The notes under the pieces were generated by a model. The model saw only the letters and a list, made by a program, of their open reading frames with translations, searched no databases and was not told the DNA's origin. A stretch of 64,000 bases of DNA from Escherichia coli 042. GTDB taxonomy: Bacteria > Pseudomonadota > Gammaproteobacteria > Enterobacterales > Enterobacteriaceae. Each line of letters starts with the position of its first letter. Within the stretch, counting starts at the first letter, position 1. Both the position numbers and the translations under genes were made by a program. Where the stretch lies: the NCBI RefSeq assembly GCF_000027125.1, contig NC_017626.1; one strand, given 5' to 3'. This document shows, piece by piece, positions 1 through 64,000 of the stretch.

Positions 1-1121
1 TCCCCAAGACCAGCAGCGATAGCGTCGCCGATTGCTTTCAGCGCCTGTTCAGCATCTGCACCCTGGGCGGTAAAGCGTAGGCGATGACCTTTCTTAACGC
101 CAAGTGCCACAACTTTCATCAGACTACGTCCGTTTGCCGGTTTGCCGGTGCCATCAAGGTTTGTCACGGTAATATCACTGTTAAATTGTTTAATGGTATT
201 GACCAGCATGGTACCTGGACGAGCATGCAGGCCGTGTTCATTGCGCACCACAAACTCCGCGCTTAACACGTCGTCGGTCGGCGCATCATCGCTGGTCAGC
301 AGCGCCAGCAACGTTGCCGCATCCGCTTTCAGCAAGCGGTCAGCTTTATTGTCGAGTAACAAATCAGCGAGGCGCTTTAGAACCGCAATGGGCTGATCGT
401 CATTCATCGCCACACTCACCAGCATGGCTGCCGTTTCGCCGTCCACATCAAAAGCATTTGCCGCACGGCTTACAGCAATCGCGCTACGCAGATTGCCTTC
501 GGCGCTATCGCTCAGCCAGATACCCTGTCCGAGGTTCAGCGGTTGTTCATTGATGGCTTTGGTGACGAAAGTGGCGTCAACTGCCCCCGCCTCTTTCAGA
601 CGCGCAGCGTTCAGCGCCTGAAGAGTCAGCAGATCGCTGGCGACGATATCCAGCGTCAGCATTTCGTTGTCGAGCTTCAGCTGCTCACTCTGCTTTTCGC
701 CCATCAGCAATGCGCGAAGTTCTTCTGCTGTTGTTGCTGACTTCAGTTGTTCAGCAACGGAATCATCGCTCAGTACGTGGGTCAGCTGGCGTAGCAGGCC
801 CAGATGTTCATCCGAGCTGGCAGCAATACCGATCGCCACGTACGCTACCTGGCCGTCACCCCAGGTGACGCCTTCCGGGAACTGAAATACCTGAACGCCG
901 GTTTTCAGCACCTGATCGCGGGTGTCGGTAGTGCCGTGTGGAATAGCAATACCATTGCCGAGGAACGTAGAGGTTTGCTGTTCACGCGCCAGCATGCCAT
1001 TGACGTAGCCTTCAGCTACATTACCGGCCTGCACCAGCGCCGCAGCGACCTGGCGAATCGCCTCTTCTTTGTCTCCGGCCTTTTCGCCCGGATGGATGTC
1101 CTGTACGGATAACTGGAACAT
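1..1121 (-). CDS. fruB: PTS fructose multiphosphoryl transfer protein FruB (HPr-like/IIA fusion); 3' end cut by window edge
   Basis: Minus-strand frame is open from the ATG (complement of 1119-1121) to the window edge. Reverse translation of the first bases gives ...[11 protein letters not shown], which matches the FruB C-terminus. Missing from the ORF track because no stop lies inside the window. Synteny with setB. Confidence 0.85.
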
Positions 1122-1140
1122 AGTTCTCCTCTCTTGCTAA

Positions 1141-1223
1141 ATTGAAACGATTCAGCTTCTATGAGAAAAAAAGCGCCAACCTGGCTTAGGGTTAAAGACA
1201 AGATCGCGCTGAAACGTTTCAAG
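1141..1223. promoter_or_regulatory. fruBKA promoter region with two Cra (FruR) operator-like sites
   Basis: attgaaacgattcagc at 1141-1156 (reverse complement gctgaatcgtttcaat) and gctgaaacgtttcaag at 1208-1223, both fitting the Cra half-palindrome TGAAWCGWTTCA, immediately upstream of the fruB start. Confidence 0.6.
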
Positions 1224-1488
1224 AAAGCATAATACTTCTGTTTCAGCACGCAAGGAAAGCCGTAAAGTTATGAGCAAAAGTTTGATGTGCTGCACAATTT
1301 TTTGTCATTTTTCCTAATTGCTGATGGGAAAATCCGTTATCAGCAATTTCATTTCAGCAGCGTCAGCAGCCAATCAGCAACAGTGAAATGGCATTTTGAT
1401 TATTCGTGGCGCTTTTGATTTCGCTGTCTGTTTATTTTCTGACAAGCAGCGTAAACTCCGCGTCTTCCTCTTCCAGTGATCGACCAGC

Positions 1489-2670
1489 ATGCATAACTCC
1501 CCCGCAGTCTCCAGCGCGAAATCGTTTGACCTGACCTCGACGGCGTTTTTAATCGTTGCCTTTCTCACCGGTATTGCGGGCGCTCTGCAAACCCCGACAC
1601 TCAGTATTTTTCTTACCGATGAAGTACATGCCCGTCCGGCGATGGTGGGATTCTTCTTTACTGGCAGCGCTGTCATTGGGATTCTGGTCAGTCAGTTTCT
1701 CGCCGGGCGCTCTGATAAGCGCGGCGATCGCAAATCGCTGATTGTCTTTTGCTGCCTGTTAGGCGTGCTGGCCTGCACCCTTTTTGCCTGGAATCGCAAC
1801 TACTTTGTTTTGCTACTCGTTGGCGTCTTTCTTAGCAGCTTTGGCTCGACCGCTAACCCGCAAATGTTTGCCCTTGCCCGTGAACATGCTGACAAAACCG
1901 GACGTGAAGCGGTGATGTTCAGCTCTTTTTTACGTGCTCAGGTTTCACTGGCATGGGTCATTGGCCCGCCGCTGGCTTATGCCTTAGCGATGGGTTTCAG
2001 CTTTACGGTAATGTATCTGAGCGCAGCGGTAGCGTTTATTGTTTGCGGCGTGATGGTGTGGCTGTTTTTACCGTCGATGCAAAAAGAGCTTCCGCTGGCG
2101 ACCGGCACGGTTGAAGCGCCGCGCCGTAACCGTCGCGATACGCTGCTGCTGTTTGTCATTTGTACATTGATGTGGGGCTCGAACAGCCTGTACATCATCA
2201 ACATGCCGCTATTTATTATCAACGAACTGCATCTTCCCGAGAAACTGGCCGGTGTGATGATGGGGACCGCCGCCGGGCTGGAAATCCCGACCATGTTGAT
2301 TGCCGGATATTTCGCCAAACGTCTGGGTAAGCGCTTCTTAATGCGCGTTGCCGCCGTGGGTGGCGTCTGTTTTTACGCAGGAATGCTGATGGCGCATTCA
2401 CCTGTCATTCTGTTGGGCTTGCAGCTGCTAAATGCTATTTTTATTGGCATTCTGGGCGGCATCGGGATGCTCTATTTTCAGGATCTGATGCCCGGTCAGG
2501 CAGGTTCAGCCACCACGCTCTATACCAACACTTCGCGCGTGGGCTGGATCATCGCAGGATCAGTGGCGGGCATCGTCGCCGAGATCTGGAATTATCACGC
2601 TGTGTTCTGGTTTGCGATGGTGATGATTATCGCCACTCTGTTTTGCTTACTGCGGATTAAAGATGTTTAA
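1489..2670 (+). CDS. setB: sugar efflux MFS transporter SetB
   Basis: 393-aa ORF, multi-helix hydrophobic profile, N-terminus [25 protein letters not shown]..., divergent from fruB as in K-12. Confidence 0.9.
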
Positions 2671-2921
2671 GGCGCGGTCAGCATTTCCAGATCGATAAGC
2701 CAGGTCATTGCCTGCTGACGCGAGTTACCGCACATTTCAGCGCTGGCTTGTAAGCCCGCACAAACTTTCGGTCGCAGTGGCGAGGTGAAAATTTTACAGC
2801 GTTGCTGTTCATCAAGCTGAATGCAGGGCGTATTGGCGGGCTTGCCATCTGGCATACCGGGAATAGGGCTGGAAATTGAAGGGGCAGTGCAACACGCCCC
2901 GCAACCCGGACGGCATTCCAT
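2667..2921 (-). CDS. yeiW: UPF0153 cysteine-cluster protein YeiW
   Basis: 84-aa product from the internal start [28 protein letters not shown]... of the 128-aa track ORF 2667-3053; Cys-rich; position between setB and yeiP. Confidence 0.7.
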
Positions 2922-3075
2922 ACGTTGTTCTCTTAAGGTTAACCACCGGATTGATGAGCGCGCACAGTACCACCTTTTTTGCACCAGCAAAAGTGCGAAT
3001 ACCACTTGCCCGAAAGGCCCGTCGCGAGTACTTTGTCGCGATATTTTTGACATTTTCGACTACAGGAATTTTTCG

Positions 3076-3648
3076 ATGCCAAGAGCGAACGAAATTAAAA
3101 AAGGTATGGTACTGAATTACAACGGCAAACTGCTGCTGGTTAAGGACATTGATATTCAGTCGCCCACTGCCCGCGGTGCCGCTACGCTGTACAAAATGCG
3201 TTTTTCTGATGTCCGTACCGGGCTGAAAGTAGAAGAGCGTTTCAAAGGTGATGATATCGTTGACACCGTGACGCTGACCCGCCGTTACGTTGACTTCTCC
3301 TATGTCGATGGCAACGAATATGTCTTTATGGATAAAGAAGACTATACCCCGTATACCTTCACCAAAGATCAGATTGAAGAAGAGTTGCTGTTTATGCCTG
3401 AGGGCGGCATGCCGGACATGCAGGTGCTGACCTGGGACGGTCAACTGCTGGCGCTTGAGCTGCCGCAGACCGTTGATCTGGAAATCGTTGAAACCGCACC
3501 AGGCATCAAAGGGGCATCTGCCAGCGCCCGTAACAAACCGGCGACATTGAGCACTGGTCTGGTGATTCAGGTACCAGAATACTTAAGCCCGGGAGAAAAA
3601 ATTCGTATCCATATCGAAGAACGCCGTTATATGGGTCGTGCTGACTAA
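3076..3648 (+). CDS. yeiP: elongation factor P-like protein YeiP
   Basis: 190-aa product starting [22 protein letters not shown]... at the ATG at 3076; the track ORF from 2821 is an upstream extension overlapping yeiW. Confidence 0.9.
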
Positions 3649-3668
3649 CTTCAGCCGCATGCAGAAAA

Positions 3669-3694
3669 GGGATAGCTCAGGCTGTCCCTTTTTT
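3669..3694 (+). terminator. rho-independent terminator after yeiP
   Basis: Hairpin gggatagc/gctgtccc (one G-U pair) followed by a T6 run. Confidence 0.6.
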
Positions 3695-3870
3695 AATTTA
3701 TTATACCAATCTTCTATTTTGCGCTTCCTGAATATAGTTCTCCCGTAATATTCACCAGTTCATTGATCGCCCTCACACTTCATCGCATTAACAATCCAGA
3801 CCAATTTCAATTGCTGTCATATAACTTTACACTGTCATTGTTAATCAATCGTTACTAAGACGTGACTCCT

Positions 3871-5337
3871 ATGAATACAATCGCCTCCGCTACGCTCCCG
3901 CATCATGTACACGCTCCACGCTACGATCGCCAGCAGTTGCAATCACGTATCGTTCATTTTGGCTTTGGAGCCTTTCACCGCGCTCATCAGGCGTTACTGA
4001 CCGATCGTGTGTTGAATGCCCAGGGCGGCGACTGGGGGATCTGTGAGATCAGCTTGTTCAGCGGCGATCAACTGATGAGCCAGCTCCGCGCACAGAACCA
4101 TTTATATACCGTGCTGGAGAAAGGTGCGGACGGCAATCAGGCGATAATTGTCGGTGCCGTTCACGAATGCCTGAATGCAAAACTGGATTCCTTAGCGGCA
4201 ATTATTGAGAAATTTTGCGAGCCACAGGTGGCAATTGTTTCCCTGACGATTACCGAAAAAGGCTATTGTATTGACCCGGCCACCGGTGCACTCGACACCA
4301 GCAATCTGCGGATTATTCACGATCTACAAACCCCTGAAGAACCTCACTCCGCACCGGGTATTCTCGTCGAAGCACTGAAACGCCGCCGTGAGCGCGGCCT
4401 TACACCGTTCACCGTGCTCTCCTGCGACAATATTCCCGACAATGGCCATGTGGTGAAAAACGCGGTGCTGGGAATGGCAGAAAAACGTTCGCCAGAACTC
4501 GCCGGGTGGATAAAAGAGCACGTCAGTTTTCCGGGAACTATGGTCGACCGTATTGTTCCGGCAGCAACCGACGAATCACTGGCGGAAATCAGCCAGCATC
4601 TGGGGGTGAATGATCCCTGCGCGATTAGCTGCGAACCGTTTATCCAGTGGGTGGTGGAAGATAACTTCGTCGCTGGGCGTCCTGCCTGGGAAGTCGCAGG
4701 TGTACAAATGGTGAATGATGTCCTGCCATGGGAAGAGATGAAACTGCGGATGCTTAATGGCAGCCACTCTTTTCTCGCTTATCTGGGTTACCTCTCAGGA
4801 TTCGCGCACATCAGTGATTGCATGCAGGATCGCGCATTTCGCCATGCCGCCAGAGCATTAATGCTGGATGAACAAGCGCCGACACTGCGAATTAAAGATG
4901 TCGATTTAACACAATATGCGGATAAGTTAATTGCACGTTTTGCTAACCCGGCGCTGAAACATAAGACCTGGCAAATCGCAATGGATGGTAGCCAGAAATT
5001 ACCGCAACGCATGCTGGCAGGTATTCGCATACATCTGGGGCGCGAAACGGACTGGTCGATGCTGGCATTAGGCGTTGCAGGCTGGATGCGTTACGTCAGC
5101 GGCGTTGATGATGCCGGAAATGCCATTGATGTTCGCGATCCGCTTAGCGATAAAATTCGCGAACTTGTTGCGGGCAGCAGCAGTGAACAACGCGTCACCG
5201 CCCTGCTTTCTCTGCGTGAAGTTTTCGGTGATGATCTGCCAGATAACCCGCATTTTGTGCAGGCCATCGAACAAGCCTGGCAACAAATCGTACAATTCGG
5301 CGCACATCAGGCGCTATTAAACACCCTCAAAATTTAA
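3871..5337 (+). CDS. yeiQ: mannitol-dehydrogenase-family oxidoreductase YeiQ
   Basis: 488 aa from the ATG at 3871 (track ORF starts at a GTG at 3862); sequence MNTIASATLPHHVHAPRYDRQQLQSRIVHFGFGAFHRAHQ... with a Rossmann-like GFGAFHRAH motif. Confidence 0.9.
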   Translation: MNTIASATLPHHVHAPRYDRQQLQSRIVHFGFGAFHRAHQALLTDRVLNAQGGDWGICEISLFSGDQLMSQLRAQNHLYTVLEKGADGNQAIIVGAVHECLNAKLDSLAAIIEKFCEPQVAIVSLTITEKGYCIDPATGALDTSNLRIIHDLQTPEEPHSAPGILVEALKRRRERGLTPFTVLSCDNIPDNGHVVKNAVLGMAEKRSPELAGWIKEHVSFPGTMVDRIVPAATDESLAEISQHLGVNDPCAISCEPFIQWVVEDNFVAGRPAWEVAGVQMVNDVLPWEEMKLRMLNGSHSFLAYLGYLSGFAHISDCMQDRAFRHAARALMLDEQAPTLRIKDVDLTQYADKLIARFANPALKHKTWQIAMDGSQKLPQRMLAGIRIHLGRETDWSMLALGVAGWMRYVSGVDDAGNAIDVRDPLSDKIRELVAGSSSEQRVTALLSLREVFGDDLPDNPHFVQAIEQAWQQIVQFGAHQALLNTLKI

Positions 5338-5454
5338 CGATTTCTGCGGTTAAAGCGGATGAAGCTCGCCTTCGTCCGCTCTCCCCTTCTCTTTTCTGCC
5401 TTTTTTAGCCAGGATTAACGCTCAGTTAACTTACCAGAGTATTGCGGAGCCGTT

Positions 5455-6441
5455 GTGACCAGGACCAACCTCATCACCGGTTTTCTCGGCAGCGGGAAAA
5501 CCACGTCGATTCTTCATCTGTTAGCCCATAAAGATCCCAACGAAAAATGGGCGGTACTGGTTAATGAATTTGGGGAAGTCGGAATTGATGGTGCTTTGCT
5601 CGCCGATAGCGGCGCATTGCTGAAAGAGATCCCCGGCGGCTGCATGTGCTGCGTTAATGGTTTACCCATGCAGGTAGGGTTGAATACCTTACTGCGTCAG
5701 GGAAAACCAGACCGCTTGTTGATAGAACCGACCGGGCTGGGTCATCCGAAACAGATCCTCGATCTCTTAACCGCGCCAGTCTATGAACCGTGGATAGATC
5801 TGCGCGCCACCTTGTGCATTCTCGATCCACGCCTGCTGCTGGACGAAAAAAGCGCCAGCAATGAAAACTTCCGTGACCAGCTGGCTGCCGCAGACATTAT
5901 TGTCGCCAATAAATCCGACCGTGCGACGCCCGAAAGTGAGCAAGCGCTACAGCGCTGGTGGCAGCAAAATGGTGGCGATCGACAATTAATTCACAGTGAG
6001 CATGGGAAAGTTGACGGTCATCTTCTGGATTTGCCGCGTCGCAATTTAGCCGAGTTGCCCGCCAGCGCCGCGCATTCTCATCAGCATGGCGTGAAAAAAG
6101 GGTTAGCAGCGTTAAGCCTGCCAGAGCATCAACGCTGGCGTCGCAGTCTGAACAGCGGGCAAGGATATCAGGCCTGCGGCTGGATATTCGACGCTGATAC
6201 GGTATTCGACACCATTGGCATTCTGGAATGGGCGCGACTTGCACCGGTAGAACGCGTCAAAGGCGTGCTGCGTATTCCCGAAGGGCTGGTGCGAATCAAC
6301 CGTCAGGGCGATGACCTGCACATTGAAACGCAAAACATTGCGCCACCGGACAGCCGTATTGAGCTGATTTCCAGCAGCGAAGCTGACTGGAATGCCTTGC
6401 AGAGCGCGCTGTTGAAGCTTCGTTTAGCGACTACCGCGTAA
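5455..6441 (+). CDS. yeiR: COG0523-family zinc-binding GTPase YeiR
   Basis: 328 aa, GTG start, P-loop GFLGSGKTT near the N-terminus and a CxCC metal motif (GGCMCCVNG). Confidence 0.9.
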   Translation: MTRTNLITGFLGSGKTTSILHLLAHKDPNEKWAVLVNEFGEVGIDGALLADSGALLKEIPGGCMCCVNGLPMQVGLNTLLRQGKPDRLLIEPTGLGHPKQILDLLTAPVYEPWIDLRATLCILDPRLLLDEKSASNENFRDQLAAADIIVANKSDRATPESEQALQRWWQQNGGDRQLIHSEHGKVDGHLLDLPRRNLAELPASAAHSHQHGVKKGLAALSLPEHQRWRRSLNSGQGYQACGWIFDADTVFDTIGILEWARLAPVERVKGVLRIPEGLVRINRQGDDLHIETQNIAPPDSRIELISSSEADWNALQSALLKLRLATTA

Positions 6442-6479
6442 GGTTGCCTGCGTTTTTCAGTAAGATAATTAGAGAAAAT

Positions 6480-7193
6480 ATGATTAAAAATTTGCCGCAA
6501 ATAGTGTTGTTGAATATTGTCGGCCTCGCGCTGTTTCTTTCCTGGTATATTCCCGTTAATCATGGATTCTGGTTGCCGATTGATGCGGATATTTTTTATT
6601 TCTTTAATCAGAAACTGGTCGAAAGTAAGGCCTTTTTGTGGCTGGTTGCATTGACCAACAATCGCGCTTTCGACGGTTGTTCACTGCTGGCGATGGGAAT
6701 GTTGATGCTGAGTTTCTGGCTGAAAGAAAACGCCCCTGGCAGACGACGTATCGTGATTATTGGTCTGGTCATGCTATTAACTGCAGTGGTATTAAACCAG
6801 CTGGGTCAGGCATTAATTCCTGTAAAACGGGCCAGCCCAACATTGACTTTTACCGATATTAACCGCGTCAGCGAACTGCTCTCTGTCCCCACGAAAGATG
6901 CCTCACGAGATAGCTTTCCCGGCGATCATGGTATGATGCTGCTTATTTTTTCGGCATTCATGTGGCGTTATTTCGGCAAAGTTGCAGGCCTTATCGCCCT
7001 TATTATTTTTGTGGTTTTTGCGTTTCCCAGAGTAATGATTGGCGCACACTGGTTTACTGACATCATTGTCGGTTCGATGACCGTGATATTGATCGGTTTG
7101 CCCTGGGTGTTGCTGACGCCATTAAGTGATCGATTAATCACCTTTTTTGACAAATCACTACCGGGAAAAAACAAACATTTCCAAAACAAATAA
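6480..7193 (+). CDS. lpxT: lipid A 1-diphosphate synthase / undecaprenyl-pyrophosphate phosphatase LpxT (YeiU)
   Basis: 237 aa from the internal ATG, MIKNLPQIVLLNIVGLALFLSWYIPVNHGFW...; PAP2-type membrane protein; synteny. Confidence 0.88.
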   Translation: MIKNLPQIVLLNIVGLALFLSWYIPVNHGFWLPIDADIFYFFNQKLVESKAFLWLVALTNNRAFDGCSLLAMGMLMLSFWLKENAPGRRRIVIIGLVMLLTAVVLNQLGQALIPVKRASPTLTFTDINRVSELLSVPTKDASRDSFPGDHGMMLLIFSAFMWRYFGKVAGLIALIIFVVFAFPRVMIGAHWFTDIIVGSMTVILIGLPWVLLTPLSDRLITFFDKSLPGKNKHFQNK

Positions 7194-7604
7194 CTCACAG
7201 TAATTAACATCATCAGGGTTATTTTTATAGTGAGGATAATCCTGATGATGCGCACCGTGCTTTCATCTATCGAACGCAAAAATCATTCTCTAAGTAAATG
7301 AATGGATTGCATGCGCTTCACTCAATCGTACTTTAATTGACCAATCCCGCTTATTAACTTTCTGTATCACTTTTTCTTATAAAAAATCATGTAAAACCGC
7401 TCGCCAAGACCGCACCAATCGGGTAATCTCGAACTCGTTTTGCCTCGGCGGTAGATTATCCTCACAGCATATAATTTTGTGCGTTAGTCCACAGATTTGG
7501 CCTTAAGGAATTGTTTCAACATGCCCAGGTAATTAGTCTCGTGTCGCTTGGCATTTTTTTATAACGATATTTGTCGTTAAGGACTTCAAGGGAAAACAAA
7601 CAAC

Positions 7605-8171
7605 ATGGTCAAATCTCAACCGATTTTGAGATATATCTTGCGCGGGATCCCCGCGATTGCAGTAGCGGTTCTGCTTTCTGCATGTAGTGCAAATAACACC
7701 GCAAAGAATATGCATCCTGAGACACGTGCAGTGGGTAGTGAAACATCATCACTGCAAGCTTCTCAGGATGAATTTGAAAACCTGGTTCGTAATGTCGACG
7801 TAAAATCGCGAATTATGGATCAGTATGCTGACTGGAAAGGCGTACGCTATCGTCTGGGCGGCAGCACTAAAAAAGGTATCGATTGTTCTGGTTTTGTACA
7901 GCGTACATTCCGTGAGCAATTTGGCTTAGAACTTCCGCGTTCGACTTACGAACAGCAGGAAATGGGTAAATCTGTTTCCCGCAGTAATTTGCGTACGGGT
8001 GATTTAGTTCTGTTCCGTGCCGGTTCAACGGGACGCCATGTCGGTATTTATATCGGCAACAATCAGTTTGTCCATGCTTCCACCAGCAGTGGTGTTATTA
8101 TTTCCAGCATGAATGAACCGTACTGGAAGAAGCGTTACAACGAAGCACGCCGGGTTCTCAGCCGCAGCTAA
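7605..8171 (+). CDS. mepS: NlpC/P60 peptidoglycan DD-endopeptidase lipoprotein MepS (Spr)
   Basis: 188 aa, lipoprotein signal ending LLSACS, catalytic-Cys region GIDCSGFVQ. Confidence 0.92.
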
Positions 8172-8215
8172 TAAACCGTTTGGATGCAATCCCTTGGCTA
8201 TCCTGACGAGTTAAC

Positions 8216-8246
8216 TGAAAGCACTGCTTAGGCAGTGCTTTTTTGT
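8216..8246 (+). terminator. rho-independent terminator after mepS
   Basis: Hairpin aagcactgc/gcagtgctt followed by TTTTTTGTTTT. Confidence 0.65.
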
Positions 8247-8351
8247 TTTCATTCATCAGAGAAAATGATGTTTCCGCGTCTTGATCCAGGCTATAGTCCG
8301 GTCATTGTTATCTTTTAAATGTTATCGTAATTTCAGGAAATTAACGGAATC

Positions 8352-9908
8352 ATGTTCATACGCGCTCCCAATTCTGGACGTAAGCTCCTGCTTACCTGCA
8401 TTGTTGCAGGCGTGATGATTGCGATACTGGTGAGCTGCCTTCAGTTTTTAGTGGCCTGGCATAAGCACGAAGTCAAATACGACACACTGATTACCGACGT
8501 ACAAAAGTATCTCGATACCTATTTTGCCGACCTGAAATCCACTACTGACCGGCTCCAGCCGCTGACCTTAGATACCTGCCAGCAGGCTAACCCCGAACTG
8601 ACTGCCCGCGCGGCGTTTAGCATGAATGTCCGTACGTTTGTGCTGGTAAAAGATAAAAAAACATTCTGTTCATCTGCGACTGGTGAGATGGACATTCCAC
8701 TCAATGAATTGATTCCGGCGCTCGACATTAATAAAAACGTCGATATGGCGATCTTACCCGGCACGCCGATGGTGCCGAACAAACCCGCAATCGTCATTTG
8801 GTATCGCAACCCGTTGTTGAAAAATAGTGGCGTGTTTGCCGCGCTGAATCTCAATCTGACACCTTCACTCTTCTATAGCTCACGGCAGGAAGATTACGAT
8901 GGTGTCGCCCTCATTATTGGTAATACTGCGCTATCTACCTTTTCTTCACGTTTGATGAACGTTAATGAATTAACCGACATGCCGGTCCGTGAAACTAAAA
9001 TTGCGGGCATTCCTCTGACCGTTCGGCTTTATGCGGATGACTGGACATGGAACGATGTGTGGTACGCATTTTTACTGGGCGGCATGAGTGGAACTGTCGT
9101 TGGCCTGCTTTGCTATTACCTGATGAGCGTACGTATGCGCCCCGGCAGAGAAATCATGACCGCCATCAAGCGCGAACAATTTTACGTGGCGTATCAACCG
9201 GTGGTGGATACACAAGCTTTGCGGGTAACGGGCCTGGAAGTACTGCTACGCTGGCGGCATCCTGTAGCGGGAGAAATTCCCCCGGATGCCTTCATTAACT
9301 TTGCCGAATCGCAAAAGATGATTGTGCCGCTGACTCAGCACCTGTTTGAGTTAATTGCCCGCGATGCCGCAGAATTAGAAAAAGTACTGCCGGTAGGCGT
9401 CAAATTTGGCATTAACATTGCGCCGGACCATCTGCACAGCGAAAGCTTTAAAGCAGATATCCAGAAACTGCTCACTTCCCTGTCCGCACACCATTTCCAG
9501 ATTGTGCTGGAAATTACCGAGCGCGATATGCTGAAAGAGCAAGAAGCCACGCAACTCTTTGCCTGGCTACACTCGGTCGGCGTAGAAATTGCTATTGATG
9601 ACTTCGGTACCGGGCACAGCGCGCTTATCTACCTTGAGCGTTTTACGCTCGATTATCTGAAAATTGACCGTGGATTTATCAACGCCATCGGTACGGAAAC
9701 GATCACTTCACCCGTACTTGACGCGGTGCTGACGCTGGCGAAACGTCTCAATATGCTGACGGTTGCTGAAGGGGTCGAAACGCCGGAACAGGCGCGATGG
9801 CTAAGCGAACGCGGCGTTAATTTCATGCAAGGCTACTGGATTAGTCGCCCGTTACCGCTGGACGATTTTGTCCGCTGGCTGAAGAAACCGTATACGCCGC
9901 AGTGGTAA
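8352..9908 (+). CDS. pdeN: membrane EAL-domain c-di-GMP phosphodiesterase Rtn (PdeN)
   Basis: 518 aa, N-terminal TM segment, C-terminal EAL-type region (...QIVLEITERDML... IAIDDFGTGHSAL...). Confidence 0.9.
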   Translation: MFIRAPNSGRKLLLTCIVAGVMIAILVSCLQFLVAWHKHEVKYDTLITDVQKYLDTYFADLKSTTDRLQPLTLDTCQQANPELTARAAFSMNVRTFVLVKDKKTFCSSATGEMDIPLNELIPALDINKNVDMAILPGTPMVPNKPAIVIWYRNPLLKNSGVFAALNLNLTPSLFYSSRQEDYDGVALIIGNTALSTFSSRLMNVNELTDMPVRETKIAGIPLTVRLYADDWTWNDVWYAFLLGGMSGTVVGLLCYYLMSVRMRPGREIMTAIKREQFYVAYQPVVDTQALRVTGLEVLLRWRHPVAGEIPPDAFINFAESQKMIVPLTQHLFELIARDAAELEKVLPVGVKFGINIAPDHLHSESFKADIQKLLTSLSAHHFQIVLEITERDMLKEQEATQLFAWLHSVGVEIAIDDFGTGHSALIYLERFTLDYLKIDRGFINAIGTETITSPVLDAVLTLAKRLNMLTVAEGVETPEQARWLSERGVNFMQGYWISRPLPLDDFVRWLKKPYTPQW

Positions 9909-9989
9909 GGTGTGCTTACGTCCCTTATTATTCATAGTGAAAGCATGCCGGATTGCGGCTAATGATGAGTAAAAGGAAATCCGTTGCAG

Positions 9990-11819
9990 ATGATTGTGCG
10001 CATACTGCTGCTGTTTATCGCTCTGTTCACCTTTGGTGCGCAGGCGCAGGCTATCAAGGAAAGCTATGCCTTTGCCGTGCTGGGCGAACCCCGGTACGCG
10101 TTTAATTTCAACCATTTTGATTATGTGAACCCCGCCGCGCCAAAAGGGGGGCAGATAACGTTGTCAGCCCTCGGCACCTTCGATAATTTCAACCGCTATG
10201 CACTGCGCGGCAACCCGGGCGCACGCACCGAGCAGTTGTACGACACGCTATTTACGACTTCCGATGACGAGCCAGGCAGTTATTACCCGCTGATTGCCGA
10301 AAGCGCACGCTATGCTGACGATTATTCCTGGGTGGAGGTCGCTATTAATCCGCGCGCCCGTTTTCATGATGGTTCGCCCATTACTGCCCGCGATGTAGAG
10401 TTTACTTTTCAAAAATTTATGACCGAAGGCGTGCCGCAATTTCGTCTGGTCTACAAAGGCACCACCGTCAAAGCCATTGCACCATTAACCGTGCGTATTG
10501 AGTTAGCGAAACCCGGCAAAGAAGATATGCTGAGCCTGTTTTCGCTGCCGGTCTTTCCAGAAAAGTACTGGAAGGATCACAAACTTAGCGACCCGCTCGC
10601 CACGCCTCCGCTTGCCAGTGGTCCGTACCGAATTACGTCCTGGAAAATGGGGCAAAATATTGTCTATTCCCGCGTGAAAGATTACTGGGCAGCAAACTTA
10701 CCGGTAAACCGTGGACGCTGGAATTTCGACACCATTCGCTACGATTATTACCTCGATGATAATGTCGCCTTTGAAGCGTTTAAAGCCGGTGCCTTTGATT
10801 TGCGTATGGAAAACGACGCCAAAAACTGGGCCACGCGCTATACCGGTAAAAATTTCGATAAAAAATACATCATCAAAGATGAGCAAAAGAACGAATCAGC
10901 CCAGGATACGCGCTGGCTGGCGTTTAATATCCAACGTCCGGTATTCAGCGATCGCCGGGTGCGGGAAGCAATCACTCTCGCCTTTGACTTTGAATGGATG
11001 AACAAGGCGTTGTTTTACAATGCCTGGAGTCGCACGAACAGTTATTTTCAGAATACCGAATATGCGGCCAGAAATTACCCCGACGCCGCGGAGCTGGTGC
11101 TTCTGGCACCAATGAAAAAAGATCTACCGCCAGAAGTCTTCACGCAAATCTACCAGCCGCCGGTATCCAAAGGCGATGGTTACGATCGTGACAACCTGTT
11201 AAAAGCCGACAAACTTCTCAACGAAGCGGGCTGGGTGCTGAAGGGTCAGCAACGCGTAAATGCCACAACGGGTCAGCCGCTCAGCTTTGAGTTATTGCTA
11301 CCTTCGAGCAGCAATAGTCAGTGGGTATTACCGTTCCAGCACAGCCTGCAACGGCTGGGTATCAACATGGACATTCGCAAGGTGGATAACTCGCAAATCA
11401 CCAACCGCATGCGCAGTCGCGACTATGACATGATGCCGCGCGTATGGCGGGCGATGCCGTGGCCCAGTTCCGATTTACAGATTTCCTGGTCATCGGAATA
11501 TATCAACTCCACTTATAATGCCCCCGGCGTGCAAAGTGCGGTTATCGACTCGCTGATCAACCAAATTATTGCCGCGCAGGGAAATAAAGAAAAATTACTG
11601 CCGTTGGGGCGAGCACTGGATCGCGTATTAACGTGGAATTATTACATGCTGCCAATGTGGTATATGGCGGAAGACCGTCTCGCCTGGTGGGATAAATTCT
11701 CTCAACCCGCAGTGCGCCCTGTTTACAGCCTGGGTATCGATACCTGGTGGTATGACGTTAATAAAGCGGCCAAACTGCCTCAGCCAGACAACAGGGAGAA
11801 TAGATGGGCGCTTATCTGA
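9990..11819 (+). CDS. yejA: ABC transporter periplasmic substrate-binding protein YejA (microcin C / oligopeptide family)
   Basis: About 609 aa from the ATG at 9990 (track ORF starts at a TTG at 9984); signal peptide [21 protein letters not shown]; first gene of the yejABEF operon. Exact start is ambiguous. Confidence 0.88.
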
Positions 11820-24119: not shown

Positions 24120-25364
24120 ATGGCAAGAAAGGCGACCCCACTCACCACCACACAGATCAAAGCAGCTAAACCAGCGGAAAAAGAATACACCTTACAGGAT
24201 GGCGGCGGGCTTTTTCTCGTCATTAAGCCATCTGGTTCGAAACTATGGCGATTCAACTACTATCGACCATCGAACAAAAAACGAACAATCATTAGTTTGG
24301 GATCGCTCGATGAAGTCTCCCTGGCTGATGCCAGAAAACGCCGTAGCGAGTACAGGACGTTAATTGCGTCAGGGATTGACCCACAGCATCACGAGCGGCA
24401 AAAACGCGAAGCAGAGGCCAGAAGACAGGGCAACACGTTCGAAAATGTGGCCGCATCGTGGTACGAAATGAAAAAAAACCAGAATCTCGCCCACAATACG
24501 ATCAAGGACATCTGGCGCTCGCTAGAGAAATATGTATTCCCGTATATCGGAAACACACCGATAGATACTCTCACCGCTCGCCGCTTTGTTGAGATACTCA
24601 CGCCCATCAAGACACGTGGCAACCTGGAAACACTGAAACGCGTTTTACAGCGCATCAATGAAGTGATGGATTTTGCTGCCAACAGTGGACTGATTGACAT
24701 CAACACCGCTGCGAACGTCCGCAAGGCATTCCCTTCCCCCACCAAAAAACACATGCCAACCATCCGACCAGAACAACTACCGCAGCTAATGCACGATTTA
24801 TCGATCGCCAGCATAGAACGGCAAACCAGATTGCTGATTGAGTGGCAGTTGTTAACCGCAACCCGTCCAGCCGAAGCCTCCGCCGCACGGTGGGAAGAAA
24901 TCAACCTTGATGCGGCAACATGGACGATACCAGCCGGACGCATGAAGATGCGCCGTGATCATGTGATCCCTCTTTGCGCTCAGGCGATGGCAGTGCTTGA
25001 AGCCATGAAGCCGATTAGCGCACGAAGGGAGCATGTTTTCCCAAGTCTTAAAAATCCAGTGCAACCAATGAGCAGCCAGACAGCAAACGCAGCATTACGG
25101 CGAATGGGTTACACTGGTGTACTGGTATCTCACGGGCTACGCGCCATATTCAGCACAGCGGCGAACGAAGAAGGATTTGAGCCGGACGTAATCGAGGCCG
25201 CACTCGCACACGTGGACACGAACGAAGTTAGACGGGCATACAACCGAAGCAACTACCTGGAAAAACGTAAAGTGTTAATGTGCTGGTGGGGTGATTTTGT
25301 GGAAGCAGCCTCAACCGGAACAACCATCGCCAGCGGGCACAGGGGATTACGCGGAATAAAATAA
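24120..25364 (+). CDS. int: P4-family tyrosine integrase
   Basis: 414 aa; N-terminal arm-binding-type region (KEYTLQDGGGLFLVIKPSGSKLWRFNYY...), C-terminal catalytic region with HGLRAIFST and a tyrosine near the end (RAYNRSNY); adjacent to a tRNA gene in the same orientation. Confidence 0.85.
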   Translation: MARKATPLTTTQIKAAKPAEKEYTLQDGGGLFLVIKPSGSKLWRFNYYRPSNKKRTIISLGSLDEVSLADARKRRSEYRTLIASGIDPQHHERQKREAEARRQGNTFENVAASWYEMKKNQNLAHNTIKDIWRSLEKYVFPYIGNTPIDTLTARRFVEILTPIKTRGNLETLKRVLQRINEVMDFAANSGLIDINTAANVRKAFPSPTKKHMPTIRPEQLPQLMHDLSIASIERQTRLLIEWQLLTATRPAEASAARWEEINLDAATWTIPAGRMKMRRDHVIPLCAQAMAVLEAMKPISARREHVFPSLKNPVQPMSSQTANAALRRMGYTGVLVSHGLRAIFSTAANEEGFEPDVIEAALAHVDTNEVRRAYNRSNYLEKRKVLMCWWGDFVEAASTGTTIASGHRGLRGIK

Positions 25365-25377
25365 AATATTTAAAAAA

Positions 25378-25417
25378 TTATTGGTTCCTAATTGGTACCA
25401 ATTTGGAGCCAATTTGT
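25378..25417. promoter_or_regulatory. operator-like palindrome cluster in the int-alpA intergenic region
   Basis: ttattggttcctaattggtaccaatttggagccaatttg contains the perfect 14-bp palindrome aattggtaccaatt (25390-25403) flanked by CCAATT/AATTGG half-sites, in an AT-rich region upstream of alpA. Confidence 0.4.
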
Positions 25418-25616
25418 GTCTCTTTACTGTCTCATTTTGAGAAATATTTAAAATTCTTTTTATGTTAGAAAATTAAAAAATAACCAATCACATAACTCTT
25501 ATTAAATAATTCTTGACTTGCTTTTTTATAGATTTGTATTCTTTTTATATGTTTTTACATGTTTACCGTCATTTTCATTCAAAAAGCGGTATTTTACTGT
25601 CTATAGGAGAAATAAG

Positions 25617-25808
25617 ATGAGGGCTATTCTTTTACGACCAGAGGTCAAGGCCTTGCTACGCATTAAATCTGATTCAACCCTAACGGAGATGGTTAACAAA
25701 GGCGGGTTCCCCAAAGGATTCCGTATCGGGCTGCGTCGCATTGGCTGGTATGAAGATGAGGTACTCGCCTGGTTGAAAGAACGTGAGAGAGAAACTCGTG
25801 AAGCATAA
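25617..25808 (+). CDS. alpA: AlpA-family phage transcriptional regulator / excisionase-like HTH protein
   Basis: 63 aa from the ATG at 25617 with an AGGAGA ribosome-binding site; MRAILLRPEVKALLRIKSDSTLTEMVNKGGFPKGFRIGLRRIGWYEDEVLAWLKERE has the AlpA-like pattern (...IG.R.IGW.E.EV..WL). Confidence 0.7.
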   Translation: MRAILLRPEVKALLRIKSDSTLTEMVNKGGFPKGFRIGLRRIGWYEDEVLAWLKERERETREA

Positions 25809-26266
25809 GTGTGATTAACGCTGGCCTGATTACTATCAAGCAACAAAACAATTAAGAGAGAACATTATAAATACTGGCAAAAATGCCCAAACAGGGGCAG
25901 GTTTTCGTTCAACCATAAAAAATTATGGCTGATGTTATTATTCAGTTCAAACCGTACGAACGAATTAATTGAACTAATAGCACTTCCGTTTTAAACGGAA
26001 ACGTACAATCGCATAGCTTAAACGACAAAAGAAATATGTTGCTTACGAATAAAACAAAGGCGACCGCAGAGGGTCGCCAGAAGGCATATATTAAACTTGA
26101 ATGCATCGCCAACAATGCCATATTTCCGGCTGGTGAGCAATGTGATTTGTGTGGTGGGCACACCTTCAACACATCCGACCACATGAGCAAGAAAACGGGA
26201 TATACTCACCAAATCCCTTATAAAACGGGGATCGGGATTACCACCCCGCTGGAGTTAACGGCGATA

Positions 26267-26290
26267 CAGACGCGCCACGCGTCTTTTTTT
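26267..26290 (+). terminator. candidate intrinsic terminator inside the alpA-icd gap
   Basis: cagacgcgccacgcgtc followed by T7 (GC stem gacgcg/cgcgtc, short loop), preceded by further stem-loops at 26058-26079 and 26226-26248. Confidence 0.5.
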
Positions 26291-26454
26291 GTATCGACGC
26301 ACACGCACGCCTTATCAATGGTGGGCTGTATGGGGCTGACTTCGGTCAGGCTGGTTTCCGTTAACACCAGTTGTGGTAACCCTGTACAGTCCACCGCCAG
26401 CGAGCTTACCACCTCCTGCGGTGGGTATATCCCAACGTTAACGGAGGCTGCCAA

Positions 26455-26694
26455 ATGGCTACTATCCCTGCCCTCGCACATACTCAGAACGCCTTTATCT
26501 GGCGCTTTATCATCGTTAATCCGAGTGATTCCCGCGTCGTTCACGTCGTGGCGTCAACCGAACAGGAAGCGCGTAACCGTTGTCCGTCCGGTTGTGTTGC
26601 CGTATTCGCTGCCCGTATTCGTCAGGGGGTAAGTCATGCTCAAGCGATTCCAGATAACCGCACGCGCTGTAAATCATCAAGGCCACGTTATTGA
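26455..26694 (+). CDS. Icd-like (host cell division inhibitor-like) small phage protein
   Basis: 79-aa ORF with a GGAGG ribosome-binding site 8 nt upstream; MATIPALAHTQNAFIWRFIIVNPSDSRVVHVVASTEQEARNRCPSGCVAVFAARI resembles the Icd-like small-protein family as I remember it. The 3' end overlaps the next ORF by 58 nt in another frame, so the true C-terminus is uncertain. Confidence 0.5.
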   Translation: MATIPALAHTQNAFIWRFIIVNPSDSRVVHVVASTEQEARNRCPSGCVAVFAARIRQGVSHAQAIPDNRTRCKSSRPRY

Positions 26695-26821
26695 TATTCG
26701 GCAAAACGTGAACGCCACCAGCGTTAATGCAGCTATAGCAATATTGAAAGAAGAGTTAATCGGCTGTAGGTTCACGCAGGTGATGATCCGTGCCGTAGTT
26801 GAAGTGTCGACTGTTCATTAA
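26636..26821 (+). CDS. hypothetical small phage-island protein
   Basis: 61-aa ORF with a strong GGGGGTAAG ribosome-binding site; MLKRFQITARAVNHQGHVIDIRQNVNATSVNAAIAILKEELIG...; no function recognised. Confidence 0.45.
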   Translation: MLKRFQITARAVNHQGHVIDIRQNVNATSVNAAIAILKEELIGCRFTQVMIRAVVEVSTVH

Positions 26822-26860
26822 TCTCATTAATACAGCTTTAACAAAAACGTAATTCGACAA

Positions 26861-27148
26861 ATGAAAGCAAAAAATTCTGGCTTTACTGCCAGCGGTAAAA
26901 CTCGTCCTAAATTCATGCACGGCGATATTTACCGCGATAAATACGGCAGCACGGTAATGATTAAGGGCGTGAGTGAACGACGCATTACCTACCGCCGTGA
27001 AGGATACAAATATGACTGCGTGATGCCTGTTTATCAGTTCCAGCGTGATTTTACGCTGGTGGATCATCGTGAAACCGTAAATCAGAACCGTGCAGCAAGA
27101 TACATCCGCAAAATCTGCGAAATGATGGTTACTGGGGGCAAGAAATGA
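26861..27148 (+). CDS. hypothetical protein, translationally coupled to the primase gene
   Basis: 95-aa ORF whose TGA stop overlaps the ATG of the downstream 712-aa ORF (ATGA); basic protein; no recognisable domain. Confidence 0.4.
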   Translation: MKAKNSGFTASGKTRPKFMHGDIYRDKYGSTVMIKGVSERRITYRREGYKYDCVMPVYQFQRDFTLVDHRETVNQNRAARYIRKICEMMVTGGKK

Positions 27149-29283
27149 AACGCGCACCGAATTTAAAGCACCAGCCGAAAGACAAAATGACGGAGGTGAT
27201 TATCTTTGCGGGTAGTGATGCCTGGGCACATGCGAAAGAGTGGAGCGAATGGGCCGGAAAGCATATTGCGGCAGATGATACACATCCAGTTATTCTTGGA
27301 CCGGAACAACTGGCGAGTCTGGCAGACACGCAAATCATCGACAAAGGGCGCTATTACGTGCGCGTTTATCGTGCTGGTGAAATATCAGAGCAGCACCTTA
27401 CACAGATAGCGACACTGCTTGCAGTGGCGGGTGTGAAGGAGGCGCGTTGCTACCGCAGCTTTGTTGATCAGCAGCCGGAGGACTGGACACCGCGCATGGC
27501 TGGACTGAAGGATGATGCGGAACGCGGTAACAGTCTGGTGATCAACCTTCCGGCGAAGACAAATTTCACCGGAAATTATGATGACGAATTAAAGCCTCGT
27601 GTTGAAAGTCGCGTCGATGGTGTTTTCTGGGTAACGCCCAAAGTGGACAAGCAGTCAGGCGAAATTATCCGGCCTGAGACGTGGTTATGTTCTCCGCTTG
27701 AACTACTGGGAACAGGAACAATCGGCAAAGAGCATTACCGCGTGATGCGCTGGAAAAAACCAGCAAACCATGAGGTCATTACAATGGCGGTCCCGTGCGG
27801 AGGCATTGGTGACCGTGACGGCTGGCGGTTGCTGAAAGACCACGGCCTTAACGTGACGACCAACGGCAAATACAGGGCTATCCTGGCTGACTGGATGCAG
27901 TTAAGCGGAAACCATGAGGAATGGCAGTTAAGCACAACAACGGGGTGGCATTTTGGTGCGTACATCATGCCGGATGGTTCGATCATCGGTGAATCAGAGA
28001 AACCCATCCTGTTTACCGGAAAAACTGCCGCTGTTAATGGCTATTCCGTGGCGGGAACAGCGGAGGGCTGGCGCGATACCGTGGCACGGCTGGCTGGTGG
28101 TAATCCGTCCATGATGCTGGGTGTGGCGGTATCGCTATCTGCACCATTAATCGGGCTGGTGGGTGCTGACGGCTTCGGGGTTCATCTTTTTGAGCAATCA
28201 TCAGCAGGTAAAACCACCACACAGAACATTGCATCAAGTTTATGGGGAGAGCCGGACGCGCAACGGCTGACCTGGTACGGAACGGCGTTAGGTATCGCCA
28301 ACGAGGCCGAAGCACATAATGACGGGCTGTTACCCCTGGATGAAATAGGCCAGGCCGGAAACGCACGGGAAGTGTCCACGTCGGCTTATACGCTGTTTAA
28401 CGGTTCGGGGAAATTACAGGGGGCGAAGGACGGCGGCAACAGGGAGATAAAACACTGGCGAACAGTGGCAATCAGTACCGGAGAAATGGACGTTGAAACA
28501 TTCCTCAAAAGTGAGGGGATAAAAGTCAAGGCTGGGCAGCTTGTCCGGTTGCTTAACGTGCCGATGGAGAAGTCCACGCAGTTTCACGAATACAGCACAG
28601 GAAAGGCGCACGCAGACGCGTTAAAGGATGCCTGGACAGCAAATCACGGGGCGGCAGGTCGTGAGTGGATTAAATGGCTAGCAGCCCACCAACAGGAGGC
28701 TAAGGACACGGTAAGGGCATGCCGTGAACGGTGGCGCAACCTGATACCGGAGAGCTACGGCGAACAGGTTCACCGCGTAGGGGAACGATTCGCCATACTG
28801 GAGGCCGCGCTTGTGCTGTCAGGCAATGTTACGGGCTGGGATGTTCAGGCGTGCCGTGATGCCATTCAGCATAACTTTAATGCCTGGGTGAAGGAGTTCG
28901 GCACGGGTAACAAGGAACACAGGCAGATTATTGAACAGGCAGAGGCATTTCTTACTGCCTACGGCATGAGCAGGTTTGCGCCTGTCAATTATGACCCTGC
29001 AAGCCTGCCGATTTCAGAACTGTACGGCTACAGGGAAAGCGAGGGGCGTTACGGTGAGCCTGTTTTGTTTTACGTCCTGCCGGAGCCATTTAAATCGCAT
29101 GTGGCGAAGGGATTTAACAAGGATGCCGTAGCAAGAGCCCTTCACGAAGCCGGAATGCTGAAAAAGCCAGCCAGCGGGGAAGGATGGCAAATCAGAACAC
29201 CACGTCTTAAGCACATGAAGGGGGCACGACTAAGGGTGTACGGCCTTTTACTTGCACAGGATCATGATGATGAAGGTGGTTAA
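27145..29283 (+). CDS. primase/helicase-like replication initiation protein (P4 alpha-like; P-loop NTPase core)
   Basis: 712-aa ORF; central Walker A-like FEQSSAGKTTTQN followed by acidic DE-type motifs (LPLDEIG); the size and the iterons immediately downstream fit a satellite replication protein. An alternative start at 27187 (MTEVIIFAG) is possible. Confidence 0.65.
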   Translation: MKRAPNLKHQPKDKMTEVIIFAGSDAWAHAKEWSEWAGKHIAADDTHPVILGPEQLASLADTQIIDKGRYYVRVYRAGEISEQHLTQIATLLAVAGVKEARCYRSFVDQQPEDWTPRMAGLKDDAERGNSLVINLPAKTNFTGNYDDELKPRVESRVDGVFWVTPKVDKQSGEIIRPETWLCSPLELLGTGTIGKEHYRVMRWKKPANHEVITMAVPCGGIGDRDGWRLLKDHGLNVTTNGKYRAILADWMQLSGNHEEWQLSTTTGWHFGAYIMPDGSIIGESEKPILFTGKTAAVNGYSVAGTAEGWRDTVARLAGGNPSMMLGVAVSLSAPLIGLVGADGFGVHLFEQSSAGKTTTQNIASSLWGEPDAQRLTWYGTALGIANEAEAHNDGLLPLDEIGQAGNAREVSTSAYTLFNGSGKLQGAKDGGNREIKHWRTVAISTGEMDVETFLKSEGIKVKAGQLVRLLNVPMEKSTQFHEYSTGKAHADALKDAWTANHGAAGREWIKWLAAHQQEAKDTVRACRERWRNLIPESYGEQVHRVGERFAILEAALVLSGNVTGWDVQACRDAIQHNFNAWVKEFGTGNKEHRQIIEQAEAFLTAYGMSRFAPVNYDPASLPISELYGYRESEGRYGEPVLFYVLPEPFKSHVAKGFNKDAVARALHEAGMLKKPASGEGWQIRTPRLKHMKGARLRVYGLLLAQDHDDEGG

Positions 29284-29308
29284 TCTCTCGCGTGTAGGTT
29301 TAAAAACT

Positions 29309-29443
29309 CTTGTCCCACCTGTCCCAACCTGTGAGAAACACACATAACATACTGAATTATATTGGGTAATATCAGAAAAAGTGGGACAAGAGCGGGACAA
29401 GTTAAGGTGATTTTGGGACAAGTTAGGAGCATTTTGGGACAAG
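29309..29443. repeat. iteron cluster 1 (GGGACAAG repeats), putative origin of replication
   Basis: Inverted copies CTTGTCCC at 29309-29316 and ctgtccca at 29319-29326, an AT-rich spacer, then four direct GGGACAAG copies at 29383-29390, 29394-29401, 29415-29422 and 29436-29443; immediately downstream of the primase gene. Confidence 0.6.
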
Positions 29444-29519
29444 TCAGCAGGCGTTATTTTTTGCCTGGCTGGTGGACATTAAAAATCCAACCAACATTTA
29501 AAACCGGAGAGCAGACAAT

Positions 29520-29945
29520 ATGACGGCACAAATATCAGCTTACGGGCGGTTGGTGGCTGACCCGCAGTTAAAAACCACCAGCAAGGGAACACCAATGGCG
29601 CTGGTGAGTATGGCTGTTCCCCTTCCGTGCAGTCAGGCATATGACGGAACAGCGACGATGTGGTTATCCGTCCTGGCGTTTGGCAGACAGGCCGATGCAC
29701 TGGCAAAACACCAGAAAGGCGAACTGGTGAGCATGGCGGGTAACATGCAGATAAGCCAGTGGACAGACCAGAACGGGGAAATGCGGCAGGGCTGGCAGGT
29801 CATCGCAGACAGCGTAATCAGTGCGCGAACCGTGCGACCAGGAGGCAGGAAAGGACAGCAAGGGCAGGCTACTGACGCACTGAACAGAACAAAGCAGCAG
29901 ACGGGCCAGCAGGATGACCCGTATGAGGACGAAATACCATTTTAA
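29520..29945 (+). CDS. ssb: single-stranded DNA-binding protein (SSB-like, OB fold)
   Basis: 141 aa; SSB-like layout with conserved aromatic positions, a Gly/Gln-rich linker and the acidic tail ...DDPYEDEIPF that resembles the E. coli SSB C-terminal DDDIPF. Confidence 0.75.
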   Translation: MTAQISAYGRLVADPQLKTTSKGTPMALVSMAVPLPCSQAYDGTATMWLSVLAFGRQADALAKHQKGELVSMAGNMQISQWTDQNGEMRQGWQVIADSVISARTVRPGGRKGQQGQATDALNRTKQQTGQQDDPYEDEIPF

Positions 29946-29980
29946 CTGCCAGTGGATTCACTAACAGAGGTTAACAAATA

Positions 29981-30517
29981 ATGACTACACTGACTATTAG
30001 CAGAAAACCGAAAGGCATTTACGGCATACCACAGAAAAAGACACAGACGACACAGCAGCAGGATAAAACCACATCAGCGCATAAAGTGATACCCGGCAAT
30101 CAGAACGCACAGCAGAGCCGCAAACAGAAGCCCACAGGGGCGACACCGTGGCGGCATATGACCAAACGCCAGGGCAAAAACCGCAGGCGCGTTAACCGTC
30201 TTATTGAACTATGGCCTGAATTATTCAGCCTGGAATCACCGAAGCCGCTTAAGGTAGGAATATTTGAAGACCTGATACAGGATATTGCCGTCAGGGCGCT
30301 GGCTTTTGGGTCAGGGGCATTACGTGCGGCGCTAGCATCTTATGCTCATTCTCCGCGTTATTACCGTGCCTTAATGGCTGGTGGCGTGCGTTACGATCTG
30401 AATAGCCAGCCATGCGGCGAGGTGACACAACAGGAACAGCAGGACGCGGAAGCACGACTGATGGCACTGAAAGAGAAGCGCAAACGTAAGTCGAACAAGG
30501 AGCAAGCTGGCGTATGA
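29981..30517 (+). CDS. FinO/ProQ-family RNA-chaperone-like protein
   Basis: 178 aa; basic Q/K-rich N-terminus, then LIELWPELFSLESPKPLKVGIFEDL...RYYRALMAGGVRYDLNSQPCGEV, which resembles the FinO/ProQ N-terminal domain signature; assignment from memory only. Confidence 0.5.
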   Translation: MTTLTISRKPKGIYGIPQKKTQTTQQQDKTTSAHKVIPGNQNAQQSRKQKPTGATPWRHMTKRQGKNRRRVNRLIELWPELFSLESPKPLKVGIFEDLIQDIAVRALAFGSGALRAALASYAHSPRYYRALMAGGVRYDLNSQPCGEVTQQEQQDAEARLMALKEKRKRKSNKEQAGV

Positions 30518-30798
30518 GTATGATTCACGACAGCAAAGCGGAAGATCTGGAGGCTAAAGGCCTGTACCGGAGAGCGGCAGCCCGATGGGCTGAGGTCATG
30601 CAACAGGTGAACACCGATAAGGAGCGCGAACAGGCAGTAAAGCGTCGCGCGAAATGTATCCACAAGGCAGCACGTTCGCCCGTCATGCTGGATAATTTCG
30701 GGGGCTTGAGAGAGGCAGCAAACCGCACACAGGCGGATATGGGGATAGAAATCGCAAAATCTGTCTGGCGGAACTACCAGACAGACAAGGTTTTATAG
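30514..30798 (+). CDS. PerC-family transcriptional regulator-like protein
   Basis: 94 aa; AEDLEAKGLYRRAAARWAEVM matches the PerC/Pch-type motif (AE.LE..GLWRRAA.RW..VM); start overlaps the previous stop (ATGA coupling). Confidence 0.55.
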   Translation: MSMIHDSKAEDLEAKGLYRRAAARWAEVMQQVNTDKEREQAVKRRAKCIHKAARSPVMLDNFGGLREAANRTQADMGIEIAKSVWRNYQTDKVL

Positions 30799-30854
30799 TG
30801 GCAGTTCTGCATTATTTTTTGTGTTATTGAGTTGTAGAGCGTTTCAGGAGTTTT

Positions 30855-31064
30855 TTGAATCACATGAACGTTTCGCTGGTGGATATTCTTGACAAGTTGC
30901 AGCCAGGCCGACGCGTGCCAGCTCGCCGCAGTGCCTGGCATCTTCCGTACATCGTCTTTCTCGAACGGCGCGGAAACGATTTGATTGCGTTGAATCCCGT
31001 CACAAAGGATAGCGTTACGCTATCTCCTGAGAGTCTACTAGCCACAGACTGGGAGTACTGCTAA
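30855..31064 (+). CDS. hypothetical protein
   Basis: 69-aa ORF with a CAGGAG ribosome-binding-like site upstream; last ORF before the ~0.9 kb non-coding iteron region; no recognisable motif. Confidence 0.3.
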   Translation: MNHMNVSLVDILDKLQPGRRVPARRSAWHLPYIVFLERRGNDLIALNPVTKDSVTLSPESLLATDWEYC

Positions 31065-31597
31065 ACACAAACGCATCGAGGGTGCTGGCGTGTTGCCAGC
31101 CCCACCCCCTCCGAAATGATCCCCCAAAAAGTGCAAAATGATCCCCCATTAACGAACAGAAAACAAACAAAGAGCAACAAATAATCATTATTTACAATTC
31201 TTGACAAAAACACCCCCTATTTATAACCCTACCAAATTTAAAATTACATCTACAAAACAATAAGTTACAAAATCAGCAACGGATCATTTCGGAAAAAACG
31301 GTTAGTCCCTTTTTCGAAAAGGGATCATTTTGTTGCTTAAACTCATATGCGGATTACATATCAATACGCTAGTGATAGCCGTTCTGGAATGCCACAGAAA
31401 CGCGCTGTAATCGATTCTGGCGCAATTAGCTGTGCTAGGTAATGATTTACCTATCTGGGGATGTTGCGCACGTCTGGATTGCGTTACCACCGAAGATTGT
31501 GCGCATATGGTGGCTGTTACGGTGGCCTCCCGACAACGCAAAATTGCGGCGGCACAGTCGGTTTACCGCGCTAACACGGCTTGATTCACTCGCTCGA

Positions 31598-31717
31598 CTT
31601 GTCCCACCTCCCCCCCCAACTTGTCCCAAAACAGCCTAGACTTGTCCCACCTTACCTAATTTATTTCTAACAAAATCAATTTGTTAGGTGCTGGTGGGAC
31701 AGGTGGGACGGGTGGGA
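31598..31717. repeat. iteron cluster 2 (CTTGTCCC x3 and GGTGGGAC x3 flanking an AT-rich spacer), putative second cis-replication site
   Basis: CTTGTCCC at 31598-31605, 31618-31625 and 31640-31647; inverted GGTGGGAC(A/G)G at 31692-31699, 31701-31708 and 31710-31717; followed by (TA)n at 31729-31740. Confidence 0.6.
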
Positions 31718-31998
31718 CGGGTGGTTTTGTATATATATATACGAAAAATTGCATTCAGGAGGGGGGCGAAATTCCTGCAATCCATTACTTATGGAACTGT
31801 CCGCCCCGTCAAATTTTTACGCCCGCGCAATTAAAAAAATGCGTCACGCAGGTGGGCATGATGCCGATATGCTTGTCGGGTTCAGCTTTTTAAGGCGGCT
31901 GTAGATGTCAGGTTATCCGTGCTCATCCACCAGCCAGCTTCATAGCGGATAGCCGGAAAATGGTAACGGTTAAAGCTGTACATTTTTGCAGCAAATCA

Positions 31999-32023
31999 TT
32001 TTAGTTATACGTTTAGATATACG
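31999..32023. repeat. right boundary direct repeat (putative attR)
   Basis: ttttagttatacgtttagatatacg, 23 of 25 identical to 24034-24058. Confidence 0.5.
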
Positions 32024-32103
32024 ATTTCAAAACTCAATTAATCTACATCTTTAAAATCATGCAGTTACAGAATCAATTAAACTACTCTCGTGGCCAAAAA
32101 TCC

Positions 32104-32137
32104 CCAAAAAAACCAACCGTAAAGGTTGGTTTTTTTA
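32104..32137 (-). terminator. rho-independent terminator downstream of yejO
   Basis: aaaaaaaccaaccgtaaaggttggttttttt: hairpin with flanking A and T runs. Confidence 0.7.
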
Positions 32138-32197
32138 TATCTGCATTTAATTCGATAAACAGACCGCGACACATCACGGCCTGTTTATTTTCTGTTA

Positions 32198-34789
32198 TCA
32201 GAACGTCCAGACCACACCCGCCTGAGTATTCCACGGCGATTCTACCCCTGCGCCATTGCCATAACTGACAGACAAATGACCGCTTAACGTCGGGGTAAAC
32301 GATGACCTTATCCCAGCCTGATAAACGCCACTGGTTCCAGCCACATCATTATTAAATTTGCCATCGTCATTAACTTTCACCTGGTTAGAATCGGCGTATT
32401 CCTGACGCACGGCGGCTTTCAGCCAGGGTTCCAGCGTCGTACCGTTTTGCAGGTCCATGTGATAGCTTACCGCCGTTCCCGCTTCAGCCCGTAATATGCG
32501 GGTATTTCCCACATCCGCGCGCATGCCGTTTGATAACGTGTAGTCCTGACCATCAGTGGTAAAGCCGGTAAAGGCCAGATAGGGTCTAACACTCCACAAT
32601 CCGTCAACCCAACGGAACCCGCTCTCGACATGAGCACCCGCGCCGTTACTATTGTAATCGCCAAACGCTGTTGCCCCATTACTCATCTTGCCATGGATGG
32701 TGTTGGCAAAACGGTCAACTTTCACCACTCCATCAACATAGGCACCGTTCTGATGCTCCCAACCGGCATAAGCCCCCAGGGTGTAGCTATCGATATTGCC
32801 TTTGCCGCCGCGATCAAAACCAATATCAGAATGAGAGTAACCAAAGAACAAGCCGCGAATTGTGCTGCTTTCTTCACGGGAGAAACGGCTATCGATACCG
32901 AGCGTCAGGCCCGTCAATGTTTGCTCAAAGCCAGCTCCCGCATCAGTGGTCACGTTGTTGCGGGTGTTAATTGCCGAACTCCACATCGCCGTATCGTAAT
33001 TAACGCCTTTTACGCTACCAAGACGCTCACGCACGGTGTCCAGTTCTGCATCAAATACCAGCGGTTGTGCTGCCGCCATATTCAGCACATCAGTGGTTGA
33101 AGGGGTAATTTGCGCGCGATTCTCTGCCAGACTCCAGCTATGGTTGCCATTATCCAGCAAGGTATATTCATACGTACCGATATCAACAACGCCTCCGGCA
33201 TTGCCCAACGTAAATGCAGCATCACCGCCGCCCGTTGTTACCAGTGTAAGGCTATCTCCTGCTGCCGGGCTGGCACCGGTGTCCGTCACGAATATTTTGA
33301 AATCACCTGTTGCCTGACCGGTGACGTTGAGCTGATCGCTCTGATGATTAGCCATATCGGTACGCATATAAAAATTGCCGTTTCCCGACAGGGTATTGGT
33401 GGTCAACGTAATGAAATTTTCCGCACTTGCCGTCACTGATGAACGAGTCACTGGCTCAGCCATCATAATCACATTTGCGCCGGACATCGCAAGGTTGGCT
33501 AAGTTGAGGCGAGTGTTTTGGTTCGTCGTACTGTTATCGGCAATGATGGTCCATGCGCTATTTTCGAGCGAAACATCCGCTTTGCTGGTATCCACGGCAC
33601 CATGCGTTCTAAAAGAAGCGCCCTCAGAAACCACGACCTTACCCACCAACATAGCGGGTGCATAATTTATTTGCGGCTTCATGACCTCAAGAATGCCATC
33701 ATTCCCTCTGACTGAAACGTTAACCATTGTGCCAGCCCAGACATTAGCGCGACCATTGTTGATAACCATATTTTCAGAGATGGCTTTAGAGGAATACGTT
33801 ATACTTCCATTCTGATCTGATCGACCGAGATCATATACCGCATTTGCCTGCACTCTCGTACCAGTATCCTTTCCCAGCGATTGCATAGTGGCATGCTCAT
33901 CAAGGATAGTATCAATGGCCTGCGTGTCCTCCATAACAATGAGCCCGGAACCATCATCCAGTTCATAATTTTTTGACACACCATCTTTTATACTAAATTG
34001 GCCTTTACTGTTTGTACCACTCACTTCCAGCGCATTCGTTGAGACAATTAATTGTCCGCCTGCTTTTTTATCAACGCCAGTTGCAGTCCCGCCATCCATA
34101 ACCTCCAGTAAGCCGCCACTATCCACAGTGGTATTATAAGCGAAGTCATTTTCTTCAACTCGCAAACTTCCGCCGTTTTCCAACAGCATATTATTAGCAA
34201 TACCATCCTTGATATCGAACTGACCGAGACGGTTTGTTCCGAATACCTCCATGGCCCGCGTGGTTGTTTTAATCGCACCGCCGGCTTTCTGATCTACCGC
34301 AAATGCTAATCCCCCCTCTTTAACCTCCAGTAATCCTCCCTTTTCGATAGCGGCAAAGACGGTAATCCCATCTTTTTCAATAATTAAGCGCCCGCCTTTA
34401 ATGGTGGTATCATTCGCTGCGCCATAAACCTGTAGCACACCATTATTAAGGGTAGTCTGGTTTGCCGCGCCACCCATTTGAACAATTTGATAACCGTCAT
34501 TTAATACTGAGTATTCTGCGGTGCCATTCATTTCAATGTACTGATACCCTCCGTTAATTTCAGTATTACTACTTACACCAAATTCTTTTATATGCTGTTC
34601 TCCGCCAGGATTGATTTTCGTATTATTGGCGGTCCCATAAACCAGCTGGATATCTTTTTCCAGGACAACACCATCAACTGTCTCACCATACTCAACAGTT
34701 GATGCCAATGCTATGGGTGAATATAACGCTGTAGCCACCAGAACAGATATTGCGGAACGACAAAGAGAAACAGAACCAGATTGATGCAT
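32198..34789 (-). CDS. yejO: AIDA-I-type autotransporter adhesin YejO (apparently intact)
   Basis: 863-aa ORF; signal peptide, Gly/Asn/Thr-rich repetitive passenger (repeats of ...GG.L.V..GG.A.....), C-terminal beta-barrel ending in the aromatic residues ...VVWTF; located between proL and narP. Confidence 0.85.
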   Translation of the reverse strand: MHQSGSVSLCRSAISVLVATALYSPIALASTVEYGETVDGVVLEKDIQLVYGTANNTKINPGGEQHIKEFGVSSNTEINGGYQYIEMNGTAEYSVLNDGYQIVQMGGAANQTTLNNGVLQVYGAANDTTIKGGRLIIEKDGITVFAAIEKGGLLEVKEGGLAFAVDQKAGGAIKTTTRAMEVFGTNRLGQFDIKDGIANNMLLENGGSLRVEENDFAYNTTVDSGGLLEVMDGGTATGVDKKAGGQLIVSTNALEVSGTNSKGQFSIKDGVSKNYELDDGSGLIVMEDTQAIDTILDEHATMQSLGKDTGTRVQANAVYDLGRSDQNGSITYSSKAISENMVINNGRANVWAGTMVNVSVRGNDGILEVMKPQINYAPAMLVGKVVVSEGASFRTHGAVDTSKADVSLENSAWTIIADNSTTNQNTRLNLANLAMSGANVIMMAEPVTRSSVTASAENFITLTTNTLSGNGNFYMRTDMANHQSDQLNVTGQATGDFKIFVTDTGASPAAGDSLTLVTTGGGDAAFTLGNAGGVVDIGTYEYTLLDNGNHSWSLAENRAQITPSTTDVLNMAAAQPLVFDAELDTVRERLGSVKGVNYDTAMWSSAINTRNNVTTDAGAGFEQTLTGLTLGIDSRFSREESSTIRGLFFGYSHSDIGFDRGGKGNIDSYTLGAYAGWEHQNGAYVDGVVKVDRFANTIHGKMSNGATAFGDYNSNGAGAHVESGFRWVDGLWSVRPYLAFTGFTTDGQDYTLSNGMRADVGNTRILRAEAGTAVSYHMDLQNGTTLEPWLKAAVRQEYADSNQVKVNDDGKFNNDVAGTSGVYQAGIRSSFTPTLSGHLSVSYGNGAGVESPWNTQAGVVWTF

Positions 34790-35108
34790 TGAGCTTTCAT
34801 CCTATGAAATTAATTGCTGTTAAAAGCATTGGGTAAAGAAAATACCCATAGCTCCATACCCGGAGTCAGTTTTTAAAAACTGTTTAAAGAAATGCACAAG
34901 TATTGTGATTGATTTTTTAGTTGTTTTTCTTGATGAGAAGCTGATGCAAAATTCCGTCTTTATAATGAAAATGATGCCAAAGCGAACGACAAGGTTGTAG
35001 TTTTCACTACATGTCCATACATAAAATGGGGTAACATTCACGCGCCTGGTAGCGTTACCAACGCTACGCTCAAACATAATGATTCTAATAAAACCTCAGG
35101 AGACTACT

Positions 35109-35756
35109 ATGCCTGAAGCAACGCCTTTTCAGGTGATGATTGTGGATGATCATCCACTTATGCGACGCGGTGTTCGTCAGTTACTGGAGCTTGATCCTGG
35201 CTTTGAAGTGGTCGCCGAAGCGGGCGACGGCGCGAGCGCGATCGATCTGGCGAATAGACTGGATATCGACGTGATCTTGCTGGATCTCAATATGAAAGGT
35301 ATGAGTGGCCTGGATACCCTCAATGCCTTGCGCAGGGATGGCGTTACCGCGCAAATTATTATCCTGACCGTATCAGATGCCTCCAGCGATGTCTTTGCGC
35401 TGATAGACGCAGGCGCAGACGGTTATCTGTTGAAAGATAGCGACCCGGAAGTGTTGCTGGAAGCGATTCGTGCCGGAGCGAAAGGCAGCAAAGTCTTTAG
35501 CGAACGCGTCAATCAGTACTTACGTGAACGTGAAATGTTTGGCGCGGAAGAAGATCCCTTCAGCGTGCTGACGGAGCGCGAGCTGGATGTTCTGCACGAG
35601 CTGGCACAGGGGCTGTCAAATAAACAGATTGCCTCGGTGTTGAATATTTCCGAGCAGACAGTAAAAGTACACATTCGCAATCTGCTGCGTAAACTCAATG
35701 TCCGCTCACGCGTGGCGGCCACCATTCTGTTCCTGCAACAACGCGGGGCACAATAA
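35109..35756 (+). CDS. narP: nitrate/nitrite response regulator NarP
   Basis: 215 aa from the internal ATG MPEATPFQVMIVDDHPLMRRG...; receiver domain plus LuxR-type HTH. Confidence 0.93.
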   Translation: MPEATPFQVMIVDDHPLMRRGVRQLLELDPGFEVVAEAGDGASAIDLANRLDIDVILLDLNMKGMSGLDTLNALRRDGVTAQIIILTVSDASSDVFALIDAGADGYLLKDSDPEVLLEAIRAGAKGSKVFSERVNQYLREREMFGAEEDPFSVLTERELDVLHELAQGLSNKQIASVLNISEQTVKVHIRNLLRKLNVRSRVAATILFLQQRGAQ

Positions 35757-35761
35757 AAATA

Positions 35762-35792
35762 GCCCGATGGCATCACCATCGGGCCTCTTTTT
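35762..35792. terminator. bidirectional terminator between narP and ccmH
   Basis: gcccgatggcatcaccatcgggc hairpin with flanking A and T runs. Confidence 0.7.
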
Positions 35793-36843
35793 ATTTACTC
35801 TCCTGCGGCGACAAATGTTGCATCGCCTGCGCGATACTACGTTCAATCACCGCACGGCGAGTATCGTTGGCAGGTAAGAGTTTCAACATCATCTCCCACG
35901 CGGCAACGGCTTCGCCAAATCGCTGCTGCTCAAAGGCATTAAACGCATACATGCTTAACACACGGATATTGCTGTGGTCAGTTCTCACCAACTGGCGTAG
36001 CAGTTCACCACCGAGGCGGTTGTCGTTGGGATCAGATGAACGTGTCAACGCTTCAGCGTATCCCAGTGCAGCATCACTGTTCTTCGGATCGAGGCGATAT
36101 GCAGTAGCGTATGCATCGGTGGCAATACTGGCGTTACCCAGCGCCATGCCAACGCGGCCCAACATAATCCAGCCTTCTATATCTCCCGGATTTTTTTGCA
36201 GTTGAGTACGCATCCCCAGCGCCAGGCGCGACATCTCTTCTTCGTTGAGCGGATCGGCTTTCGGATCCAGCGCCCTGTCCAGCAACGCCGGAGCCTGTGC
36301 CGTGGCTTGCTGCCAGATTTTCACCTGCTGATAATTGCCAGTATGGTAGTAGCTGACGCCAGCTACAATTAACGCCACCACAATACCCGGCAGATAAACA
36401 ATATATCCGGCACGCTTACCTTCCGGCACGCTTTGTTCAGGAAACGCGTCCGGCACCACGCGTACCCGACGCCGCGAACGGGCGTATATGACCCAACCGC
36501 CAATGCCAATAGCCACTACCGGAAGCACCCACAGCAGCACGGTCAGCGGCGTTAACGGCGGATCGTAAGTGACGAAGTTGCCGTAACGCGCCACCATATA
36601 ATCGACAATCTCTTTCTTACTTTTACCTTCCTGCATCAGTTCATACACTTTCTGGCGCAGGTCGGTGGCAATCATCGAGTTGGAATCGGCAATGCTGTTG
36701 TTCTGGCATTTCGGGCAGCGTAGTTCTTCAGTGAGTTGCCGGAACTGCTGCTCCTGCGCTTCATCCTTAAACTGCAACACGTCGATGGTCGCCAGCGCTG
36801 AGCCGGAGATCATCAGCATCAGCACGCCCAATAAAAACCTCAT
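35791..36843 (-). CDS. ccmH: cytochrome c maturation protein CcmH
   Basis: 350 aa; LRCPKCQNNSIADS motif; TPR-like C-terminal half; last gene of the ccm operon. Confidence 0.92.
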   Translation of the reverse strand: MRFLLGVLMLMISGSALATIDVLQFKDEAQEQQFRQLTEELRCPKCQNNSIADSNSMIATDLRQKVYELMQEGKSKKEIVDYMVARYGNFVTYDPPLTPLTVLLWVLPVVAIGIGGWVIYARSRRRVRVVPDAFPEQSVPEGKRAGYIVYLPGIVVALIVAGVSYYHTGNYQQVKIWQQATAQAPALLDRALDPKADPLNEEEMSRLALGMRTQLQKNPGDIEGWIMLGRVGMALGNASIATDAYATAYRLDPKNSDAALGYAEALTRSSDPNDNRLGGELLRQLVRTDHSNIRVLSMYAFNAFEQQRFGEAVAAWEMMLKLLPANDTRRAVIERSIAQAMQHLSPQESK

Positions 36844-37397
36844 TGTGCGGCCTCCTTACTGTATTTCTCCCACAGCGGCTTGATCTCTTCTTCCCAGACG
36901 CGAGGATTGAGATCGCCCGCATGGCGATAGCGAATGATGCCGTTGCCGTCGATGAGGAACGTTTCTGGCGCGCCATAGACACCGAGATCCAGTCCTAACA
37001 TGCCGTCGCCATCAAACAGGCTTAGTGCGTAAGGATTGCCCAGCTCTTTCAGCCAGCTGATTGCCTTCTGGCGATCGTCTTTATAGTTCATGCCGACCAC
37101 GCGGATGCCCTGCGCAGAAAGCTGATTCAGATATTGATGTTCCGCACGGCAGGTCGGACACCAGGTCGCCCAGACGTTAAGCAGCACTGGTTTGCCCTGA
37201 GTCAGCACATCCGCCTGATAAAACTGCCCCGGATTGTCCAGTGATTCGAGGCGAAACTTCGGCACTGGCTTGCCAATGAGCGCCGATTCCAGATTGGTCG
37301 GATCATCCCCTTCGGCATTACGCGCCAGCTGCCACAGCAGCGCCGCGGCAATCGCCAGGAAGATAATCAACGGAATTAACAATACTTTGCGCTTCAT
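36840..37397 (-). CDS. ccmG: thiol:disulfide interchange protein CcmG (DsbE)
   Basis: 185 aa; thioredoxin-like WCPTC active site. Confidence 0.93.
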   Translation of the reverse strand: MKRKVLLIPLIIFLAIAAALLWQLARNAEGDDPTNLESALIGKPVPKFRLESLDNPGQFYQADVLTQGKPVLLNVWATWCPTCRAEHQYLNQLSAQGIRVVGMNYKDDRQKAISWLKELGNPYALSLFDGDGMLGLDLGVYGAPETFLIDGNGIIRYRHAGDLNPRVWEEEIKPLWEKYSKEAAQ

Positions 37398-39337
37398 ACA
37401 GCCTCCGGCGCAGTTTTCTGCGGGTTCACGCGCTTACGATAGCGAGGATCAAACAAACACAGCAGTCCGCCCAACGCCATCATCAGCCCGCCCGCCCAAA
37501 TCCAGCGAACAAACGGTTTGTAGTAAAGACGCACGGCCCACGCGCCGTTTTCCAGCTCTTCACCGAGCGCGGCGTACAGGTCACGCGTGATGCCACCGTC
37601 AATCGCCGCTTCGGTCATCATCGACCCGGCAGTGTTGTAATAACGTTTTTCCGCATACAGCACCGTTTCCGGTTTACCCTCTCGCGTTACGCCAATAGTC
37701 GCCACACCGCCGCGCCAGTTCGGGCCAGTCACCTCTTTGACATCACGGAAGGTGAAGCGATATTCATGAATATCGACGCTATCGCCGGACTTCATGCGCA
37801 CATCACGCTCAACGCTATAATTCTGGCTAAAGGCAATGCCAACAATTGTCACTGCCAGCCCCAGGTGAGCCGCCACCATCCCCCAATAACTGAAGGTGGT
37901 TTTCGTGCCGCGTGAAATACGCAGCGCAGCTTCCGCAATTGCCAGTACCGCAATCCAGCAGGCCATTGCCAGGCCGAGTACCGTCATCGCCACAACTTTG
38001 CTTTCGAACAGCCACGGCAACAGCAGAGACAGCACCAGCGTAGAGATGAAGGCGATAATCAATAAATTGCGGATTTTACGTGGGCGATCGCGCCCCCAGC
38101 GCACCAGAGGACCGACACCAAGCAGCAGCGCAAACGGCACCATCAGCCAGGTAAACATGGTGTTGAAGAACGGTTCGCCAATCGAAATGCTGCCCAGTCC
38201 CAGTTGCTTGTGCACCAGCGGCAGCAGCGTCCCCAGTAATACCACCAGCATCGCGGCGACCAGCAAAACGTTGTTCGCTAACAGCAAAGATTCCCGCGAC
38301 CACAGCGCATTGTTTACGCGTGAGCGAACTTTGTGTCCACGCGCGGCAAACAGCAGCAGCGAACCGCCAATCACCAGCACCATAAAGGCGAGGATAAACA
38401 TGCCGCGCGCCGGATCAGAGGCAAACGCGTGTACCGATACCAGCACGCCGGAACGCACGAGGAAAGTCCCCAGCAGACACAACGAGAAGGCACTGATTGC
38501 CAGCAGTAATGTCCACGCTTTGAAGCTGGCGCGTTGTTCAGTGACCGCCAGTGAGTGCATCAGCGCAGTCCCCACCAGCCACGGCATAAACGAGGCGTTT
38601 TCTACCGGATCCCAGAACCACCAGCCACCCCAGCCGAGTTCGTAATAGGCCCATGCGGAACCGAGCACAATGCCGAGCGTCAGGAAGATCCACGCTGCCA
38701 GTGTCCACGGACGAGTAAAACGCGCATAAGTGCTGTCCAGACGCCCGCTCAGCAAAGAAGCAATGGCAAAAGCAAACGCCACCGAGAAACCGACATACCC
38801 CATATAAAGCAGAGGCGGATGAAAGATCAGCCCCGGATCCTGCAACAGGGGGTTAAGATCGCGCCCTTCAATCGGGAAGTTCGGCAACGTGCGTGAGAAC
38901 GGGTTAGAGGTAAAGAGAATGAACAGCAAAAAGCCGACGCTGACCATCCCCATTATCGCCAGTACGCGGGCCACAATATCCAGCGGAATACGCTGACTAA
39001 AAATCGCCACCGCAAAGGTCCAGCCGCTCATCAGCAGCACCCACAGCAGAAGCGAACCTTCATGCGCGCCCCAGGTAGCCGCCACGCGATACCACACCGG
39101 AAGCTGGGTATTGGAGTTGCTGGCAACATAGGTGACGGTAAAGTCGTTGACCACGAAGGCATTGACCAGTACCAGAAATGCGCCAGCCACAGACATAAAC
39201 AGCAGCCAGGCAAACAAGCGGGAAGACGCCATCATGCGCGCATCTCCGCGCGCTACGCCCCATAGCGGATACACGGACAGCAGCAGCGCAACTCCTAGCG
39301 CCAGACACAGCAGTCCGTTACCAATTTCCGGCATCAT
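37394..39337 (-). CDS. ccmF: cytochrome c heme lyase subunit CcmF
   Basis: 647-aa polytopic membrane protein; operon position. Confidence 0.93.
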
Positions 39338-39813
39338 GATGCTGTGTCCTTATAAACACTCGCCGGGCGACGGTGATTGGCTTCCATCGCTTTCTCAACT
39401 TCTGGCGGCGTGTAGTTTTCATCGTGTTTCGCCAGCACTTCTTTCGCGAGGATATGATTGCCTTTTTCCAGTTCACCCTGCACCACAACGCCCTGCCCTT
39501 CACGGAACAGATCCGGCAAAATGCCTTCGTAAGAGACATCTACTGAACCTTCAGCGTCGTAAATGGTGAAAGTTACTTTTAGCGAATTGGGATCGCGCTG
39601 CACACTACCCGGCATCACCATCCCGCCAACGCGCAGACGCTGACCGACTTCCGGCATTTGCTGAGTTTCACGCTTGCCGTAGAGAATTTCCCCCGGCGTA
39701 TAAAAGAGATCGATATTCGAGCGCAGTGCATATAGCACCAGACCGATAGTCAGCGCCAGCCCCGCCAAAACGGCACAGGCAATCCACAAGCGGTTTTTAC
39801 GGCGAATATTCAT
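39334..39813 (-). CDS. ccmE: heme chaperone CcmE
   Basis: 159 aa; [40 protein letters not shown]... Confidence 0.93.
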
Positions 39814-40019
39814 GCAGCCTCCTGCTGTTGCGCAGCACGTAAACGCGCCTCACGCGCCCGCTGTTGCGCCACGCCACGCAGAATTGCGCGATGCTGCATC
39901 ACCGAGTGCACGACCAAAACCACCAGCGGAATAACGGTCATCACCACCGCCAGCCAGACAAAAAAGGCGTAACCGCCCATTGCGAAAAATTCATTCCAGG
40001 AAGCAAATGCAGGGGTCAT
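39810..40019 (-). CDS. ccmD: heme exporter protein CcmD
   Basis: 69-aa single-TM protein between ccmC and ccmE. Confidence 0.9.
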
Positions 40020-40753
40020 TTACGGCCTCTTTTCAGTATCAGTTCACTCACCCACGGACGGCGTTTTTCCATCAGCAAAATCAAATTACGCATCCGCATC
40101 AGCGTCAGCGTGGCAGACAGCAGCAGGAAGCCAAAAATCGACCAGCGCAGCGGCGAACGCATCGCCGGATCGATACTTTGCTGCATCCGCGTTGATCCCT
40201 GATGCAGGGTGTTCCACCACTCCACGGAGTAATGAATAATCGGCAGATTCACCACGCCAATCAGCACCAGAATACCTGCCGCACGGCCCGCCAGACGGCG
40301 GTCGTCGAAGGCGTGCCACAGGGCAATTACACCAACATACAGAAACAGCAGCACCAGTTCAGAAGTCAGGCGTGCGTCCCATACCCACCAGGTGCCCCAC
40401 ATCGGTTTTCCCCATGCAGAGCCGGTAACCAGGGCAATAAAGGTAAACACGGCACCAATGGGGGCCATCGCCGCCACCGCCAGGTTGGCCATTTTCATCT
40501 GCCAGACAAGGCCAATAAACGCCGCCACCGCCATTGATGCATAAATGCCCATCGACCAGATCGCCGCAGGCACATGCAGGTAGATAATGCGGTAGCTATT
40601 TCCCTGCTGATAATCAGCCGGAGCAAAGCCGAATCCCCAGATCCAGCCGACGGTAAGCACGACCACACTGGCAATTGCCAGCCACGGTATAAACCAGCCA
40701 CAGATTTGATACAGCCGTGGTGGGATCGCCAGTTGATGCAGTGTTTTCCACAT
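40016..40753 (-). CDS. ccmC: heme exporter protein CcmC
   Basis: 245 aa from the internal ATG MWKTLHQLAIPPRLYQICGW...; WGxxWxWD-type tryptophan-rich motif (WGTWWVWDARL). Confidence 0.92.
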   Translation of the reverse strand: MWKTLHQLAIPPRLYQICGWFIPWLAIASVVVLTVGWIWGFGFAPADYQQGNSYRIIYLHVPAAIWSMGIYASMAVAAFIGLVWQMKMANLAVAAMAPIGAVFTFIALVTGSAWGKPMWGTWWVWDARLTSELVLLFLYVGVIALWHAFDDRRLAGRAAGILVLIGVVNLPIIHYSVEWWNTLHQGSTRMQQSIDPAMRSPLRWSIFGFLLLSATLTLMRMRNLILLMEKRRPWVSELILKRGRK

Positions 40754-40794
40754 AGTTTCGATACCAGACTCGAACAAAAATCAGTAATCCAGCG

Positions 40795-41457
40795 TTATTG
40801 AATGCTGATTCGTAACGCTGCCGCCGTCGCAAAAGGACTTAATGTCGCGGTGCCTGCCAGCAACGCGCCTAAAATTGCCAGATACCCATCAACGGGCAAA
40901 TGCATAGAAGCCGCGTCCATCGCGGCGGTGGCAAAGATGAGTAATGGGATAGTCAGCGGTAATACGAGAATGCTGAGCAGCACACCACCGCGCTTAAGTC
41001 CCACTGTCAGCGCCACGCCCGGTGCACCGAGAAAGCCAAGCGTAGGCGTTCCCAGCAGCAGCGTTAACGCCATCACTTGCCAGCCATAAACATCCATTCC
41101 CAGTAGCATTGCTACCAGGGGCGAAAGGATGAGTAACGGCAGACCGGTTACCATCCAGTGCGCCATCACCTTCGCCAGCACAACGGCGGGCAAGGGTAAC
41201 GGCAACAACATCAATTGTTCAAGACTGCCGTCCTGCAAATCGTCACGGAACAGACGCTCCAGTGCCAGCAAGGATGAAAGCAGCGCAGCAACCCAGATAA
41301 TGCCCGGCGCAATACGCGCCAGCAGTTGCGGCTCCGGACCGATACTGAGCGGAAAAAGGGTAATGACAATCAGGAAGAACCACAGCGGGTTGGCGATTTC
41401 GGCGCTATGGCGAAACGCTACGCGCAGCTCAAGACGGAAAATGCGCCAGAACATCAT
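40795..41457 (-). CDS. ccmB: heme exporter membrane protein CcmB
   Basis: 220-aa membrane protein; operon position. Confidence 0.92.
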
Positions 41458-42077
41458 GCGGCCCTCGTTTGCGTCAGTGAAATGCGGCGAATTTTACTTT
41501 CAGCAACGTTGAGCGGCTGGTGGGTAGTCAGAATCACAATCCCCCCCTGCTCCGTATGCTGCGCCATACGCTGGGTCAGACGATCGACGCCGTTAACGTC
41601 AATCGCGGTAAAAGGCTCGTCGAGGATCCATAACGTGGCACGGGTTAGCCACAGACGCGCTAAAGCGACGCGGCGTTGTTGCCCGGCAGAAAGTTGATTT
41701 ACCGGAATATCTTCGAATCCGGCAAGCCCGGCCTGCGCCAGGGCTTCCAGACATTGTGCGGTATCGCCATCGCGATGATAAAAGTGCAGATTTTCTAACG
41801 CCGTCAGCCGGGTTTTGATCCCCGGCTGATGGCCTATCCATAACAGGTTTTGATGGTAGCTGTCGCGTACCTGATGCAAGGGCTGCCCTTGCCAGAGAAC
41901 GTCACCCGCATCAGGGCGAGACAACCCCGTCAGCAAACGGAGAAGCGTTGTCTTCCCCGCGCCGTTGCTACCGGTGATTTGTACCCACTCTCCTGCGTTC
42001 AGCGTAAATGACAAGCCACTAAATAAGGTTCGTTCATCCCGCTCGCAAAGTAACTCTCTGGCTTCAAGCATACCCAC
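41454..42077 (-). CDS. ccmA: heme exporter ATP-binding protein CcmA
   Basis: 207 aa; Walker [10 protein letters not shown] and LSAGQQRR signature. Confidence 0.92.
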
Positions 42078-42089
42078 GCAATAACCCTG

Positions 42090-42692
42090 TTAAAAACCTG
42101 GCTCGACTTCGCGCATATCGGGCAGCTTGTGCGCTATCCCTTTATGGCAATCAATACAGGTTTGCCCATCTTTCACCGCCTGGTCATGCATCTTCGCGGC
42201 AACCGATTTCTGGGCGGTTGTATCCATATACTCGAAGTTGTGACAGTTACGGCACTCCTGCGAGTTATTGTCCTTCATGCGCCGCCACTCATTCTGTGCC
42301 ATCGTCAGGCGATGAGCTTCAAATTTCTGCGGCGTGTCAATAACGCCAAAAATTTTACCATACAGCTCTTTACTTGCTTTGAGCTTGCGTATCATCTTCG
42401 GCACAAACTCGTGCGGAACGTGACAATCCGGACAGGTCGCACGAACGCCGCTACGGTTGTTGTAGTGCACGGAATCCATGTATTCCTGATACACCGTGTT
42501 ACGCATTTCGTGGCAGCTAATGCAGAACTCTTCGGTATTGGCTTTTTCCATCCCGGTGTTAAAGCCGCCCCAGAAGACGATGCCGCCAACAAAGCCGATC
42601 AACAGCAGCGTCCCCAGCGCCAGACGGCTGGGAGTACGCCACCATTTCCACAGGCGCTTAATCAGACCAGGCTTACGGTCAGAATTTCCCAT
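42090..42692 (-). CDS. napC: membrane tetraheme cytochrome c NapC
   Basis: 200 aa; four CxxCH heme motifs (CISCH, CPDCH, CRNCH, CIDCH); N-terminal TM anchor. Confidence 0.93.
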   Translation of the reverse strand: MGNSDRKPGLIKRLWKWWRTPSRLALGTLLLIGFVGGIVFWGGFNTGMEKANTEEFCISCHEMRNTVYQEYMDSVHYNNRSGVRATCPDCHVPHEFVPKMIRKLKASKELYGKIFGVIDTPQKFEAHRLTMAQNEWRRMKDNNSQECRNCHNFEYMDTTAQKSVAAKMHDQAVKDGQTCIDCHKGIAHKLPDMREVEPGF

Positions 42693-42701
42693 AATAACCT
42701 C

Positions 42702-43151
42702 TTATTTCCCGTAACCTTTTGACGGGGTAAAGGTATTCCCCACGATTGGCGCGGTATCGGCCTGCGGTACGTGACATTGCAGACAGAAATAACGACGCGG
42801 AGCCACTTCCGCGCCCACTTTGCCGTCGCTGTCCATAAAGTGAGTAGGACTGATGCGCGGCGCGCCAGTGGTGCGATAGCTTTCGACACCGTGGCACTGC
42901 AAGCAGCGGTTGGTATTGGTCGTTACCTGATAACCTTCAACGCTATGCGGGATCATTGGCGGCTGATTCACATAGTTCAGCGGCATCCGTTCCTGCTCTT
43001 TTGGCATCCGAATGGCCCCTTCCTGCGTCCCGGATACTTCCGGCGACTGGCTAAAATCGACGCCATTAGCCGCCCAAACCGCGCCGCTCACCACCAGGGC
43101 CAGCATCGCCGTCCATTGACACAGCGCTTTCTTCAGGTCATGGCTTTTCAT
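42702..43151 (-). CDS. napB: periplasmic nitrate reductase diheme cytochrome c subunit NapB
   Basis: 149 aa from the internal [16 protein letters not shown]...; two CxxCH motifs (CLQCH twice). Confidence 0.92.
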   Translation of the reverse strand: MKSHDLKKALCQWTAMLALVVSGAVWAANGVDFSQSPEVSGTQEGAIRMPKEQERMPLNYVNQPPMIPHSVEGYQVTTNTNRCLQCHGVESYRTTGAPRISPTHFMDSDGKVGAEVAPRRYFCLQCHVPQADTAPIVGNTFTPSKGYGK

Positions 43152-44011
43152 GATTTCGCTCCCGAACTCCATCGTGTAGTTATTGTAAATACATCCTCAG
43201 AACAGACATCCACGCAGCGACCGCACGTCATGCAATCGCGGCTGGTGACCTGCACCGGGCTTTGTTCATCCAGCACCGGGGCACGTAGCACATGCGGTTC
43301 CGGGCAAACATGAAAACAATCCATACAGCGGTTACATTTCTGCCGATCGGTGGCCGCAACGGTAATGACACCTTTGCTACCCAGCACGCCATACAGCGCG
43401 CCAACCGGACAAATGTGCCCGCACCAGCCGTGTTCAACGACCAGTAGATCAAATAAAAACAGCGCGAGAATAAGCAGCGCGCCGCTGCCGAATCCCATTA
43501 CCAGACTGCGCCCCATCAGGGAAACGGGGTTGATCCATTCCCAGATGAGTGTGCCGGTTAAGGCCGATCCCAGCAGAATGACCACCAACAGCACGTAGCG
43601 AATGTGGCGAGGGATCGTCGCAGACTGATTGAGGTCAAAGCGCCTGCGTAACCAGTTCGCTAAGTCGGTAATCGGGTTCAGCGGGCAGACCCAGCTGCAA
43701 AATAATCGCTTTCCTGCCAGGGCGTAGAGCACGGTGATAATTACCGCACCGGTCAACGCCACCGTGGCAGGCAGATGACCGCTGGCAAGACTTTGCAGCG
43801 TCATCAGCGGATCGGTCAGCGGAACGGTGTCGAATAACAGGCTACTGCTGTAGTTGCCGTGCAAGATCCACACACCAAACCACGGACCGCTCAAAAACAT
43901 CCCCAGCACGAAGAACTGACAAAGGCGACGTAACACCAGCCAACGGTGGCTGCGCCACCAGCCTTTTTTCTCCAGCGCCTCGCGCCCGGCGTCACGTTTA
44001 CGATTTGCCAT
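43148..44011 (-). CDS. napH: ferredoxin-type membrane protein NapH
   Basis: 287 aa; TM helices plus C-terminal 4Fe-4S Cys clusters. Confidence 0.92.
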
Positions 44012-44693
44012 TGTTCCCCTCCAGCCAGCCGAAGCGGTAATGGTGACCTAACTCCCCTTTCGCCAGTGACAGCGGTAACACCTTGATTGCCGGTTGTTCC
44101 AGCACGCACACTTTTTCGCACTTACCGCAGCCGGTACAGGCGTCGCTGTGAACCGTCGGCAGAAAGCGGGCGTGCTTACCGGTACGCGTGTTGCGCTCCA
44201 GCTCCAGGGTGATTGCCTCATCAATTTTCGGGCATTCGCGATAACAAACATCGCAGCGCAGCCCCTGAAAGTTGAGACAGTTTTCCTGGTCCACCAGTAC
44301 CGCCAGCCCCATCCGCGCGTCGTCGATCGATTCGATCTCACGATCCAGCGCACCGCTCGGGCACACTTTGGCGCACGGAATGTCCTCACACATTTCGCAA
44401 GGAATATCCCGTGCGACAAAATATGGCGTGCCCGCCGACAGGCCAGAAGCCAGCGTCGCCAGTTTTAAGGTGTCATAAGGGCAAGCCTGAACACACTGAC
44501 CGCAACGCACACAGGCACTGGCAAAGGCGTTCTCGTTTATGGCTCCGGGCGGGCGCAACCGCACGCCAGATGCGCGTGCGGTTTGCTGTTGTAACCCCAG
44601 CGCCACACCCACGGCAGCCAGCCCGCCAGCTGTGCGAACGACATCGCGCAGAAAGCGGCGGCGACCATTTTGAGGTTTCGCTGACCGGGACAT
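43998..44693 (-). CDS. napG: ferredoxin-type protein NapG
   Basis: 231 aa; Tat-like RRRFLR signal; multiple CxxCxxCxxxCP motifs. Confidence 0.92.
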
Positions 44694-44699
44694 AATGGC

Positions 44700-47186
44700 T
44701 TACACCTTCTCCAGTTTGACCGCGCACTTCTTGAAGTCCGTCTCTTTCGAGAGCGGATCGGTCGCATCCAGCGTCAGTTTGTTAACCAGCTGTGCGGCGT
44801 CGAAGAACGGCATGTACACCAGGCCCTGCGGCGGACGGTTACGACCGCGCGTTTCGACAATCGAGATCACTTCGCCACGGCGAGAAACCACTTTCACTTT
44901 GTCGCCACGGCGCAGATCGCGCGCTTTCGCATCCAACGGGTGAATAAACAGGACCGCTTCCGGGAAGGCACGGTGCAGTTCCGGTACACGGCGAGTCATA
45001 CTGCCGGTATGCCAGTGCTCCAGGACGCGTCCGGTAGAGAGCCACAGGTCGTACTCTTCATCCGGTGCCTCCGCCGCCGGTTCGAACGGCAGCGCGAAGA
45101 TCACCGCTTTGCCATCCGGTTTACCGTAGAACTTGTAGCCTTCGCCCGCTTTCACGTATGGGTCGTTACCTTCGCTGTAACGCCACTGCGTTTCTTTACC
45201 GTTCACTACCGGCCAGCGCAGACCGCGTGCTTTGTGGTAATCATCGAACGGTGCCAGATCGTGACCGTGACCACGACCAAACCATGCGTACTCTTCGAAC
45301 AGCCCTTTTTGCAGATAGAAGCCCAGCTCGCGGGATTCATCGTTCAGCTGATCTTCCGCCAGTTCTGATACCGGGAATTTGCTCACTTCCGGGGTGGCAT
45401 ACAGAACTTCGTACAGCGTTTTGCCACGCAGTTCCGGTTTCTTCGCCAGCAGCTCTTCCGGCCATACTTCTTCAGTTTTGAAGCGGCGGGAGAACTGGAC
45501 TAACTGCCAGAGATCCGATTTCGCTTCGCCCGGTGCCTGTACCTGCTGACGCCAGAATTGAGTACGGCGTTCGGCGTTACCGTAAGCCCCCTCTTTCTCT
45601 ACCCACATTGCGGTCGGCAGAATCAAGTCCGCTGCCAGCGCACTGACTGTCGGATACGGATCGGAGACGATGATGAAGTTGCGCGGATCGCGCCAGCCCG
45701 GCATACGCTCTTCATTGATGTTCGGCCCGGCCTGCATGTTGTTGGTACACATGGTCCAGTAAACATTCAGCTTGCCGTCTTTCAGCGCACGGTCTTGTGC
45801 CACCGCGTGCAGACCGATTTTCGCCGGAATGGTGCCGCTCGGGATATTCCACTTCTTCTCGCAGATATCACGGTGTTTCTCGTTAGTCACCACCATGTCC
45901 GCAGGCAGACGGTGAGCAAAGGTGCCCACTTCACGCGCAGTACCACACGCGGAAGGCTGCCCGGTCAGGGAGAACGGACCGCAACCCGGCTGGGAAATTT
46001 TGCCGGTCAGCAGGTGCAGGTTGTAGACCAGGTTGTTGGCCCACACGCCACGAGTATGCTGGTTGAAGCCCATCGTCCAGTAGGAGATGACTTTCTTGTT
46101 CGGATCGGCATACAGCTGCGCCAGTTGTTCCAGCTGATCTTTTGGTACGCCAGTCATTTCGGCGGTTTTTTCCAGCGTATACTCGGCAACGAAGGCTTTG
46201 TAATCTTCAAAGCTCATCGGTTCGGAGGCGTCAGAACCCGGATTCTTCGCTGCTTTTTCCAGCGGATGGGTCGGACGTAAACCGTAGCCGATGTCCGTCG
46301 CCCCTTTGCGCAGGTTAACGTGCTTGCTGAAGAAGTCCTGATTTATCGCATTGTTTTGAATGATATAGTTGGCGATGTAGTTCAGGATCACCAGGTCAGA
46401 TTGCGGCGTAAAGATGATGCCGTTATCCGCCAGCTCGAAGCTACGATGCTGGTAGGTAGAAAGCACCGCCACGGTGACGTTCTGGTTAGAGAGACGACGG
46501 TTAGTGATGCGTGACCAGAGGATCGGGTGCATCTCCGCCATGTTAGCGCCCCACAGCACAAACGCGTCAGCCTGCTCGATGTCGTCATAGCAGCCCATCG
46601 GCTCATCCATACCAAAGGTACGCATAAAGCCAACTACTGCCGACGCCATACAGTGACGCGCGTTCGGGTCGATGTTGTTCGAACGGAAGCCCGCTTTAAA
46701 CAGCTTGGACGCGGCATAACCTTCCCAGATAGTCCACTGACCAGAACCGAACATACCGATCGACTCCGGCCCTTTTTCTTTCAGGGCGGTTTTGAATTTC
46801 TCTTCCATCACATCGAAGGCCTGATCCCAGGTGATTGGGGTAAATTCGCCTTCTTTGTCATATTTACCGTTTTTCATACGCAGCAGCGGCTGCGTCAAAC
46901 GGTCTTTACCGTACATGATTTTGGGCAGGAAATAGCCCTTAATGCAGTTCAGACCACGGTTAACCGGTGCGTCCGGGTCGCCCTGACAGGCCACCACACG
47001 CCCCTGCTGCGTTCCGACCAGAACGCCGCAACCAGTACCGCAGAAACGGCACGGCGCTTTATCCCATTTAATGGCTTCCTGCTGACCAACAACGGCGCGG
47101 GCAACGCCCGGCACGCTGAGACCGGCAGCCGCCGCAGCGGCCGCAACGGCGTTAGCTTTCATAAAGCTACGACGACTGAGTTTCAT
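44700..47186 (-). CDS. napA: periplasmic nitrate reductase catalytic subunit NapA
   Basis: 828 aa; Tat signal SRRSFMK; N-terminal Cys cluster CRFCGTGC; molybdopterin oxidoreductase size. Confidence 0.95.
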
Positions 47187-47446
47187 GGTGTTTCCTCACC
47201 TTGCTCTTCCTGCTGGTGATAAACCAGCGACACCGCCAGCACGCCCTCTACGTTGCGTACTGACTCAATGATTTGGATCAGCGTTTCGCTGTCTTCTGCT
47301 TCCACCACCACAATCAACTGACCGCTCGGCGCGTCGCTGACAGCAACTTCACAGCCGGGAAAGGCGTTCAGTTGGGTGCTGATGTCTGAAATTCGTTCGC
47401 TTTTGGCCTGCACGACCAGGCTGCAAACTTGCCAGTTAGTGTGCAT
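47183..47446 (-). CDS. napD: NapA chaperone NapD
   Basis: 87-aa ORF overlapping the napA start. Confidence 0.9.
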
Positions 47447-47930
47447 GGAGATACTCCGCAGTTATGGCTGATACCGGACAGCTGGCTGCACATGCTCCAC
47501 ATCCGTTGCAAAGTTGGCTATTAAGTTGCGGCTGGTAGATCCCGGAGAGCGTCGGGCGAAAGATAATTGCCATTGGCTCACAGCTATCCTGACAGCGGCG
47601 GCATTCAACTGACTGATACGCCAGGCACGCGTCCCCAATGGTGAACTGCAAATCCCAGGCCCTGGTGTGGCGCGGAGAAAATAGCGATTCGGGGCAAGCC
47701 TGCGCGCAGGCGTAACAGAAGCTGCACTCGTTATTTTTGAAGTTAACGCTCGGATAGCCGCCCGCGCCGCGTTGCAGAATGTTGTTTTCACAAGCATTAA
47801 TACAGGCGTCGCAGCGAGTGCAATGGGTCAGAAAATGAGATTCATCACCGGACCAGGGCGGACGGATACCGTTACTGGCTTTGCGCCAGCGACCAGTGAG
47901 TATGCCCCGACGGGATGCATCAATCTTCAC
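47436..47930 (-). CDS. napF: ferredoxin-type protein NapF
   Basis: 164 aa; several 4Fe-4S CxxCxxCxxxC motifs; first gene of the nap operon. Confidence 0.92.
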   Translation of the reverse strand: MKIDASRRGILTGRWRKASNGIRPPWSGDESHFLTHCTRCDACINACENNILQRGAGGYPSVNFKNNECSFCYACAQACPESLFSPRHTRAWDLQFTIGDACLAYQSVECRRCQDSCEPMAIIFRPTLSGIYQPQLNSQLCNGCGACAASCPVSAITAEYLHAH

Positions 47931-48043
47931 ATTGACCTTCCATCATTAACGCGCTCTGAAAATTGAGAGCGACCAAATAAACCGCATAATTAATAAGCCA
48001 TTTTTATAGCCGCTAAGATATTAAAGGATGTGTCAAAGATGCA

Positions 48044-48059
48044 TACCCCGATCGGGGTA
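48044..48059. promoter_or_regulatory. NarP/NarL 7-2-7 heptamer pair in the napF promoter
   Basis: TACCCCGATCGGGGTA is a perfect inverted pair of TACYYMT heptamers with 2-bp spacing, about 115-130 bp upstream of the napF start codon (plausible -44.5 position). A weaker FNR-like half-site pair lies nearby at about 48066-48079. Confidence 0.7.
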
Positions 48060-48337
48060 AAACCTGTAGCAGGATCAAAAGAGTGGCGGGAAGCGTGGCA
48101 AAAACGGGCTTTTGCTCACATTTCAAATGGTTATAAACATACTTATATAGCGATTAATTCACCAGAGATATTTATGTCGGTTTGTTCTCTCACCAGAATT
48201 TAACACTAAAAGAGCAGGTAAAATTGTCTGAATGTTCTTTAAGTTATTCATAAAGCAAATTAATAAATCTGATGAATATGTTAACCTTCAGCGACATCAT
48301 CGGTGAAAACCTATAAATGAAGAAGGAAAGCAAAAAA

Positions 48338-48826
48338 ATGAAGACCATTCTACCTGCAGTATTGTTTGCCGCTTTCGCCACCACTTCCGCCTGGGCGGCA
48401 GAAAGCGTCCAGCCACTGGAAAAAATCGCGCCTTATCCACAAGCTGAAAAAGGCATGAAGCGTCAGGTGATTCAGTTAACCCCGCAAGAAGATGAATCTA
48501 CCCTGAAAGTAGAACTGTTAATCGGCCAGACGCTGGAAGTCGATTGCAATTTGCATCGTCTCGGCGGGAAGCTGGAAAGCAAAACGCTGGAAGGCTGGGG
48601 CTATGATTATTACGTCTTTGATAAAGTTAGCTCGCCGGTTTCCACGATGATGGCCTGCCCGGATGGCAAGAAAGAGAAGAAATTTGTCACCGCGTATCTG
48701 GGCGATGCCGGAATGCTGCGTTATAACAGCAAGCTGCCGATCGTGGTGTATACGCCAGACAATGTGGATGTGAAGTACCGCATCTGGAAGGCGGAAGAGA
48801 AAATTGACAACGCGGTAGTTCGCTAA
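48338..48826 (+). CDS. eco: serine protease inhibitor ecotin
   Basis: 162 aa from the internal [23 protein letters not shown]... (signal peptide). Confidence 0.93.
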
Positions 48827-48840
48827 ACTGCTGTGAAGTG

Positions 48841-48975
48841 CGGCACCCCGTAGGTCGGATAAGGCGGTCACGCCGCATCCGACATCTAACGCCCGAGCCG
48901 GTTGACTGATGCGACGCTGACGCGTCTTATCTGCATATGCCACATCCGGCATACCATGCCGGATGTGGCATATCA
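48841..48975. repeat. REP/BIME-type repetitive extragenic palindromes
   Basis: Contains ...ccggttgactgatgcgacgctgacgcgtcttatctgcatatgccacatccggc... with the typical REP consensus (GATGCGACGC...GCGTCTTATC) and the inverted repeat gccacatccggcat/atgccggatgtggc. Confidence 0.75.
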
Positions 48976-50634
<1,659 letters not shown>

Positions 50635-50839
50635 TTACTTTTAGTCGCTTTATTGCAGGTGAGATTTGCGCGGCATCAACGGTAACACTTAAGTAACAAC
50701 ATTTAAATAATGTTTATAAATTATATTCTAATTTTAGAAACATTATAATTTCGTTGATTAATTATAGGGTTATTAGAAACGAAGGTATTTTTAGAATATT
50801 GACCTGGCGGCAGCAGTCCGCCAGGTCAGCGTCGTAATA

Positions 50840-52483
50840 TTATGCCGTCCGGGCAACAGCATCACGCGAAGCAGCATCGCGCTCTTCGCCCGTCAGCTCG
50901 CTAAGTTGCCCGTTGCGCATTTCCAGCAGGCGGTCGGCGTGGATAAAGTAATGATCATCATGACTGATGGCGAAAATAGTTTTACCCATCTCCTGCATCA
51001 GCGGCAGCAACACCTGATAAAACTCACGACGGAAGTGTGGATCCTGATCCGCCGCCCATTCATCCAGCAGGATAATATCGCGTTCTTCTGCCAGCGCCAG
51101 CAACAGCGCCACGCGTTTTTTCTGCCCTTTCGATAACTTCAGGTTAACAATACGCCCGTTACTTAACTCAAGCTTATGAGCCATTTTCAGCTGCGCCAGC
51201 CACTTCTCAACCAGTTGCGGGTTAGCGGGTTGCCCCTCCGGCCCCAGCAGTTGATCAAACAGCCAGACATCGGTAAACACCGCCGAAAACAGTTTGCGAT
51301 AATCTTCCGGTTGTTCGCCGCTGACAGGTTTGCCATCCAGCAAGATTTCGCCGCTTTGTGGCTGATACAAGCCCGTCAGCAACATCGCCAGCGTCGATTT
51401 TCCGCTACCGTTGCCGCCAATCAGAAACAGCAGCTCGCCACGTTTGATGGTGAGATTAATCGGACCAACGGAAAACGCGTTATCCTGATAAGCAAACGTC
51501 ACGTTACGCAGCTCCAGCGTTTGCCAGTTGGGAAACGCCTGCGGGCGCGGAAACTCTGCTTTGAAAGGCGCGAGCGCGAATTTGTTCAGCTTGTTAAACG
51601 CCACCTGCGCCGTCAGCAGCGTCGGCAATGCGCCAACCGCCGAAAGCAGCGGCGTACGCAGGAATAACAACGTCAACGAATAGGTCGCGGCAACGTTGGT
51701 ATCAGCCCAACCGAGACTGTTCGCCATCCAGAACACCAGGCCGATTGCGCCCAGCATCATGATGTTTGACCAGTTCACGGCACTAAGATGGAAGGTGTCT
51801 GCGCGGATAATATGATGGCGATACTCTTGCGCATCAGGAATGTAGAGGTTGTTAAACACATACTCGGCGCGTTCCCGGTTCAGAGTCAGCTCTTTGCGCC
51901 CTTCGAGTACGGTTTGAAAATCCGTGTACAGCTTGTCTTCGGTTTCACGCAGGGTCGCCATGTGTTTGTACACCCGCGCCACCAGTACAAAACCACCCCA
52001 GATGGTGACTGCCATCCAGATAGCCGTTACCAGCAACATTTTGCCCGACAGCATCCACAGATACGCCGCTGAACCGATAGTGAGAATGATCCCCTGCACC
52101 AGTTCCGGCAGACGCACAAAAGCAATGGTGATATTGCGCACATCGCTGGTTAACCCCGCCAGCAACGAGGCGCTACCGAGTTGTTCAATGCGCTCGACGT
52201 GGGTATCCAGAATCCGCTTGATAAATTCACTACGCAGTCGGTAAACGAAGTGATGCCCCAAAGTGGTGAGCGCCAGTTGCGATCCGAGAGTGACTGCCAT
52301 CAACAGCAGCAATAATCCCAGAAACTCCGGTAACACCAGCAGACTGGTATCCGCCGTTTCGATAAGGCGCTGATTGATAAAAGCAATTAAGCCAATGCCT
52401 AATGCCGCACTGGCGAGGCTTAGCGCCATCACACTGATAAATGGCCAGCGATACTGCCGCCAGACAAGTACAAGAAGTTCCAT
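50840..52483 (-). CDS. yojI: ABC-type efflux transporter YojI (microcin J25 exporter)
   Basis: 547 aa; N-terminal TM domain; C-terminal ABC domain with Walker [10 protein letters not shown] and LSKGQKKR signature. Confidence 0.92.
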
Positions 52484-52558
52484 GCAGAAAACCCGGACAA
52501 TGAATTACAGCCCGCAGTTTAAACATCTTCGCGCGCACAGCAATAATAATTCTTATTT

Positions 52559-53209
52559 TTATTCTTTTTTACCTGCCTGACGGAATGTCAGGTTGTAGCG
52601 GCAGTCGGCGGTGAGTGGATGAAACCCCGCTTTCAACGGTTGAATACCGTGATAAAACAGCCGCGATTCACCGCCCCATACCACCACATCGCCATGTTCC
52701 AACAACAAACGTTTGAGCGGATCATTTCGTTTCAGGCCGCCAAATTGAAAAATCGCGGGTAAGCCCAGAGAAACAGAAACAATCGGCGCGCGCAGATCCG
52801 GTTCGTCTTTATCCTGATGCAGCGACAGTTTCGCGCCAGGAGCGTAGCGGTTGATAAGACAAGCATCTGGCTGGAAATCTGGATAGCCCGCCGCCGTAGC
52901 CGCACGTTGACATAAATCATGAAAGCTTTGTGGCATGGCGGGCCACGGTTTATTTGTTTGCGGATCAATGGGCGAATAGAGATAACCTTGCCGATGGGTC
53001 GTCCAGCCCAGATGCCCACAGTTGGTCATCGCCACCGACATGGTATATCCGCCTGGAGTGACCATCTGGCGAAACGGCGACTGGCTGGCAACATCATTAA
53101 TATCGCGGATCAGTTGCTCCGCAGCGTTAAAAGCAAAACGCCGTAAAATCACCGCTCCAGCCGCCAGTGGCTCTTGCCACGGTTCAGCATCGGCAAACAG
53201 ATCCAACAT
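52559..53209 (-). CDS. alkB: alpha-ketoglutarate-dependent dioxygenase AlkB
   Basis: 216 aa; MLDLFADAEPWQEPLAAGAVILRRFAF...; HxD...H iron-binding pattern; overlaps the ada stop. Confidence 0.95.
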   Translation of the reverse strand: MLDLFADAEPWQEPLAAGAVILRRFAFNAAEQLIRDINDVASQSPFRQMVTPGGYTMSVAMTNCGHLGWTTHRQGYLYSPIDPQTNKPWPAMPQSFHDLCQRAATAAGYPDFQPDACLINRYAPGAKLSLHQDKDEPDLRAPIVSVSLGLPAIFQFGGLKRNDPLKRLLLEHGDVVVWGGESRLFYHGIQPLKAGFHPLTADCRYNLTFRQAGKKE

Positions 53210-54273
53210 TACCTCTCCTCATTTTCAACTTCGCGGCGCAGCAGTTGCGCTTTGCGCGACACGCCCCAGCGGTAACCGGAAAGTGTGCCATCACCACGGA
53301 CCACCCGATGACAGGGTATTATGATAGCCAGCTTGTTGGCGGCACAGGCGCTGGCAACGGCCCGTACCGCTTTCGGTTTGCCGATGGCGTTAGCCAGTTG
53401 CTGATAACTGACGGTTTCACCGCAAGGTATCGTGCGCAGTGCCTGCCAGACTTGTTGCTGAAAAGCAGTGCCGTGAATGTCCAGCGGTAACGTCAGCGGC
53501 GTATCGCGTTGATTGAGGCTGGCGATCACGTCACGCACATGTTGTTGAAACGTCAAATCGGCAGGCGCGTTGTCGGCAGCGGGAAACATCTGCTGCAACT
53601 CGCTGATTAATGTCGCGTCATCATCGCCCAGCAATATCGCGCAAATCCCCCGCTCGCTTTCTGCCACCAGGCAACGGCCCAGCTCACAATCAGCCAGCGC
53701 GTAACGCACCGCCAGATTTTCGCCACCGTGACGGAATTGTTTAGCCGTCATGCCCAGCGTTTCGTCGGCTTTGCGGTAGTAACTGCTGCTGTCGGGAAAT
53801 CCGGCGTTAAGAATAGATGTAGTCACGCTCTCCCCTTTCGCCAGCGATTCGCGCAAACGGCGAGCGCGCCAGGCCTGTTGCCAGGCTTTAGGCGTCATTC
53901 CGGTAGTCGCTTTAAACAACCGATGCAGATGGAACGGACTCATCGCCACCTGGTCGGCTAAGGCTTCCAGCGTTACAGGCGTTTCCTGTTCCAGAAGTCG
54001 GCAGGCGTGGGTAATTTTATCAAGCCGATGTTGCTGGGCATTGGCTTTGTCTGGCTGACAACGTTTGCAGGGGCGAAATCCGGCGGCGAGTGCCTCGCTG
54101 GCATTTGCGTAGAAGGAGACATTTTCCCGCAAGGCATGTCTGGCGCGGCAAGACGGACGGCAAAAGATACCCGTGGTGCGCACGGCGAAAACGAATTCGC
54201 CGTCGGCATTCGGGTCGCGGGCTAAGACAGATTGCCAGCGTTGATCGTCAGTTAAGCATGTGGCGTTTTTCAT
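53209..54273 (-). CDS. ada: bifunctional regulator / O6-methylguanine-DNA methyltransferase Ada
   Basis: 354 aa; N-terminal Cys cluster (CRPSC...CKRC); AraC-type HTH; C-terminal PCHRV active site. Confidence 0.95.
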   Translation of the reverse strand: MKNATCLTDDQRWQSVLARDPNADGEFVFAVRTTGIFCRPSCRARHALRENVSFYANASEALAAGFRPCKRCQPDKANAQQHRLDKITHACRLLEQETPVTLEALADQVAMSPFHLHRLFKATTGMTPKAWQQAWRARRLRESLAKGESVTTSILNAGFPDSSSYYRKADETLGMTAKQFRHGGENLAVRYALADCELGRCLVAESERGICAILLGDDDATLISELQQMFPAADNAPADLTFQQHVRDVIASLNQRDTPLTLPLDIHGTAFQQQVWQALRTIPCGETVSYQQLANAIGKPKAVRAVASACAANKLAIIIPCHRVVRGDGTLSGYRWGVSRKAQLLRREVENEER

Positions 54274-54346
54274 AATCAGCTCCCTGGTTAAGGATAGCCT
54301 TTAGTCTGCCCGGTCACCATCACGCAAAAACCAACAATCTTGCGCT

Positions 54347-55402
54347 TTAATTTTTTTCGCTGATAAGGAAGCTTTTAAACTGCGGCGACATCCAGGTTTT
54401 AAAATTATCGCCCTCTTTGGTGATCATATAAACCGCCAGCCCTTCCCGACGAACAACCTCTTTGGCTTTCTCCGGCCCCAGTACCATCAAGCCAGTATCC
54501 CAGGCATCGGCTTCCAGCGCCGTCGGAGCAATCACCGTCACGGATACCAGATTGTGTTCGATGGGACGCCCGGTTTGCGGATCGATAACATGAGAAAGAC
54601 GTTTGCCGTCCAGTTCGTAATAGTTACGGTAGCTGCCAGAGGTACTAATCCCATGACCGTTGATATCCACCACGGCCTGAACCGCGTTTTCTTTATCGGT
54701 TGGTTTTTGAATCGCTACCCGCCACGGCTGGCCTGCACCGTTCATACCACGGCTGTTCAGCGCGCCGCCCACCGACACCAGATAGCGGGAAATCCCTTCC
54801 TGCTCCATCAAGCGTGCCAGGTGATCCGCCGCATAACCTTCACCGACGGTAGAGAGATCGACATATAAATCCGGCAGGTCTTTTTGCAGATATTGCTGGT
54901 GGGACTGATTAATCACCGTCAGGTGCTGTAAGCCGGTTTTGGCTTTCATCGCATCGATCTGTTCCTGGCTCGGAATTTGAATCGGCTGTTGTTCCGGGCC
55001 AAAGCCCCACAGATTCACCAGCGGCCCGACGGTTATATCCATCGCACCATCGGTCCTTGCGCCAATGCGCAGCGAGGTGGTGACGATATCGGCCATCGCT
55101 TCACTTACCGGCCACGGCGATAAACTTTGCGAGTCGTTAAATCGCATCAGCGCGGAATCTTTTTTATAGGTCGAAAGCAGCTGATCGTCGGCGTCCAGCT
55201 GGGTCTGAATCTTTTCTTTAAGTTCGGCACTGCGTTTGGCGTCAATGCCCGGAATGCTGGCACGCCAGAAGGTACCCATGGTTTTGCCTTCAAGAACGAT
55301 AACTTCAGTAGCGTGGGTTTTGGCGGGTTGTGGTTTTTGATCGCAACCAACAAAGAAGAGCGCGGCAGCCAGCAGTGCCACGCGGGTAAAGCTTATTTCC
55401 AT
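54347..55402 (-). CDS. apbE: FAD:protein FMN transferase ApbE (lipoprotein)
   Basis: 351 aa; lipoprotein signal ...LFFVGCDQ; synteny. Confidence 0.92.
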   Translation of the reverse strand: MEISFTRVALLAAALFFVGCDQKPQPAKTHATEVIVLEGKTMGTFWRASIPGIDAKRSAELKEKIQTQLDADDQLLSTYKKDSALMRFNDSQSLSPWPVSEAMADIVTTSLRIGARTDGAMDITVGPLVNLWGFGPEQQPIQIPSQEQIDAMKAKTGLQHLTVINQSHQQYLQKDLPDLYVDLSTVGEGYAADHLARLMEQEGISRYLVSVGGALNSRGMNGAGQPWRVAIQKPTDKENAVQAVVDINGHGISTSGSYRNYYELDGKRLSHVIDPQTGRPIEHNLVSVTVIAPTALEADAWDTGLMVLGPEKAKEVVRREGLAVYMITKEGDNFKTWMSPQFKSFLISEKN

Positions 55403-55471
55403 ACGTGATTATCCTCATGCGAACGGTCGCAAGAGTACACCAAAAAACTGTGTTTGTACGCTGAAAACAAT

Positions 55472-55497
55472 GAAAAAAGGGCCCGCAGGCCCTTTGT
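55472..55497 (-). terminator. rho-independent terminator of ompC
   Basis: aaagggcctgcgggccc followed by a T-run on the minus strand. Confidence 0.75.
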
Positions 55498-55513
55498 TCG
55501 ATATCAATCGAGA

Positions 55514-56635
<1,122 letters not shown>

Positions 56636-56754
56636 TTATATGCCTTTATTTGCTTTTTTATGCCACTGCATACTGATTAACCCTCATTAATCAGTCGGCA
56701 AGTCCATTCTCCCCAAAAATGCAGAATAATCCAACACGAATATGATACTAAAAC

Positions 56755-56810
56755 TTTTAAGATGTTTCATTTATCGCTATAGATGTTTCAAAATGTAAAT
56801 GCAAGGGAAC
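56755..56810. promoter_or_regulatory. OmpR-binding region of the ompC promoter
   Basis: Reverse complement reads ...ttgcatttacattttgaaacatctatagcgataaatgaaacatc..., with tandem TTTACATTTTGAAACATCTA-type OmpR boxes upstream of ompC. Confidence 0.65.
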
Positions 56811-56954
56811 TTTTTAAGATTATTGCGGAATGGCGAAATAAGCACCTAACATCAAGCAATAATAATTCAAGGTTAAAATCAATAACTTATTCTTAAGTAT
56901 TTGACAGCACTGAATGTCAAAACAAAACCTTCACTCGCAACTAGAATAACTCCC

Positions 56955-57047
56955 GCTATCATCATTAACTTTATTTATTACCGTCATTCATTTCTGAATG
57001 TCTGTTTACCCCTATTTCAACCGGATGCCTCGCATCCGGTTTTTTTT
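56955..57047 (+). ncRNA. micF: MicF antisense sRNA
   Basis: gctatcatcattaactttatttattaccgtcattcatttctgaatgtctgtttacccctatttcaaccggatgcctcgcatccggtttttttt: recognisable MicF sequence with intrinsic terminator, divergent from ompC. Confidence 0.9.
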
Positions 57048-57358
57048 ACCCTTCTTTACACACTTTTCATTATTCTGTGCTACCACAGAAAAACTATAAC
57101 GCTTGTTAACTATTTCACAAATAATTAACATCAGCATAATTTCCAGCAATCTTCGTTTATTTGCAATTAATTTCGTTGGGCTTTTTGTAGGTTATTTGTA
57201 CAGCAAAATGGCGCTTGTACATCTATTTCCCCCAATGCAGGATGATAAATATCACGGGAGAATAGAGAATCATCAATCAGGTAAGAGTCTGGAATTTCAC
57301 ACTGTACCCTTTATACTGCCCTATCACTTCGCGAAGTTTTAACAGGTCATAAACACGA

Positions 57359-60031
57359 ATGCGTCAGAAAGAGACAACGGCCACGACCCGCTTTTCACTC
57401 CTACCGGGGAGCATTACCCGCTTCTTTTTACTGTTGATCATTGTGTTACTGGTGACGATGGGGGTAATGGTACAAAGTGCCGTTAACGCCTGGCTGAAAG
57501 ATAAAAGTTACCAGATTGTCGACATTACCCACGCAATCCAAAAGCGCGTCGATACCTGGCGTTACGTGACCTGGCAGATTTACGACAACATTGCCGCGAC
57601 GACCTCCCCCTCCTCCGGCGAAGGTTTACAAGAGACGCGCCTGAAACAGGATGTCTACTATCTGGAGAAACCACGCCGCAAAACGGAAGCGTTAATCTTT
57701 GGCTCTCACGACAACTCAACGCTTGAGATGACTCAACGGATGTCCACTTATCTGGATACATTGTGGGGCGCAGAAAATGTACCGTGGTCGATGTATTACC
57801 TGAATGGTCAGGATAACAGTCTGGTGCTGATCTCAACCCTGCCCCTCAAAGATCTCACCTCCGGTTTTAAAGAATCGACCGTCAGCGACATTGTTGATTC
57901 ACGTCGTGCAGAGATGTTGCAACAGGCCAACGCCCTCGATGAACGCGAAAGCTTTTCTAACATGCGCCGCCTGGCCTGGCAGAACGGTCATTACTTTACC
58001 TTGCGTACCACCTTTAACCAGCCGGGACATCTGGCAACGGTTGTGGCTTTTGATCTGCCGATTAATGATTTGATCCCACCGGGTATGCCGCTGGACAGTT
58101 TCCGCCTTGAGCCAGACGCGACGGCAACGGGAGACAATGATAATGAGAAAGAAGGGACGGATAGCGTCAGTATCCACTTTAACAGTACGAAGATTGAAAT
58201 CTCCTCGGCACTCAACTCTACCGATATGCGACTGGTCTGGCAGGTTCCTTATGGCACCTTATTGCTGGATACGTTGCAAAACATTCTGCTGCCACTGCTG
58301 CTGAACATCGGTTTGCTGGCGCTGGCGTTATTTGGCTATACCACATTCCGCCATTTCTCCAGTCGCAGTACAGAAAGTCTACCCAACACGGCGGTCAATA
58401 ACGAATTGCGCATTTTACGGGCAATCAATGAAGAGATAGTCTCACTGCTGCCGCTCGGCCTGCTGGTTCACGATCAGGAATCGAACCGCACTGTCATAAG
58501 TAACAAAATTGCCGATCATTTGCTGCCGCATTTGAATCTGCAAAACATCACCACCATGGCGGAACAGCATCAGGGGATTATTCAGGCGACGATCAATAAC
58601 GAGCTGTATGAGATCCGCATGTTCCGCAGCCAGGTCGCGCCGCGCACACAAATTTTCATTATTCGCGATCAGGATCGCGAAGTGCTGGTAAACAAGAAAC
58701 TCAAGCAGGCGCAGCGTCTGTATGAGAAAAACCAGCAGGGGCGGATGACCTTTATGAAAAACATTGGCGATGCGCTGAAAGAACCTGCACAGTCCCTGGC
58801 GGAGAGCGCGGCTAAACTCAACGCCCCGGAAAGCAAACAACTGGCGAATCAGGCAGATGTGCTGGTGCGGCTGGTCGATGAAATACAGTTAGCGAACATG
58901 CTTGCGGACGATAGCTGGAAAAGTGAGACGGTGCTGTTCTCCGTGCAGGATTTGATTGATGAAGTTGTGCCTTCAGTGTTGCCTGCCATCAAGCGTAAAG
59001 GTCTGCAACTGCTGATTAACAATCATCTGAAAGCACACGATATGCGCCGCGGCGATCGCGATGCCTTACGACGTATTTTGCTGCTACTGATGCAATATGC
59101 CGTGACCTCAACGCAATTGGGAAAAATCACCCTTGAGGTTGATCAGGATGAGTCCTCCGAAGACCGCCTGACGTTCCGCATTCTGGACACCGGAGAAGGC
59201 GTAAGCATTCATGAAATGGATAATTTGCACTTCCCGTTTATCAACCAGACCCAAAACGATCGCTATGGCAAGGCGGACCCGCTGGCATTCTGGCTGAGCG
59301 ATCAACTGGCACGTAAACTGGGCGGCCATTTAAACATTAAAACGCGGGATGGGCTTGGTACACGCTACTCTGTGCATATCAAAATGCTCGCAGCTGACCC
59401 GGAAGTTGAAGAGGAAGAAGAGCGTTTACTGGATGATGTCTGCGTAATGGTGGATGTTACTTCGGCAGAAATTCGGAATATTGTCACTCGCCAGTTAGAA
59501 AATTGGGGTGCAACCTGTATCACACCCGATGAAAGATTAATTAGTCAAGATTATGATATCTTTTTAACGGATAATCCGTCTAATCTTACTGCCTCTGGCT
59601 TGCTTTTAAGCGATGATGAGTCTGGCGTACGGGAAATTGGGCCTGGTCAATTGTGCGTCAACTTCAATATGAGCAACGCTATGCAGGAAGCGGTCTTACA
59701 ATTAATTGAAGTGCAACTGGCGCAGGAAGAGGTGACAGAATCGCCTCTGGGCGGAGATGAAAATGCGCAACTCCATGCCAGCGGCTATTATGCGCTCTTT
59801 GTAGACACAGTACCGGATGATGTTAAGAGGCTGTATACTGAAGCAGCAACCAGTGACTTTGCTGCGTTAGCCCAAACGGCTCATCGTCTTAAAGGCGTAT
59901 TTGCCATGCTAAATCTGGTACCCGGCAAGCAGTTATGTGAAACGCTGGAACATCTGATTCGTGAGAAGGATGTTCCAGGAATAGAAAAATACATCAGCGA
60001 CATTGACAGTTATGTCAAGAGCTTGCTGTAG
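57359..60031 (+). CDS. rcsD: phosphotransfer intermediate protein RcsD (YojN)
   Basis: 890 aa; N-terminal TM segments; C-terminal HPt-like domain; immediately upstream of rcsB. Confidence 0.93.
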   Translation: MRQKETTATTRFSLLPGSITRFFLLLIIVLLVTMGVMVQSAVNAWLKDKSYQIVDITHAIQKRVDTWRYVTWQIYDNIAATTSPSSGEGLQETRLKQDVYYLEKPRRKTEALIFGSHDNSTLEMTQRMSTYLDTLWGAENVPWSMYYLNGQDNSLVLISTLPLKDLTSGFKESTVSDIVDSRRAEMLQQANALDERESFSNMRRLAWQNGHYFTLRTTFNQPGHLATVVAFDLPINDLIPPGMPLDSFRLEPDATATGDNDNEKEGTDSVSIHFNSTKIEISSALNSTDMRLVWQVPYGTLLLDTLQNILLPLLLNIGLLALALFGYTTFRHFSSRSTESLPNTAVNNELRILRAINEEIVSLLPLGLLVHDQESNRTVISNKIADHLLPHLNLQNITTMAEQHQGIIQATINNELYEIRMFRSQVAPRTQIFIIRDQDREVLVNKKLKQAQRLYEKNQQGRMTFMKNIGDALKEPAQSLAESAAKLNAPESKQLANQADVLVRLVDEIQLANMLADDSWKSETVLFSVQDLIDEVVPSVLPAIKRKGLQLLINNHLKAHDMRRGDRDALRRILLLLMQYAVTSTQLGKITLEVDQDESSEDRLTFRILDTGEGVSIHEMDNLHFPFINQTQNDRYGKADPLAFWLSDQLARKLGGHLNIKTRDGLGTRYSVHIKMLAADPEVEEEEERLLDDVCVMVDVTSAEIRNIVTRQLENWGATCITPDERLISQDYDIFLTDNPSNLTASGLLLSDDESGVREIGPGQLCVNFNMSNAMQEAVLQLIEVQLAQEEVTESPLGGDENAQLHASGYYALFVDTVPDDVKRLYTEAATSDFAALAQTAHRLKGVFAMLNLVPGKQLCETLEHLIREKDVPGIEKYISDIDSYVKSLL

Positions 60032-60047
60032 CAAGGTAGCCTATTAC

Positions 60048-60698
60048 ATGAACAATATGAACGTAATTATTGCCGATGACCATCCGATAGTCTTGTTCGG
60101 TATTCGCAAATCACTTGAGCAAATTGAGTGGGTGAATGTTGTCGGCGAATTTGAAGACTCTACAGCACTGATCAACAACCTGCCGAAACTGGATGCGCAT
60201 GTGTTGATTACCGATCTCTCCATGCCTGGCGATAAGTACGGCGATGGCATTACCTTAATCAAGTACATCAAGCGCCATTTCCCAAGCCTGTCGATCATTG
60301 TTCTGACTATGAACAACAACCCGGCGATTCTTAGTGCGGTATTGGATCTGGATATCGAAGGGATCGTGCTGAAACAAGGTGCACCGACCGATCTGCCGAA
60401 AGCTCTCGCCGCGCTGCAGAAAGGGAAGAAATTTACCCCGGAAAGCGTTTCTCGCCTGTTGGAAAAAATCAGTGCTGGTGGTTACGGTGACAAGCGTCTC
60501 TCGCCAAAAGAGAGTGAAGTTCTGCGCCTGTTTGCGGAAGGTTTCCTGGTGACTGAGATCGCTAAAAAGCTGAACCGCAGTATCAAAACCATCAGTAGCC
60601 AGAAGAAATCTGCGATGATGAAGCTGGGTGTCGAGAACGATATTGCTCTGCTGAATTATCTCTCTTCTGTGACCTTAAGTCCGGCAGATAAAGACTAA
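60048..60698 (+). CDS. rcsB: response regulator RcsB
   Basis: 216 aa from the internal ATG MNNMNVIIADDHPIVLFGIRKSL...; receiver domain plus LuxR-type HTH. Confidence 0.95.
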   Translation: MNNMNVIIADDHPIVLFGIRKSLEQIEWVNVVGEFEDSTALINNLPKLDAHVLITDLSMPGDKYGDGITLIKYIKRHFPSLSIIVLTMNNNPAILSAVLDLDIEGIVLKQGAPTDLPKALAALQKGKKFTPESVSRLLEKISAGGYGDKRLSPKESEVLRLFAEGFLVTEIAKKLNRSIKTISSQKKSAMMKLGVENDIALLNYLSSVTLSPADKD

Positions 60699-60702
60699 TC
60701 AC

Positions 60703-60897
<195 letters not shown>

Positions 60898-60902
<5 letters not shown>

Positions 60903-63747
60903 ATTCCCGCGATTTCCTGACCCTCTCGGCATATACCGTCAGCGTCTGTTTTATCACATCCAGCGTTACCGGCTTCGACAGGCAGCTGTCCATACCGGAC
61001 TCCAGACACCGCTGCTTCTCTTCAGCCAACGCATTAGCAGTTACTCCGATTACCGGCAACGTCAGTCCCAACTGACGAATGCGTTGCGTCAAGCGGTAAC
61101 CATCCATATTTGGCATGTTGACGTCGCTAAGCACGATATCAATATGATTCTTGCTAAGTACATTAAGCGCATCGACGCCATCATTCGCGGTTTTACATTG
61201 ATAGCCCAACGATCCCAACTGATCTGCCAGCAGACGTCGGTTAATCGGATGATCATCCACGACCAGAATCATCATATCGTCATTATCGCTGACCGCTTTG
61301 TCCGTCGACGGCAGAGCGTTAGCAGGATCGTCGCTCTCCATCTCGATCAAATAAATACGCGCCAACAATGCCGGTAGCTCATGCGGAGCAGCCACACTGT
61401 GTACCCACTCTCCTGGCGCTTTCTCCAGCGGAATACCAATATGTCGACGACAGAAGGTCACTACCGCTCTGCCCTGCCATTTTTTACTCACTACCTCGTC
61501 AGTGATTAACACATCTTCGGGAGTCGGTTCCTGCCCTTCGTATGTTGTTACGACGATGCCGCTGCGCTGCAAACTGTTTTCCAGGAACTGACAGAGCGAC
61601 GCATTGCGGACCGCCAGCCAGCAGCGTTTACCACTCAACCCTTCCACGCCTTTTTTCTGCGGGTACTGAGCGCCGTACAACGGAATACGCACGGTAAACT
61701 GGCTGCCCATTCCCGGTTCTGAATCTACCGAGATATCGCCGTCCATCATGCTGATCAGTTTTTCACAAATCGCCAGACCCAGACCGGTCCCCTGGAAGTT
61801 TCGCTGTACGCCCGTTCCGACCTGGAAGAAGGGATCAAACAAGCGCACCACTTCTTTCGCCGGAATCCCCACGCCGGTATCGCGAACACGGATAGAGAGA
61901 TAATCGCCATCAGCGCGAACATGTAGAACTATACAGCCGGTATCGGTGAATTTTATGGCGTTACTCAACAGATTGGAGATGACCTGCTGTAAACGCATCG
62001 GGTCGCCATTTAAGGCCACTGGCACATCCGGTTCAATAAAGCAGTACAAGCCTAGCTGCTTGCGTACCACCAGCGGTAAATAGTTGGCGGTGATGTGGTT
62101 CATCACTTCACGCGGTGAAAACTCACGCGGTTCGATCTTCAACTGTTCCGATTCAATCTTCGAGAAATCGAGAATATCGCTGATAATTTTCAACAACAGG
62201 CTGGAAGAGTTGTTCATTGCCGTCACCAGACGATCGACGCCTTTCGGTAACTCTTTGGTTTGCAAAAGATCCAGGTTACCGATAATGCCATACAGCGGCG
62301 TTCGCAGCTCATGACTGACGGTGGCAAGGAACATCGATTTTGACTGGCTCGCCTGTTCCGCTGCTTGTGCCATCTCCTGCAACGACTCTTCCATCTTCAC
62401 GCGCGAAGAAACATCCACCAGCACACAAATGGCCACGTTTTCATTACGATAGCGCGAATGGACGAAGCTGATTTGCAGATTGGTATTGTTGCTGGTCAGG
62501 ACATCAACAAAATTGACCTGCTGCCCACAGATAATTTGTGTCAGCCGTTGGCGGTCCTCATGCGTAAGCATATTGAGATAGGTATGCGCCAGTTCGTTAC
62601 TTAAAATATTGACGCCATCAGCGGTACGCAAAATGCAGATACCCACTGGCGCGGAGGCGACAATCTTGCGATTAAACTGCTCATGTTCTTCCAGTCGCAA
62701 GGCGTCGCTTTCCGCCGGAATGAAAATACGCCGCTCGTACATCCGCGCGAGAGTAAACAATGCAGCTCCGGCAAGCACATTCAGCAAAATTGCGTTAAGG
62801 ATCAACATGCGAATGCGTTCCAGCACCTTATCAACCGGCACCGAATACACGATGCTTAGCGATGAGGGTGGCAGATTTTTCTTCAGCACCAGCTCCCGGA
62901 ACCCTTCCGTATAGCCAAACCAGGAGCGTTCCTGCATCCAGCGAGGATCGCCCTTAATTTTGCTTTCTGGTCCGGTAAGCGAAATCAGGGTATGACCATT
63001 TTCATCAAGAATGGTAACCCCCATCGGCAACGTACCAGGTAAGAAAAAGTTCTCCATCCGGATGGTCTGCTCGACACCCAAAAGCGCCTGCAACCGGTTC
63101 GCCAGATAAACTGGCGTCAACGCGTAAAAATACCCGACGCCAGGGCGCGGACCTTCGCTGATCCAGTAGAGGTTACTGCCGCTATCATCTTGTGGTGCAT
63201 TTCGATATTTATTGATGCGTTCATGCAACGCTTTCAACGCGGTATCGCGTTCCACTGGCATATCACGCAGACCGAAATTGGCCATGCAGAGGTTATCGCT
63301 GCCGATTAAAAATACCCGGTTGAGATCGTAAGCTGCAGAGAAATTATCGCGCCAGTAGCGCATAAACCACGCCAATGACTCCAGAGAGCCTCGCCAGGTG
63401 TTACTCATTGCGGAACAATCGGAGTCGGCAAACAGCGGTTCAAACGCAGGCACATCCGCCTGCGTTTCTCGTCCACGCGGGGAAAGCACACCGTTTTCTG
63501 CCGATAAGCGATTTTCGGCGATGTACTTCAGCTCTTTCATCACATCAGAGGTGCGTTGAATAAAGCGCTGAGCCTGATCGGAACTCAGATTAAATTCCTG
63601 ACGAATTTCCGATTCTCGCTGATGTAACGCATTAACGATGTAAAAAACGGATGAAAAAGCAATCAACAGCCAGAGCACTAACGCCAATGCTCTGAACATG
63701 TAGCGCGAGGCTTTCAGGGTTGTACGAAAAGAAGCAAGGTATTTCAA
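60898..63747 (-). CDS. rcsC: hybrid sensor histidine kinase RcsC
   Basis: 949 aa; two TM segments; HisKA region with the H-box (VSHELRTPL); HATPase; C-terminal receiver domain. Confidence 0.95.
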
Positions 63748-63913
63748 AGGGGCGAAGCTCCGCCTCAGGTGACCGATGGAGTGTGGTTAAGGTAGCGGTA
63801 AAAGCGTGTTACCGCAATGTTCTCTCTTCTCTGGAATATGATACACCGCCGAGAAATCATCACCTTAACCTCTGATAATCGTCATATACCGGACAAGACT
63901 AGTGGATTTCAGC

Positions 63914-64000
63914 ATGCATTATATGAAGTGGATTTATCCACGCCGCTTACGCAATCAAATGATTCTGATGGCAATCCTGATGGTCATTGTCCCAACGCTT
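63914..64000 (+). CDS. atoS: sensor kinase AtoS, 5' fragment (continues beyond window)
   Basis: The ATG at 63914 opens MHYMKWIYPRRLRNQMILMAILMVIVPTL..., the N-terminus expected downstream of rcsC. Confidence 0.7.
   Translation, partial: MHYMKWIYPRRLRNQMILMAILMVIVPTL

Follow-up and report, generated by a model that had tools for sequence, protein, structure and literature searches.

A conserved hairpin without a U-tract at the probable 3′ end of the yeiR–lpxT mRNA of Escherichia coli

The lpxT–mepS intergenic spacer

The genes yeiR, lpxT and mepS lie in this order on the + strand of the analysed stretch of E. coli 042 DNA (the window, 64,000 nucleotides), with an intergenic spacer between lpxT and mepS. 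Adding 2262374 to a window position gives the NC_000913.3 coordinate (the lpxT start is at 6480 here and at 2268854 there). The features of the locus are:

5455–6441, + strand: yeiR, placed by gene order at the locus.
6480–7193, + strand: lpxT, stop codon TAA at 7191–7193, from the ORF list and the MG1655 annotation; last gene of the yeiR–lpxT unit.
7194–7604: lpxT–mepS intergenic spacer, 411 nt.
7203–7208, + strand: ATTAAC motif just 5′ of the stem, from the alignment consensus nnATTAAnnnnnATCATCAGGG and the conservation profile.
7208–7222, + strand: 5′ arm of the hairpin, CATCATCAGGGTTAT, from the repeat search and the fold; G7218 lies in a G·U wobble.
7223–7235, + strand: inner hairpin, from the fold; five AU/GU pairs (7223–7227 with 7231–7235) and an apical loop at 7228–7230.
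7236–7250, + strand: 3′ arm of the hairpin, ATAATCCTGATGATG, from the repeat search, the fold and outer-stem covariation.
7253, + strand: mapped RNA 3′ end (Term-seq, Adams et al. 2021), 3 nt past the last paired base (…GAUGAUG-CGC-3′).
7254–7420, + strand: C-rich, G-poor stretch from the hairpin to mepS P2; candidate Rho-loading or termination zone, proposed from C/G.
7605–8171, + strand: mepS, downstream of the spacer.

The spacer has no annotated feature in MG1655 or in any other RefSeq annotation of E. coli, and an Rfam scan of 6400–8300 at E ≤ 10 returned noise only, mainly miRNA and snoRNA models.

In the 3′ half of the spacer (7360–7604), identity across 80 species reaches 90% or more in most columns; the amino-acid identity of LpxT, at 65–80%, is far below this level. 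This half includes the known mepS promoters P2 and P1, with transcription start sites (TSSs) at 7436 and 7545, as well as the pairing site of OxyS, placed here at about 7581–7591. Folding of the mepS leader (7436–7615) is not unusual (z = −0.05). Term-seq 3′ ends also occur at 7599 and 7601 (NC_000913.3 2269973 and 2269975), 4–6 nt 5′ of the mepS start codon; they are present in all three growth conditions of Adams et al. 2021 and scored as not Rho-dependent, and neither a hairpin nor a U-tract immediately precedes them.

A long stem past the lpxT stop codon

The inverted repeat begins 14 nt 3′ of the lpxT stop and consists of two 15-nt arms that are 93% complementary and separated by 13 nt. 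The initial annotation had described an imperfect inverted repeat at 7205–7252 with a loop of about 14 nt; the repeat exists and that span encloses both arms, the loop being one nucleotide shorter than described. Repeats of this quality (arms of at least 15 nt, no more than 1 mismatch, loop of 3–20 nt) occur 5 times in the 64-kb window, compared with 0.13 hits per locally shuffled window, which excludes a chance origin.

The single mismatch, G7218 opposite T7240, becomes a G·U wobble in + strand RNA. This RNA is predicted to form a 20-bp stem closed by a 3-nt loop, with a folding energy of −25.8 kcal/mol (z = −5.5; none of 200 shuffles as good), and folding the 124 nt at the 3′ end of the transcript still leaves the hairpin as its terminal structure. 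The minus strand folds nearly as well, at −23.8 kcal/mol. Only 5 of the 20 pairs in the stem are G-C, each 15-nt arm holding 5–6 G/C. The stem is not followed by a U-tract: its tail, CGCACCGTGC, has 1 T in 8 nt, and the terminator scan makes no call, in keeping with the earlier remark that the repeat lacks a U-tract and is not an obvious intrinsic terminator.

Conservation and covariation among Enterobacteriaceae

The comparative set comprised 80 species-level Enterobacteriaceae loci gathered through MepS. In 79 of the 80, lpxT lies upstream of mepS, and the spacer has a nearly constant length of approximately 413–416 nt. A hairpin of −14 kcal/mol or better, no more than 130 nt past the lpxT stop, was found in 62 of 80 sequences (the window and 79 loci), against 6.2% of dinucleotide shuffles. 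Its position is nearly fixed relative to the mepS start, approximately 365–397 nt before it (locus coordinates 2103–2136).

For the analysis of covariation, 61 nt from 65 sequences were taken at fixed coordinates relative to mepS and aligned by sequence alone, so that circularity was avoided. The outer stem, in which columns 14–22 pair with columns 49–57, covaries across the 65 species. Changes on both sides were present in all 15 of the tested pairs; doubly changed cells numbered 119, the shuffles giving 49 ± 5 with none of 500 reaching 119, and the covariation score was 0.318, compared with 0.10 or less when the partners were slid. Compensatory changes from TCAGGG/CCCTGA are exemplified by TTAGGG/CCCTAA in Kosakonia, TCAAGG/CCTTGA in Yokenella, TCGGGG/CCCCGA in Pseudocitrobacter and TGAGGG/CCCTCA in Leclercia.

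The spacing of the arms differs between genera, from about 4 nt up to at least 13 nt, with loops mostly of 4–6 nt and a loop approximately 9 nt longer in Escherichia, and the orthologous stem is 10–13 bp in most other genera. The inner hairpin is not conserved beyond Escherichia; in the alignment, this genus has approximately 9 additional nt there. The variable spacing argues for a hairpin and against an operator bound by a dimer. Together with the compensatory changes in the arms, it leaves the protein-binding site suggested in the initial annotation unsupported. Counts of G·U and A·C cells (38 versus 42) do not identify the transcribed strand, which was therefore assigned from the gene context and the strand of the Term-seq end.

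Most stems outside Escherichia read TCAGGGATC-N4-6-GATCCCTGA (Enterobacter, Kosakonia, Lelliottia and others; for example, locus L007, 2109–2132). These stems place two GATC (Dam) sites face to face, and E. coli is without them. The ATTAAC motif is kept in approximately 70% of the species at a variable distance from the hairpin: it adjoins the stem in Escherichia and Citrobacter and lies 5–6 nt further off in Enterobacter.

The sequence that follows the orthologous hairpins differs between genera. At the same locus coordinates, the scan called a + strand terminator in K. pneumoniae, in a Kluyvera-like genome and in Cedecea, and a U-run after the stem can be recognized by eye in Atlantibacter, Buttiauxella, Siccibacter and other Kluyvera. 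The tail is U-poor in Escherichia, Citrobacter, S. enterica arizonae and most Enterobacter. Species that have a U-tract and species that lack one did not differ in downstream C/G (p = 0.29), a comparison in which the hairpin caller hid some U-tracts.

Copy number and variants in E. coli

Of 5,426 complete E. coli genomes, 5,425 carry the element at a single place (median 1), always between lpxT and mepS, and the 64-kb window holds no second copy even with 3 mismatches allowed. The 67-nt hairpin region differs from that of K-12 by 5–10% in 1,010 of the 5,425 genomes. At position 7218, K-12 has G (G·U) and strain 20A24 has C; the sampled alleles of O157, ST131 and others have T (U·U), and E. albertii has A, which gives an A-U pair. 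In the majority of E. coli alleles this position is mismatched, as U·U or C·U. The 7218 wobble position is a polymorphic hot spot (loci L082–L085 and L002–L004).

In E. coli 20A24 (NZ_CP147044.1, L085:1546–1562), an IS1A is inserted within the 3′ arm at approximately window position 7241, splitting the arm from the mepS side. Because 7218 varies and one strain carries IS1 in the 3′ arm, the hairpin, judging by these genomes, tolerates damage and is not essential; at least one isolate can dispense with it.

A mapped RNA 3′ end at the base of the stem

Supplementary file 1 of Adams et al. 2021 (PMC7815308) lists an RNA 3′ end at 2269627 (+), or window position 7253, with a score of 1323.37 and the class ‘orphan’; the 61-nt flank given there is identical to the window sequence. 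The class follows from the distance to the lpxT stop, 60 nt, which is over the 50-nt cut-off for a ‘primary’ end (PMC7815308). The score is low, and the end appears in one of the three growth conditions, in the first block of the file, taken as LB at an OD600 of approximately 0.4. In the same data, the canonical mepS terminator ends approximately 8 nt past its GC stem core, within the U-tract (PMC7815308).

Transcription units defined by SMRT-Cappable-seq (PMC6131387) include an operon b2173|b2174 from a TSS at 2267795 and b2174 alone from a TSS at 2268825; no unit joins b2174 to b2175, and there is no TSS near the hairpin. The mepS TSSs of that data set, 2269810 and 2269919, correspond to window positions 7436 and 7545. 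They are 109 nt apart, which is the exact offset of the published P2 and P1 mepS mRNAs. The bicyclomycin-defined Rho regions of Adams et al. 2021 (PMC7815308) include none between 22694xx and 22700xx, where low expression of lpxT may limit detection.

The initial annotation had counted an RNA stability element among its readings, and would have set the repeat aside if no transcript ends or processing sites mapped here and the repeat were not conserved. An end is mapped at 7253, 3 nt past the stem, and the pairing covaries across Enterobacteriaceae; both bear out the stability element.

Origin of the 3′ end

These observations make it probable that the hairpin is the 3′-terminal structure of the yeiR–lpxT mRNA. 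Our favoured reading, for which the balance of evidence is somewhat positive, goes further: the U-less hairpin defines and protects the yeiR–lpxT 3′ end, with Rho-dependent or diffuse termination downstream followed by trimming. The hairpin would be transcribed as the last structured element of the message, and RNA polymerase would most likely pass it and enter the untranslated C-rich, G-poor spacer, where it would be released either through Rho or through a diffuse and inefficient termination. The 3′-to-5′ exonucleases PNPase and RNase II would then trim the tail until blocked by the stem, leaving the 3-nt overhang. As a result, the lpxT message would be stable and the upstream operon would stay apart from mepS, which is independently promoted.

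The composition of the spacer is consistent with such a release zone. C/G is 2.0 over 7251–7400 and reaches 2.9–3.2 in 78-nt windows at 7314–7411, the 99th percentile for the whole 64-kb window being 2.67. In E. coli, Rho-dependent transcripts end at steady state right after stable stem-loops that lack a U-tract; PNPase and RNase II make such ends by trimming, and the sequence beyond them has C>G (Dar & Sorek 2018, PMC6061677). We infer that Rho and exonuclease trimming, rather than termination driven by the hairpin, are the source of the end at 7253.

Termination by the hairpin itself is the alternative that survives best, although we consider it unlikely. The hairpin would be a weak, non-canonical intrinsic terminator whose long stem dislodges polymerase, perhaps with NusA or NusG, and the mapped end would lie at or near the release site. 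This reading would fit the canonical terminators at the orthologous site in several genera, the ends of transcription units in the interval from lpxT to mepS and the lack of a reported Rho region in the spacer (PMC7815308); in addition, some U-poor cases may be inefficient intrinsic terminators with Rho as a backup (Dar & Sorek, PMC6061677). However, the single T in the 8 nt after the stem, the silence of the terminator scan and the presence of only 5 G-C pairs in 20 speak against it, and so does the RNA end, which lies 3 nt past the stem rather than at the 7–9 nt usual for intrinsic termination.

RNase III needs about 20 bp of duplex, a size that the E. coli stem, at approximately 20 bp, matches. 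The duplex could on this basis be an entry site for RNase III or another endonuclease, controlling decay of the lpxT mRNA or separating lpxT and mepS transcripts. Such cleavage is unsupported, because the mapped 3′ end lies outside the duplex and the orthologous stems are mostly 10–13 bp, and we regard it as improbable.

Many genera share the arm sequence (C)AUCAGGGAUC, whose conservation far exceeds that of the flanking spacer. Most genera other than Escherichia also have, approximately 15–25 nt past the lpxT hairpin, a Pho-box-like repeat, CTGTCAT-N4-CTGTCAY, at a fixed position −341 to −347 from the mepS ATG (loci L005–L078; around 2160–2177 in L008, L010 and L012). Of 81 sequences, 53 match it at 11 or more of the 14 positions and 8 at all 14, a score of 11 or more being reached in only 1% of random 400-nt window segments. 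A conserved TAAAAT/AAATGAAT block, which could be a −10 element, follows 12–13 nt past the Pho box (window 7296–7303). The box is decayed in Escherichia (window 7260–7277, CTTTCATCTATCGAACGC, 9 of 14). Among the sites in the PhoB ChIP-seq table for E. coli, none lies at this position in the lpxT–mepS spacer, and a literature search found no paper connecting mepS with PhoB. The sequences suggest that Citrobacter, Enterobacter, Klebsiella and Kosakonia have a putative PhoB-activated promoter upstream of mepS and that Escherichia has lost it.

Given the conserved arms and the Pho box downstream, the hairpin could be a sequence-specific, conditionally read-through terminator or insulator, recognized by a protein or an RNA. 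We hold this to be quite improbable. If true, the hairpin would tune how much of the yeiR–lpxT transcription, which is related to zinc and lipid A, and of the signalling of phosphate starvation arrives at mepS, the gene of a peptidoglycan hydrolase.

A DNA-level palindromic operator overlapping a promoter TTAACA-16-TATAGT (7204–7231), firing towards mepS or a small ORF, is highly improbable. The promoter-like sequence matches at 10 of 12 positions, the conservation of the arm ATCAGGG/CCCTGAT is unusually high for a terminator stem, and an 18-aa ORF (ATG at 7245) is preceded by GAGGA. However, 1 promoter-like hit compares with 1.7 ± 1.2 in shuffles, the −10 lies inside the unconserved loop, and the TSSs listed by SMRT-Cappable-seq in the spacer are at 7436 and 7545, with none near 7238; the half-site spacing varies between genera and the changes in the arms are compensatory. 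We therefore rejected the promoter as being within chance. The small ORF (MMRTVLSSIERKNHSLSK), which starts in the 3′ arm, was likewise rejected, since its length ranges from 3 to 20 aa and the sequences are unrelated.

The remaining suggestion of the initial annotation, a REP-like remnant (or a BIME or other repeated element), has in its favour that the hairpin is an intergenic imperfect palindrome, and can be practically discounted for an AT-rich element that is positionally orthologous across genera and present once per E. coli genome, with no other copy in the window.

Comparison with known systems

REP/BIME extragenic palindromes act as 3′ mRNA stabilizers. The lpxT hairpin resembles them as an intergenic palindrome that, by analogy, would be able to block 3′ exonucleases, and differs from them in being single-copy, AT-rich and without the REP consensus.

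With canonical intrinsic terminators, the hairpin shares a stable stem-loop directly past the gene and on its strand, as well as its position and hairpin lineage, the orthologues in Klebsiella, Kluyvera-like genomes, Cedecea, Atlantibacter and Buttiauxella having a U-tract. The E. coli copy is unlike them in the absence of a U-tract, in its few G-C pairs and in an RNA end 3 nt, rather than 7–9 nt, past the stem. Dar & Sorek 2018 (PMC6061677) predicted that terminators switch type through the gain or loss of downstream U residues. The comparison of 80 species provides a clean natural example, in which one orthologous hairpin has a U-tract in some genera and none in others. This example of the predicted switching between intrinsic and Rho-type 3′ ends is useful for teaching or as a benchmark, and comes as no surprise.

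The closest counterpart is the class of 3′ ends described by Dar & Sorek (PMC6061677), of which the lpxT hairpin, a real, conserved and ordinary element, is probably a hitherto unannotated member. Its RNA end was already present in a published table, without interpretation; for annotation, the hairpin supplies the missing 3′ boundary of the yeiR–lpxT operon and accounts for the ‘orphan’ Term-seq end. It shares with the class (PMC6061677) a stable stem-loop past the gene, an RNA end right after the stem, a U-poor tail, C>G sequence downstream and a non-REP character. It differs in that its stem is unusually long (20 bp) and rich in AU and GU pairs, and in that Rho and trimming are proposed here from sequence and position.

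Follow-up and report, generated by a model that had tools for sequence, protein, structure and literature searches.

Phased 11-bp repeats between int and alpA in a satellite island of Escherichia coli 042: a candidate upstream region for AlpA

Among the closest described systems to the locus analysed here are the PICI EcCICFT073 and the satellite P4. In EcCICFT073 and EcCIMP1, the alpA promoter is activated by AlpA itself, and alpA transcription also rises in response to helper phages (PMC6092414, PMC11773190). For EcCICFT073, activation by AlpA was demonstrated with a PalpA reporter fusion built from the alpA promoter region (PMC6092414). In P4, P2 Cox, a small winged-helix recombination directionality factor (RDF), docks at the cox boxes and activates both the P4 late promoter and the satellite (PMC3936717). 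Three such boxes, each of 10 bp and arranged in tandem, occupy the interval from 146 to 175 bp ahead of the start codon of vis, the gene for the AlpA homologue, and are annotated as "ori type 2 repeats". BldC, Apl, Cox, lambda Xis and TorI all occupy tandem sites about one helical turn apart (PMC5859096, PMC7498355, PMC3936717, PMC2951348), and proteins with the AlpA fold bind direct repeats head-to-tail, with low specificity, strong cooperativity and tolerance of a variable number of sites (PMC5859096, PMC7498355, PMC11963761, PMC2951348). The site of a single BldC protomer is AATTxxxxC, with the wing of the protein placed in the minor groove of AATT (PMC5859096), and proteins of the BldC/RdfS/lambda Xis/Apl/TorI type often regulate their own promoter or that of the integrase (PMC11963761, PMC7498355, PMC2951348). 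The searched literature yielded no definition of an AlpA binding site, of the array described below or of a helper-phage signal for alpA, and no publication was found on PDB 8C3T or giving the sites of P4 Vis. The AlpA of Pseudomonas aeruginosa and its GGGACG element were set aside as irrelevant, since the protein in question, an antiterminator of the Q type and of greater size, has the name alone in common.

The window, meaning the whole stretch of 64,000 nucleotides of Escherichia coli 042 (contig NC_017626.1) that was analysed, contains an island of about 8 kb at tRNA-Pro(GGG), between yejM and yejO, with all of its genes on the plus strand (Table 1). Co-oriented int, alpA and primase genes at a tRNA site, together with an RNA immunity zone, reproduce the PICI/P4-like layout, and judged from this gene content the host element of the array is a small phage-satellite island of the EcCICFT073 or P4 kind. 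The order int, alpA, icd-like gene, DUF4222 gene, primase, ssb and perC is shared with EcCICFT073, which adds capsid genes and whose Int and AlpA are 25% and 30% identical to those of the window island. The left operon of P4 runs in parallel, with its late promoter, vis, CI RNA and primase, and both elements are satellites with C4/CI-type RNA immunity and three tandem units of about one turn upstream of the alpA homologue. The isrK-like and C4 RNAs downstream of alpA point to an RNA immunity module of the P4/P1 type; in relatives, the region in which they fall carries the annotation of an "ash family" pseudogene. The best match in a set of 5,426 complete E. coli genomes is 97.8% identical, and the AlpA protein is identical to that of E. 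albertii NBRC 107761.

Two further features lie between alpA and the RNA genes. A terminator-like hairpin at 25884-25899 (TGCCCAAACAGGGGCA followed by GGTTTTCG), about 75 bp past alpA, implies that the downstream genes need a separate promoter or read-through. A palindrome, TTCCGTTTTAAACGGAA, is found at 25984-26000. A similar motif, ACCGTTTTAAAACGGT, occurs in other islands at the same tRNA-Pro (family 2) within a 20-bp direct repeat, AAAACGGTGGGTACYGTTTT, directly upstream of alpA (L026 2001-2036), and the two motifs may represent a regulatory site common to both island families.

Table 1. Coordinates of the island features, numbered from the first nucleotide of the window
Feature	Position	Strand	Description
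tRNA-Pro(GGG)	23837-23913		site of the island
TTTAGTTATAYG 12-mers, left	24034-24057, 24078-24089		two direct, then one inverted; just upstream of int
int	24120-25364	+	tyrosine integrase, Phage_integrase with arm-binding domain; stop codon at 25364, with the array 16 bp beyond it
Type A unit 1, ATTGGTTCCTA	25380-25390		
Type A unit 2, ATTGGTACCAA	25391-25401		contains the self-complementary decamer TTGGTACCAA
Type A unit 3, TTTGGAGCCAA	25402-25412		
Type B units, TTTGTGTCTCT and TTACTGTCTCA	25413-25434	+	11 bp each, TTnCTGTCTCA; carry on the 11-bp phase
Short palindrome, TCTCAtttTGAGA	25430-25442		end of the array; kept only in group-1 islands
Candidate alpA promoter	25513-25542	+	TTGACT (25513-25518), 18 bp, TATTCT (25537-25542)
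alpA	25617-25808	+	63 aa, PF05930; modelled as a winged helix-turn-helix
isrK-like RNA	26213-26289	+	52.9 bits, above the Rfam gathering score
C4 antisense RNA	26314-26401	+	77.7 bits, above the Rfam gathering score
icd-like gene	after C4 RNA	+	
DUF4222 gene	after icd-like gene	+	
DUF927 primase/helicase	27145-29283	+	
ssb, then ProQ/FinO-family gene, then perC	3' of primase gene	+	
Iteron-like clusters, GGGACAAGT / TGTCCCACC / GGTGGGACG	29309-29332, 29394-29444; 31587-31659, 31693-31724	opposite orientations	after the DUF927 gene; near the right end
TTTAGTTATAYG 12-mers, right	32000-32023		two direct

The first-pass annotation had drawn attention to a perfect 14-bp palindrome with flanking half-sites about 10 bp apart, located between int and the alpA promoter. 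The palindrome, AATTGGTACCAATT, is present exactly as described at 25390-25403, occurs once in the window, and is indeed flanked by the stop codon of int on one side and by the best candidate for the alpA promoter on the other. By itself it is unremarkable and constitutes weak evidence against chance, as perfect even palindromes of 14 bp or more number ten in the window, where Markov simulations predict about five, and the chance of finding one 14-bp palindrome in a 252-bp sequence of the same AT content is 7%. The unit of interest is rather the phased 11-bp array of which the 14-mer is a part, AATTGGTACCAATT being made up of unit 2 and the first bases of unit 3 and embedded in ATTGGTTCCTAATTGGTACCAATTTGGAGCCAAT (25380-25413). 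Three tandem 11-bp units (type A, consensus WTWGGnnCCAA) occupy 25380-25412 and are continued by two type B units. TTGG starts at 25381, 25392 and 25403, giving a spacing of 11 bp, and AATT starts at 25376, 25390, 25400 and 25411. The repetition perceived earlier is real, although it takes the form of a tandem repeat with a variable number of copies and not of a single dyad with flanking half-sites.

The periodicity of this array exceeds by far what chance would give. Tandem Repeats Finder reports a period of 11 with 3.3 copies, and identity at a lag of 11 reaches 0.78 over 25380-25413 and 0.68 over 25380-25434, neither of which was attained in 2000 simulations (P<0.0005). Because each TTGGnnCCAA decamer is self-complementary, units 1-3 together form a 34-bp near-palindrome (25380-25413) with 15 of 17 pairs matched, the only one in the window, where 0.03 are expected (local P ~7e-4). 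Matches to TTGGNNCCAA with at most one mismatch are scarcer in the window than expected (12 against 33), and the adjacent array units account for three of them; no further cluster of TTGGNNCCAA or TTGGnnCCAA occurs elsewhere in the island, including the att ends and the region before the downstream operon. The array shares with those of the RDF/BldC type the presence of at least three tandem units one helical turn apart, here three of type A and two of type B. The surrounding int-alpA intergenic region has an A+T content of 76%, and a 10-11-bp periodicity runs through all of it (0.41-0.42 vs 0.33, P=0.004).

Comparison with related islands separates what is maintained in this region from what is not. 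The comparison set comprised 24 loci of E. coli, E. albertii or metagenomic origin, which reduce to 19 distinct intergenic sequences; a pattern scan of metagenomes at the promoter returned five loci, of which L040, L043 and L044 were taken into the analysis. The intergenic region is 69-95% identical among relatives, and for the full 2.1-kb query, made up largely of the coding regions of int and alpA, identity is 95-98% in the full-length matches listed. All 19 distinct versions keep the array. The exact palindrome persists only in a window-like subgroup and is replaced by AATTGGTGTCAGTT in L004 and by AATTGACACCAACC in L006; conservation in related islands, which had been proposed as a check on the palindrome, is therefore a property of the array and not of the 14-mer. 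Across 18 distinct type A units the consensus is W-T-W-G-G-n-n-C-C-A-A, with G4, G5, C8, C9, A10 and A11 conserved in most of them.

Array length differs by whole 11-bp units, with three to six copies of type A and zero to six of type B, and copy number differs even between near-identical islands. Type A copies number three in the window and L002, four where ATTGGTTCCTA is duplicated, and four, five or six in group-2 islands; type B copies number two in the window, three in L005, six in L004, and none or one in group 2. Unit 1, ATTGGTTCCTA, is nearly invariant over the 19 distinct arrays and is doubled in L001, L003, L043 and L045-47. Unit 2 appears in relatives as ATTGGTATCAG, ATTGGTGTCAG or ATTGACACCAA, and unit 3, TTTGGAGCCAA, is present in one to four tandem copies, the E. 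albertii locus L012 having three identical copies and a variant. Dyad symmetry is maintained across these versions: L047 has a perfect 34-bp palindrome, and where unit 1 is changed to ATTAG, a partner unit is changed to CTAAT, with one exception (L048). The middle ~100 bp of the intergenic region is exchanged between the two island groups, with the array and the -35 and -10 elements retained. In a BLAST search of 5,426 complete E. coli genomes, the array was present only in the 66 that bear the island, a restriction that favours an island-specific partner, and at BLAST sensitivity no copy outside the island was found in E. coli prophages or the phage collection. A genome-wide search for AlpA relatives produced 14 loci, comprising one close relative, L013 at 58% identity and the other twelve at 33-50%. 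The close relative from E. albertii has an AlpA that is 100% identical, yet it carries a group-2 array; within family 1, the AlpA alleles are too similar to inform on covariation with the unit sequence.

The position of the array relative to its two flanking genes bears on its likely function. In 12 aligned islands, no change is seen in the -35 element of the candidate alpA promoter or over most of the spacer, and the -10 element is nearly constant (TATTCT or TATGCT). The array extends from 16 to 70 bp past the int stop codon, which places it 79-133 bp upstream of this conserved -35 element, with the inferred start site some 115-170 bp downstream of the array; from the -35 element, the end of the array lies ~79 bp away when measured from the type B units and ~100 bp away when measured from the type A units. 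At such a distance the array resembles an upstream activating or nucleation region and not an operator that overlaps the promoter. The suggestion that the site is an operator for AlpA autoregulation accordingly survives in part: the sequence is non-random, lies in the control region between int and alpA and is retained in relatives, and it does not overlap the promoter.

An array in the same place is also found in EcCICFT073, where six tandem 10-bp ACAACnnnnn units begin 28 bp past the int stop codon (L222 29188-29247, equivalent to NC_004431 1379187-1379246) and form the most periodic stretch of the int-alpA region (P<0.005). The two arrays differ in that the EcCICFT073 units are 10 bp long and not self-complementary, whereas those of the window are 11 bp long and self-complementary. 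A second 10-bp array in EcCICFT073, GACACAAYCC, is located just before alpA (L222 29456-29483). The P4 unit likewise differs from that of the window: its sequence is TTAAAGNCA and not WTWGGnnCCAA, and it is 10 bp long, where the window units are self-complementary and 11 bp long. The window array also directly follows int, whereas int of P4 is located elsewhere. In family-2 islands, int is directly followed by four AACCA units spaced 9-10 bp apart (P 0.03-0.065), and the family-3 island L035 has no significant array. These family-2 repeats overlap a perfect TATAAT upstream of a small ORF between int and alpA. In L026-L029 and L038 this conserved ORF encodes 61-80 aa and is followed by a strong terminator, and its product ends in GGRPKKWKR, which is AT-hook-like. 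With the arrays of BldC, RdfS, lambda Xis, Apl and TorI the window array has in common the fold class of the candidate ligand, repeats once per turn and a variable number of sites, with AATT in phase as in the BldC motif. Those arrays are, however, usually found at att sites or overlapping a promoter, whereas the window array lies upstream of the -35 element and is not present at the att ends.

The gene adjacent to the array encodes a small winged-helix protein, according to both PF05930 and the structural model. The AlphaFold2 model of AlpA (pLDDT 84) is a winged helix, and its best matches in the PDB are the BldC-DNA complex, the RdfS excisionase, the GIsul2 excisionase (TM 0.80) and Pukovnik Xis, so that AlpA models as a winged helix of the BldC/RdfS/Xis type. 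The sequence AATTGGTAC fits the BldC-type site AATTxxxxC on both strands of the array. From the array, its position and this fold we infer that the repeats are bound by a protein, that AlpA is the likeliest ligand, and that the effect on the promoter is activation and not repression. On this basis we tentatively favour, as a reading with somewhat less than an even chance of being correct, that the array is a cooperative AlpA-binding platform which lies upstream of PalpA and acts on this promoter as a nucleating or activating region. A helper phage would first raise alpA transcription; a small protein, most likely the island's own 63-aa AlpA, would then dock cooperatively on the array, one protomer per helical turn, along repeats that present an AATT tract once per turn; and the bound protein would bend or wrap the DNA upstream of the alpA promoter. 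AlpA binding would thereby result in positive autoregulation of alpA and commit the island to excision and replication.

Several observations sit uneasily with this AlpA platform. The ~115-170 bp to the start site is far for a simple activator, head-to-tail monomers do not need self-complementary units, and TTGGnnCCAA is missing from the att ends and from the region before the downstream operon, which is unexpected if AlpA also serves as an excisionase or activates other promoters by way of this unit. Upstream of a Salmonella alpA of 79% identity stands (TTGCAC)x5 and not the array unit, L035 is without a significant array, and tandem 11-bp repeats are common in phage DNA generally. At the Salmonella-type locus (L030 2255-2290), the (TTGCAC)x5 is accompanied upstream of alpA by many TGCA motifs, and no integrase gene adjoins it.

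The occurrence of a conserved, phased array of variable copy number at the same position in the window island and in the experimentally tractable EcCICFT073 offers a concrete DNA target and a candidate cis element of PICI induction. If it were only a 3' hairpin of int or curved DNA, the finding would be an ordinary one.

That the array is bound by a protein other than AlpA is unlikely, though not negligibly so. Such a ligand could be an unrecognised repressor of island or host origin, present as a dimer on each dyad-symmetric 11-bp unit in the manner of ParR, which binds the 11-bp iterons of R1 parC. Self-complementary units do suit a symmetric dimer better than a filament of monomers, but Pfam finds no ribbon-helix-helix protein or other small DNA binder among the nine island proteins searched. 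The earlier suggestion of a repressor operator also gains no footing from the characterised relatives, in which AlpA has the role of activator and is not accompanied by any known repressor. The ligand could alternatively be a product of the helper phage, such as an excisionase, a Cox-like factor or the inducer of Gram-negative PICIs. Consistent with this notion, helper phages do raise alpA transcription (PMC6092414), and P2 Cox activates the P4 late promoter through boxes upstream of vis (PMC3936717) that we could confirm in the P4 sequence. However, a scan for the P2 cox box (TTAAA(G/C)NC(A/C)) gave zero matches with at most one mismatch in the intergenic region of the window, where the same scan of P4 as a control gave two exact and two one-mismatch matches, and the lack of the array in E. 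coli prophages and the phage collection, at BLAST sensitivity, speaks against a phage-encoded partner as well. Group-2 islands L008, L011 and L012 lend this alternative some weight, as they have 22-bp repeats, CCATTATTTAAAGTYAGAAG, in one to three copies ~130-200 bp past the int stop codon, and these hold the exact P2 cox-box cores TTAAAGTCA and TTAAACTCA (2 exact vs 0.13 expected). The same three islands also have the dyad GTTAGAAA-N12-TTTCTAAC. A more specific version, in which the array is a cis sensor for the helper phage and a helper-encoded small protein polymerises on the phased units to activate PalpA, is quite improbable; were it true, the unit sequence (TTGGnnCCAA, ACAAC in EcCICFT073, AACCA in family 2) would set which helpers are sensed, and copy number would tune sensitivity.

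It is similarly doubtful that the repeats have no specific ligand at all and represent slippage-prone, AT-rich DNA with intrinsic curvature, whose role would extend no further than silencing of the alpA promoter by nucleoid proteins, for instance H-NS. The A+T content and the pervasive 10-11-bp periodicity of the intergenic region are what such DNA would display, copy number varies freely between near-identical islands, and viral contigs often contain tandem pairs of arbitrary 11-bp sequences. Nevertheless, the conserved positions of the units are G/C and not only A/T tracts, paired changes restore the dyad symmetry, and islands with no more than 25-30% identity in Int and AlpA also have arrays at this position.

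The dyad could also act as RNA, in the form of a 3' stem-loop of int that terminates or stabilises the transcript and blocks read-through into alpA. We regard this as distinctly unlikely. The hairpin that 25380-25413 can form, whether as RNA or DNA, has a folding energy of -15.4 kcal/mol (z = -3.3 for the 86-nt region). It starts 16 nt past the int stop codon and is followed by the moderately U-rich UUGUGUCUCUUU, a long hairpin is retained in every variant, and no other terminator-like site exists on the plus strand between int and alpA. Its score as an intrinsic terminator is nonetheless low, with an AU-rich stem base, a T-tail score of 2.72 and a d'Aubenton-Carafa discriminant of about -24 (calculated by hand from the hairpin values), which is below zero, and in group-2 islands the tail is UUUAAACC, which is not U-rich. 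Moreover, in all variants the minus strand folds as well as the plus strand, indicating that the symmetry resides at the level of DNA, and a hairpin leaves the type B units and the expansion to six units unexplained.

Finally, it is very improbable that the repeats serve as arm-type sites of the integrase or as iterons of a replication origin. The array does abut int, the integrase has an arm-binding domain and the analogous P4 repeats are annotated as part of ori, but both island ends are flanked by TTTAGTTATAYG 12-mers that are better candidates for arm sites, other repeat sets (GGGACAAGT / GGTGGGACG) follow the primase gene and lie near the right end, and neither set resembles TTGGnnCCAA. 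The TTTAGTTATAYG repeats are probable arm-type sites of the integrase, and the array unit was not found as an arm-type motif at the att ends, which carry TTTAGTTATAYG in its place. The GGGACAAGT / TGTCCCACC / GGTGGGACG repeats, whose clusters span 29309-29444 and 31587-31728 overall, are probable replication-origin iterons. A (TA)n palindrome, GTATATATATATAC, adjoins the right-hand cluster at 31729-31742 and may be an AT-rich unwinding element. The attR core probably lies near 32085-32101, an approximate placement made by eye from the likeness of CTCTCGTGGCCAAAAAT to the tRNA 3' end CTCTCGTGCCGACCAAAT; exact repeats of at least 12 bp marking attR were not found. In attL, TTAnTCATCGTT boxes at 23926-23940 and 23989-24003 flank the tRNA terminator hairpin, and a third is located within the icd-like region at 26506-26520.

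Arrays of the same general form are not confined to this island. A scan of IMG/VR for paired units, TTGGNNCCAANTTGGNNCCAA, returned 29 loci, where the control patterns gave 20 loci (GGTTNNAACC pairs) and at least 120 (TTGGNNAACC pairs); as this is no specific enrichment over the controls, the scan was dropped as evidence. Many of the 29 loci are nevertheless true arrays of three to five copies, some of them beside integrases. In the unrelated viral contigs L077, L061, L068 and L060, a tyrosine integrase gene is immediately followed by a tandem TTGGnnCCAA array or has one nearby, and the array of L077 (3215-3245) starts 4 bp past the integrase stop codon.

Follow-up and report, generated by a model that had tools for sequence, protein, structure and literature searches.

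What occupies the interval between the alpA-like gene and the Icd-like gene of E. coli 042 (positions 25809-26454 of the 64,000-nucleotide window that was analysed), and what would an RNA encoded there do? A sequence-only reading had seen stacked hairpins, a terminator and no convincing protein gene, and had suggested an immunity-type RNA of the kind found at the equivalent position in phage P4 or, alternatively, a leader of the replication operon. Comparison with RNA families and homologous elements leads us to a reading that joins both suggestions, to which we give a probability of about 0.85: the interval carries a known two-RNA switch, in which an IsrK/SeqA-type leader precedes an antisense RNA of the C4/CI type, and its 3' half is a P4/P1-type RNA immunity module within the leader of the replication operon. 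The module is an ordinary member of families that have already been described, and there is nothing novel about the module itself.

The host element is a small, proL-integrated PICI-like island. The alpA-like helix-turn-helix/excisionase gene on its plus strand (25617..25808), seen in the list of open reading frames and matched by PHROG excisionase/regulator families, is the counterpart of P4 vis and is named 'helix-turn-helix transcriptional regulator' in the RefSeq records of near-identical islands. The Icd-like gene (26455..26694, plus strand; NCBIfam NF033153, 61.9 bits with a cutoff of 25) is the first gene to be translated downstream of the RNA module. Its product has 36% identity to P1 Icd (E 2e-7) and gave no BLASTP alignment with P4 Kil. 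Beyond it, reading frames and the annotation of near-identical islands define a plus-strand operon (26636..29283) that encodes a hypothetical protein, a DUF4222 protein and a DUF927 primase/helicase, and that is presumably under the control of the module. An Rfam scan of positions 23000-32000, with E values allowed up to 10, returned only tRNA-Pro, isrK, C4 and sub-threshold noise, with no match to the int-alpA RNA; no convincing attR repeat of the tRNA emerged at the search settings used.

The first RNA is a leader of the IsrK or P4 SeqA type, located at 26213..26289 on the plus strand (Rfam RF01394, E 2.3e-9). Its score of 52.9 bits is marginal, only 3 above the gathering score of 50, and is the lowest among the homologs, the others scoring 56.9-75.1. 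The layout is nevertheless that of RF01394, with two 5' hairpins (26213-26232 and 26233-26248), a linker and a Rho-independent terminator, placed directly upstream of a C4-family RNA. The leader helices covary, and the homologs hold the same position relative to C4; the distance from leader to C4 is 24 nt here and 24-27 nt in every homolog except P4 (107 nt). The terminator (26268..26290) has a 7-bp stem, AGACGCG/CGCGTCT at 26268-26284, a CCA loop and a U7 tract encoded by the T7 run at 26284-26290, and a terminator scan recovers the same site. Both this terminator and the hairpin cggggatcgggattaccaccccg had been noticed previously, the latter exactly where we find it, at 26226-26248. The RNA ending at 26290 had, however, been suggested as the equivalent of CI; it is instead the leader of IsrK/SeqA type, with its target or decoy sites, and the true C4, just past the terminator, had been overlooked.

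That second RNA, at 26314..26401 on the plus strand, matches RF01695 over its full length (model positions 1-87), scoring 77.7 bits where the gathering score is 45 (E 2.4e-14). By reference to the annotated C4 of P1, the mature species would be approximately 26320-26398. Its minimum free energy fold is the family structure (z = -3.8), in which a long closing stem surrounds two hairpins, and this layout is supported by covariation: across a set of 24 diverse modules that includes P4 and P1, the closing stem of 17 bp shows 100% pairing and 8 of its 17 pairs have changed on both sides in a compensatory manner, and four of the five pairs of hairpin A show compensatory changes. The Rfam scan and the folding and covariation analysis that had been proposed as checks thus both return the two-RNA module, with both family scores above their gathering scores and with intra- and intermolecular helices that covary. 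The 3' half of the interval stands well beyond chance (Rfam E 2e-9 and 2e-14, plus covariation), and the region 26200-26470 folds with z = -4.0. Homology with other elements runs from 3 nt inside the RNA start to about 20 nt into the downstream gene. Over 26216-26474 there is ~84% nucleotide identity to the isrK/C4 modules of Stx-converting lambdoid phages and Gram-negative PICIs, and in a GenBank record of an Stx2 phage both RNAs are annotated, arranged as they are here; these modules differ in their a'/b' specificity, and the phages have Rha/Ant-type regulators downstream.

Further evidence comes from the sites through which the antisense RNA is expected to pair, all of which lie on the plus strand. 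Two exposed, single-stranded segments of C4, b' (UCCGUUAAC, 26357..26365) in the loop of the second hairpin and a' (GUGGUAA, 26373..26379) in the junction, are each complementary to two target sites. The first pair of targets, a1 (UUACCAC, 26238..26244) and b1 (GUUAACGG, 26254..26261), lies inside the IsrK-like leader; the second, a2 (UUACCAC, 26406..26412) and b2 (GUUAACGGA, 26437..26445), is just upstream of the Icd-like gene. All six sites are perfectly matched in the window: a' pairs at 7 of 7 positions with both a1 and a2, and b' is complementary to b1 over 8 nt and to b2 over 9 nt. The Icd-like gene has its own strong Shine-Dalgarno sequence (GGAGG, 26443-26447; ATG at 26455), which b2 overlaps, and b2 can be extended to 26447 by two G-U pairs over that sequence. 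When validated on P1, the same complementarity search recovered the annotated a1, b1, a2 and b2 exactly, and the geometry in the window is the same. In the 24 modules the intramolecular helices are 95.3% paired, with compensatory changes at 20 of 45 pairs. The pairing of C4 with a2/b2 is 96.3% maintained, 13 of the 16 pairs showing compensatory changes, and that with a1/b1 is 96.1% maintained (13 of 15 pairs), compared with 30-52% in slid controls.

These specificities are highly diverse, with 25 distinct a'/b' combinations in 53 modules, and the combination in the window is absent from the other modules examined (n = 92 unique). Comparison with L001, an island of the same lineage, shows that b1, b' and b2 have changed in concert, b1 by an AC-to-CA change that is coordinated with those in b' (GT at 26360-61 in the window, TG in L001) and b2, and that leader hairpin 1 has undergone a compensatory change. 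L001 shares with the window the rearrangement described below, implying selection on pairing within this lineage, after or around that shared event. Pairing specificity in these modules thus diversifies through coordinated changes at three sites, even between islands that are ~95% identical, and this is how such elements would escape one another's immunity.

Which of the known systems does the module most resemble? IsrK is equivalent to seqA, and C4 to CI (PMC3632133), and both RNA models also match Gram-negative PICIs (PMC10111431). The same two Rfam models match P4 itself, isrK at the seqA leader and RF01695 at the CI RNA (74.9 bits); the module is therefore genuinely homologous to the immunity region of P4 and to P1 immI. 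In P4 the order, downstream of vis, is PLE, seqA, CI RNA/seqB, seqC, kil/eta and, further on, the alpha primase. Order and strand correspond in the window (alpA/vis, a seqA-type leader with its terminator, CI/C4, a second pair of sites, a small gene and a primase operon), the downstream a and b sites have the same offsets from the C4 start (+92 and +123), an Eta-type ORF overlaps the RNAs, and replication genes are under control in both. There are differences, however. P4 has 84 extra nucleotides between leader and CI, making its module 273 nt compared with 189 nt in the window; the primase of the window is of the DUF927 type; and the Icd-like protein is without BLASTP similarity to P4 Kil. 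The core set of P4-like satellites comprises int, psu, delta, sid, alpA, epsilon/Ash and alpha (de Sousa and Rocha, PMC8628076). The annotated genes of a near-identical island are int, the helix-turn-helix gene, an Ash-type ORF, Icd, DUF4222, the DUF927 primase, SSB, ProQ/FinO and PerC, and psu, sid and delta are not among them, as judged from annotation.

The immI region of P1/P7 (c4, icd, ant) has the same layout of a1-b1, C4, a2-b2 and icd. Between a and b the spacing is 16 nt and 31 nt in the window, as opposed to 14 nt and 29 nt for P1; in each case the icd ATG follows the end of b2 by ~10 nt, and an icd homolog is the first gene after C4. In P1 the C4 and c4-a1b1 models match at the annotated c4 gene; in contrast to the window, there is no isrK-family match, c4-a1b1 being matched instead. 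The outputs also differ, since the P1 operon expresses the antirepressor Ant under control of the C1 repressor at Op51, whereas in the window replication genes lie downstream and no ant gene follows icd.

A mechanism can be proposed by analogy. As in P1 and P4, transcription would start at ~26213, from a putative -10 element at 26201-06, and most transcripts would end at 26290, giving a short RNA. Processing of read-through transcripts, for which P1 and P4 use RNase P, would yield a stable C4 RNA, which would then pair with a2/b2 on further read-through transcripts, masking the icd ribosome site and blocking icd translation. The untranslated RNA would be terminated in a Rho-dependent manner, leaving the hypothetical protein, DUF4222 and DUF927 primase genes off and the island quiescent. 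Homology thus makes it likely that processed C4 masks the icd ribosome site and that the replication operon is consequently silenced through termination, with Rho-dependence and RNase P processing carried over here from P1 and P4. Since the short leader RNA carries the same a/b sites, it could be a further target of C4, the co-target role known from P4, or else a decoy or activator like IsrK of Gifsy-1. This two-RNA immunity switch probably sets whether the proL-integrated, satellite-like island replicates. Among published systems the role of a1/b1 varies, being that of a co-target in P4 and part of the activator in Gifsy-1.

The Gifsy-1 precedent raises the most substantial alternative, that the RNA ending at 26290 is mainly a positive regulator, which opens or titrates the inhibitory structure, or C4, on read-through transcripts in trans and thereby turns on translation, so that the switch is one of activation and not of immunity repression. 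In the Salmonella locus isrK - orf45/STnc1160 - anrP, one promoter gives both IsrK, a short RNA that ends at a terminator, and a read-through mRNA, and a processed stable RNA lies downstream of IsrK; IsrK binds Hfq and acts in trans on the read-through mRNA, the documented outcome being activation (PMC4825925). The likeness extends to start codons located in the 5' stem of C4: the window has ATGs in frame at 26318 and 26330, with the position and the 12-nt spacing of the two orf45 start codons of Gifsy-1, and the leader of the window holds exact copies of a2 and b2. In Gifsy-1, however, the downstream gene is the antirepressor-like anrP, translationally coupled to orf45, whereas the next gene in the window is icd-like and has its own strong Shine-Dalgarno sequence, which b2 covers directly as in P1. 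C4/CI RNA is, moreover, a demonstrated repressor in P1 and P4. We regard a primarily activating role as possible but unlikely, and it is in any case compatible with repression by C4 and does not exclude it.

How intact is the switch in this particular lineage? Alignment of 53 upstream regions gives a homolog promoter of TTGATT-17 nt-TACACT, with its -10 ending 6 nt before the RNA start. The window retains a good -10 at the conserved position (TATACT, 26201..26206, plus strand), but has ACCACA in place of the conserved -35 TTGATT, and with this element missing the module may be weakly expressed or silent.

A second change concerns the 198-aa reading frame (26036..26632, plus strand), which runs straight through the terminator, as had been noted, and ends 4 nt before the ATG of the next gene. 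It had been described as low-complexity, but it is more than noise. Its N-terminal part (aa 2-41) has 58% identity to ORFs that begin right after alpA in other islands, Pfam PF10554 (Phage_ASH) matches aa 58-147 with E 3.9e-8, PHROG families match aa 51-140, and 49 of 53 homologous modules keep the frame open. The ORF looks like a degenerate counterpart of P4 eta whose start region has been replaced. P4 Eta has 197 aa, and its translation from an upstream promoter overrides termination. The statement that the interval has no convincing protein gene must therefore be qualified, since the ORF appears degenerate and yet has homologs of the P4 Eta type. Homologs of the ORF had been expected to speak against an RNA; as the counterpart of P4 eta overlaps the RNAs, this was a false dichotomy, and the RNA module stands although the homologs exist. 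We also considered 'Ash' as a purely spurious translation of the RNA, which is only partly true, in that what Pfam and PHROG match is the stretch occupied by the RNA module. Against this are the frame that is open in so many homologs, the N-terminus homologous to post-alpA ORFs, and the agreement with P4 Eta, for which the Eta/Kil logic has been summarised (PMC10111431).

In the window this ORF has lost the connections that eta has in P4. Eta-type ORFs of P4 and of the related elements L010 and L013 start 0-10 nt after the alpA/vis stop, in P4 at the vis stop itself and in frame with kil. In the window the ATG at 26036 is 228 nt past the alpA stop, with an in-frame stop codon at 25970 and no Shine-Dalgarno sequence, so that the translational coupling is not found. 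The icd gene is in the ORF frame in 46 of the 53 homologous modules but not in the window, because the spacer between its Shine-Dalgarno sequence and ATG is 1 nt shorter; the icd ATG is at +242 (frame 2), and the ORF is consequently neither in frame nor co-terminal with icd. An Eta-like ORF that is uncoupled and frame-shifted in this way suggests that the P4-style override may be non-functional here.

A speculative extension, to which we attach little weight, is that the P4-type switch has been rewired in this lineage, with the -35 and a minus-strand cassette lost and the Eta-like ORF cut from alpA and out of the icd frame. The act of translating across the module, not a protein product, would then be the override signal, provided that translation in the ORF frame or read-through from alpA still occurs. 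Related islands have long 'nonsense' ORFs of up to 429 codons that run through antisense genes, isrK and C4; if the idea is true, such ORFs would make ribosome-shield antitermination a widespread device among PICI-like satellites.

The same changes could mean instead that the locus is a decaying relic, in which the RNAs are still recognisable by homology but are no longer expressed or regulatory, following a rearrangement that took away the promoter -35 and the adjacent cassette and damaged the Eta-like ORF. The replaced -35, the minus-strand YlcI/YnfO cassette that is present in L002 and L013 and missing here, the replaced ORF start region and the icd gene out of frame are all what decay would produce, as is a mutated icd stop codon at 26641, which gives a protein of 79 aa compared with 62 aa in relatives. 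Decay is, however, difficult to reconcile with six pairing sites that all remain perfectly matched, with the co-changed b sites and compensated hairpin 1 that distinguish the window from L001 and point to selection on pairing in this same lineage, or with an arrangement that is maintained in ~65 genomes and an island whose int, alpA and primase genes are intact in the list of reading frames. We consider a relic improbable, slightly more so than the rewiring just outlined.

A purely cis-acting attenuator, in which the terminator at 26290 limits read-through into the replication operon with no trans-acting RNA, is plausible in principle given the strength of that terminator in the leader. It would leave unexplained both the C4-family structure past the terminator and the presence of two sets of target sites, each covarying with the C4 loops, and is very unlikely. 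Least credible of all is conservation due to a protein-coding 'Ash family' gene with incidental RNA-model matches, for although Phage_ASH and several PHROG families match the ORF, RefSeq uses the name 'ash family protein' and the frame is so widely open, the family matches are confined to nt 26207-26476, precisely the RNA module, the similarity to P4 Eta is marginal (E 0.029) whereas both RNA models score strongly on P4, compensatory double changes and long-range three-way changes are inexplicable by protein constraint, a strong intrinsic terminator lies inside the ORF, and the frame is interrupted by stops in some homologs (L003, L007).

We are left with the two-RNA immunity module, the main value of which is for annotation. 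The RefSeq records of near-identical islands have no ncRNA features at the module and label the overlapping ORF as an 'ash family' or 'hypothetical' pseudogene, beneath which lies an unannotated two-RNA switch whose six pairing sites can now be given exact coordinates. Current understanding of the P1, P4 and IsrK systems is unchanged by these results.

Finally, the sequence upstream of the module differs in character. All of the hairpins, the terminator and the 198-aa ORF reported in the sequence-only reading are present, with small offsets in their coordinates, but its two upstream hairpins lie outside the RNA module. One of these, ccgttttaaacgg, given previously as 25988-26003 and found here at 25986-25998, is weak (-7 kcal/mol, z = -2.7) and falls, with a weak plus-strand terminator-like hairpin (25884-25899), in a spacer (25809..26048) that is matched only in the ~65 genomes covering at least 80% of the query. 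Since the spacer is limited to this island lineage and nearly invariant there, the 25986-25998 hairpin is unsupported, and a function for the spacer is likewise without support. The block that follows (26049..26157) is conserved at ~80% identity in ~700 E. coli genomes and codes for the N-terminus of the Eta-like ORF. We considered it as a minus-strand sRNA or a 3'UTR-derived sRNA, but it has no Rfam match, its fold (z = -0.7) has nothing notable beyond the terminator hairpin, and it proved to be the coding N-terminus of the plus-strand ORF, so that an sRNA is less likely. The other upstream hairpin, ggcgaccgcagagggtcgcc, previously placed at 26058-26079 and found at 26059-26078, lies inside this coding part and is conserved in the same ~700 genomes. 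Read on the minus strand it is an intrinsic terminator, GGCGACC..GGTCGCC followed by TTTGTTTTA, with its T-run at 26050-26058; in other islands the conserved block lies directly 3' of the minus-strand YlcI/YnfO gene that the window has lost.

The interval between the alpA-like gene and the Icd-like gene (25809-26454) carries two structured RNAs. An Rfam scan of 23000-32000, with the curated gathering scores as thresholds, gave two plus-strand matches above threshold: isrK (RF01394) at 26213-26289 (52.9 bits against a gathering score of 50, E 2.3e-9) and C4 antisense RNA (RF01695) at 26314-26401 (77.7 bits against 45, E 2.4e-14). The sequence-only reading of this DNA had proposed a P4-type immunity RNA here, to be checked by a scan for P4 CI or isrK-like families. 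The system and the P4 analogy stand, since the same C4 model matches phage P4 at 8420-8507, in the CI RNA region (74.9 bits), and the same isrK model matches it at 8615-8692, the PLE/seqA leader (60.8 bits). The RNA that was named does not stand. The terminator hairpin and its T7 are present (stem 26268-26284, T7 26284-26290) and were also found by a terminator scan, but the RNA ending there, taken for the CI equivalent, is of the isrK/SeqA type; C4, which begins 24 nt further on, had been overlooked. The second helix of the isrK match is the third hairpin of that reading (26226-26248) and its third helix is the terminator.

In phage P1, the C4 model matches the annotated c4 gene and the c4-a1b1 model its a1/b1 region. 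These shared matches make the window module a homolog of both the P4 immunity region and P1 immI. The equivalence of isrK/SeqA and C4/CI has been published before: the paper on IsrK describes SeqA as structurally homologous to IsrK and regards the processed RNA that lies downstream of IsrK as the analog of CI (PMC4825925), and a GenBank Stx2-phage record annotates an 'isrK Hfq binding RNA' and then a 'C4 antisense RNA' in a module ~84% identical to that of the window. The feature is thus already known, as a member of curated, experimentally studied families that have been reported in PICIs.

Pairing sites were sought as complements of C4 within its flanks. The loop of the second C4 hairpin carries b' (UCCGUUAAC, 26357-26365), which is complementary to b1 (GUUAACGG, 26254-26261), in the single-stranded linker of the leader, and to b2 (GUUAACGGA, 26437-26445). 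The C4 junction segment a' (GUGGUAA, 26373-26379) is likewise complementary to a1 (UUACCAC, 26238-26244), in the loop of leader hairpin 2, and to a2 (UUACCAC, 26406-26412). Extended by two G-U pairs, the b'-b2 duplex spans the entire Shine-Dalgarno sequence (GGAGG, 26443-26447) of the Icd-like gene; the start codon of this gene, ATG, is at 26455. Run on P1, the complement search recovered exactly the a1, b1, a2 and b2 coordinates annotated in the P1 record, and across eleven loci, including P4, the offsets of the sites from C4 are constant and their sequences vary. The C4 closing stem has a 3' strand (CCACCGC) that could also pair with GCGGUGG at 26418-26424 (region 26402-26425); most homologs keep this complement at that offset, with covariation, which suggests an alternative precursor structure that involves a2.

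Covariation across homologous islands, also proposed as a check, bears out both helices and pairing sites. An IMG/VR pattern scan added 120 loci, which brought the set to 92 unique modules. Of these, 53 have canonical geometry and between them carry 25 distinct a'/b' combinations; among the modules compared, that of the window was found in no other. For the covariation alignment, 24 diverse modules, including P4, P1 and an Actinobacillus phage, were picked without reference to a/b complementarity. The isrK and C4 helices of the Rfam structures have 95.3% of cells paired, with both-side changes in 20 of 45 pairs; the corresponding values are 96.3% and 13 of 16 for C4 with a2/b2, and 96.1% and 13 of 15 for C4 with a1/b1. 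In all three tests slid controls gave 30-52% paired, and no shuffle reached the observed percentage or covariation score.

The island of strain CV839-06 (L001) is ~95% identical to the window island. Between the two, an identical dinucleotide swap is seen at b1 (26258-59), b' (26360-61) and b2 (26441-42), a coordinated three-site change of antisense specificity; leader hairpin 1 also shows compensatory changes. Up to 26207 almost nothing separates the two islands, and their divergence sets in at the RNA start. Megablast alignments with unrelated elements likewise run from 26216 to 26474. The RNA module, and not the ORF, is thus the unit of exchange. Compensatory changes inside the lineage also weigh against the module being a relic, in which the RNAs are recognisable but decayed in this island. 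The promoter favours a relic. Homologs have TTGATT, 17 nt, and TACACT, with 6 nt between the end of the -10 and the RNA start. In the window a -10 remains (TATACT, 26201-06), but ACCACA stands at the -35 position in place of TTGATT. This missing -35 consensus is the main reason for doubting full activity of the module.

How the antisense module would act in the island is inferred by homology. The P1 record states in its feature notes that C4, a processing product of the c4-icd-ant leader, pairs with a2/b2 and blocks translation of icd; ant goes unexpressed when icd is not translated. Citron and Schuster, in 1990, reportedly described this C4 pairing with a2/b2, with icd translation blocked and ant unexpressed; later work dealt with Rho-dependent termination. 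The CI RNA of P4 pairs with seqA and seqC, preventing kil translation, and its action leads to termination at timm, so that the alpha operon is kept off (PMC10111431; PMC4825925). By the same logic all genes from icd up to and including that of the DUF927 primase would be silenced here. The short RNA ending at 26290 bears a1/b1 and could be a co-target, as in P4, or a decoy or activator in trans. For Gifsy-1 IsrK, the short form has been demonstrated to act in trans, turning on translation of the read-through form (PMC4825925); the two orf45 start codons of Gifsy-1 correspond in position and spacing to the in-frame ATGs of the window at 26318 and 26330.

The stem-loops at 25986-25998, 26059-26078 and 26226-26248 are all present, with offsets of a few bases, but the first two, which the sequence-only reading had listed upstream of the terminator, lie outside the switch. 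That at 25986-98 is weak and unsupported. That at 26059-78 has a conserved stem and a variable loop, is followed by TTTGTTTTA on the minus strand, and reads as a minus-strand intrinsic terminator; in other islands it directly follows the 3' end of a minus-strand YlcI/YnfO gene, which is deleted in the window. The region 25809-26048 is confined to this island lineage and nearly invariant within it. The following 109 nt (26049-26157) occur at ~80% identity in ~700 of 5,426 complete E. coli genomes, and double as coding sequence for the conserved N-terminus of an Eta-like plus-strand ORF.

This 198-aa ORF (26036-26632) is present as first reported, but was dismissed too quickly. Pfam Phage_ASH covers just residues 58-147 (nt 26207-26476), PHROG matches do the same, and RefSeq labels it 'ash family protein' or a 'hypothetical' pseudogene. 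The open frame, the P4 counterpart and the N-terminal homology argue against a spurious translation of the RNAs. Of 53 homologs, 49 have no stop in this frame across the module; the remaining frames are open in 22 and 0 of the 53. The P4 counterpart opens at the vis stop codon, spans PLE, seqA, CI and seqC, and shares its frame with the 65-aa gene that follows seqC, the pair being eta/kil (PMC10111431). Residues 2-41 share 58% identity (E 2e-12) with the beginning of a 221-aa ORF of the related island L010 (L010:2491-3156, plus strand), which starts 7 nt past alpA and has Icd as its end. In another, L013, a 429-codon ORF (L013:2494-3783, plus strand) opens at the alpA stop, crosses two annotated minus-strand genes and then isrK and C4, and continues into Icd. 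ORFs of this kind (221-429 codons) start within 7-10 nt of the alpA stop, lie antisense to annotated YlcI/YnfO and hypothetical genes, finish in frame as the Icd-like protein, and are not annotated by RefSeq in the related islands. Kept open over >1 kb, they have the look of a translate-through ORF of the P4 Eta type, and by the open frame, the eta/kil layout and the L010/L013 homology the 198-aa ORF is of this type also. In P4, termination is prevented when eta is translated from the late promoter upstream (PMC10111431). Protein similarity to P4 Eta is marginal (E 0.029), and similarity at the RNA level strong. The window copy looks degenerate; its first codons and upstream region are replaced, it is without a Shine-Dalgarno sequence, it lies 228 nt from alpA, and the minus-strand cassette is deleted. 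The SD-ATG spacer is 1 nt shorter, so that icd is out of frame with the ORF.

The window is E. coli chromosome, with a small integrated island after yejM and tRNA-Pro(GGG) (23837-23913). The island holds the integrase gene (24120-25364), the alpA-like HTH gene (25617-25808) and, directly past the interval, the Icd-like gene (26455-26694); a small hypothetical gene and a DUF4222 gene then precede the DUF927 primase/helicase gene (27145-29283), and SSB, ProQ/FinO and PerC-type regulator genes lie 3' of it, next to the chromosomal yejO autotransporter. Gene annotation places no sid, psu, delta or capsid genes in the island, which argues against a canonical P4-like satellite and for a PICI-like or P4-related element. 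At 26641 the Icd-like stop codon, TAA in near-identical islands, is CAA in the window, so the ORF has 79 aa instead of 62 and overlaps the following gene by 59 nt. The int-alpA intergenic region (25365-25616) is very AT-rich and has no match to the Rfam int-alpA RNA family; the related island L011 does match it, at L011:25-92. Iteron-like direct repeats (CTTGTCCCACCT..., GGGACAAGTTA...) at 29309-29435, between the primase and SSB genes, are a candidate for the island replication origin, and further iteron-like copies are found at 31598-31659, near the island end.

Follow-up and report, generated by a model that had tools for sequence, protein, structure and literature searches.

The three small open reading frames at 26455-27148 of the window (the whole stretch of 64,000 nucleotides from Escherichia coli 042 that was analysed) quite likely open the replication ('left') operon of an AlpA-type satellite island of about 8 kb, an operon that has a P4-like layout and is proposed to be gated by RNA. 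The isrK-like and C4 RNA genes of this operon are, as far as can be judged from sequence, its probable gate. The three frames, called here ORF1, ORF2 and ORF3 (79, 61 and 95 aa), had been given at the same coordinates in a preliminary description of this DNA and were reproduced by a mechanical ORF list. The features on which the analysis is based are the following:

23837..23910, + strand: tRNA-Pro, the integration site of the island, at its left end (Rfam tRNA match, 54.9 bits)
24120..25364, + strand: tyrosine integrase, ORF of 414 aa (integrase domain-containing protein in the annotation of a 99%-identical island)
25614..25808, + strand: AlpA/Vis-type HTH regulator (Pfam Phage_AlpA, 26.7 bits, cut-off 21)
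26036..26632, + strand: long 'ash'/Eta-like reading frame that spans the two RNA genes (Pfam Phage_ASH match, PF10554)
26213..26289, + strand: isrK-like leader RNA (Rfam RF01394, 52.9 bits, gathering score 50)
26314..26401, + strand: C4/CI-type antisense RNA (Rfam RF01695, 77.7 bits, gathering score 45, all 87 model positions)
26406..26446, + strand: downstream target region (a2, TTACCAC, 26406-26412; b2, GTTAACGGA, 26437-26445)
26455..26694, + strand: ORF1, Icd/Kil-family protein, 79-aa stop-loss allele (NCBIfam NF033153, 61.9 bits, cut-off 25)
26636..26821, + strand: ORF2, lineage-restricted protein of 61 aa in the slot of P4 epsilon (phrog_3672)
26861..27148, + strand: ORF3, DUF4222 protein of 95 aa (Pfam PF13973, 85.1 bits, gathering score 27)
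27145..29283, + strand: DUF927 replicase of 712 aa (Pfam DUF927, 160 bits; phrog_1139 'DNA primase', E = 2.7e-166)
29309..29435, no strand assigned: candidate replication origin with iteron-like repeats of families D1 and D3 (CTTGTCCCACCT and the inverted GGGACAAGTTA)

The island is flanked by tRNA-Pro and a yejO-like gene, and in near-identical islands RefSeq places tRNA-Pro between yejM and the integrase. The operon runs from the AlpA/Vis gene through the isrK-like leader, the C4/CI antisense RNA, the Icd/Kil gene, a variable small gene and an accessory gene to the replicase. The ORFs 3' of the replicase encode SSB, ProQ/FinO and PerC proteins, plus two without Pfam matches, and extra copies of the D1 repeat are found at 31598 and 31641. 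The AlpA/Vis-type gene occupies the position of P4 orf88/vis, which lies upstream of the isrK/C4 module of P4 in the same orientation. The framework that defines Gram-negative PICIs (Fillol-Salom et al. 2018) is recognised in the island, that is to say, int, alpA and a replicase with iterons, all co-oriented, a specific att site and a size of about 8-15 kb. [quoted passage not shown] The island contains int, alpA and the PF10554 match; psu, delta, sid and an alpha-type (Pox_D5/Toprim) replicase were not found in it, ORFs shorter than 69 aa having been scanned in part. Capsid, terminase or recognisable packaging genes were not found among the island ORFs scanned. The locus is largely ordinary and involves no new principle.

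The isrK-like RNA carries two upstream target boxes, a1 (TTACCAC, 26238-26244) and b1 (GTTAACGG, 26254-26261), as well as an intrinsic terminator-like site at 26268-26284 followed by a T-run at 26285-26290. In the C4 RNA, box b' (TCCGTTAAC, 26357-26365) is located in a hairpin loop of the minimum-free-energy fold and box a' (GTGGTAA, 26373-26379) is unpaired. Box a' is complementary at 7/7 positions to TTACCAC on both flanks of C4, and b' at 9/9 positions to the downstream b2 and at 8/9 to the upstream b1. The downstream box b2 overlaps the Shine-Dalgarno sequence of ORF1 (GGAGG, 26442-26446), 9 nt before its ATG. The duplex between the C4 loop and its target has 13 bp and -19 kcal/mol and spans 26436-26450; this loop-level duplex is the informative one, the energy of the full-length C4-target duplex being indistinguishable from that obtained with shuffled targets (z = -1.8). 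The isrK-like and C4 RNA genes, which lie directly upstream of the three ORFs, are absent from the preliminary description.

These pairings co-vary. In a survey of 13 loci the b' box is different in every one and the a' box occurs in 10 versions, and every cognate target stands at a fixed position. Cognate pairs of b' and downstream target match at 8.46 of 9 positions (6.06 for non-cognate pairs), and those of a' and target at 6.85 of 7 (5.17 for non-cognate pairs). In a 93%-identical island that also sits at this tRNA-Pro site, b' differs and the targets carry compensating changes. The E. albertii version of b2 reads GTTACAGGA, compared with GTTAACGGA in the window. This survey of 13 loci and the survey of 16 loci used for the junctions were hand-assembled and do not constitute a census, because a contig scan with an Icd alignment yielded only six loci. 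Since the C4 loop pairs with the Shine-Dalgarno sequence of ORF1 and the boxes co-vary, RNA immunity of the P1/P4 type is the likely mechanism, and by analogy with those phages C4 likely gates the translation of ORF1 and, via coupling and polarity, all downstream genes.

P1 C4 and P4 CI repress. The mechanism proposed for the island would start at a promoter just upstream of 26213, of which only a -10-like TATACT is visible, producing the leader transcript. Most transcripts would end at the isrK terminator, and the read-through would be processed to C4 RNA, as in P1 and P4. The a' and b' boxes of C4 would then pair with a2 and b2, b2 covering the Shine-Dalgarno sequence of ORF1; of this step, the complementarity and the co-variation are those described above. 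With ORF1 untranslated, transcription would terminate prematurely, as in P1 immI and P4 timm, so that ORF2, the DUF4222 gene and the replicase would be off and the island quiescent. When transcription outruns C4, or when it comes from the AlpA promoter with the ash/Eta-like frame translated, ribosomes would reach the junction GGGGGTAAGTCATGCTTAA and restart at ORF2, and further on the ATGA would couple DUF4222 to the replicase. In P4, termination is controlled by CI, seqA, kil and eta (PMC10111431). In the region upstream of isrK, no sigma-70 promoter was matched at the scan threshold; the TATACT mentioned, at 26201-26206, was spotted by eye only. The only sign bearing on the putative Rho-dependent termination is a C-rich and G-poor stretch at 26380-26500.

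The same RNA genes could also be read as a positive control of the kind described in the isrK-orf45-anrP region of the Salmonella prophage Gifsy-1, where the short IsrK-like RNA (terminated here at 26268-26290) would act in trans on an inactive read-through transcript, opening its structure and activating the first ORF and the genes coupled to it, repression not being the main mode. The island resembles Gifsy-1 in having an isrK-like RNA with terminator, a nucleotide-conserved region and coupling into the downstream gene. The isrK model match at 26213-26289, with its terminator, speaks for this possibility, as do two observations in Gifsy-1 itself: IsrK supplied in trans raised the translation of the coupled gene more than 100-fold via an AUGA-overlapping upstream ORF (PMC4825925), and 'orf45' is conserved in nucleotides and not in amino acids (PMC4825925), which suggests that orf45 lies over a C4-like RNA. 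However, the isrK score is barely above its threshold (52.9 vs 50), and the co-varying boxes belong to the C4 loop and the Shine-Dalgarno region, which fits repression by P1 C4 and P4 CI (PMC10111431). The systems differ, since trans activation and an antirepressor cargo are reported for Gifsy-1 (PMC4825925) whereas an Icd-like first gene and a replication module are found here. Activation as the main mode is considered rather unlikely, and the two modes could coexist.

The first gene under the putative C4 gate is a member of the Icd/Kil family. The NF033153 match spans aa 14-57 of ORF1, and P4 Kil scores 76.1 bits with the same model; the identity of ORF1 is 41% to P1-type Icd (core) and 33% to P4 Kil. 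BLASTP of ORF1 against the old P4 'cI ORF' gave no match, and it was the NF033153 HMM that did link ORF1 with Kil. P4 Kil kills cells when over-expressed. By analogy with P1 Icd, ORF1 probably blocks cell division via FtsZ. The P1 protein binds FtsZ, and its core consists of residues 12-51 (PMC11897509).

ORF1 and ORF2 overlap by 59 nt (26636-26694), one more than the 58 nt counted previously, and they owe the length of this overlap to a stop-loss allele; it is no device for coupling. Icd/Kil proteins are expected to have about 60-73 aa and to end right after AAR(I/L)R..V..; the close relatives of ORF1 have 62 aa, and where the C-terminus of a family member is complete, the protein stops about 5-7 residues past the conserved AARIR. 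ORF1 has 79 aa because a T>C change at 26641 converts its stop codon TAA into CAA (26641-26643), a change that in the ORF2 frame is synonymous (CTT>CTC, Leu). The junction reads ATGCTCAA in the window vs ATGCTTAA in the XJ6.1 island (99% identical) and in the 93%-identical island. The 79-aa form is present on 167 contigs of a large collection, accessions of strain 042 among them, so it is no sequencing error; the 62-aa forms of the same 90% cluster account for 229 + 117 + 15 and further contigs. It would be extremely surprising if this overlap, physically present as it is in the sequence, worked as a tight or stoichiometric coupling device or were resolved by programmed frameshifting, given that it arises from one substitution synonymous in ORF2, that 0/40 complete RefSeq E. 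coli genomes carrying the junction have the window version (38/41 have exactly the TAA version) and that the 17-aa tail is covered by none of the 73 family matches. Besides, an ORF2 homologue of 48% identity retains ATGCTTAA, and past this junction the ORF1 frame there has a stop and no similarity. As the substitution shifts the termination of ORF1 to 51 nt past the ORF2 start, it probably weakens coupling.

What is conserved is a short junction. The end of the Icd/Kil gene and the start of the next one share 8 or 11 nt in 15/16 loci of the junction survey, which covers Escherichia, Pantoea, Cedecea, Hafnia, Pectobacterium and Klebsiella plus phage P4, and the gene that follows differs between loci. 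At the other end of the operon, ORF3 ends in an ATGA shared with the replicase start (27145-27148), as had already been noticed, and this 4-nt overlap of DUF4222 and replicase genes is present in 10/12 loci, with replicases of the DUF927, RepA-helicase and primase families. The conservation of the 8/11-nt and 4-nt junctions makes translational coupling plausible. The tight coupling claimed in the preliminary description is plausible in this form and not for the long overlap, which is not kept in homologues. Stoichiometric co-expression, also suggested there, is not the best reading, for ORF2 and ORF3 are separated by a gap of 39 nt without a Shine-Dalgarno sequence. The coding conservation in homologues on which the same description depended is indeed found: ORF1 and ORF3 score above their curated family cut-offs, and ORF2 shows a coding pattern of substitutions (see below). 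Taken with the conserved short junctions, these sequence data indicate that the gene arrangement exceeds chance.

ORF2 is, by the pattern of its sequence, a real coding gene. Compared with the 48%-identical homologue, which has equal length and the same junction, it shows 21/21/42 differences at codon positions 1/2/3. Its fold is predicted as beta-beta-alpha-beta (AlphaFold2, pLDDT 93.9, from only 10 sequences). Its relatives are restricted to 14 clusters among 5.8 billion proteins and five matches among 1.84 billion representatives, with none in 50,697 phage records and none in viral contigs. A match of 1,889 aa among the representatives is an FN3-repeat protein hitting a beta-hairpin motif and was set aside as spurious. 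In Pfam at E <= 1 nothing was found for ORF2 but a sub-threshold DUF3892 match. This scarcity of relatives, together with a frameshifted DUF4222 gene in one related locus (L002) and an island without recognisable packaging genes, could suggest an inert island in which ORF2, possibly along with ORF3, is a chance reading frame or a decayed remnant. Nevertheless, such an interpretation is highly improbable: length and junction of ORF2 are kept in a homologue of 48% identity, the differences being in excess at third codon positions, its predicted fold reaches pLDDT 93.9 from so few sequences, DUF4222 matches a curated Pfam model and has 372 homologues, and the reading frames of the operon are all intact in the window.

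As far as position and fold indicate, ORF2 is probably an island-specific effector. By position it resembles P4 epsilon, since it follows directly the kil-type gene with a start/stop overlap (ATGCTTAA in relatives). A relationship of ORF2 to epsilon or to PF25738 ('Derepression') was tried and rejected: BLASTP found nothing and the hhalign probability was 0.3%, whereas P4 epsilon itself matches PF25738 with 170 bits. The possibility that ORF2 is nevertheless a functional analogue of epsilon, an anti-repressor derepressing the helper prophage, with DUF4222 as a Cnr-like negative regulator of the replicase, is regarded as doubtful; the position and the epsilon-like junction geometry favour it, against which stand the dissimilarity of ORF2 to epsilon and that of DUF4222 to Cnr. 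With similar reserve it may be proposed that the slot after Icd/Kil is a general hypervariable cargo site with a fixed restart junction, ORF2 being a new anti-repressor or host-takeover factor and an analogue of epsilon. In such a tentative scheme the conserved Icd C-terminus would encode the Shine-Dalgarno sequence and the ATGnnTAA overlap, and each island would insert a helper- or host-specific effector; ORF2 would be one of them, with an eL20-like fold, confined to the island lineage and absent from the 50,697 phage records. The earlier suggestion that one of the small genes is a helper-phage derepressor or a host-takeover factor finds nothing in the analysis that shows either role for ORF2 or DUF4222.

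ORF3 matches the full 53-position domain of PF13973 at aa 16-68, and its architecture consists of a disordered N-terminus, an SH3/Tudor-like barrel and a C-terminal helix. From its position and fold, the DUF4222 protein is probably a replicase accessory protein. Its identification with P4 Cnr (orf106, DUF5375) was rejected, with a hhalign probability of 0.3% and no DUF5375 match in ORF3, while P4 orf106 scores 211 bits on DUF5375; that with P4 orf151 was rejected as well (hhalign probability 6.7%). The downstream gene had been called a primase, a name that agrees with PHROGs (DNA primase) only, the protein being DUF927 for PGAP and Pfam, in which DUF927 is its sole match. Its N-terminus is conserved (MK.APN.K.QP...).

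The Phage_ASH match of the long ash/Eta-like frame covers aa 58-147, that is, nt 26207-26476, the frame stops at the TAA in 26630-26632, 3 nt before the ORF2 ATG, and PGAP labels it as an ash-family or hypothetical pseudogene. The distance from C4 to the ATG is 141 nt here vs 142 nt in P4 and in two other loci (L013 and L014). In the lineage of the window, the ash/Eta-like frame and ORF1 are read in different frames, whereas in P4, L013 and L014 the former is the Icd/Kil frame; the kil/eta nesting of P4 therefore does not transfer exactly. The view that PF10554 (Phage_ASH) is a spurious translation of RNA genes was dropped, as in P4 the frame is the translated eta. According to the passage of PMC10111431 that cites Forti et al. 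1999, the P4 frame matching Phage_ASH is eta and it is translated, so the ash/Eta-like region is better called dual-use.

The left operon of P4 runs PLL-vis, PLE, seqA, CI RNA, seqB, kil/eta, epsilon, orf151, cnr and alpha. The island has in common with it the order and direction of the genes, the isrK-like and C4 Rfam matches upstream of kil, a first translated gene homologous to Kil/Icd whose Shine-Dalgarno sequence is the RNA target, a next gene starting 8 nt before the kil stop (in P4, epsilon is at 7888-8175 and kil ends at 8168) and a terminal replicase followed by iteron-like repeats. It differs in that the slot-2 protein is unrelated to epsilon, the protein before the replicase is DUF4222 instead of Cnr/DUF5375, the replicase is DUF927 whereas P4 alpha is Zn-ribbon/Toprim/D5, the Eta-like frame does not coincide with that of the Kil homologue, and no sid, delta or psu was found. 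The P4 analogy drawn in the preliminary description is upheld by position (Kil and Icd in the same model, the junction geometry of epsilon); no similarity of ORF2 to epsilon or of DUF4222 to Cnr was found. The immI region of P1/P7 (c4, icd, ant1/2) is similar in that the a'/b' boxes of C4 have complements upstream and at the ribosome-binding site of icd, the stop of the upstream ORF icd overlaps the next start, and co-varying boxes set specificity. On the other hand, the cargo of the island is a replication module and not the Ant antirepressor, the junction has 8 nt vs ATGA, and ORF1 is only 41% identical to P1-type Icd.

Gram-negative PICIs such as EcCICFT073, with their 'Bro zone', have the same order of int, alpA, Icd-like gene, small genes, DUF4222, replicase (4-nt overlap), SSB and PerC; the island of the window differs in that no capsid or terminase gene was found among its scanned ORFs. 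EcCICFT073 shares the framework of the island but carries a divergent YlcI/YnfO-type gene instead of C4/isrK, and in it no C4 or isrK match was found even at E <= 0.1. Since EcCICFT073 and other related islands keep the framework from the Icd-like gene to DUF4222 and the replicase without a C4/isrK match, the operon can do without the RNA gate. Because EcCICFT073 gave no C4/isrK match, C4 RNA was no longer considered as the missing repressor of Gram-negative PICIs in general.

Whether Gram-negative PICIs possess a master repressor has been called unclear by Fillol-Salom et al. (PMC6092414), and the Rfam C4 and isrK profiles match several of these islands (PMC10111431, 2023). The co-varying C4 RNA is a testable candidate for the master repressor of the islands of this subset, as hinted by Mageeney et al. 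(2023). The RefSeq labels, an 'ash family' pseudogene for the RNA region and 'hypothetical' for ORF2, mask what would be a complete RNA immunity switch of the P4/P1 type before the replication genes, and the site behind the conserved 8-nt junction, where the gene varies, is a place to look for small effectors directed at helper or host.

The reading best supported by the sequence is that a C4/CI-type antisense RNA would gate the ribosome-binding site of ORF1, the Icd/Kil-family gene, since both complementarity and co-variation are found for it. The features involved are listed below, together with those of the rest of the phage-satellite island.

Features of the island and its border (window coordinates)
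25973-26632: long open frame, first ATG at 26036, ending in TAA at 26630-26632
26213-26289, plus strand: isrK-like RNA (Rfam), directly upstream of ORF1
26314-26401, plus strand: full-length C4 antisense RNA (Rfam), directly upstream of ORF1
26357-26365: b' box in the C4 hairpin loop, TCCGTTAAC
26437-26445: downstream b target GTTAACGGA, exact complement of the C4 loop
26455-26694: ORF1, 79 aa (mechanical ORF list, as for the next three)
26636-26821: ORF2, 61 aa
26861-27148: ORF3, the DUF4222 gene, 95 aa
27145-29283: replicase gene, 712 aa
29309-29327 and 29394-29435: iteron-like repeats CTTGTCCCACCT, inverted GGGACAAGTTA, just downstream of the replicase gene
31598-31616 and 31641-31659: second iteron-like set, about 2.3 kb further on
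32198-34789, minus strand: 863-aa ORF beyond the island, followed by ccm genes

The b target overlaps a GGAGG sequence that precedes the ORF1 ATG by 9 nt, and the isrK-like leader holds an 8-nt copy of it. The a' box GTGGTAA (26373-26379) is complementary to TTACCAC, which flanks C4 on both sides. In the folded C4 RNA, b' is exposed in the loop, and the loop-target duplex comprises 13 bp (-19 kcal/mol). In a comparison of 13 C4 loci (the island lineage, two other E. coli islands, satellite phage P4, two P1-type phages and four Stx or lambdoid phages), the b' box was found in 13 different versions and the a' box in 10; their cognate sites keep a constant distance, +36 and +5, from the C4 end, and cognate box/target matches are better than non-cognate ones. 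In a 93%-identical island that also occupies this tRNA-Pro, the b' box differs and both of its targets have changed to match. Such co-variation of boxes and targets characterises the immunity RNAs C4 of P1/P7 and CI of P4; in P1, C4 blocks icd translation, hence there is no downstream ant expression.

In P4, CI brings about premature termination, which is counteracted by translation of the kil/eta region (PMC10111431). By extension from P1 and P4, polarity and translational coupling would then act on ORF2, the DUF4222 gene and the replicase gene; the stretch 26380-26500 is C-rich and G-poor, which is compatible with Rho loading but weak evidence for it. The opposite direction of control is a live alternative, as the same RNA module has been described as an activator in Gifsy-1 (PMC4825925). 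Gating of ORF1 by the antisense RNA is nevertheless the best-supported reading.

Conservation of a block around the target, GGAGGCTGCCAnnATGGCTAC (window 26436-26475 and the matching regions of comparison loci L017-L022), extends into the first codons, MAT-I/T-P..., and the block is common to Icd/Kil genes and to the Ant/Rha-type antirepressor genes found in Stx phages and other lambdoid phages. It therefore seems that the RNA module moves as a portable cassette together with the start of the gene it targets. The E. coli island L013 contains two tandem C4 RNA genes (2599-2686 and 3077-3164), which differ in their boxes and each have an Icd-like start to themselves; a CDS annotated as 'Icd-like' by RefSeq contains the second of them.

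All the ORF coordinates of the preliminary description were reproduced, as was the ATGA overlap between ORF3 and the replicase start (27145-27148). The ORF1/ORF2 overlap, claimed to be 58 nt, is 59 nt long. The observation is real, yet what stood out in it, the long overlap, is due to a stop-loss allele. When the window was aligned with a 99%-identical island of E. coli XJ6.1 and with the 93%-identical island, the junction was ATGCTTAA in both islands and ATGCTCAA in the window. A single T>C substitution at 26641 converts the ORF1 stop TAA into CAA and is synonymous in the ORF2 frame (CTT>CTC, Leu). Relatives of ORF1 are named by RefSeq 'host cell division inhibitor Icd-like protein', with 62 aa and an 8-nt overlap with the next gene. 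In complete RefSeq E. coli genomes, the version of the window occurs in none of 40 carrying this junction, and the TAA version was matched exactly in 38 of 41. The 79-aa form is a real allele, present on 167 contigs (strain 042 accessions among them), and 62-aa forms of the same cluster occur on 229, 117, 15 and further contigs. The 17-aa tail is covered by none of 73 family hits, and in a 48%-identical relative the ORF1 frame past the junction contains a stop and has no similarity.

Instead of the long overlap, whose conservation in homologs had been proposed as a check, relatives show a short junction. Of 16 loci (Escherichia, E. albertii, Pantoea, Cedecea, Hafnia, Pectobacterium, Klebsiella, a metagenome contig and P4), 15 have an overlap of 8 or 11 nt between the Icd/Kil stop and the ATG or GTG with which the next gene begins. 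The window, with 59 nt, is one of two exceptions. The GGAGG- or GGGGG-type Shine-Dalgarno of the next gene is encoded within the conserved Icd C-terminus, and the identity of that gene varies between loci. Of 12 loci, 10 have a 4-nt overlap between DUF4222 and the replicase start; the replicases, of DUF927, RepA-helicase and primase-family types, share the N-terminal motif MK.APN.K.QP. The operon, described as tightly coupled, is not uniformly overlapped, because ORF2 and the DUF4222 gene are separated by 39 nt without a Shine-Dalgarno sequence. Directly behind DUF4222, a near-identical N-terminus MK.APN(L/V)K.QP... is found in the three replicase types (window 27145-27190; L003, L005, L013-L016), which suggests a conserved block of DUF4222 plus replicase N-terminal domain with swapped C-terminal enzymes.

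The long frame crosses the RNA genes. In P4, L013 and L014 it is in frame with Kil/Icd, with a C4-to-ATG distance of 142 nt; in P4 it is the eta frame, modelled by Pfam as Phage_ASH. The window, L001, L002 and L007 have 141 nt instead, and therefore the long frame of the window is out of frame with ORF1. Its stop lies 3 nt before the ORF2 ATG. In relatives, therefore, both upstream frames terminate beside the start of ORF2, a position that the long frame alone has kept in the window. PF10554 (Phage_ASH) matches the frame spanning the isrK-like and C4 RNA genes (window 26207-26476; P4, L004, 8330-8704), and P4 epsilon (7888-8175) matches PF25738 'Derepression' instead. PF10554 is listed as the 'epsilon' marker for P4-like satellites (Moura de Sousa & Rocha 2021, PMC8628076), yet what it picks up appears to be the eta/CI immunity region and not epsilon. 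In L008-L012 (Pantoea, Cedecea, Hafnia, Pectobacterium and Klebsiella; about 2600-3690 in each), where no C4 or isrK match was found, the Icd-like domain terminates a frame open for about 300 codons upstream; instead of a small Icd, its product may be a genuine fusion of Bro/Ash and Icd (Eta-like).

ORF1 matches NCBIfam NF033153 (Icd-like) with 61.9 bits against a cut-off of 25, and it is 41% identical to a P1-type Icd and 33% to P4 Kil. Forti et al. are said to have recognised in 1999 that the last 65 codons of the old P4 'cI ORF' are Kil. These codons (MATTLTPSHPEF...) match NF033153 with 76.1 bits, and their identity as Kil is summarised in PMC10111431. P1 Icd binds FtsZ and has an active core of residues 12-51; its activity was apparently weakened by extra residues (PMC11897509).

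The analogy drawn with P4 kil, eta and epsilon holds by position, because P4 shows the same isrK and C4 Rfam matches, then kil, then epsilon, which starts 8 nt before the kil stop; ORF1 is the Kil homologue and ORF2 occupies the epsilon slot. It does not reach to the sequences: ORF2 has no similarity to epsilon or PF25738, nor DUF4222 to Cnr/DUF5375. As to what ORF2 and ORF3 do, the analogy is unsupported. In P4 the order continues with orf151, orf106/cnr and alpha, and the replicase family differs from that of the island. As for the 'primase' label, only PHROGs gives 'DNA primase', whereas Pfam and PGAP both give a DUF927 protein.

Upstream of the RNA genes lie tRNA-Pro and the genes for an integrase and an AlpA-type regulator, and on the far side of the replicase gene are those for SSB, a ProQ/FinO protein and a PerC protein. 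The 863-aa ORF is taken by us to be yejO from the K-12 map, and therefore the island is about 8 kb long. The first iteron-like set is a candidate replication origin, and the two-set arrangement recalls ori and crr of P4. The ProQ/FinO-family RNA-binding protein (87 bits) adjoins the PerC-family regulator (112 bits) at 29981-30798 and could be a chaperone of the antisense RNA. Outside the island, Rfam matches MicF RNA, two naRNA4/REP-type elements and an L25 leader (56954-57047, 60708-60898 and 20096-20121). With the strain 042 protein accessions, these landmarks assign the window to an E. coli chromosome, where it corresponds to the rplY-proL-ompC region.

The same framework is found in EcCICFT073, the model Gram-negative PICI: an Icd-like gene, four small genes, DUF4222, primase (4-nt overlap), SSB and PerC. 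EcCICFT073 has no C4 or isrK match even at E <= 0.1, and several other loci likewise lack such matches; thus the RNA gate would be one of several interchangeable control cassettes. It was unclear whether a PICI repressor exists in Gram-negative bacteria, and only Int, AlpA and Pri-Rep were distantly common to PICIs and P4 (Fillol-Salom et al. 2018, PMC6092414). C4 and isrK matches in Gram-negative PICIs have been on record since Mageeney et al. 2023 (PMC10111431), where both Rfam models matched several of these islands and a role in immunity was put forward from the parallel with P4. ORF2, an orphan with a predicted eL20-like fold, is, together with the conserved junction and its variable slot, the part of this system most worth following up.

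Follow-up and report, generated by a model that had tools for sequence, protein, structure and literature searches.

The 712-aa open reading frame described here most likely encodes (with a probability of approximately 0.82) the Rep protein of an E. coli PICI-type island, namely a hexameric helicase of the DUF927/SF6 (MCM-like) type that is self-loading and origin-specific. In Gram-negative bacteria it would be the equivalent of SaPIbov1 Rep and SCCmec Cch; the kind is already known, and the 712-aa protein is a further member of that family. The window, by which we mean the whole analysed stretch of DNA, comprises 64,000 nucleotides of Escherichia coli 042. The reading frame is intact and begins with ATG. 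In the RefSeq annotation of a 99.9%-identical E. coli genome a gene with identical coordinates is named "DUF927 domain-containing protein", and identity is 99.9% in three further genomes, which come from different hosts. The features are collected in the table below.

Table. Coordinates of the rep gene, its predicted domains, the putative origin and neighbouring genes in the window.
Feature	Position	Strand or orientation	Basis or remark
Tyrosine integrase of the island	24120..25364	+	
AlpA-family HTH regulator	25617..25808	+	
DUF4222 gene	26861..27148	+	stop overlaps the rep ATG (ATGA)
rep, DUF927-type initiator-helicase, 712 aa	27145..29283	+	ORF (stop included), Pfam DUF927, PDB sequence and Foldseek matches
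N-terminal alpha/beta domain, aa 1-133	27145..27543	+	conservation, relatives, Foldseek, hhalign
Flexible linker, aa 134-144	27544..27576	+	pLDDT <50 at 134-143
Helicase N-terminal tier, beta-rich, aa ~145-340 (N part of DUF927)	27577..28164	+	Pfam, model, Foldseek
AAA+ ATPase core, aa ~341-476	28165..28572	+	alignment, conservation, model
Walker A SSAGKTTT, aa 352-359	28198-28221	+	translation, conservation
Walker B D399-E400	28339-28344	+	conservation
AAA+ alpha-helical lid, aa ~477-606	28573..28962	+	alignment, model
C-terminal HTH/winged-helix-like domain, aa ~607-705 (predicted origin-specificity module)	28963..29259	+	covariation, model, family HTH_56
Origin half A	29307..29444	.	motif count, layout
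Half A iterons, two	29310, 29319	inverted	9-bp spacing
Half A spacer, 54 bp, 68.5% A+T			between inverted and direct sets
Half A iterons, four	29383, 29394, 29415, 29436	direct	spacings 11, 21, 21
Island SSB, C-terminus ...EDEIPF	29520..29945	+	first gene past origin half A
Origin half B	31593..31745	.	motif count, layout; 2.3 kb away
Half B iterons, three	31599, 31621, 31642	inverted	
Half B spacer, 40 bp, 75% A+T			
Half B iterons, three, degenerate	31696, 31705, 31714	direct	9-bp spacing
(TA)7 run			after half B direct iterons

The gene lies in an island of 8.2 kb (approximately 23916-32084); the empty K-12 site served as the reference for its limits. The island sits at tRNA-Pro (23837-23913), between yejM and yejO, and has the gene order int-alpA-...-icd-DUF4222-rep-ori-ssb-(proQ)-perC. 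An exact att repeat was rejected: the one repeat identified, of about 17 bp, is imperfect. We compared the island with the published criteria for PICI membership (PMC6092414). Its int and alpA genes, the uniformly rightward direction of its genes, and a rep gene with an origin behind it in which an AT-rich region separates two sets of iterons agree with these criteria. A further feature of PICIs, capsid-morphogenesis, packaging or interference genes in an element of approximately 10-15 kb, does not apply to this 8.2-kb island. Judged by its genes, the element is probably a short phage-satellite island of the E. coli PICI type. AlpA activates the PICI cycle in EcCICFT073 (PMC6092414). Related islands carry large unknown cargo genes.

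We analyzed the domain content of the protein by profile searches. Pfam detected DUF927 alone (160.2 bits against a gathering cut-off of 22.6, 1e-46, aa 169-436), in agreement with the initial annotation, which could name no motif in the N- and C-terminal parts. The P-loop that it had pointed out is real and corresponds to Walker A in the translation. The residues G355, K356, D399, E400 and R468 were nearly invariant among 150 relatives and all are present in the 712-aa protein; R468 is a candidate arginine finger. Among PDB sequences we obtained matches to SaPIbov1 Rep (8TCH, 9e-15) and to Cch (5DGK, 7e-4). The AF2 model of the protein (pLDDT 93.4) was searched with Foldseek, and the best match was Cch (5DGK, E 8e-24, target-normalised TM 0.78, 586 aligned columns), followed among the named matches by SaPIbov1 Rep (8TCH, E 4e-22, target-normalised TM 0.71). 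We assign the core (aa ~145-606) to the MCM-like AAA+ helicases of DUF927 type; its helicase activity is predicted. The initial annotation had proposed a replication initiator, to be doubted if the top homologs were not replication proteins, and the closest relatives in both sequence and structure were replicative.

We also considered whether the gene might be island cargo whose product is an AAA+ ATPase without a role in replication, such as a BrxL-like anti-phage effector. The Foldseek matches indeed included BrxL and other AAA+ rings (E 2e-6 to 1e-4), and cargo genes occur in related islands. However, MCM or BrxL were far behind Cch and Rep (approximately 1e-6), the BrxL matches being about 17 orders of magnitude weaker, with TM of about 0.25, and the Lon-like domain is absent. 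The gene occupies the conserved slot of the replication module, and the iteron origin that follows it co-varies with its C-terminus. We regard such a non-replicative role as highly improbable.

The initial annotation treated the N-terminal ~300 aa as one unit, a putative primase. We observed instead an orphan domain of 133 aa followed by the helicase's own N-terminal tier. No match to AEP, Prim-Pol, PriCT or Primase_C was detected at E <= 1, and none to primase or Toprim families (Pfam, NCBIfam), nor did Pfam detect D5_N or SF3 helicase domains in the 712-aa protein. In the alignment of relatives only G23, A26, P48, L56 and G78 of the N-terminal domain were invariant, and no acidic residue was. 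Foldseek against the PDB gave a best E of only 0.057.

Several names nevertheless suggest a bifunctional primase-helicase, whose N-terminal part would make primers on the pattern of P4 alpha, SaPI5 PriRep or the DUF927 relatives of ~900 aa: PHROG 1139, 8841 and 864 carry the label "DNA primase" or "primase/helicase", and NCBI calls fragments of the N-terminal domain "DNA primase". Further, Zn_Ribbon_Prim and Toprim_3 precede the same core in the longer relatives. The Toprim of these relatives keeps E42-G43, D89, D126 and D129, whereas the N-terminal domain shows no similarity to it (hhalign probability 0.4%, nothing by BLASTP). Besides the missing Pfam, NCBIfam and PDB matches and the lack of an invariant acidic residue, no zinc ribbon was matched by Pfam, a single Cys is found in aa 1-140, and the 712-aa protein lacks the RNA-polymerase subdomain that DnaG-type primases have in their N-terminal part. 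We therefore consider primer synthesis by this protein unlikely. The 712-aa protein is probably not a primase, and the name "DNA primase" on its N-terminal domain is without support.

The N-terminal domain is found beyond this gene. In E. coli PICIs it is fused to three unrelated helicase types, including D5-type and RepA-type Rep alleles, and roughly one in three complete E. coli genomes contains DNA resembling its coding sequence. Among the matches listed, the DUF4222 gene accompanies the domain in E. coli alleles. The overlap shown in the table positions the DUF4222 gene for putative translational coupling to rep. We dropped an obligatory link between the two, since DUF4222 was found within 900 nt upstream in 49 of 80 IMG/VR loci and also in some long-type loci.

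We compared the C-terminal part of the protein with the iterons downstream in 80 related loci. The sequence class of the C-terminus predicted the iteron class in 80/80 loci, while the helicase core did not. All pairs with at least 60% C-terminal identity shared the iteron superclass (1186/1186), and all pairs with at least 90% identity in the core but less than 60% in the C-terminus had a different iteron (335/335); since the loci are themselves related, the pairs are not independent observations and represent approximately three or four separate swap events. The clearest case is locus L002, which is 100% identical to the window protein over aa 1-455 and approximately 35% identical after aa 600. 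Its iteron is TAACCCGCA instead of GGGACAAG, in the same geometry. The non-homologous block between the two (28951-29497) contains the C-terminal codons and origin half A as a single unit of approximately 550 bp. The lid is conserved along with the core and lies outside this exchanged cassette. These comparisons of sequence point to the last ~110 aa as the origin-specificity module.

Thus, recognition of the iterons by the product of the gene, which the initial annotation had presumed, is very probable: the two classes co-vary with zero exceptions. The C-terminal ~250 aa assigned to it as an iteron-binding domain should be narrowed to the final 100-110 aa, the remainder being the AAA+ lid (aa 477-606). 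PF18662 HTH_56 ("Cch HTH domain") was matched by 18 of 40 C-termini of the family; that of the window protein itself had no Pfam HTH_56 match, and its PDB profile alignment with the Cch C-terminus was weak (E 1.2). In the AF2 model aa 640-703 have a beta-alpha-alpha-beta topology. The domain appears to be of the Cch HTH_56 type at the family level, the window C-terminus itself being below the HTH_56 threshold.

Further, we counted the iterons. There were eight copies of GGGACAAG in the window, while 1.4 were expected, and this number was reached in none of 100 shuffles. Five copies were located at 29309-29443, directly past the rep stop codon, and three at 31598-31648. When degenerate copies (GGGACRR) were added, each cluster contained six sites. 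The consensus of half A is (T/G)GGGACAAG, and its first iteron lies 26 bp past the stop codon. The offsets of the iterons from the stop codon were constant across loci, regardless of the iteron sequence. [quoted passage not shown] A scan of 29150-29600 found no promoter-like sites; one terminator-like site was found, on the minus strand inside ssb. In L002 no second origin half was present within 5.7 kb downstream.

The state of the island raises the question of whether the gene, though intact in appearance, has been functionally retired in a decaying element, its protein having no current role. The island is only 8.2 kb long, and the capsid and head-decoration genes present in EcCICFT073 are missing from it; no capsid or terS genes were recognisable in it after perC. 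An annotated pseudogene is located inside it (RefSeq), and origin half B is displaced to the right end, beside attR. On the other hand, the reading frame is full length with all motifs intact, and its 99.9% identity is retained in the three genomes from different hosts. Against an 82%-identical relative we obtained dN/dS of 0.24 for the N-terminal domain, 0.12 for the core and 0.10 for the C-terminus, values which reflect the history of the family rather than the window copy. Half A is complete at the canonical offsets, and 21 other loci have half A only. A retired gene seems to us unlikely. This copy may no longer replicate or be mobilised, because of the small size of the island, the lack of capsid and packaging genes, the pseudogene and the split origin.

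Taken as a functional Rep, the protein may act as follows. The winged-helix-like C-terminal domain would bind the (T/G)GGGACAAG iterons, as the covariation suggests. By analogy with SaPI Rep, assemblies on the opposed iteron sets would then melt the A+T-rich spacer that they flank. The AAA+ ring, in which the motif residues K356, D399/E400 and R468 are present, is predicted to translocate as the replicative helicase. DNA synthesis and priming would be supplied by the host, possibly aided by the island SSB; we propose host priming because the island encodes no recognisable primase. The 133-aa N-terminal domain, which is conserved, may be an accessory module that moves between proteins and perhaps links Rep to a partner from the host, a phage or the island.

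A broader reading, which we put forward tentatively as a possibility, joins three elements: a non-catalytic N-terminal module carried in E. coli PICIs on DUF927/SF6, D5/SF3 and RepA/AAA_25 hexameric helicases of unrelated mechanism, an exchangeable C-domain/origin cassette of approximately 550 bp whose geometry is fixed, and a split origin, its halves 2.3 kb apart, that would work like P4 ori/crr. The task of the N-terminal domain would then be helicase-independent, for example linking the initiator to the host primase or replisome, to the helper phage or to an island factor (the DUF4222 protein).

These results replace the label "DUF927 domain-containing protein" with a specific, testable role, that of an origin-specific self-loading helicase of a Gram-negative phage satellite, and narrow the predicted origin reader to ~110 residues. 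The iterons swapped naturally on near-identical helicase cores are GGGACAAG, GGGACRAC, GGGAYAAG, TAACCCGCA, TAACCCAC, TGAACCAAC and TGAACCACG. They are ready material for work on DNA recognition by MCM-like initiators, and may also be useful for incompatibility among co-resident satellites.

Among known systems, SaPIbov1 Rep (8TCH, of the "Rep2" class of staphylococcal pathogenicity-island initiator-helicases) shares the DUF927/SF6 MCM-like core and likewise has its origin directly 3' of its own gene, the AT-rich centre lying between opposed sets of iterons. The specificity of SaPI Rep resides in the C-terminal domain (PMC7581432, PMC9371898). The identity between the two proteins is only 17-18%, and the window protein has the additional 133-aa N-terminal domain. 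Its iterons are of 8-9 bp at 9/11/21-bp spacings, while those of SaPIs are of 5-6 bp; its gene has no separate pri gene ahead, it comes from a Gram-negative host and its origin is duplicated or split. SCCmec Cch (5DGK) is the best structural match, and its HTH domain, HTH_56, is the one matched by C-termini in the window protein's family. Cch is without the N-terminal alpha/beta domain, its partner gene differs (LP1413), and no iteron origin of the window type is described for it.

The DUF927 proteins of ~900 aa (such as P0121 and P0126) are homologous in the core and C-terminus (61% identity for P0121 over aa 146-707). They have a bona fide DnaG-type module, Zn_Ribbon_Prim and Toprim_3 with invariant E-G and D, where the window protein has its unrelated 133-aa domain. 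P4 alpha combines the roles of initiator and helicase in one polypeptide; its origin-binding domain is C-terminal, its N-terminal primase is active and its helicase is of the SF3/D5 type. The P4 iterons are at two separated loci, ori and crr, an arrangement that the split origin of the window resembles.

[quoted passage not shown] Its Pri-Rep has the same N-terminal domain (42% identity over aa 1-160) and no similarity beyond aa ~160, where its helicase is of D5_N, DUF5906 and Pox_D5 (SF3) type, in contrast to DUF927 in the window. Its iteron, GGTAGAYA, is unlike that of the window, and EcCICFT073 has major capsid and head-decoration genes, which the window island is without. The two islands are of the same type and gene order; in EcCICFT073, too, the DUF4222 gene overlaps the start of the initiator gene, and the iteron origin follows directly downstream.

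We observed that the open reading frame translated from the window, referred to here as rep, begins with ATG and contains the expected P-loop SSAGKTTT at aa 352-359. In an E. coli chromosome of 99.9% identity, RefSeq names the gene at identical coordinates 'DUF927 domain-containing protein'. The HMM search proposed in the initial annotation detected DUF927 at aa 169-436 (Pfam, 1e-46), and the SCCmec Cch1 helicase model of NCBIfam matched below its threshold. The protein had been read as a replication protein and this was borne out, as the best PDB sequence matches were the SaPIbov1 initiator-helicase (8TCH, 9e-15) and Cch (5DGK, 7e-4). Further, we obtained an AlphaFold2 model from 150 relatives (mean pLDDT 93.4) and compared it with known structures using Foldseek. 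The model matched Cch (E 8e-24, target TM 0.78) and SaPIbov1 Rep (E 4e-22, TM 0.71), while MCM, BrxL and poxvirus E5 were far behind (~1e-6 to 1e-4). The family comprised 10,524 representatives (50% clustering) at E <= 1e-3, and residues G355, K356, D399, E400, S444, G446, E447 and R468 were nearly invariant. Published work describes DUF927 in Cch and a relationship of Cch to SaPIbov1 Rep (PMC7581432; PMC9371898). The protein is a DUF927-type allele of the Pri-Rep of phage-inducible chromosomal islands (PICIs), equivalent to SaPIbov1 Rep and Cch. Four Pri-Rep alleles and a conserved origin organisation were already noted for E. coli PICIs (PMC6092414).

The limits of the island carrying rep were inferred by comparison with the empty K-12 site, and its att repeat is imperfect. 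All genes are directed rightward, in the order integrase, AlpA-family HTH regulator, isrK-like/C4-like RNA stretch, Icd-like gene, small ORF, DUF4222, rep, iterons, SSB, ProQ/FinO, PerC, small ORF, iterons, attR. The isrK and C4 matches are followed directly by the Icd-like ORF at 26455, which makes a P1/P7-style c4-icd module within the island, and RefSeq calls a pseudogene in the ORF-poor stretch that holds them. The DUF4222 gene overlapped the rep start in nearly every E. coli match listed, with any helicase type, and was detected upstream of rep in only 49 of 80 IMG/VR loci. The neighbouring yejO, intact here, is an IS5-interrupted pseudogene in K-12.

Positions of the island, its genes and its origin (window coordinates unless a related locus, L002, L085 or L086, is named)
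Feature	Position	Strand	Remark
tRNA-Pro(GGG)	23837-23913		adjoins insertion site
att repeat, left	23899-23915		TCCTCTCGTGCCGACCA, tRNA-Pro 3' end
Island	~23916-32084		8.2 kb, between yejM and yejO
isrK Hfq-binding sRNA match	26213-26289	+	Rfam gathering level, 52.9 bits
C4 antisense RNA match	26314-26401	+	Rfam gathering level, 77.7 bits
DUF4222 gene	26861-27148	+	95 aa; overlaps rep start (ATGA, 27145-27148)
rep	27145-29283	+	712 aa
N-terminal domain (~133 aa)	27145-27543; L085 7242-7700; L086 4501-4950		in DUF927-, D5/SF3- and RepA/AAA_25-type Rep alleles of E. coli PICIs
Block non-homologous to L002	28951-29497; L002 7807-8315		flanks 93% and 82% identical
Origin half A	29307-29444		six iterons just after rep stop
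Island SSB	29520-29945		C-terminus ...DDPYEDEIPF
ProQ/FinO-family (178 aa) and PerC-family (94 aa) genes	29981-30798		4-nt overlap
Origin half B	31593-31745		six iterons, 2.3 kb from half A, beyond ssb-proQ-perC
C8 run	31611-31618		noted as preceding half B
att repeat, right	32085-32101		TACTCTCGTGGCCAAAA, right end
yejO autotransporter gene	32198-34789	-	intact 863-aa ORF, adjoins island

Eight copies of GGGACAAG were found in the window against 1.4 expected (eight was reached in 0 of 100 shuffles), five just 3' of the rep stop codon and three 2.3 kb further. In half A, two inverted sites at 9 bp are separated by a 54-bp spacer with 68.5% A+T from four direct sites, which are 11, 21 and 21 bp apart. 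Half B (31593-31724 in its narrower limits) consists of three inverted sites spaced by ~21 bp, a 40-bp spacer with 75% A+T, three degenerate direct sites at 9-bp spacing and a (TA)7 run; A+T of the whole island is 51%. Most relatives have twelve contiguous sites in the strand pattern --+++++--+++, and their offsets from the stop codon are nearly fixed whatever the iteron sequence (26, 35, 99, 110, 131, 152, 191, 214, 235, 288, 297, 306). In the window, sites 1-6 occupy the canonical offsets and the other six are displaced past SSB-ProQ-PerC. The window half B and the adjacent half B of the related locus L003 (8345-8486) are homologous, and half A occurs alone in 21 loci. It is conceivable that rep is a retired gene of a decaying island, as the island is short, includes a pseudogene and carries half of its origin displaced, although the rep ORF is intact and so is origin half A.

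We compared rep with its counterpart in the related locus L002. The two proteins are 100% identical over aa 1-455, ~96% up to aa 600 and ~35% after, and the L002 iteron is TAACCCGCA, laid out exactly as in half A of the window (two inverted sites at 9 bp, AT spacer, four direct at 11, 21 and 21 bp). DNA homology ends at 28950 and restarts at 29498; therefore the codons of aa 603-712 and half A differ as one ~550-bp block. This suggests that reader and origin are exchanged as a linked cassette. Seven iteron types were present in the 80 IMG/VR and E. coli loci (GGGACAAG, GGGACRAC, GGGAYAA, TAACCCGCA, TAACCCAC, TGAACCAAC, TGAACCACG), and the type tracked the C-terminal sequence class. The iteron superclass was shared in 1186/1186 locus pairs with C-terminal identity of at least 60%, and iterons differed in 335/335 pairs with core identity of at least 90% and C-terminal identity below 60%; the pairs are not independent and represent some three or four distinct swap events. 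The Pfam model HTH_56 ('Cch helix-turn-helix domain') matched the C-terminus in 18 of 40 family members but not in the window protein, and the C-terminal profile aligned weakly with Cch residues 467-548 (E 1.2). The origin-specificity module is therefore, judged from sequence, aa ~603-712. Iteron binding by the C-terminal ~250 aa, as initially annotated, is very probable for this part by covariation and does not extend to aa 477-606, which form the ATPase's helical lid and remain with the core. The gene's position and the covariation of the Rep C-terminus with the iterons make a role as defence ATPase very unlikely.

In the model, aa 1-133 form a separate four-stranded alpha/beta domain followed by a disordered linker (aa 134-143). 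Relatives have three architectures: ~710 aa as in the window, ~600 aa without this domain, and ~900 aa with Zn_Ribbon_Prim and Toprim_3 or AEP-like regions. BLAST detected no similarity between the N-terminal domain and the long relatives' Toprim region, their profiles aligned with 0.4% probability in hhalign, and Foldseek with the domain gave no significant match. The invariant residues of the domain are G23, A26, P48, L56 and G78; it has a single Cys, and none of its acidic residues is invariant. In true Toprim relatives, E-G and several Asp are invariant. Primase activity is unsupported because these searches were negative and acidic residues are not conserved. The initial assignment of the N-terminal ~300 aa as a primase was therefore not upheld, and a bifunctional primase-helicase is unlikely. 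Nevertheless the domain is conserved (dN/dS = 0.24). The N-terminus of the EcCICFT073 Pri-Rep, the remainder of which is D5_N/DUF5906/Pox_D5, shares 42% identity with it, and an allele of RepA/AAA_25 type from an island of this kind likewise begins with it; the domain is portable. Of 5426 complete E. coli genomes, 1775 have DNA that resembles its coding sequence at least partly, and the genes there go by the names DUF927, 'DNA primase family', 'helicase RepA family' and 'P4 family primase'. Databases often call it 'DNA primase' without supporting motifs. Several database proteins fuse it to SSB, apparently as deletion products.

The acidic IPF tip of the island SSB resembles that of E. coli SSB, which is where host replication and repair proteins dock. 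The ProQ/FinO and PerC genes are located between origin halves A and B; for PerC homologues of PICIs, activation of the LEE pathogenicity island has been reported in some strains (PMC6092414).

We propose that activation of the rightward operon, AlpA-dependent in EcCICFT073 (PMC6092414), would lead to translation of Rep from the start overlapping the DUF4222 stop codon. The C-terminal domain would bind the opposed iteron sets, and Rep oligomers assembled to the left and right of the AT-rich spacer may melt it. An MCM-like ring of presumed helicase activity and polarity would then unwind DNA, and host enzymes would perform priming and synthesis, possibly aided by the island SSB, which has an acidic ...EDEIPF tip. 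Any role of the N-terminal domain or of half B is likewise presumptive, as against homology, fold, intact motifs, origin anatomy and covariation, which the analysis demonstrated.

In summary, these results add to routine annotation the mapping of a specificity cassette, an origin geometry fixed across iteron types, a split origin, and an orphan N-terminal domain that three helicase classes have in common and that has been mislabelled as primase. In SaPIs, Rep is a self-loading helicase in which a C-terminal winged-helix domain recognises 6-12 iterons, located immediately downstream of rep around an AT-rich centre (PMC7581432; PMC9371898). The characterised E. coli PICI EcCICFT073 has the same gene order as the window island (Icd-like ... 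DUF4222, Pri-Rep, ori, SSB, PerC), followed by capsid genes, which are absent from the window island, itself shorter than typical PICIs. The EcCICFT073 pri-rep-ori was proven by experiment to be a replicon, with the origin described as an AT-rich region between two iteron sets (PMC6092414).

Follow-up and report, generated by a model that had tools for sequence, protein, structure and literature searches.

The window (the whole 64,000-nucleotide stretch of Escherichia coli DNA that was analysed) carries an island of ~8.0–8.2 kb flanked by yejM, tRNA-Pro(GGG), yejO, narP and ccmH, where an insertion of ~8 kb at positions 23916–32084 is missing from K-12. In identical RefSeq copies, the genes run in the order integrase, AlpA-type HTH regulator, ash pseudogene, Icd-like and hypothetical genes and, further along, DUF4222, DUF927, SSB, ProQ/FinO and PerC; PHROG and NCBIfam matches agree with the RefSeq annotation of the island genes. 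The DUF927 gene, rep (27145–29283, plus strand; Pfam DUF927, 1.7e-46), is an intact ORF of 712 codons in the window and encodes a predicted initiator-helicase of 712 aa. A first array of short repeats (array 1) begins 26 bp past the rep stop codon (29281–29283). A second (array 2) lies ahead of a cos-like packaging site (31758–31837), which matches the cos-site annotated in the Stx phage phiP27 at 79.5% identity (E = 1e-8).

The island has an int gene, an alpA-type activator, a unidirectional operon that includes rep and the att site of a phage-inducible chromosomal island (PICI); it falls within the PICI size range of 7.5–15 kb and, as is characteristic of such elements, is without a full set of phage genes. 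Its inner ends are marked by an attL-like repeat, TTTTTTTAGTTATATGTTTAGTTATACGG (24031–24059, plus strand), and an attR-like repeat, TTTTAGTTATACGTTTAGATATACGA (31999–32024, plus strand). Table S1 of PMC6092414 lists an att core, TTTGTAGTTATACGTTTGTAGTTATACGG, for PICIs between yejM and luxR, which the attL-like repeat resembles. Because of the gene order, the phiP27-like cos and the inner repeats that resemble the published yejM–luxR att core, we classify the host element, by its sequence, as a small cos-type PICI. At a coverage of at least 80%, this island is found in 52 of 5,426 complete E. coli genomes (~1%); an array of its class (W-type) is present in 75 of the 5,426 and one of the sister class in 91.

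Our first placement of the island ends was at the 3′ end of tRNA-Pro, from the empty site in K-12, and was given up for the inner repeats in view of the published PICI att core. Two stretches absent from K-12 lie outside the att-like repeats, at 23916–24030 and 32025–32084, and 32085–32101 repeats the 3′ end of tRNA-Pro imperfectly. The two outer stretches suggest a nested or older insertion at proL.

Within 26213–26401, just upstream of the icd-like ORF, Rfam detects isrK (52.9 bits; gathering threshold 50) and the P4-type C4 antisense RNA (77.7 bits; gathering threshold 45), and the island therefore appears to hold a P4-style RNA immunity region in a PICI-type setting. The DUF4222 ORF (26861–27148) overlaps the start of rep by 4 bp (ATGA). 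ORFs of this kind stand ahead of the initiator gene in PICIs whose initiators are of three types (DUF927, 'DNA primase family' and RepA helicase), and their product may be a conserved replication accessory.

Anatomy of the two repeat arrays

Array 1 opens with a tight iteron pair on the minus strand (29309–29325), composed of an exact GGGACAAG at 29309–29316 and a copy with one mismatch, GGGACAGG, at 29318–29325. The two are 9 bp apart and start at +26 and +35 from the rep stop codon. An AT-rich spacer of 56 bp follows (29327–29382), with 30% GC against 48.9% for the whole island. Around array 1, duplex stability falls to its lowest in the spacer, in the 20-mers within 29344–29365, at −19.1 kcal/mol (about the 1st percentile of the island, whose 20-mers average −26.8 kcal/mol with a standard deviation of 2.9), and we regard the spacer as a candidate DNA-unwinding region. 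Beyond it, four direct iterons of the form (T/C)GGGACAAG occupy 29383–29443 on the plus strand, with the GGGACAAG copies at 29383–29390, 29394–29401, 29415–29422 and 29436–29443. Their starts are 11, 21 and 21 bp apart, so that they are helically phased, and a T-tract (ATTTTGGGACAAG) stands ahead of the last two. The original prediction had described two inverted copies before an AT-rich 55-bp spacer, followed by four direct copies at 11- and 21-bp spacing; all of these elements were recovered, the spacer measuring 56 bp and one of the inverted copies carrying a mismatch.

Exact copies of GGGACAAG number 8 in the 64-kb window against 1.4 expected, and none of 100 shuffled sequences reached that count. 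All 8 are confined to two clusters of ~135 and ~125 bp (29309–29443 and 31598–31722), and the second of these makes the earlier label 'array 1' an apt one. A scan of both arrays for GATC was negative, and no match to the IHF consensus was found in array 1. In the eight E. coli copies compared, array 1 is near-uniform, with too little variation to show selection. In the copy from E. coli MB51 (L087, 3000–3250), one exact extra 11-bp unit, GTGGGACAAGT, brings the direct iterons to five, and in three other E. coli copies (L088, L090 and L092) the first direct iteron or iterons carry the change GGGGCAAG.

Array 2 comprises three exact inverted iterons (CTTGTCCC; 31598–31648, minus strand) whose starts are 22 and 21 bp apart, an AT-rich spacer of 46 bp and 30% GC (31650–31695) with one IHF-consensus match (AATCAATTTGTTA, 31674–31686), and a tight triple of degenerate iterons, GGGACAGG, GGGACGGG and GGGACGGG, set 9 bp apart (31696–31721, plus strand). 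The tract TTTTG(TA)6CGAAAAA comes directly after (31724–31747) and, at −17.7 kcal/mol, has the lowest duplex stability of the region. The phased iterons do not differ among six E. coli copies of the island; a poly-C run (31609–31617) and the (TA)6 tract (31729–31741) vary in length among E. coli copies, with the adjacent iterons unchanged. The module at 31724–31934, which includes the cos-like site, is 87–91% conserved in the island of E. coli M21170 (L093), whose iteron class differs, and its first ~75 bases (31724–31800) are matched in 239 E. coli genomes. Between array 1 and array 2 lie 2.2 kb with ssb, proQ/finO, perC and small ORFs.

Site positions and repeat classes in related islands

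Array 1 was compared with the corresponding region of 80 loci from a scan of viral contigs (Rep 62–93% identical) and of further loci from E. coli genomes. All 82 relatives examined have a 7–9-mer in multiple copies within 600 bp after rep. In all classes, the sites stand at similar offsets from the rep stop codon, at ~+26 and +35 in one orientation and at ~+100, +111, +132 and +153 in the other; further sites across classes are one near +186, two near +210 and +231, and three near +285, +294 and +303. All relatives inspected share the position of the AT-rich gap. The repeat itself falls into about seven classes: GGGACAAG; GGGACAAC/GGGACGAC; GGGATAAG; TGCGGGTTA; GTGGGTTA; GTTGGTTCA; and CGTGGTTCA. 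Fixed positions combined with a changing sequence are, on this comparison, the signature of a protein-binding array that co-evolves with its binding protein. The original prediction had proposed looking for the octamer in related elements, and what that search yields is repeats at matching offsets in the 82 relatives with a sequence specific to each class.

These data bear directly on whether the repeats might be a product of chance or a decaying relic, such as the origin remnant of a defective island. Decay does occur among the E. coli copies: rep is a pseudogene in L091, and others have a mutated first iteron or a truncated ssb with foreign cargo. In this window, however, rep is intact over its 712 codons, the repeats are far above chance, and across the 82 relatives their positions are conserved and their sequence co-varies with the Rep C terminus, which leaves a relic hardly credible.

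The genes downstream of the array vary among the relatives: ssb in some, a hypothetical gene with perC and capsid genes in others, and defence-like cargo in others again. This variation is relevant to a second reading, according to which the repeats would be operators through which Rep or an island regulator controls ssb–proQ–perC, or would serve termination or attenuation of rep, and would not be an origin. Array 1 does lie within the 236-bp gap between rep and ssb, and iteron-binding plasmid initiators often autoregulate through their own sites. Yet the genes that follow the array differ widely among the relatives, scans of 29200–29600 for a sigma-70 promoter or a terminator consensus were negative, array 2 is of the same class and distant from any such gene start, and the homologous region of the PICI EcCICFT073 has been tested for origin function (discussed below). 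We therefore consider a purely regulatory array very unlikely; an operator role could coexist with origin function.

In some islands (L088, L090 and L004), array 1 is followed by a truncated ssb and then by defence-like cargo, in which a DEAD/DEAH helicase is paired with either a GIY-YIG nuclease or a class I SAM-dependent DNA methyltransferase. This position, just past the origin, has the look of a hotspot for cargo exchange.

The Rep protein and its C-terminal domain

In the 712-aa Rep, Pfam finds DUF927 alone, with no Toprim and no zinc ribbon. Sequence matches in the PDB include the replication initiator of SaPIbov1 (8tch, 9e-15) and the SCCmec helicase Cch (5dgk). A full-length AlphaFold model, built from an alignment of 113 homologues, has a pLDDT of 91.3, and Foldseek searches with it return Cch 5dgk at 2e-23 with a TM of 0.79 and SaPIbov1 Rep 8tch at 6e-22 with a TM of 0.70, where TM is the target value and nearly whole target chains are aligned. 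Judged from its sequence and its predicted fold, Rep is an initiator-helicase of the SaPI-Rep/Cch (DUF927) type and not a demonstrable primase. The original prediction had placed the array immediately 3′ of a primase gene. The position holds, with 26 bp between stop codon and array, whereas the primase gives way to a protein in which DUF927 alone was found.

The N-terminal part of Rep is variable in the family. A relative of 919 aa, which is 61% identical over residues 146–707, has a primase zinc ribbon and Toprim upstream of DUF927. In the place of these, residues 1–145 of Rep (27145–27580) form an alpha/beta domain of ~145 residues that is unrelated to the N terminus of the 919-aa protein, has no match in Pfam and, by eye, is devoid of the Toprim acidic motifs. 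This domain is mosaic among relatives, with identities from 30 to 100%. The N-terminal ~145–160 residues of Rep are also 42% identical to the N terminus of the EcCICFT073 Pri-Rep, and no similarity between the two proteins is seen past residue 160.

The C-terminal part, by comparison, tracks the repeat class. We computed the identity per region over all pairs of 77 Reps and asked how well it separates pairs of the same class from pairs of different classes. The AUC is 1.000 for residues 591–712, against 0.607 for the N terminus and 0.823 for the helicase core. In two loci with TGCGGGTTA repeats (L005 and L007), Rep is ~100% identical to the Rep of this island over residues 1–590 and 22–52% identical over 591–712. 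On the strength of this correspondence between C-terminal identity and iteron class, we propose residues ~591–712 (DNA ~28915–29280, plus strand) as the putative iteron-recognition domain.

The same boundary is visible in the DNA. Aligned with L005 and L093, the island is homologous (92%) up to 28950 and again (81%) from 29498, where ssb and proQ lie, so that the non-aligning piece, 28951–29497, corresponds exactly to the Rep C terminus plus array 1. A second non-aligning segment, 31452–31723, contains array 2 and is likewise set in homologous DNA; relative to L093, the flanks of this module are 84% identical upstream and 87–91% downstream, and the module itself is replaced, in each element by one that fits the class of its Rep. 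By these alignments, the Rep C terminus, array 1 and array 2 have been replaced together between lineages. There is homology on both sides of the swapped segments, and the link between repeat class and Rep C terminus therefore does not stem from co-inheritance with the downstream genes.

By comparison of the lineages, then, the C-terminal domain of Rep probably determines which iterons are recognised. SaPI Reps bind their iterons through a C-terminal winged-helix domain (PMC9371898), and by analogy and from the model we infer that the C-terminal domain of Rep is winged-helix-like. If recognition does reside there, Rep binding would be class-specific, with TGGGACAAG distinguished from TGGGACAAC or TGCGGGTTA. 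A model of the C-terminal 138 residues alone, from an alignment of 19 sequences, had a pLDDT of 44 and was discarded.

Layout of the probable origin and comparison with known systems

In 56 of 83 loci, the twelve sites stand in one block of ~310 bp in which arrays 1 and 2 are contiguous. The block consists of two modules, each made of iterons, an AT-rich spacer and inverted iterons, and the two are arranged as a pseudo-dyad. The counterparts of array 2 in these contiguous origins are a phased part at ~+186 to +235 and a triple at +285, +294 and +303, and the TATATA-CGAAAA motif that follows array 2 also occurs in contiguous origins of several classes and in L093. In this island, arrays 1 and 2 are separated by 2.2 kb of cargo genes. 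A further 26 relatives have module 1 alone, followed by ssb, within 4 kb of rep, and a search of the TGCGGGTTA/ssb loci for a second array found none up to 4 kb from rep. In the complete TGCGGGTTA-class island of E. coli M21170, module 2 lies 10.9 kb downstream, beside the (TA)n–cos module. Set against the contiguous loci, array 1 corresponds to one half of the ~310-bp origin usual in the family and array 2 to the other. The split may mean that array 1 alone is insufficient or, equally, that it is the accessory half.

Among known origins, the closest in setting are those of other PICIs. According to PMC6092414, the initiator gene of Gram-negative PICIs is always followed directly by an AT-rich region between two iteron sets, and both the position 3′ of rep and the iteron sets around an AT-rich region are found here. 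The same paper reports that the rep–ori region of EcCICFT073 drives plasmid replication, with rep and ori mutants also tested in a thermosensitive plasmid (Fillol-Salom 2018, PMC6092414). The island shares with EcCICFT073 the order int, alpA, icd-like, DUF4222, rep, ori, ssb/perC, cos. We mapped the EcCICFT073 ori as a tight 9-bp pair (+15 and +24), an AT spacer and inverted plus further copies of GGTAGA(C/T)A. That iteron differs from the one described here, and the origin is contiguous there, whereas array 2 is 2.2 kb away in this island. The initiators differ as well, in that the helicase core and C terminus of the EcCICFT073 Pri-Rep are of another family ('DNA primase family protein'). Five PICIs inspected from Table S1 of PMC6092414 have other Rep types, none of them DUF927. 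Array 1 belongs to the PICI replicon family, and origins of its kind have already been published.

The initiator itself is more akin to that of the SaPIs. In these elements the ori follows rep directly, and iterons that point in opposite directions flank its AT-rich region (PMC9371898); SaPIbov1, SaPI1 and SaPI5 resemble the island in having a homologous DUF927 initiator, an ori 3′ of rep and opposed iterons. SaPI iterons are 5–6 bp long and 6–12 in number, in contrast to a core of 8–9 bp (TGGGACAAG) and 12 sites in two modules here. The short penta- or hexanucleotide iterons in one contiguous origin that mark SaPIs are thus not what this island has. SaPIs also reside in Gram-positive hosts; the present Rep has the extra N-terminal domain of ~145 residues, which is not a recognisable primase, and the origin here is split.

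Satellite P4 offers a third comparison, for which we mapped the repeats and the crr and ori regions on the annotated P4 record. P4 likewise has octamer repeats in both orientations, including pairs 9–10 bp apart. Of its two repeat clusters, one is directly 3′ of the replication gene and the other at a distance of 4.7 kb, as against 2.2 kb in this island and 10.9 kb in that of M21170. A P4-type immunity region (isrK, C4 RNA and icd-like) is a further shared feature. The repeats differ, however, the type 1 repeats of P4 being TGTTCACC and GGTGAACA and that of the island GGGACAAG. P4 crr is a duplicated unit of 120 bp, sid, psu and delta of P4 are absent from the island, and BLASTP detects no similarity between P4 alpha and Rep (E = 1.3). 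P4 is, on these grounds, an analogue in layout and not a relative. The earlier likening of array 1 to the P4 ori iterons, with a different repeat sequence, is sound for the layout and for the difference in repeat, and fails as kinship.

Iteron plasmids such as pSC101, R6K, RK2, F and P1 also have helically phased repeats beside an AT-rich region that are bound by their own initiator. Their iterons are direct repeats of ~17–22 bp, and a small winged-helix Rep recruits DnaA and DnaB at origins in which DnaA boxes are present. The island differs from these in its helicase initiator, in repeats of 8–9 bp arranged in inverted sets and in having no match to the DnaA box consensus (TTWTNCACA) in array 1 or array 2.

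Taken together, the anatomy, position and evolutionary behaviour of array 1 support a replicon origin whose initiator is encoded alongside and binds to it. The original prediction had seen in it the arrangement expected of such an origin, and this is borne out by the anatomy, the offset from the stop codon and the co-variation with the Rep C terminus. Very probably, array 1 is the half nearer to rep of the origin from which this 8-kb cos-type PICI, inserted beside tRNA-Pro between yejM and yejO, replicates.

A reading that differs only in which half melts is that array 1 is an accessory cis element comparable to P4 crr and serves as an enhancer, as a landing pad for Rep or for handcuffing or copy control, with melting at array 2 and the (TA)6 tract. 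In P4 the tasks are divided in this way, between crr directly 3′ of the alpha gene and an ori at a distance of 4.7 kb that is built from the same 8-bp repeats. In this island, the (TA)6 tract beside array 2, at −17.7 kcal/mol, is less stable than the array 1 spacer at −19.1 kcal/mol, and array 2 is linked to cos in two lineages. However, 26 relatives have only array 1 within 4 kb (in the one that was followed, array 2 is 10.9 kb away), and array 1 has by itself the full grammar of iterons, AT spacer and inverted iterons known from the validated EcCICFT073 ori and from SaPI oris. We therefore regard an accessory array 1 as unlikely, though the strongest of the competitors, and favour array 1 as the rep-proximal half of the origin.

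For array 1 as an origin half, we infer Rep binding, melting and helicase loading, together with a functional meaning of the split, as follows. A helper phage would induce the island, and the rightward operon (alpA through DUF4222–rep) would be expressed. Rep would act as a hexameric helicase of the SaPI-Rep/Cch (DUF927) type that loads itself, and would bind the TGGGACAAG repeats through its winged-helix-like C-terminal domain. The repeats point away from the 56-bp spacer, with the tight pair on one side and the four copies on one helix face on the other; Rep assembled on both flanks would melt the spacer and load itself. Host enzymes would then copy the excised circle, and the circle would be packaged through cos.

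More tentatively, with the odds somewhat against it, we suggest that in one E. coli PICI sub-lineage the ~310-bp origin has been split by cargo into two self-contained modules of iterons, AT-rich spacer and iterons, one rep-side and one cos-side and 2–11 kb apart, that both are functional targets of Rep and that they are exchanged with the Rep C terminus as a three-part specificity set. That both modules are still Rep targets is suggested because both are exchanged together with the Rep C-terminal domain. If so, the island would have either a looped bipartite origin like P4 ori/crr or two origins that fire in opposite directions, and P4 and this sub-lineage, whose initiators are unrelated, would have arrived at the split layout separately. 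Cargo such as ssb, ProQ/FinO, PerC and defence-like genes would then be inserted at the gap between the two halves of the origin. A limited literature search found no description of this split layout or of a joint replacement of the Rep C terminus with both arrays, and only the split P4 ori/crr-like layout is moderately new.

These results identify a probable replication origin and its putative initiator for a PICI family common in E. coli, in which the gene annotated as a 'primase' would encode a SaPI-Rep-like helicase. The roughly seven classes of Rep C terminus and iteron include near-isogenic Reps that differ only in their last 120 residues, a set that could be used to learn how self-loading helicases read origins. 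The classes could also be used to predict replication incompatibility or cross-activation between co-resident satellites. If the split origin is functional, it would extend the P4 ori/crr idea to PICIs and explain where these islands take up cargo.

The octamer itself is not diagnostic: viral contigs contain 59 matches to GGGACAAGNNNGGGACAAG, about the number expected by chance on a rough estimate (16 specified bases), and no relative of this Rep is encoded in the sequence examined of these contigs. Some of the matches are real-looking iteron arrays of unrelated elements, and the octamer thus recurs in other replicons. Arrays of the GGGACAAG type in four such viral contigs (L110, 14353–14503; L111, 1925–2053; L147, 53–181; L142, 6324–6432) have an origin-like layout, with direct sets, an AT-rich gap and inverted sets.

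Follow-up and report, generated by a model that had tools for sequence, protein, structure and literature searches.

PICIs are widespread, and they serve as vehicles for gene transfer, the modulation of virulence and defence against phages; the genes that follow their replication origin have been little studied save for Rpp. Two described elements, EcCICFT073 and EcCIEDL933 (also called Sp7, OI-51 or CP-933C), are integrated between roxA and phoQ and share one gene order: a P4-type integrase, AlpA, an Icd-like gene, a DUF4222 gene (named RgdR in Sp7 and CFT073 by Flockhart et al.), a primase, an iteron origin and an SSB gene. In both, a PerC-family gene (PchE in Sp7) comes after SSB and is itself followed by capsid or packaging genes. 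Another PICI, EcCIMP1, carries its PerC gene far from the primase and has no SSB or FinO-like gene; it was mobilised experimentally despite lacking a recognisable packaging module.

FinO-domain proteins have been described from other mobile elements. FinO (F-like plasmids), FopA (pCol1B9) and PcnR (IncI2) each have a single FinO domain, a basic disordered N-terminus and no ProQ C-terminal domain; they repress their own element via structured RNA, and their disordered extensions give chaperone activity (PMC9977716). The cf-PISP satellite-plasmids of Vibrio, compared here by description only, are episomal with parA and repA, and their ProQ/FinO protein is classed there, without further study, as a plasmid-maintenance function (Nat Commun 2026, PMC13230959). 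A full-text literature search returned no report joining FinO/ProQ proteins with PerC, integrases, primases or chromosomal islands, and its lone satellite mention concerned Vibrio.

The window analysed here is a 64,000-nucleotide stretch of the Escherichia coli 042 chromosome. It contains a PICI-type phage satellite of ~8.2 kb at tRNA-Pro, in the yejM/yejO interval, with the following features in order:

23837-23913, plus strand: tRNA-Pro (GGG), whose 3' end is the left attachment site (ARAGORN, Rfam)
24120-25364, plus strand: int, a tyrosine integrase (414-aa ORF; PGAP names the homologue in the related locus L001 'integrase domain-containing protein')
25617-25808, plus strand: alpA, an AlpA-like helix-turn-helix regulator (ORF; PGAP HTH regulator)
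26213-26401, plus strand: IsrK-like RNA (26213-26289), then C4 antisense RNA (26314-26401) (Rfam)
26455-26694, plus strand: icd, an Icd-like small ORF, 99% identical to the L001 'host cell division inhibitor Icd-like protein' of PGAP
26861-27148, plus strand: DUF4222 protein, homologue of RgdR (ECs1581/c1493) (ORF, PGAP DUF4222)
27145-29283, plus strand: primase/helicase of DUF927 type, the satellite replication protein (phrog_1139 DNA primase, E=2.7e-166; PGAP DUF927)
29309-29444, no strand: replication origin, with inverted GGGACAAG iteron sets either side of an AT-rich stretch
29520-29945, plus strand: satellite SSB, 141 aa (Pfam SSB, TIGR00621, matches to solved SSBs)
29981-30517, plus strand: FinO-domain protein, 178 aa (Pfam, PDB sequence matches, AF2 and Foldseek)
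30514-30798, plus strand: PerC-family protein, 94 aa, or 92 aa from the ATG at 30520 (Pfam, phrog_994, AF2)
30855-31064, plus strand: 69-aa ORF with a phrog_7206 match (E=1.3e-6), 99% identical in the related loci L001 and L008
31598-31720, no strand: second origin-like iteron cluster, with the same 8-mer in inverted sets around an AT-rich stretch
32076-32089, no strand: right satellite end, a degenerate copy of the tRNA-Pro 3' end (CTCTCGTGGCCAAA)

Comparison with other genomes defines the borders. Where the site is empty, the tRNA-Pro region is joined directly to window position 32085 onwards, and the alignment of K-12-type genomes starts only at 32085. The element therein shares the order of EcCICFT073 and EcCIEDL933 through SSB and PerC but lies at tRNA-Pro, carries a FinO-like gene that both lack, has a second iteron cluster downstream of the SSB/FinO-like/PerC-like trio, and is without their capsid or packaging genes. 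PICIs were delimited by co-oriented backbone genes, an att site, a size of about 8-15 kb and no phage structural or lysis genes of their own; here the integrase, alpA, primase-replicase and iteron origin are co-oriented and the att site is specific. No packaging or interference gene (Rpp, TerS, capsid, terminase) was recognised among the ORFs of 30799-32084, and the SatelliteFinder criteria would place the element in the low-confidence 'Type C', as for EcCIMP1. That the element works as a satellite is an assumption. The integrase type, AlpA and the C4/CI-type RNA are P4-like traits; assignment to the P4-like satellites was rejected on finding no psu, delta or sid gene among the ORFs of 23914-32084.

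The integrase is 97% identical to its L001 homologue (tblastn), and relatives carry Pfam Phage_AlpA at the position equivalent to the AlpA-like gene. The IsrK-like RNA (RF01394) scores 52.9 bits against a gathering threshold of 50 and the C4 RNA (RF01695) 77.7 bits against 45; a terminator-like hairpin at 26268-26284 is followed by T7, and this region upstream of icd resembles a P1/P4-type RNA immunity cassette. The DUF4222 gene, 61-67% identical to its Sp7 and CFT073 counterparts, overlaps the primase start as ATGA.

Origin analysis places the three genes that follow. The window as a whole (64 kb) holds 8 copies of the 8-mer GGGACAAG/CTTGTCCC, all of them within the two clusters. The first lies between the primase and SSB genes, which agrees with the initial annotation in putting the trio after the origin; its layout matches the description of PICI origins (PMC6092414), and in relatives this position is taken by iterons specific to each element. 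The two clusters flank the trio, whereas in relatives both iteron units lie upstream of SSB. On the plus strand, neither a promoter-like site nor a strong terminator was predicted from the primase gene to the end of perC; judged only by these absent signals, the trio may be co-transcribed with the primase gene. The trio makes up the distal part of the string of rightward genes, directly after the primase gene and the iteron origin.

On balance, and with moderate confidence, we favour a reading of the trio as three functional genes of a PICI-type satellite at tRNA-Pro: a backbone SSB, a FinO-like protein that would tune its own element via RNA, and a PerC-like adaptor.

The first of the three proteins matches Pfam SSB PF00436 (E=3.5e-15, residues 4-99), exceeds the NCBIfam TIGR00621 (ssb) cut-off (61.5 bits against 53.95) and matches 25 solved SSBs by sequence. 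The acidic tail reported in the initial annotation is present: the C-terminus reads DDPYEDEIPF, aligns with EEELPF of Thermus SSB, and has D137, P140 and F141 invariant across 7 satellite SSBs. At 66% identity to the SSBs of Sp7 (EcCIEDL933) and EcCICFT073, it is, by homology and position, part of a satellite replication backbone common to these PICIs. It would coat the single-stranded DNA produced by satellite replication after induction, and its ...DEIPF tip probably recruits host replication and repair proteins.

The second protein belongs to the FinO-domain family, as had been proposed. The Pfam check returned ProQ/FinO PF04352 (E=1.7e-24, residues 69-171, model positions 6-107 of 109). 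In the AF2 model (pLDDT 84-95 across residues 61-170), a basic disordered N-terminus (1-60) precedes a FinO domain (62-150) and a long basic C-terminal helix. Foldseek matched 1dvo, 7rgs/7rgt/7rgu, 3mw6 and 6s10 at a probability of 1.00, and target TM-scores reached 0.85. The fold agrees with those of FinO (1dvo), terminator-bound RocC (7rgu) and NMB1681. PDB sequence matches were to ProQ, FinO, NMB1681 and RocC, the best being the N-terminal FinO domain of ProQ (5nb9, E=1.1e-13). Unlike ProQ, the protein has neither a linker nor a Tudor-like C-terminal domain, ending at residue 178 after one helix, and its gene is non-core in E. coli. It shares the single-domain layout of FinO, FopA and PcnR and is ~33-34% identical to FinO/FopA across the domain. 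Those proteins are also encoded by mobile elements, but on plasmids, whereas this gene lies directly beside the replicon of a chromosomal phage satellite.

Conservation centres on the RNA-binding pocket. K91, R115, Y127 and R137 align to ProQ K35, R58, Y70 and R80, which form the pocket for the RNA 3' end and are essential in ProQ and FopA (PMC7491321). These residues are invariant or at least 90% conserved among 17 family members, K91, Y127 and R137 being invariant. The NCBIfam cut-offs are missed for both FinO (NF010317, 67.1 bits against 136) and ProQ (NF003434, 63.4 bits against 127), so the function of the protein cannot be transferred by orthology. By analogy, the protein's most likely targets are one or a few structured RNAs, bound at the hairpin and 3' tail, through which it would adjust how the satellite itself replicates or is induced. 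We infer this self-tuning because the studied plasmid proteins FinO, FopA and PcnR work in this way. A parallel with plasmid leading regions that pair ssb and fopA was rejected, as the two pCol1B9 genes lie 17 kb apart and FopA is only 34% identical.

Candidate RNA partners were sought. The C4/IsrK RNAs are present in the window and in loci L008 and L011-L013, and absent from L002-L006, L009 and L010, all of them FinO-positive. Among 62 IMG/VR loci, C4 was found in 2 of 18 with FinO and 8 of 44 without (Fisher p=0.71), and this failure to co-occur rules it out as a dedicated partner. It may instead be a universal partner with FinO as an optional addition, by analogy with FinP/FinO of F-like plasmids. 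The second candidate, a conserved minus-strand hairpin with a U-run over the DUF4222 start codon, showed good U-tracts only in FinO-positive elements among the first nine loci. Across 43 distinct sequence classes, the same starts are seen in FinO-positive and FinO-negative elements; with this failed co-occurrence and no conserved antisense promoter, the hairpin was rejected as a FinP-like antisense RNA. Finally, the flanks of finO hold no non-coding sequence conserved between satellite and pathogenicity-island contexts, and homology ends at the coding sequence.

That none of these searches yielded a satellite-specific partner RNA fits a different explanation, in which the partners belong to the helper phage: the FinO-like protein would bind helper antisense/immunity RNAs or late-operon leaders and the PerC-like protein would modulate helper transcription, so as to trigger, time or interfere with the helper. 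Manipulation of helper gene expression is common among satellites, PICIs keep interference genes in the post-origin region where the FinO-like and PerC-like genes lie, and ProQ-type proteins bind prophage RNAs. We nevertheless regard a weapon of this kind as unlikely. No helper is known for the window element, and PADLOC defence models matched neither the three proteins nor neighbouring genes. Among the post-origin genes of EcCICFT073, an element without the FinO-like gene, only rppA blocked lambda. The FinO-like family also occurs in pathogenicity islands that have no satellite backbone. In addition, the PerC-like protein was considered as an Rpp, the PICI packaging redirector, and this was rejected as it has no PDB-chain sequence match at E<=1.

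A further proposal concerns these proteins more widely. Satellite FinO-like proteins of Escherichia, Salmonella and Citrobacter could form a separate functional class of FinO-domain RNA chaperones, in which each protein would act with an RNA of the satellite or its helper phage to set how many satellite copies are made or when the helper is exploited; this we put forward tentatively, as a possibility still somewhat doubtful. If true, it would add an RNA layer to enterobacterial satellite-helper biology. For the FinO/ProQ field, the gain would be another FinO-domain protein that coexists with ProQ, and sometimes with FinO/FopA, in one cell, and its RNA targets could reveal how satellites use RNA regulation.

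The third gene encodes a full-length member of the PerC/Pch family (EPEC PerC, EHEC PchA-E), in line with the original call: Pfam PF06069 matches at E=1.7e-32 (residues 3-89, model positions 1-88 of 90) and phrog_994 at E=2.6e-36. The family motif A..LE..G..RRA..RW is invariant. Its translational coupling to the FinO-like gene had also been proposed. In the sequence ATGA, the ATG at 30514 shares bases with the FinO-like stop TGA (30515-30517); the start given by PGAP and shared by most homologues is 30520, two codons on and 2 nt past that stop. Whichever start applies, the two genes are closely coupled. The AF2 model predicts TPR-like helices at moderate confidence (pLDDT 75, pTM 0.47), and three-helix hairpins of this sort fit many folds. 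The ANR (AraC negative regulator) family is a resemblance only, since the NF033650 match (residues 8-54, E=0.006) reaches 16.4 bits, below the cut-off of 32. On the model, the protein would be a small TPR-like helical adaptor that alters transcription via protein contacts, not through DNA binding of its own.

Its relatives are best known for their effects on virulence, and a role of the FinO-like and PerC-like genes as cargo selected to reprogramme the host, for instance LEE virulence regulons, with SSB merely alongside, was therefore weighed. Plasmid PerC activates LEE and EcCIMP1_025, PICI-borne like PchE, strongly represses LEE1 in C. rodentium (Pick et al. 2025), while some PICI-encoded PerC variants activate LEE (Fillol-Salom et al.). 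Against this, the window protein is 56-59% identical to its EcCICFT073/Sp7 counterparts, and its nearest studied homologue, PchE (59%), had no effect on LEE1, nor had the EcCICFT073 protein, according to Pick et al. (2025), citing Porter 2005. Family members thus variously activate, ignore or repress LEE1, and function is not transferable among them. PerC-like genes also hold a fixed replication-adjacent position in PICIs of UPEC, which are LEE-negative per Flockhart et al.

Distribution bears on the same question. Both genes are variably present, like accessory genes, and the FinO-like gene has an identical copy in E. albertii NBRC 107761. E. albertii is a LEE-carrying species. Near-identical elements, however, are found in E. 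coli of chickens, pigs, deer, frogs and humans, and because of this host range a virulence-regulon-specific role is unlikely as the general function. Selection for host reprogramming therefore seems improbable to us; within the satellite-centred reading, the effect of the PerC-like protein on LEE-type promoters would depend on the variant and is probably secondary.

To place the trio among related elements, 77 SSB-bearing loci were compared. Neither gene was present in 40, FinO only in 15, PerC only in 11, both in 8, and FinO with a partial PerC in 3, so that all combinations occur (FinO 26/77, PerC 22/77). Where both are missing, capsid genes come directly after SSB. Between SSB and the packaging or accessory genes there is a variable slot, which the FinO-like and PerC-like genes occupy, and on that ground the label 'accessory' is fair for them. 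The 'cargo module' of the initial annotation is only partly right, as SSB belongs to the replication backbone: the order primase, origin, SSB, PerC recurs in EcCICFT073 and EcCIEDL933. The SSB-PerC block is a shared backbone or near-backbone, into which an intact, selected FinO-domain gene is inserted in about a third of related elements.

In near-identical E. coli loci PGAP gives these same three annotations. The arrangement is a largely ordinary one that hundreds of genomes already have in their annotation. The trio is a correct annotation of an ordinary element and no discovery; only its FinO-like member was previously unstudied. Of 5426 complete E. coli genomes, 1090 have DNA matches to that gene (387 near full length), and none of the matches lies on a plasmid; the best PLSDB plasmid match is a pathogenicity-island-type copy. 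A scan of genome contigs with the FinO alignment returned 2 loci only.

The small size of the element and the absence of a recognised capsid, terminase or Rpp-type gene could also suggest a defective satellite whose three genes drift without current function. Pathogenicity-island copies are often frameshifted or truncated, and PerC is disrupted in a common relative (L002 type) whose FinO protein, P0057, is found in >4,000 assembly blocks. Such decay is nevertheless highly improbable here. The three ORFs are intact and under purifying selection, their dN/dS against relatives (0.10-0.36) being similar to that of the primase. Key residues are invariant, and the element retains an intact integrase, alpA, primase and set of iterons. 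EcCIMP1, too, was mobilised although it has no recognisable packaging module.

Gene order around the slot varies beyond presence and absence. The trio is seen also with another primase type and in the order SSB-PerC-FinO, and relatives carry defence or toxin-antitoxin-type cargo further downstream of the slot. The 69-aa ORF that follows PerC in the window occurs in the same element of other strains.

The SSB, FinO-like and PerC-like genes lie within an island of ∼8.2 kb that has yejM/tRNA-Pro(GGG) on one side and yejO on the other. In island-free genomes, K-12 included, alignment to the window begins only at 32085, adjoining tRNA-Pro, and at 32076-32089 the tRNA 3' end recurs in degenerate form. 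As a PICI-type satellite, the element is ordinary.

Features of the island, from left to right
24120-25364, integrase, the leftmost gene
25617-25808, AlpA-like regulator, after the integrase
26213-26401, IsrK-like RNA and C4 antisense RNA (Rfam 52.9 and 77.7 bits, both above gathering)
After the C4 RNA, Icd-like ORF
26861-27148, DUF4222 gene, its 3' end overlapping the primase start (ATGA)
27145-29283, DUF927 primase (phrog_1139, E=2.7e-166)
29309-29444, origin, an AT-rich stretch with inverted GGGACAAG iterons on both sides
29520-29945, SSB ORF, co-oriented with the next two, 141 aa (PF00436, E=3.5e-15, Pfam-A)
29981-30517, FinO-like ORF, co-oriented, 178 aa (ProQ/FinO PF04352, E=1.7e-24, residues 69-171, Pfam-A)
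30514-30798, PerC-like ORF, co-oriented, 94 aa (PF06069, E=1.7e-32, Pfam-A)
After these three, right of the origin, 69-aa ORF

The initial annotation had placed three such ORFs after the origin. Their coordinates agree exactly, the iteron cluster at 29309-29444 precedes the SSB gene, and Pfam-A matches bear out all three identities. Both the FinO/ProQ and PerC domains were recovered and the observation therefore stands; its interpretation is partly supported. The SSB ORF scores above the curated NCBIfam ssb cut-off (61.5 vs 53.95 bits) and has the acidic tail proposed for it, ending in DDPYEDEIPF; the aligned residues of solved SSBs form their acidic ...LPF tip. The FinO-like protein stays well short of the 136-bit NCBIfam cut-off for FinO proper (67 bits) and of the 127-bit cut-off for ProQ proper (63 bits). 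Its stop codon shares bases with the PerC-like ATG (ATGA, 30514-30517); PGAP and most homologues start PerC two codons further on, at 30520. The two genes are tightly coupled whichever start applies, as had been suggested. Purifying selection acts on each of the three genes (dN/dS 0.10-0.36, a level like that of the primase). In nearly identical E. coli loci, PGAP already names their products "single-stranded DNA-binding protein", "ProQ/FINO family protein" and "PerC family transcriptional regulator".

The wider gene context was obtained from look-ups around diverged FinO-like proteins. The order SSB-FinO-PerC recurs in Salmonella and E. coli loci with DUF927 primases (L011-L013). Among loci of the D5_N/DUF5906 primase type, one from Citrobacter (L010) has FinO-PerC without SSB and another (L006) has SSB-PerC-FinO. 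A Serratia locus (L009) reads primase-origin-FinO, and one common variant (L002-L005), whose FinO protein P0057 is listed in >4,000 assembly blocks, carries SSB-FinO followed by a disrupted PerC. In L002 (8479-9123), PerC is split: only its C-terminal 57 residues remain, and in its place stands a chimeric ORF of 138 aa that combines Ant-like and terminase-like fragments. The recognizable cargo of these relatives lies further downstream and includes GmrSD/HEPN, TumE and SocA-type toxin-antitoxin genes, together with three large ORFs without a Pfam match.

To enlarge the sample, 80 IMG/VR loci were fetched with an SSB alignment, of which 77 were kept, with at least 1.5 kb after the SSB.

Genes after the SSB in IMG/VR loci
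Neither FinO nor PerC: 40/77
FinO only: 15/77
PerC only: 11/77
FinO and PerC: 8/77
FinO and partial PerC: 3/77

Where both were missing, capsid, decoration or protease genes followed the SSB directly. The SSB is therefore backbone, and a single variable slot may hold the FinO-like gene, the PerC-like gene, both or neither. The term "cargo module", originally applied to all three, is thus half right: it suits the latter two genes and fails for the SSB.

Comparison with studied PICIs identifies what is new. EcCIEDL933 (Sp7/OI-51 of O157:H7 Sakai) and EcCICFT073 share the order Icd-like, DUF4222, primase, origin, 83-85-aa ORF, SSB and PerC family gene (PchE in EcCIEDL933), followed by capsid or packaging genes; SSB then PerC after a PICI origin is therefore already described, as is this kind of origin layout (PMC6092414, 2018). 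The window proteins are 66% identical to the Sp7 SSB and 59% to PchE. The FinO-domain gene between SSB and PerC is the window's addition over both islands. EcCIMP1 differs: its PerC gene is far from the primase, and it lacks both an SSB and a FinO-like gene. Of the genes that follow the origin in EcCICFT073, rppA alone blocked lambda; PADLOC found no defense model in the three genes or their neighbors. The PerC-like protein matched no PDB chain by sequence, and its candidacy as an Rpp homologue was therefore ruled out.

The PerC-like protein would be a small adaptor, acting through protein contacts. Published tests of PICI PerC homologues disagree: EcCIMP1_025 repressed LEE1 (Pick et al.), PchE and the EcCICFT073 protein are reportedly without effect on LEE1 (Pick et al., citing Porter 2005), and some variants activate LEE (Fillol-Salom et al., PMC6092414). 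Any virulence effect probably depends on the variant. The DUF4222 gene is homologous to RgdR (ECs1581/c1493), so named by Flockhart et al. and reported by them in 2012 to activate type III secretion and repress motility; it may be a second candidate host regulator of the element besides PerC.

Among solved structures, the FinO-like protein best matched the ProQ N-terminal domain (E=1.1e-13), FinO (1.4e-10), NMB1681 and RocC. Its AF2 model predicts the FinO fold with confidence (pLDDT 84-95) from residue 62 onwards, after a disordered, basic, Gln/Thr-rich N-terminus, and Foldseek returned FinO-family structures exclusively, including RocC bound to a terminator hairpin. Residues K91, R115, Y127 and R137, the counterparts of ProQ K35, R58, Y70 and R80, are fully or almost fully conserved across 17 members of the family. 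The ProQ-type C-terminal domain is absent from the protein. Identity is low to plasmid FinO (∼33%) and to FopA of pCol1B9 (34% over 83 residues), thus defining a separate clade with an architecture of the FinO/FopA/PcnR type. These three proteins each repress their own plasmid's transfer or replication via structured RNA, their chaperone activity being supplied by disordered extensions (Liao and Smirnov review, PMC9977716). Because of this analogy and the location beside the replicon, the FinO-like protein most likely tunes the replication or induction programme of its own satellite.

Candidate partner RNAs were considered. Some FinO+ elements have the C4 and IsrK-like RNAs and others lack them; these RNAs were rejected as a specific partner, as 62 loci gave no association (C4 in 2/18 FinO+ vs 8/44 FinO-, p=0.71). 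A hairpin in codons 6-11 of the DUF4222 gene (CTGGC-N6-GCCAG, 26867-26892), preceded by an A-run (a minus-strand U-run), has the form of a terminator when read on the minus strand. Nearly all of about 90 related loci retain it at the same position; in L009 and L011 the stems differ yet still pair, with different encoded residues, and a variant in L092 pairs on the minus strand only (G-U). The hairpin appeared FinO-specific in nine loci, then proved equally present in FinO- elements, and was likewise rejected; a search for its conserved antisense promoter found none. Across different contexts finO loci share no flanks, homology stopping at the coding sequence. In the FinOP system, FinP is known as a feature of all F-like plasmids, and their finO is often inactive. 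The co-occurrence test would accordingly miss an RNA partner that is universal while its protein is optional.

The IsrK-like RNA, with its own terminator (26268-26284), and the C4 RNA immediately precede the Icd-like ORF, resembling a P1/P7/P4-type RNA immunity cassette, and head the gene string running via the primase to the PerC-like gene. PGAP instead calls a truncated "ash family protein" over 26213-26401.

At the DNA level, the FinO-like gene matched in 1090/5426 complete E. coli genomes (387 near full length), never on a plasmid. More distant matches sit in pathogenicity-island-type regions beside YagK/YfjJ (inovirus Gp2-like) and AlpA genes, and these copies are often truncated or frameshifted. 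A related family (60-75% protein identity; L015-L017, L019) is convergent with YagK/YfjJ and AlpA genes, near pap/afa fimbrial, dnd and resistance genes, with one copy on an IncI conjugative plasmid. ProQ or FinO found no mention in the PICI/satellite papers examined; full-text searches turned up a single mention of ProQ/FinO on satellites, for the cf-PISP satellite-plasmids of Vibrio (PMC13230959). The FinO-domain gene is already annotated and is common enough to deserve a targeted experiment on its function.

A second origin-like unit, with inverted sets of GGGACAAG iterons around an AT-rich stretch, lies 2.2 kb downstream of the first (31598-31720), so that the two bracket the SSB to 69-aa ORF segment; no copy of the 8-mer (8 in the 64-kb window) falls outside these two clusters. 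Relatives with two units have both together upstream of the SSB. The arrangement in the window is reminiscent of P4 with its ori and crr, or may reflect rearrangement. Just inside both element ends are 25-nt direct repeats (24033-24057 and 31999-32023, 92% identical; TTAGTTATA(T/C)GTTTAG(T/A)TATACG), which probably serve the integrase as arm-type binding sites.

The right arm, otherwise non-coding, could encode a small RNA at 31201-31335: a TTGACA hexamer at 31201, with only a weak -10 candidate, is followed ∼100 nt downstream by a terminator-like hairpin (31305-31325) and CATTTTG. Beyond the window, this stretch is shared only by further copies of the element (L001, L008). L001 (strain EF7-18-51), otherwise 98-99% identical, carries an insertion (22576-24948, at window ∼31774) flanked by IS1 copies and containing part of a phosphorothioation-dependent restriction endonuclease gene, which marks the right arm as a site of cargo gain and loss. 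Apart from E. albertii, a GTDB species-representative scan returned only one distant relative, in Serratia oryzae (42% identical). The element is also present in E. albertii NBRC 107761 (L008), where the FinO-like protein is 100% identical; it therefore moves between Escherichia species.
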